IMG/VR virus record: IMGVR_UViG_3300029996_000156
Span: 1 to 5,230 of that record
Source of the DNA: a virus
Reading direction: 5' to 3' (one strand)
DNA length: 5,230 nucleotides
The position numbers and the translations under genes are program-made. A model generated the notes under the pieces. That model saw nothing but the letters and a program-made list of their open reading frames with translations. It made no database searches and was not told the DNA's origin. Positions 1 through 5,230 of this stretch are shown here, piece by piece (positions within the stretch are counted from its first letter, which is position 1; every line of letters begins with the position of its first letter).

Positions 1-69
1 ATCCCCAAGTCCGTGAAGCAGGTAAGTGCCTTAGAATACGATACAGAGCAGATTATTAGTAAGCAATAA
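1..69 (+). CDS. Duplicated 3' end of the Zot-like ATPase gene (the same bases as 5143-5211). It is a circular-overlap artefact, not a separate gene.
   Basis: Frame 1 reads IPKSVKQVSALEYDTEQIISKQ then TAA at 67-69, identical to the C-terminus of ORF 4597-5211. Confidence 0.9.
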   Translation: MPKSVKQVSALEYDTEQIISKQ

Positions 70-88
70 GTTGCTTCGTTTTGTTGCG
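1..88. repeat. Terminal direct repeat, copy 1 (identical to 5143-5230), consistent with a circular assembly overlap
   Basis: Direct base-by-base comparison: atccccaagtccgtgaag...cgttttgttgcg occurs at both window ends. Confidence 0.97.
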
Positions 89-101
89 GCGATAGCCGCC
101 G

Positions 102-154
102 AAAAAAAAAACTTCCCCCCGTGCCCTTTAGGGTCAGGGGGGTTGTTTTTTTTT
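102..154. terminator. Bidirectional rho-independent terminator that closes both the plus-strand Zot gene and the minus-strand cassette
   Basis: An A10 run (102-111) is followed by a CCCCCC (115-120) / GGGGGG (137-142) stem with an inner CCC/GGG pairing, then a T9 run (146-154). Each strand therefore reads hairpin followed by a U-run. Zot stops at 67-69, and the minus-strand ORF stops at 158-160. Confidence 0.8.
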
Positions 155-157
155 ACT

Positions 158-424
158 TTAAATTTTGTTGACGAAAACAAACATGTTTTCATCGCGTACG
201 AGATTGCCGTCTTCATCATACTTACCGCATGCGCCGTCTTCGTTCCATTTTTTCGCTGTCTCGATGCAGTAGTCAACATCTTCTACTTTGTAAGTGTCTG
301 TTTCTTCGTTGTATGGGAGTGAGCTTGAGTTGAAGTAGTCGATGCTCCAGTCTGGGTCATATCCGTTTCCGTTCCATCGTTGGAGTTTAATTTCTACGGT
401 CTTTTTTCCATCGGTGAGTTTCAT
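158..424 (-). CDS. 88-aa acidic small protein of unknown function (about 19 D/E against 11 K/R), distal gene of the antisense cassette
   Basis: ATG start, with AAAGGAG at 434-440 leaving 9 nt between the GGAG core and the ATG. The upstream gene's TGA stop (440-442) abuts this RBS, and the terminator follows immediately. I see no TM segment or HTH motif. Confidence 0.75.
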   Translation of the reverse strand: MKLTDGKKTVEIKLQRWNGNGYDPDWSIDYFNSSSLPYNEETDTYKVEDVDYCIETAKKWNEDGACGKYDEDGNLVRDENMFVFVNKI

Positions 425-439
425 TTTTTCTTTCTCCTT

Positions 440-676
440 TCAAAATCTCGTGAATGTTTTTCCGTCTGTTGTCTGTGCGATGAACTCCCAGAAAATATCA
501 TCAAGATACGCCGTTGTATCAACGTCGTTAATGTCAATACGCATGATGATAAAAAAGTCATAAAACTCTTTTTTTTCGTTCACTGCGGTGTACTTGACTG
601 CTCTGTATTGATAGTTTTTTGTGTAGACGATTCTTTCCGTAAAGACCTTTTCGAGGAATTTTGATTTAACTTTCAT
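440..676 (-). CDS. 78-aa small protein of unknown function (basic N-terminal half, acidic C-terminal half), proximal gene of the antisense cassette
   Basis: ATG start, with an AAAGGAAAGGAG RBS whose GGAG core (685-688) leaves 8 nt before the ATG. It lies downstream of a near-consensus promoter. The overlapping plus-strand ORFs (342-563, 380-664) lack an RBS. Confidence 0.75.
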   Translation of the reverse strand: MKVKSKFLEKVFTERIVYTKNYQYRAVKYTAVNEKKEFYDFFIIMRIDINDVDTTAYLDDIFWEFIAQTTDGKTFTRF

Positions 677-701
677 GGGCTTAACTCCTTTCCTTTTATG
701 C

Positions 702-749
702 TTCTATTGTAGCATAGAAATTTCTATTTGTCAATATGAAATTCTATTT
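702..749. promoter_or_regulatory. Operator-like repeat set overlapping the cassette promoter
   Basis: TTCTAT occurs at 702-707, 722-727 and 742-747, an exact 20-bp phasing. The extended direct repeats are GAAATTTCTATTT (717-729) and GAAATTCTATTT (738-749). The inverted pair TTCTAT (702-707) and ATAGAA (714-719) brackets the -10. Confidence 0.6.
706..734 (-). promoter_or_regulatory. Sigma70/SigA-type promoter for the minus-strand cassette
   Basis: Read on the minus strand: -35 TTGACA (734-729), an exact 17-nt spacer, then -10 TACAAT (711-706). This sits about 30 nt upstream of the ATG at 676. Confidence 0.7.
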
Positions 750-769
750 TCTTTTAAAAAAAACGCAGG

Positions 770-983
770 CAGTTGCTACGTTTAGTCACGCGATAGCGTC
801 TCCACCGCGTCCCTCGTCCTCGCAAGGGCAAAGCCCTTGCCATTCCAAAACAGGCTGGTAGGGGCTCTTAAGTTACCTGCTCTATCGTCATGGCGCTTCG
901 AGTTGGACAAAACTATGATTTTGTTCGACCTCCGTGCATCTTCGGTGCGCCGTGAATCGCTGGGCTACGTCTTAAGCGATTCA
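770..983 (+). other. GC-rich, hairpin-dense non-coding region: candidate single-strand origin (sso) and/or double-strand origin (dso)
   Basis: Hairpins present: ACGC-GATA-GCGT (788-799, containing TAGCGT at 794-799); a perfect 8-bp stem GCAAGGGC-aaa-GCCCTTGC (822-840); an imperfect 11-bp stem (902-929); GTGCA/TGCGC with a loop containing the sequence TTCG (934-950); and an 8-bp stem TGAATCGC/GCGATTCA (953-983). There is no convincing ORF, and the region is visibly GC-richer than its flanks. Confidence 0.5.
953..983 (+). promoter_or_regulatory. Candidate dso nick hairpin
   Basis: An 8-bp perfect stem carries a 15-nt loop, TGGGCTACGTCTTAA. The loop contains CTACG, the core of the pMV158-family nick sequence TACTACG/AC. 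Iterons lie immediately downstream. Confidence 0.4.
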
Positions 984-1033
984 TGTAGTTTGTAGATATT
1001 TCTACAAATCTACAAAATCAATAAATTTTGTAG
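983..1033. repeat. Iteron cluster, a candidate Rep-binding locus
   Basis: TGTAG at 984-988. TTTGTAG at 989-995 and 1027-1033. The complement CTACAAA at 1002-1008 and 1010-1016. TTTGTAGA-tatt-TCTACAAA forms an 8-bp-arm palindrome (989-1008) nested inside a longer imperfect one (984-1014). Confidence 0.55.
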
Positions 1034-1141
1034 TTAGTTGCGGTCTTCTCTCACTGCTCTAATCCTTTCGTTAAATTTCATAAGTCCTCCGTGTTGTTTT
1101 TGGTAGAAAAGTCAATTATATTATAATTCCGAAAAATACTC

Positions 1142-1170
1142 TTGACTTTAGTTCCTATCGGTATTATGGT
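1142..1170 (+). promoter_or_regulatory. Candidate promoter for rep and the plus-strand operon
   Basis: -35 TTGACT (1142-1147), a 17-nt spacer, then -10 TATGGT (1165-1170). An alternative upstream TATAAT (1122-1127) lies inside the palindrome AATTATA-T-TATAATT (1114-1128). The rep RBS AGGGGG sits at 1202-1207. Confidence 0.45.
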
Positions 1171-1214
1171 TATATTCAGAAAGTACCTAACGCTACTAAA
1201 TAGGGGGTTTTAGG

Positions 1215-1769
1215 ATGTCTGAGAAACAATCAAGAAATTTTCTTGGTGTGTTGTACCCAGATTCTACCACTTATGACTGTGATAAAGTTCTAAATCGTAT
1301 CGAAGACGCTTTTACCGAATACGCCTATATCTTACATGACATGGATACTGATGAAAATGGGGAGTTGAAAAAAGCTCATTATCATTGGTGCGGTAAACGC
1401 TCTACTCCTGCTCCTATATCGACCGTAGCAAATGCTTTGGGCGTGGAACAAAATTCTATTGAGTTCTGTAAACGCTGGATGTCTTCGCTCCGGTATTTGG
1501 TACATGCAGACAACCAAGAAAAACACCAATATTCGCTGGATGACTTGTCTGCTAACTTTGATTGCGAGAACATCGTCGGAAAATCTGAAACTTACAAAAG
1601 TCGCCAAATTTTTGAACACATTAAAGATAATCCATCCGAGAGTTATACCGCGCTTACTGCATGGTGCTTCGAGAATAATTTATGGAGCGAGTTTCGCCGC
1701 TCATTTTCTGTTTGGGCAAATCTCCTGCGGGAGTTAAATTATTTTGATTCATTACAAAAAAAGGAGTAA
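1215..1769 (+). CDS. rep: Rolling-circle replication initiator, HUH endonuclease of the pMV158 RepB (Rep_2) type
   Basis: Motif-level match to RepB recalled from memory: FLGVLYPDS (compare FTFLLYPES), LHDMD acidic/His metal-ligand region, KKAHYHW HUH motif (H55-Y-H57, nt 1377-1385), and LRYLVHADNQEKHQYSLDDL with candidate catalytic Tyr94 (nt 1494-1496). The RBS sits 7 nt upstream of the ATG. Confidence 0.88.
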   Translation: MSEKQSRNFLGVLYPDSTTYDCDKVLNRIEDAFTEYAYILHDMDTDENGELKKAHYHWCGKRSTPAPISTVANALGVEQNSIEFCKRWMSSLRYLVHADNQEKHQYSLDDLSANFDCENIVGKSETYKSRQIFEHIKDNPSESYTALTAWCFENNLWSEFRRSFSVWANLLRELNYFDSLQKKE

Positions 1770-1775
1770 AAAAAA

Positions 1776-1976
1776 ATGAAAATTACCTGTGTCGACGTTG
1801 TCAATGGTTACACAAAAAAGGGCACTCCCTTTGTGCATGGCGCTTTCCGTGGTGTTGGTAAGTCCGGTTCTCCGTTCCTGTTCGTTGCAAACTGTCCGCC
1901 CGACTATGAGCCGCTTAAAGATTATGATGCTCGCGTCATTTTCTCCCCTCAAGGCAACTTTATTTTGCCTTACTGA
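1776..1976 (+). CDS. 66-aa protein, a candidate ssDNA-binding (gene V-like) protein by position only
   Basis: AAGGAG RBS (1761-1766) 9 nt before the ATG. It follows rep directly, as gV follows gII in Ff phages, and its small size suits an OB-fold. No sequence motif was recognised. Confidence 0.7.
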   Translation: MKITCVDVVNGYTKKGTPFVHGAFRGVGKSGSPFLFVANCPPDYEPLKDYDARVIFSPQGNFILPY

Positions 1977-1984
1977 TTTTTTAT

Positions 1985-2058
1985 CGCGGGGTGGTGCAAC
2001 GGTAGCACGTCAGTCTCTGAAACTGAAACTGCTGGTTCGAGTCCAGACCCCGCAACCA
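1985..2058 (+). tRNA. tRNA-Gln, anticodon CUG, with encoded CCA
   Basis: Manual cloverleaf. Acceptor stem 1985-1991 / 2048-2054, 6 of 7 pairs with C1.A72 unpaired. U8. D stem GTGC/GCAC with loop AACGGTA (A14, G18, G19, A21). Anticodon stem TCAGT/ACTGA with loop CTCTGAA (U33, anticodon CTG at 2017-2019, A37). A 4-nt variable loop. T stem GCTGG/CCAGA with one G.A mismatch, and T loop TTCGAGT. Discriminator A, then CCA (2056-2058). Confidence 0.8.
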
Positions 2059-2105
2059 AAACGGACTGACCTCCGTTATTCGATGTCGCGAAAGGTGGTG
2101 GCGAA

Positions 2106-3281
2106 GTGAAGAAAAAGCAGCGGTGCTTGGTTAAGCGCTTCGCCGCCCTTGTCGCGGCTCTGATGGTTTCTCTTTCTTTGTGTACTCCTTGTTTTGCTTC
2201 TGGCACGGAAATTGTTATGCCGTCTTTGGATGACTTTTATAAGCACCATGGTTCTTGGTTTGTTTGGCGTAAGCTTGTTTCTCACGGCATAGATTGTTTT
2301 GAGCTTCTTTGCTCTCCTATTTCTGTTTCTGGCTCTTCTTATACATTGCCGTATTCTATTTCTTATTCTACGGATGCGTTTGATGTTTCTTATTTGGCTA
2401 ACGATTCTGGCTTAGCTTATGATTATGCTTGCGCTTTTCCTTATCCTCTTCGCGGTGCTTCTGGTCTTTGGTCTGAACTTCCCTCTTTTCCTGTTGGTTT
2501 TGGTTTTTCCCCTCAAACTTCTGTTGTCCGCGTTTATTCTACTTCTGCTCAACCCTCTGGAACTTATGGCTTTTTAACTTCTTCTTTTAGCCGTTCAGAC
2601 CGTATTCTTTCTTTCGGTAATACTGCCGGTTCTTCTTCTGGCTCTTCTACTGATACTTTAGATTCTTTCACTTTTTCTTCCCCCTTTTATTCATATCCTT
2701 TTGCTATTCGTTATTCTACTTCTTCTTCTGCAAGCGGCTATGTTTTACAGGGTGGTGATTCTTCGTTTATTGTTCCTCCTAATGCTTATTCTAATTTGAT
2801 GCAAATAAATCTTAATTCTAATCGTTATCTTTTGGGAACTCATTCTTTTGTTCCTTATCCGTCCGGATATACTATTCCATCTTCTGATATCGGTTTTGTT
2901 TTTGTGAAAAAGCCTTCTTCCTCCCCTGTTTATTCTGCTTCTGCCTTTGATACTACCGCTTCTTTCGCTTTTTCTCTCCTTGTTCCTGCTTCTCTTTTGC
3001 CTGACGTTAAGCTTGGTGCCTGGCTTTCCGACTCGCCTGAGGATTTGCAGAAAGTTATTACTGATGAATTTGACATAGATTCTGATACCCTGAAAGAGTC
3101 TAAAGATTTATTGAATTCGTTTAAAAATTCTTCTTCTGTTGATAAAGATGTTGCTGCGGGCGCTTCTGGTCTTCTTGGCGCTATTTTTCAGAATTTAGGC
3201 ACGTTTCTCTTTTCCGTTTCTCTCCTTTGCTTTGGTGCTGTTTTTCTCCGAATTCTTATTAGAAAGGCGGTCGACGGATGA
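2106..3281 (+). CDS. 391-aa secreted, Ser-rich, C-terminally membrane-anchored protein: a candidate pIII-like adsorption/minor coat protein
   Basis: GTG start with an AAGGTGG RBS (2092-2098) 7 nt upstream. The Sec signal is MKKKQRCLVKRFAALVAALMVSLSLCTPCFA/SG. The body is long, Ser/Phe/Tyr-rich and of low complexity. A C-terminal TM segment (FLFSVSLLCFGAVFLRILI) is followed by RK. It is the largest ORF in the morphogenesis block. Confidence 0.8.
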   Translation: MKKKQRCLVKRFAALVAALMVSLSLCTPCFASGTEIVMPSLDDFYKHHGSWFVWRKLVSHGIDCFELLCSPISVSGSSYTLPYSISYSTDAFDVSYLANDSGLAYDYACAFPYPLRGASGLWSELPSFPVGFGFSPQTSVVRVYSTSAQPSGTYGFLTSSFSRSDRILSFGNTAGSSSGSSTDTLDSFTFSSPFYSYPFAIRYSTSSSASGYVLQGGDSSFIVPPNAYSNLMQINLNSNRYLLGTHSFVPYPSGYTIPSSDIGFVFVKKPSSSPVYSASAFDTTASFAFSLLVPASLLPDVKLGAWLSDSPEDLQKVITDEFDIDSDTLKESKDLLNSFKNSSSVDKDVAAGASGLLGAIFQNLGTFLFSVSLLCFGAVFLRILIRKAVDG

Positions 3282-3409
3282 GCTTTATTGACTTCTTCAA
3301 GTCCGTTTTCGGGCGTTTTGGTTCCGGTGGTGCGCTTGTTATCACTGTTGTCGTTTTCCTCGTAGCTCTTGGTATCTACAAATTTGTAAAGGATTTGTTG
3401 CCATGGTAG
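3278..3409 (+). CDS. 43-aa single-TM protein (MSFIDFFKSVFGRFGSGGALVITVVVFLVALGIYKFVKDLLPW), a coat-protein candidate
   Basis: Its ATG overlaps the upstream TGA (ATGA at 3278-3281). It has an amphipathic N-terminus, a hydrophobic core and a K-containing C-terminus. It falls below the ORF-track length cutoff and was translated by hand. Confidence 0.6.
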   Translation: MSFIDFFKSVFGRFGSGGALVITVVVFLVALGIYKFVKDLLPW

Positions 3410-3570
3410 ACTTTGTTTCGACTCTTGCTGTTGTGACATCGTTTATTGCGAATGTTCTTAACCTTTCTTTTTTCGGTTTCGGCACTTTTGGTACAGTTGT
3501 CCTTATCTTTCTTCTGCTTTCGCTTGTTGGTTTTGTTCTTCGTGCCATTTGGGATGGGGGTGATAAATGA
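3403..3570 (+). CDS. 55-aa hydrophobic membrane protein (MVDFVSTLAVVTSFIANVLNLSFFGFGTFGTVVLIFLLLSLVGFVLRAIWDGGDK)
   Basis: Its ATG overlaps the preceding TGG-TAG (ATGGTAG at 3403-3409), and its stop overlaps the next ATG (ATGA at 3567-3570). It has two hydrophobic segments. Translated by hand. Confidence 0.55.
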   Translation: MVDFVSTLAVVTSFIANVLNLSFFGFGTFGTVVLIFLLLSLVGFVLRAIWDGGDK

Positions 3571-4181
3571 TGGAAGTCCCTGTTGTTATCAAAACTTGGG
3601 TTGATTCTGACGGCGTTACCGTCTACACAGTGCAGTATAAAGATGGCAGTACTTGTGATATGACCGTCCAGCAGTATGATTATCTTAAGGCGTCTGCGCA
3701 GGCTGTCGCCGATTTGGACTCTAAAGCCGCTTCTGATTCTTCCTTGGAAGCTTCTCCTGCTCCTGAGGACCCCGCGCAGAATATTACAGAATCTCCTGAC
3801 CTCCGTGATGGCTATGTGCCGGAGGAAGTTGAATTGCCTTTTGAGGGGAGCTTGACCGCTTATGATGACCGCGCCGCAGATACTCCGGCTCTGTATGCTA
3901 ATCTCCCTAACGTCTCTAATAGTTTCACTGCTATTATGGATTGGTTCGGTGATACGTTTTTCATCGAACGCACTGAGACGGTTCACAAGTCCGGTTATAC
4001 GTCCGAAAGGTATTCCTATAACAGTTCGACTCAACTTATTCAGCTCCCTTATGAGGAAGATTCCATTACTACATCTCAAGTTCTCAACCCGCAAGCTTGC
4101 GTTTCTGCTTTGCTTGTTGTCCTTGTTTTTGTCACTACTGTTACATGGATTAAAAACGCGATTTGGGGGCGCATGAGCTGA
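3567..4181 (+). CDS. 204-aa acidic protein with a single C-terminal TM anchor and no signal peptide, function unknown
   Basis: ATGA overlap with the upstream ORF and TGATG overlap with the downstream ORF. C-terminal TM segment ACVSALLVVLVFVTTVTWI. The antisense 250-aa ORF (3342-4094) is Arg-rich and lacks an RBS. Confidence 0.72.
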   Translation: MMEVPVVIKTWVDSDGVTVYTVQYKDGSTCDMTVQQYDYLKASAQAVADLDSKAASDSSLEASPAPEDPAQNITESPDLRDGYVPEEVELPFEGSLTAYDDRAADTPALYANLPNVSNSFTAIMDWFGDTFFIERTETVHKSGYTSERYSYNSSTQLIQLPYEEDSITTSQVLNPQACVSALLVVLVFVTTVTWIKNAIWGRMS

Positions 4182-4294
4182 TGGAATTTCTTCCCTTGCA
4201 GTATTGTTTCGGTATCTTTTCTGTCCCCGAAATTGGCTATTTTATTATCTTTGCTGCTGTTTTTTCTATGTTGGTTCTCCTGCTCCGTCCGTGA
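4181..4294 (+). CDS. 37-aa hydrophobic peptide (MEFLPLQYCFGIFSVPEIGYFIIFAAVFSMLVLLLRP), similar in size to pVII/pIX minor virion proteins
   Basis: Its ATG shares one base with the upstream TGA (TGATG at 4179-4183). Translated by hand. The call rests only on coupling, size and hydrophobicity. Confidence 0.45.
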   Translation: MEFLPLQYCFGIFSVPEIGYFIIFAAVFSMLVLLLRP

Positions 4295-4394
4295 CAGGTG
4301 CCATAAAAATCTTATGAAAGGATGATGACTTCAGGGCCCTACTGCTTCTATTCTTGCCACGCTGCTTTCCTTGGTCGGTGAGTTTTTCACGTCG

Positions 4395-4523
4395 ATGATT
4401 ACTTGGATGGGTCAGCTCATTGATTTCTATGAGTCTCAGCCCATTCTCCTTGTCTTCGTGATTCTCACTATCGCGGGCATCGTTCTCCGTATCCTCCGCC
4501 GCTGGATTCCCGGTCGTTCCTAA
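4395..4523 (+). CDS. Major coat protein candidate (Pf3-like, no signal peptide): MITWMGQLIDFYESQPILLVFVILTIAGIVLRILRRWIPGRS. The start codon is uncertain.
   Basis: It has an acidic N-terminus, a hydrophobic core and a basic C-terminus (4 Arg in the last 11 residues), the classic inovirus coat layout. A strong terminator follows directly, as it does after Ff gene VIII. The frame stays open and coding-like back to 4329, and the RBS before ATG 4395 is weak (GGTGAG, 12 nt away). Confidence 0.5.
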   Translation: MITWMGQLIDFYESQPILLVFVILTIAGIVLRILRRWIPGRS

Positions 4524-4533
4524 CGATTGAGAG

Positions 4534-4572
4534 AAAACGCCGCCGACCATTTTTAATGGTCGGCGACGTTTT
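4534..4572 (+). terminator. Long hairpin terminator or attenuator between the coat cluster and the assembly ATPase gene
   Basis: AAAACGcCGCCGACCAT-tttta-ATGGTCGGCGaCGTTTT gives 17 positions with one C.A mismatch, including a perfect 10-bp GC-rich core (4541-4550 / 4556-4565) and a trailing T run. The zot RBS GAAAGGA starts at 4581. Confidence 0.65.
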
Positions 4573-4596
4573 CGCATTTAGAAAGGATTATATGTT

Positions 4597-5211
4597 ATGC
4601 TTTATGGTATTCTTGTCTTTTGCATTTGTTGGCTTTTTGTTTATATCGATAGCTATTGCAAAAACCCCTACAAACTTGAGGCTGTTGTTGGTTCAAAAGG
4701 CTCTGGCAAGTCTTTGTATATGTCTCGTGTTGCTGATAAGTGGCTACGTGCTAATAAGGGGCTTATCTATAGTAATATGGGTATTGGTTACGAGTTAGAG
4801 CCGGAATACTGGAAACAGACCTTTATTCCTGATTCCCTTATTCTCATTGACGAAATTGGCGTGCTGCACTCTAATCGTGATTTTAAAACTATGCCCCGTG
4901 AAGCTGTCGAGTTTTTCAAGATGCAGCGCAAATATCATTTGACGATTATTGTATCGTCTCAGACCATGGACTTTGATAAAAAGATACGTGACCTTTGTGA
5001 CCGCATTTACCTCTGCAACCGCATTGGCTGGTTCTGCCGTCTTACTCCCTATCGCTCCTGTATCGCTATGGAACATCGGCCCGAGGGCGGCCAAGAGCTC
5101 GTCAACACGGTGCGCAAGGCAGGTCGGGCAAGGTGGTATACCATCCCCAAGTCCGTGAAGCAGGTAAGTGCCTTAGAATACGATACAGAGCAGATTATTA
5201 GTAAGCAATAA
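4597..5211 (+). CDS. Zot / pI-family morphogenesis ATPase (P-loop NTPase)
   Basis: Walker A GSKGSGKS, Walker B-like SLILIDE, and an N-terminal hydrophobic helix MLYGILVFCICWLFVYI. The GAAAGGA RBS ends 9 nt before the ATG. TAA stop at 5209-5211. Confidence 0.88.
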   Translation: MLYGILVFCICWLFVYIDSYCKNPYKLEAVVGSKGSGKSLYMSRVADKWLRANKGLIYSNMGIGYELEPEYWKQTFIPDSLILIDEIGVLHSNRDFKTMPREAVEFFKMQRKYHLTIIVSSQTMDFDKKIRDLCDRIYLCNRIGWFCRLTPYRSCIAMEHRPEGGQELVNTVRKAGRARWYTIPKSVKQVSALEYDTEQIISKQ

Positions 5212-5230
5212 GTTGCTTCGTTTTGTTGCG
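5143..5230. repeat. Terminal direct repeat, copy 2 (identical to 1-88)
   Basis: Same 88-bp string as 1-88, at an offset of 5142 bp. Confidence 0.97.

Follow-up and report, generated by a model that had tools for sequence, protein, structure and literature searches.

The design principles of acr-aca systems, including bifunctional and non-HTH (RHH) regulators, have been described (PMC6765145, PMC13551039), and the antisense unit of the inovirus genome studied here shares several of them. Its promoter is strong and, as in acr-aca systems, is accompanied by inverted repeats over the -35, the spacer or the -10; in the window (the whole stretch of 5,230 nucleotides that was analysed) these palindromes, which are putative operators, are present, conserved and correctly placed. 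In acr-aca systems the effectors are small, often acidic proteins that have no homologue with a known function and are exchanged among elements unrelated to each other, and orfB, the second gene of the unit, falls with its 88 aa within their range of about 50-200 aa and has only uncharacterised phage proteins as relatives. In tailed phages, the likeness of the orfB homologues extends to a conserved HTH gene next to them, to an operator that co-varies and to an HTH family that is found behind many small ORFs. However, neither orfB nor the HTH partner matches a known Acr or Aca, and the Acr activity of orfB is putative. Moreover, the inovirus has no HTH gene, a downstream HTH gene being found only with the tailed-phage homologues of orfB (31 of 43 distinct loci), and its constant gene is the upstream one, orfA, which belongs to neither the HTH nor the RHH type and in most cases has no companion gene.

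The morons of lambdoid and other temperate phages are a second counterpart. Like them, the antisense unit is an accessory unit that is absent in close relatives, lies in the opposite orientation between backbone genes and has its own promoter and terminator, and in tailed prophages orfB occupies the classic moron positions. It differs in that the inovirus orfB uses the orfA promoter and a backbone terminator, while a promoter of its own is found only in tailed phages, in that the unit contains an internal, reusable cargo slot and in that the promoter-orfA module moves between Inoviridae, other small replicons and Microviridae. With RstR of CTXphi and Pf4r of Pf4, orfA shares the form of a small antisense gene beside the replication module, operators at the promoter of the gene itself and alleles that diverge although the backbones are similar; in contrast to these repressors, it has no HTH (Xre/CI-type), no operators at the rep promoter and no allele-specific operators, is dispensable in relatives and is common to microviruses. 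The HigB-HigA type II toxin-antitoxin systems resemble the tailed-phage loci, in which a small gene is followed by an Xre-HTH gene behind a palindromic promoter and the partner is weakly HigA2-like, but orfB, an acidic protein, shows no RelE/ParE-like fold and is also maintained where the HTH partner is missing.

We read the antisense unit as a modular accessory-gene expression cassette rather than as a co-evolved two-gene operon, with orfA as a candidate autorepressor and orfB as a candidate Acr-like protein, and assign this reading as a whole a probability of about one half.

The antisense unit and its promoter

The features of the unit are as follows (coordinates refer to the window).
102..154, both strands: bidirectional intrinsic terminator (A10, GC-rich hairpin 115-142, T9), serving both the antisense unit and the Zot-like gene that converges on it
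156..437, minus strand: window-specific insertion of about 282 bp (+/-5) with the orfB RBS and orfB, placed behind the orfA stop codon and ahead of the terminator
158..424, minus strand: orfB, 88 aa, pI 4.38, net charge -8
434..439, minus strand: orfB RBS AAGGAG, abutting the orfA stop codon TGA (442..440)
440..676, minus strand: orfA, 78 aa, N-terminal third basic and C-terminal third acidic
685..691, minus strand: orfA RBS AAAGGAG, nearly invariant in all relatives
702..719: O2, operator-like palindrome TTCTAT-TGTAGC-ATAGAA, perfect, centred on the -10 TACAAT
722..739: O1, operator-like palindrome with two mismatches here and better in relatives, centred on the -35 TTGACA
742..759: third, degenerate site with two mismatches to the palindrome, only its TTCTAT half (742-747) intact, in 20-bp phase with O1 and O2
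761..783, minus strand: terminator-like hairpin directly before the promoter, with only partial conservation in relatives

All of the sequence features reported in the original prediction, including the two minus-strand ORFs and the strongly acidic character of the second protein, were recovered in place, but the window is really a circle: the inovirus genome is 5142 bp long and the ends of the window overlap, positions 1-88 being repeated at 5143-5230. The two ORFs, orfA (676..440) and orfB (424..158), lie behind the best promoter of the window and close at the bidirectional terminator, and the stop codon of orfA merges, as had been noted, into the orfB RBS (TGAAAGGAG, 442..434). The terminator was likewise borne out by folding, which gave a stable hairpin on each strand (-29.9 kcal/mol on the plus and -26.6 kcal/mol on the minus strand) with U-runs on both. 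It is conserved in three relatives (L150, L018 and L125) and is a backbone element because it is also present in relatives without orfB. The hairpin on the other side of the unit may act as an insulator. The entire unit is missing in the close porcine relatives MT135292, MT135293, MT135296 and MT135305, which, together with its own strong promoter and terminator, agrees with the autonomous and accessory character first proposed for it. In an Rfam scan, a tRNA was the sole match.

The orfA promoter consists of TTGACA (734..729), a 17-nt spacer and TACAAT (711..706); it scored 11/12, the top site in the window as originally claimed, and has an additional extended TG at 714..713. Judged by its sequence, it is a near-consensus promoter of the sigma-A/sigma-70 type. 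The hexamer TTCTAT is found on the plus strand at 702, 722 and 742, with an inverted copy at 714-719. By count, TTCTAT is unremarkable in the window (9 hexamers against 4.4 expected), but neither four hexamers within 50 bp nor a same-strand triple at the exact 20-bp spacing was obtained in any of 5000 first-order Markov simulations. The phased repeats that were described earlier are therefore real and non-random, although they are not simple direct repeats but the half-sites of two 18-bp TTCTAT-N6-ATAGAA palindromes, O1 and O2, the centres of which are 20 bp apart. Within the genome, the palindromes are confined to the orfA promoter; no copy was found near the Rep promoter or elsewhere, and the Rep-proximal repeats are a different motif. 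Across 23 relatives the promoter and the operators are nearly invariant, whereas the upstream flank is variable. Unrelated backbones and microviruses conserve promoter and operators as well, the microvirus copies including the O2 element. Among 86 exact 16-mer promoter matches in IMG/VR, most of which are chance matches, seven had the full promoter, and orfA was the next gene in 7/7. Two other roles for this region were considered and dropped: a Frpo-type single-stranded-DNA promoter, since the palindromes are too short for a double-stranded -35/-10 hairpin, and a Rep origin, since the conservation of the repeats is independent of the Rep type.

orfA and the palindromes

The module of promoter and orfA was found in about 35 fetched loci, which belong to related inoviruses whatever their Rep type, to other small Rep_OBD replicons and to Microviridae; in the gokusho-like Microviridae, orfA is the sole antisense gene. 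Members of the orfA family were always linked to the palindrome promoter. An exhaustive search gave only about seven real clusters (50% identity); among its matches, large repeat proteins (P0237, P0240 and P0241) were rejected as translated tandem repeats. The protein is under purifying selection (dN/dS about 0.15), and its conservation peaks in the basic N-terminal helix and the first strands. The AlphaFold models of the two proteins of the unit were confident (pLDDT 96.9 and 95.6). The orfA model has one N-terminal helix plus beta strands and is predicted to be a novel alpha+beta fold; a Foldseek search against the PDB returned nothing at E < 0.2, and no HTH or other recognisable DNA-binding fold was detected with Pfam or with the model and Foldseek. 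For neither orfA nor orfB was there a match to a toxin family or fold. Nor was there a significant match of either protein in Pfam, PHROGs, PADLOC or NCBIfam, the only trace being DUF7661 (E 0.006, below the cut-off); PDB sequence-profile searches with both proteins were empty, tblastn of both against GenBank phages found none, and a full-text literature search with sequence fragments and DUF7661 gave no paper. In the family and profile searches, neither protein matched a structural or replication family, which is in favour of the original prediction. The idea that orfA is an ssDNA-binding protein was dropped because there is no fold match and a 66-aa gene is already at the usual gene V position.

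We propose that, once the incoming ssDNA has become double-stranded, host RNA polymerase would strongly transcribe orfA and orfB from the orfA promoter, and that a dimeric repressor would then occupy O1 and O2 and shut the promoter down. OrfA would be the most economical candidate for this repressor because the link between operator and orfA is strict and no HTH protein is encoded in the genome. It would, however, need a further target, since it is mostly the sole gene in the unit; it is possibly a non-HTH autoregulator or an effector. The lack of an HTH protein, which was part of the original prediction, holds for this genome (no HTH domain in ten ORFs scanned with Pfam) but not for related replicons, in which a separate HTH_3 gene lies upstream of orfA and could be the actual regulator there.

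Alternatively, a host protein could bind the palindromes. If they served a regulator of the host or of a co-resident element, orfA would be a pure effector and the cassette a host-conditioned accessory unit. Such an arrangement would fit the HTH_3 gene of the related replicons and an orfA without a DNA-binding signature, and it would also explain how essentially the same operator can stand before orfA alleles that are only 32-55% identical, which is unlike what is seen for allele-specific repressors. Nevertheless, replicons of very different kinds have inherited operator and orfA strictly together, and the part of orfA that is most conserved is the very region with the basic helix. To our knowledge, no described regulator site matches the TTCTAT-N6-ATAGAA palindrome. 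We consider control from outside the phage unlikely, although it has to be taken seriously.

orfB in tailed phages

The homologues of orfB are found mostly in tailed (pro)phages of Clostridia of about 40 kb, where they lie at moron positions near lysis genes or the integrase. The inovirus copies nest within the diversity of the copies from tailed temperate Clostridia phages, which suggests that orfB of this inovirus was borrowed from tailed phages. Two small contigs with orfB (L087 and L091) turned out to be fragments with a methylase, IS200/IS605 and other genes and are not inoviruses. The tailed-phage loci were examined using the genes already called on the contigs and motif-anchored extraction. 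In these loci, orfB is usually the first gene of an operon and is followed by an HTH protein; its promoter is TTGACA-17-TATAAT with a palindrome in the spacer, and this operator palindrome co-varies with the downstream HTH partner. The partner matches HTH_3 and phrog_25567 and, among PDB sequences, weakly HigA2 (E 0.02-0.035) or Atu1735; it had no match among the PDB sequences of solved Aca structures. When 80 loci of the partner family were inspected with naively called upstream ORFs, orfB preceded the partner in 19 and other ORFs did so in about 52, these being many, unrelated, small and mostly acidic.

The orfB protein itself is, like orfA, under purifying selection (dN/dS about 0.1), which agrees with the original prediction. 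It is modelled as a novel alpha/beta fold for which Foldseek found nothing in the PDB at E < 0.2, while a BFVD structure search returned only uncharacterised gut-phage proteins. Against known Acr and anti-defence proteins there was no match by sequence or by fold. The counter-defence role that had been suggested for the acidic protein draws circumstantial support from its acr-aca-like setting in tailed phages, which resembles that of an anti-defence gene. Most likely, orfB would inhibit a host factor, as small acidic proteins of the anti-defence (Acr-like) type do.

The same loci could also be read in terms of a toxin, a defence protein or a superinfection-exclusion effector, orfB forming with the HTH protein of tailed phages a HigBA-like toxin-antitoxin or abortive-infection pair and, in the inovirus, shielding the carrier cell against other phages or stabilising the phage. 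The order of a small protein followed by a C-terminal Xre-HTH protein behind a palindromic promoter is a HigBA-type arrangement, the weak HigA2 match of the partner points the same way, and, in prophages, the moron positions of orfB by lysis genes or the integrase are also those of defence genes expressed in lysogens. Additionally, two of ten inovirus hypothetical proteins that were tested gave superinfection exclusion in Pseudomonas (PMC6813254). However, orfB is strongly acidic and lacks a toxin fold or family match, and it is kept without the HTH partner under purifying selection in four inovirus lineages and several tailed-phage contexts, which a free toxin would not permit. Furthermore, this HTH family is found behind a multitude of small acidic ORFs unrelated to one another, which is more typical of aca-type regulators, and we regard a toxin or exclusion function of orfB as doubtful.

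Exchange of alleles and cargo

The alleles of orfA are swapped between near-identical backbones, in one case within a roughly 90-96% identical genome. This exchange is reminiscent of the heteroimmune rstR alleles and raises the question of whether orfA is a lysogeny or immunity repressor like RstR or Pf4r, which would silence rep and the late genes in an integrated or carrier state and leave orfB as a passenger. The divergent orientation of orfA and Rep across the origin region, the overlap of the palindromic operators with orfA's own promoter and the existence of chromosome-embedded copies of an inovirus and a microvirus (L144, L146) are consistent with such a role. Yet a repressor of this kind would be expected to have a known DNA-binding fold such as the HTH, which orfA lacks, and to find its operator near the Rep promoter or elsewhere in the genome, where it is absent. 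The operators also stay unchanged when the orfA allele changes, the module is indifferent to the Rep type and serves microviruses, whose promoters are unrelated, close relatives dispense with it altogether, and some relatives have an HTH_3 gene besides orfA. Immunity control by orfA therefore seems decidedly improbable.

Turning to the cargo, the boundaries of the insertion that carries orfB are evident from a relative (L014) in which window position 438 is joined straight to window position 155. The slot after the orfA stop codon and before the backbone terminator is empty in most relatives, and elsewhere it is occupied by orfB, by a basic ORF of 76 aa or by an acidic one of 51-52 aa; the TGA-AAGGAG junction is likewise found ahead of different cargo genes. 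The original prediction of an autonomous accessory unit has held, but its view of orfA and orfB as a coupled pair has not: orfB was missing in all 26 of the fetched orfA-bearing relatives that were compared, dozens of tailed phages and L242 have orfB but no orfA, and other genes occupy the same slot in other genomes. That orfA and orfB are a functionally coupled, co-evolved pair, be it a toxin-antitoxin or a regulator plus effector, is very improbable and, as far as gene distribution can tell, already largely refuted, even though the two genes are tightly spaced, have one promoter and one terminator in common and occur in the orfA-orfB order with three different orfA alleles. In particular, a toxin-antitoxin made of orfA and orfB is unlikely because the genes are not a conserved pair and the slot gene varies; the obligate co-occurrence of toxin and antitoxin fails in both directions, with orfB persisting without orfA and without the HTH partner. 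Their distribution indicates that the two genes have separate histories.

Beyond the modular cassette itself, a bolder proposal can be formulated, namely that orfA represents a new class of autorepressor, neither HTH nor RHH, that binds twin palindromes, that promoter and orfA constitute a portable gene-expression platform in the unrelated ssDNA families Inoviridae and Microviridae with exchangeable anti-defence cargo and that orfB is a new anti-defence family shared with tailed phages. In this complete form the proposal is tentative and, on balance, unlikely.

Small ssDNA phages are usually thought to lack the space for accessory biology, and here a 5.1-kb inovirus gives about 12% of its genome to one such unit. 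Because promoter and orfA are shared with Microviridae and orfB with tailed phages, the locus points to gene flow that connects three widely differing groups of phages within the same gut Clostridia. More cassettes can be found by two simple markers, the double-palindrome promoter and the TGA-AAGGAG junction. If orfB and the alternative cargo are anti-defence genes, the slot would be a compact and easily mined source of new inhibitors of the poorly studied defence systems of Firmicutes, and if orfA binds the palindromes, it would add a new fold to the DNA-binding proteins, and Gram-positive anaerobes would gain a minimal module for regulated expression.

The genome and its antisense unit

The genome is circular, with a length of 5142 bp, and the window reads slightly beyond its start (1-88 = 5143-5230). 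The nearest GenBank records are those of porcine 'Inovirus sp.', whose structural and Zot module shares ~86% DNA identity with the window, and Clostridiales gut inoviruses with stand-alone Zot domains have already been described (PMC8530359). Its features are:

102-154, both strands, terminator hairpin (-29.9 and -26.6 kcal/mol; A10 and T9 flanks)
424..158, minus strand, orfB (88 aa, pI 4.38, net charge -8)
676..440, minus strand, orfA (78 aa)
1215-1769, plus strand, Rep_OBD-type replication protein
plus strand, 66-aa protein
1985-2058, plus strand, tRNA-Gln(CTG) (Rfam, 54.7 bits)
plus strand, 391-aa serine-rich protein
plus strand, several small hydrophobic proteins
plus strand, 204-aa protein
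4597-5211, plus strand, stand-alone Zot-like ATPase

The elements that the original prediction had described, i.e., two minus-strand ORFs, a stop codon abutting the next RBS, the best promoter and a terminator, are all present in the window. The orfB RBS directly continues the orfA stop codon (TGAAAGGAG), and the orfA promoter, TTGACA-17-TACAAT with an extended TG, is the top promoter-like site of the window (score 11/12). The TTCTAT repeats likewise lie at 702, 722 and 742, and positions 714-719 hold the hexamer in inverted orientation; the total of nine such hexamers in the window is unremarkable, and neither four copies within 50 bp nor a same-strand triple with an exact 20-bp spacing arose in Markov simulations (0/5000 each). 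The predicted phasing is thus real as regards the 20-bp spacing, but the repeats themselves, when examined on the sense strand alongside those of the relatives, resolve into two 18-bp palindromes, TTCTAT-N6-ATAGAA. The central N6 (TGACAA) of the first, O1 (722-739), holds the -35 hexamer, and the centre of the second, O2 (702-719; GCTACA and the adjoining AT), holds the -10. Their centres are 20 bp apart, and a third, degenerate site lies another 20 bp upstream. O2 is perfect in the window and O1 has two mismatches, the latter being better in most relatives. These palindromes occur nowhere else in the genome, including the Rep promoter, which has its own alternating TTTGTAGA / TCTACAAA repeats (983-1033, just upstream of the promoter-like sites at 1100-1170); this motif is unlike the orfA operators and probably represents the Rep_OBD iterons or a double-strand origin. 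As had been stated, no HTH domain was detected by a Pfam scan of ten window ORFs.

The AlphaFold2 model of orfA (pLDDT 95.6) comprises an N-terminal helix, a long beta hairpin, in which the allelic length variation sits, a short helix and two further strands, and that of orfB (pLDDT 96.9) is beta-rich with two short helices. Neither has a fold neighbour in the PDB (best E 0.2 for orfA and 1.2 for orfB, TM ~0.35 or less), and in BFVD orfB matches only uncharacterised gut-phage proteins. Judged from its sequence, orfA is dipolar (net +4 in residues 1-24, net -4 in residues 49-78), and its best-conserved positions are found in the N-terminal helix, which is basic, and in the first strands. The dN/dS values are ~0.15 for orfA (within the 78-aa type) and ~0.1 for orfB (family-wide); both genes are under purifying selection and neither belongs to a known family.

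The replication module (866-1983) is exchanged among genomes that are otherwise ~90% identical: Rep_OBD with the 66-aa gene occurs in the window and in the fetched related loci L117/118/132 and L150/151, a 381-aa 'protein A' in MT135293 and MT135296, and Rep_trans in L144 and L241. The tRNA-Gln(CTG), which may serve as a target for integration, mimic attP or supply a codon, is kept across the clade (window, L014, L117, L150, L003 and the chromosomally embedded L144), and L236-type replicons have tRNA-Glu in its place. A perfect hairpin, GCAAGGGC-AAA-GCCCTTGC (822-840), may be the minus-strand origin or a signal for packaging; it lies inside a block (779-866) that is kept even in porcine relatives without orfA, and also in L144 and L240. 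A long perfect hairpin between a 50-aa gene and the Zot-like gene (4531-4575), which is kept in relatives and gave weak spurious miRNA matches in Rfam, probably terminates or attenuates transcription internally, before Zot.

The promoter-orfA module

An exhaustive HMMER search yielded only about seven real orfA clusters at 50% identity, and the contigs with homologues are almost only ~4.5-7 kb long. In 26 fetched relatives, orfA is antisense and converges on the Zot gene irrespective of the type of Rep, and only three of them have the Rep_OBD module of the window. Between the first ATAGAA and the start codon, 23 relatives show almost no variation, whereas the sequence just upstream varies freely. 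Rep_OBD replicons of a quite different kind (5.5-7.3 kb), with a separate HTH_3 gene upstream of orfA, have their orfA homologues behind the same promoter core and 5' leader. Moreover, wherever the full double-palindrome promoter was found in IMG/VR, an orfA gene came next (7/7). Gokusho-like Microviridae have a single antisense gene, an orfA homologue (49-55% identical), with a TTGACA-17-TATAAT promoter in which O2 is retained. The window and L150/L151 are ~96% identical over the promoter, orfB and the terminator, whereas the orfA CDS is swapped from just past the start codon, the 69-aa allele being only ~42% identical; one allele has been replaced by another through recombination. On these comparisons, orfA and its promoter constitute a mobile module.

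One 8191-bp contig (L146) has a gokusho-like microvirus with an orfA homologue contiguous with radA-like, amidase and cotJA/B/C sporulation genes, which places it as an integrated element in a spore-forming Firmicute. A vaginal-sample GenBank Microvirus (OP549876.1) has an unannotated 69-aa orfA homologue (2548-2757, minus strand) that is flanked by the DNA pilot gene and the Rep gene; the promoter is the same, and a bidirectional terminator is present.

The porcine relatives lack orfA, and the basic life cycle can therefore proceed without it. In one of them (MT135296.1, 3449-3846, minus strand), the position of the unit is taken by two small helical ORFs that are antisense but unrelated (68 and 61 aa), and in another no more than 284 bp are present there. 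Antisense accessory genes appear to have a general hotspot in the Zot-to-Rep interval.

The cargo slot and the tailed-phage relatives of orfB

Compared with the related locus L014, the window has an extra ~282 bp (156-437), consisting of the orfB RBS and orfB, between the orfA stop and the backbone terminator. This segment was absent in 26/26 fetched relatives, all with orfA. From the orfA stop to the Zot stop, most genomes have 50-130 bp. The filled slots contain a 76-aa basic ORF (L117, L118, L131), a 51-52-aa acidic ORF (L119, L239) or orfB behind three different orfA alleles (window, L150/151, L240/241), and a TGA-AAGGAG-type junction precedes the cargo in every case. In L242/243, orfB adjoins the Zot terminator and orfA is not directly upstream. 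By sequence, orfB is cargo in a reused slot; this reuse and the 26 relatives without orfB speak against the suggestion of a co-evolved or toxin-antitoxin pair. Locus L114 has, ~540 bp beyond orfA, a GC-rich insert that contains a 167-aa ORF and truncates the Zot match, which reflects either a chimeric assembly or the insertion of a larger cargo.

The orfB family has ~110 homologous clusters, mostly on 20-90-kb contigs, and 156 IMG/VR matches. Its genome matches fall in Clostridiales, Oscillospiraceae, Christensenellales, Ruminococcus and Agathobaculum and, more distantly, Bifidobacterium and Collinsella. According to the called genes, the carriers are tailed (pro)phages in which orfB, opposite in orientation to its neighbours, has the lysis cassette on one side and the integrase or prophage end on the other, or else is flanked by the small terminase gene and the early genes. 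At 31 of 43 distinct loci, the next gene, 12-14 nt further on, encodes a protein of 112-125 aa (phrog_25567) whose C-terminal part is an HTH_3 domain. Upstream there is usually a TTGACA-17-TATAAT-like promoter with a palindrome in its spacer, 50-75 nt from orfB (L133, L005, L009, L041 and others), both arms of which vary with the HTH subtype (CCACGCA/TGCGTGG vs CCACCAA/TTGGTGG). This clean covariation of operator and regulator is good comparative evidence for the HTH partner as the operator-binding autoregulator of the operon. With the HTH protein as bait, orfB was upstream in 19 of 80 IMG/VR loci, and many unrelated, mostly small acidic ORFs, called naively, in ~52/80. Such an arrangement, in which variable small effectors precede a constant HTH regulator under a strong promoter with a palindrome, is the signature of acr-aca anti-defence operons (PMC6765145, PMC13551039). 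In a rough NJ tree, the inovirus copies group together within the tailed-phage diversity, as would be expected if orfB had been captured from tailed phages and had then spread from one inovirus backbone to another; at synonymous sites, divergence from the tailed-phage copies sampled has reached saturation, and the transfer was therefore not recent.

Proposed working of the unit

The comparisons establish, at the level of sequence, the architecture of the unit, the promoter-orfA linkage, the modular slot, and the origin and context of orfB elsewhere. We propose that complementary-strand synthesis would be followed by strong transcription of the cassette by the host RNA polymerase, which a dimeric protein on O1 and O2 would then repress. 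The most economical candidate for this predicted repressor is orfA, because of its strict co-inheritance with the operators, a genome without an HTH protein and its basic conserved N-terminus, even though it has no known DNA-binding fold and one operator is common to divergent alleles. As a serious alternative, the operators may be bound by a regulator of the host or, in relatives that have one, by the HTH_3 protein. Since orfA is usually alone in the unit, it must also act beyond self-regulation.

The gene orfB is best read as a candidate anti-defence-type inhibitor because it is small, acidic and of a new fold, is exchanged among unrelated phages that share their hosts and occupies the effector position in aca-like operons; the latter context makes the counter-defence role in the original prediction plausible. 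A defence or exclusion factor (PMC6813254) is also possible. A toxin is disfavoured because orfB persists without the HTH partner.

The antisense unit would work like acr-aca or moron cassettes, although it is a demonstrable member of none of the described Acr, Aca, toxin-antitoxin or inovirus-repressor families. The original interpretation is thus supported in part, for an autonomous, accessory unit with a plausible counter-defence role, but not for a co-evolved or toxin-antitoxin pair. The novelty of the unit is the combination of a portable promoter-orfA module that Inoviridae and Microviridae share, a cargo slot inside the unit, a cargo gene that is also found in Caudoviricetes, and two folds without assignment.
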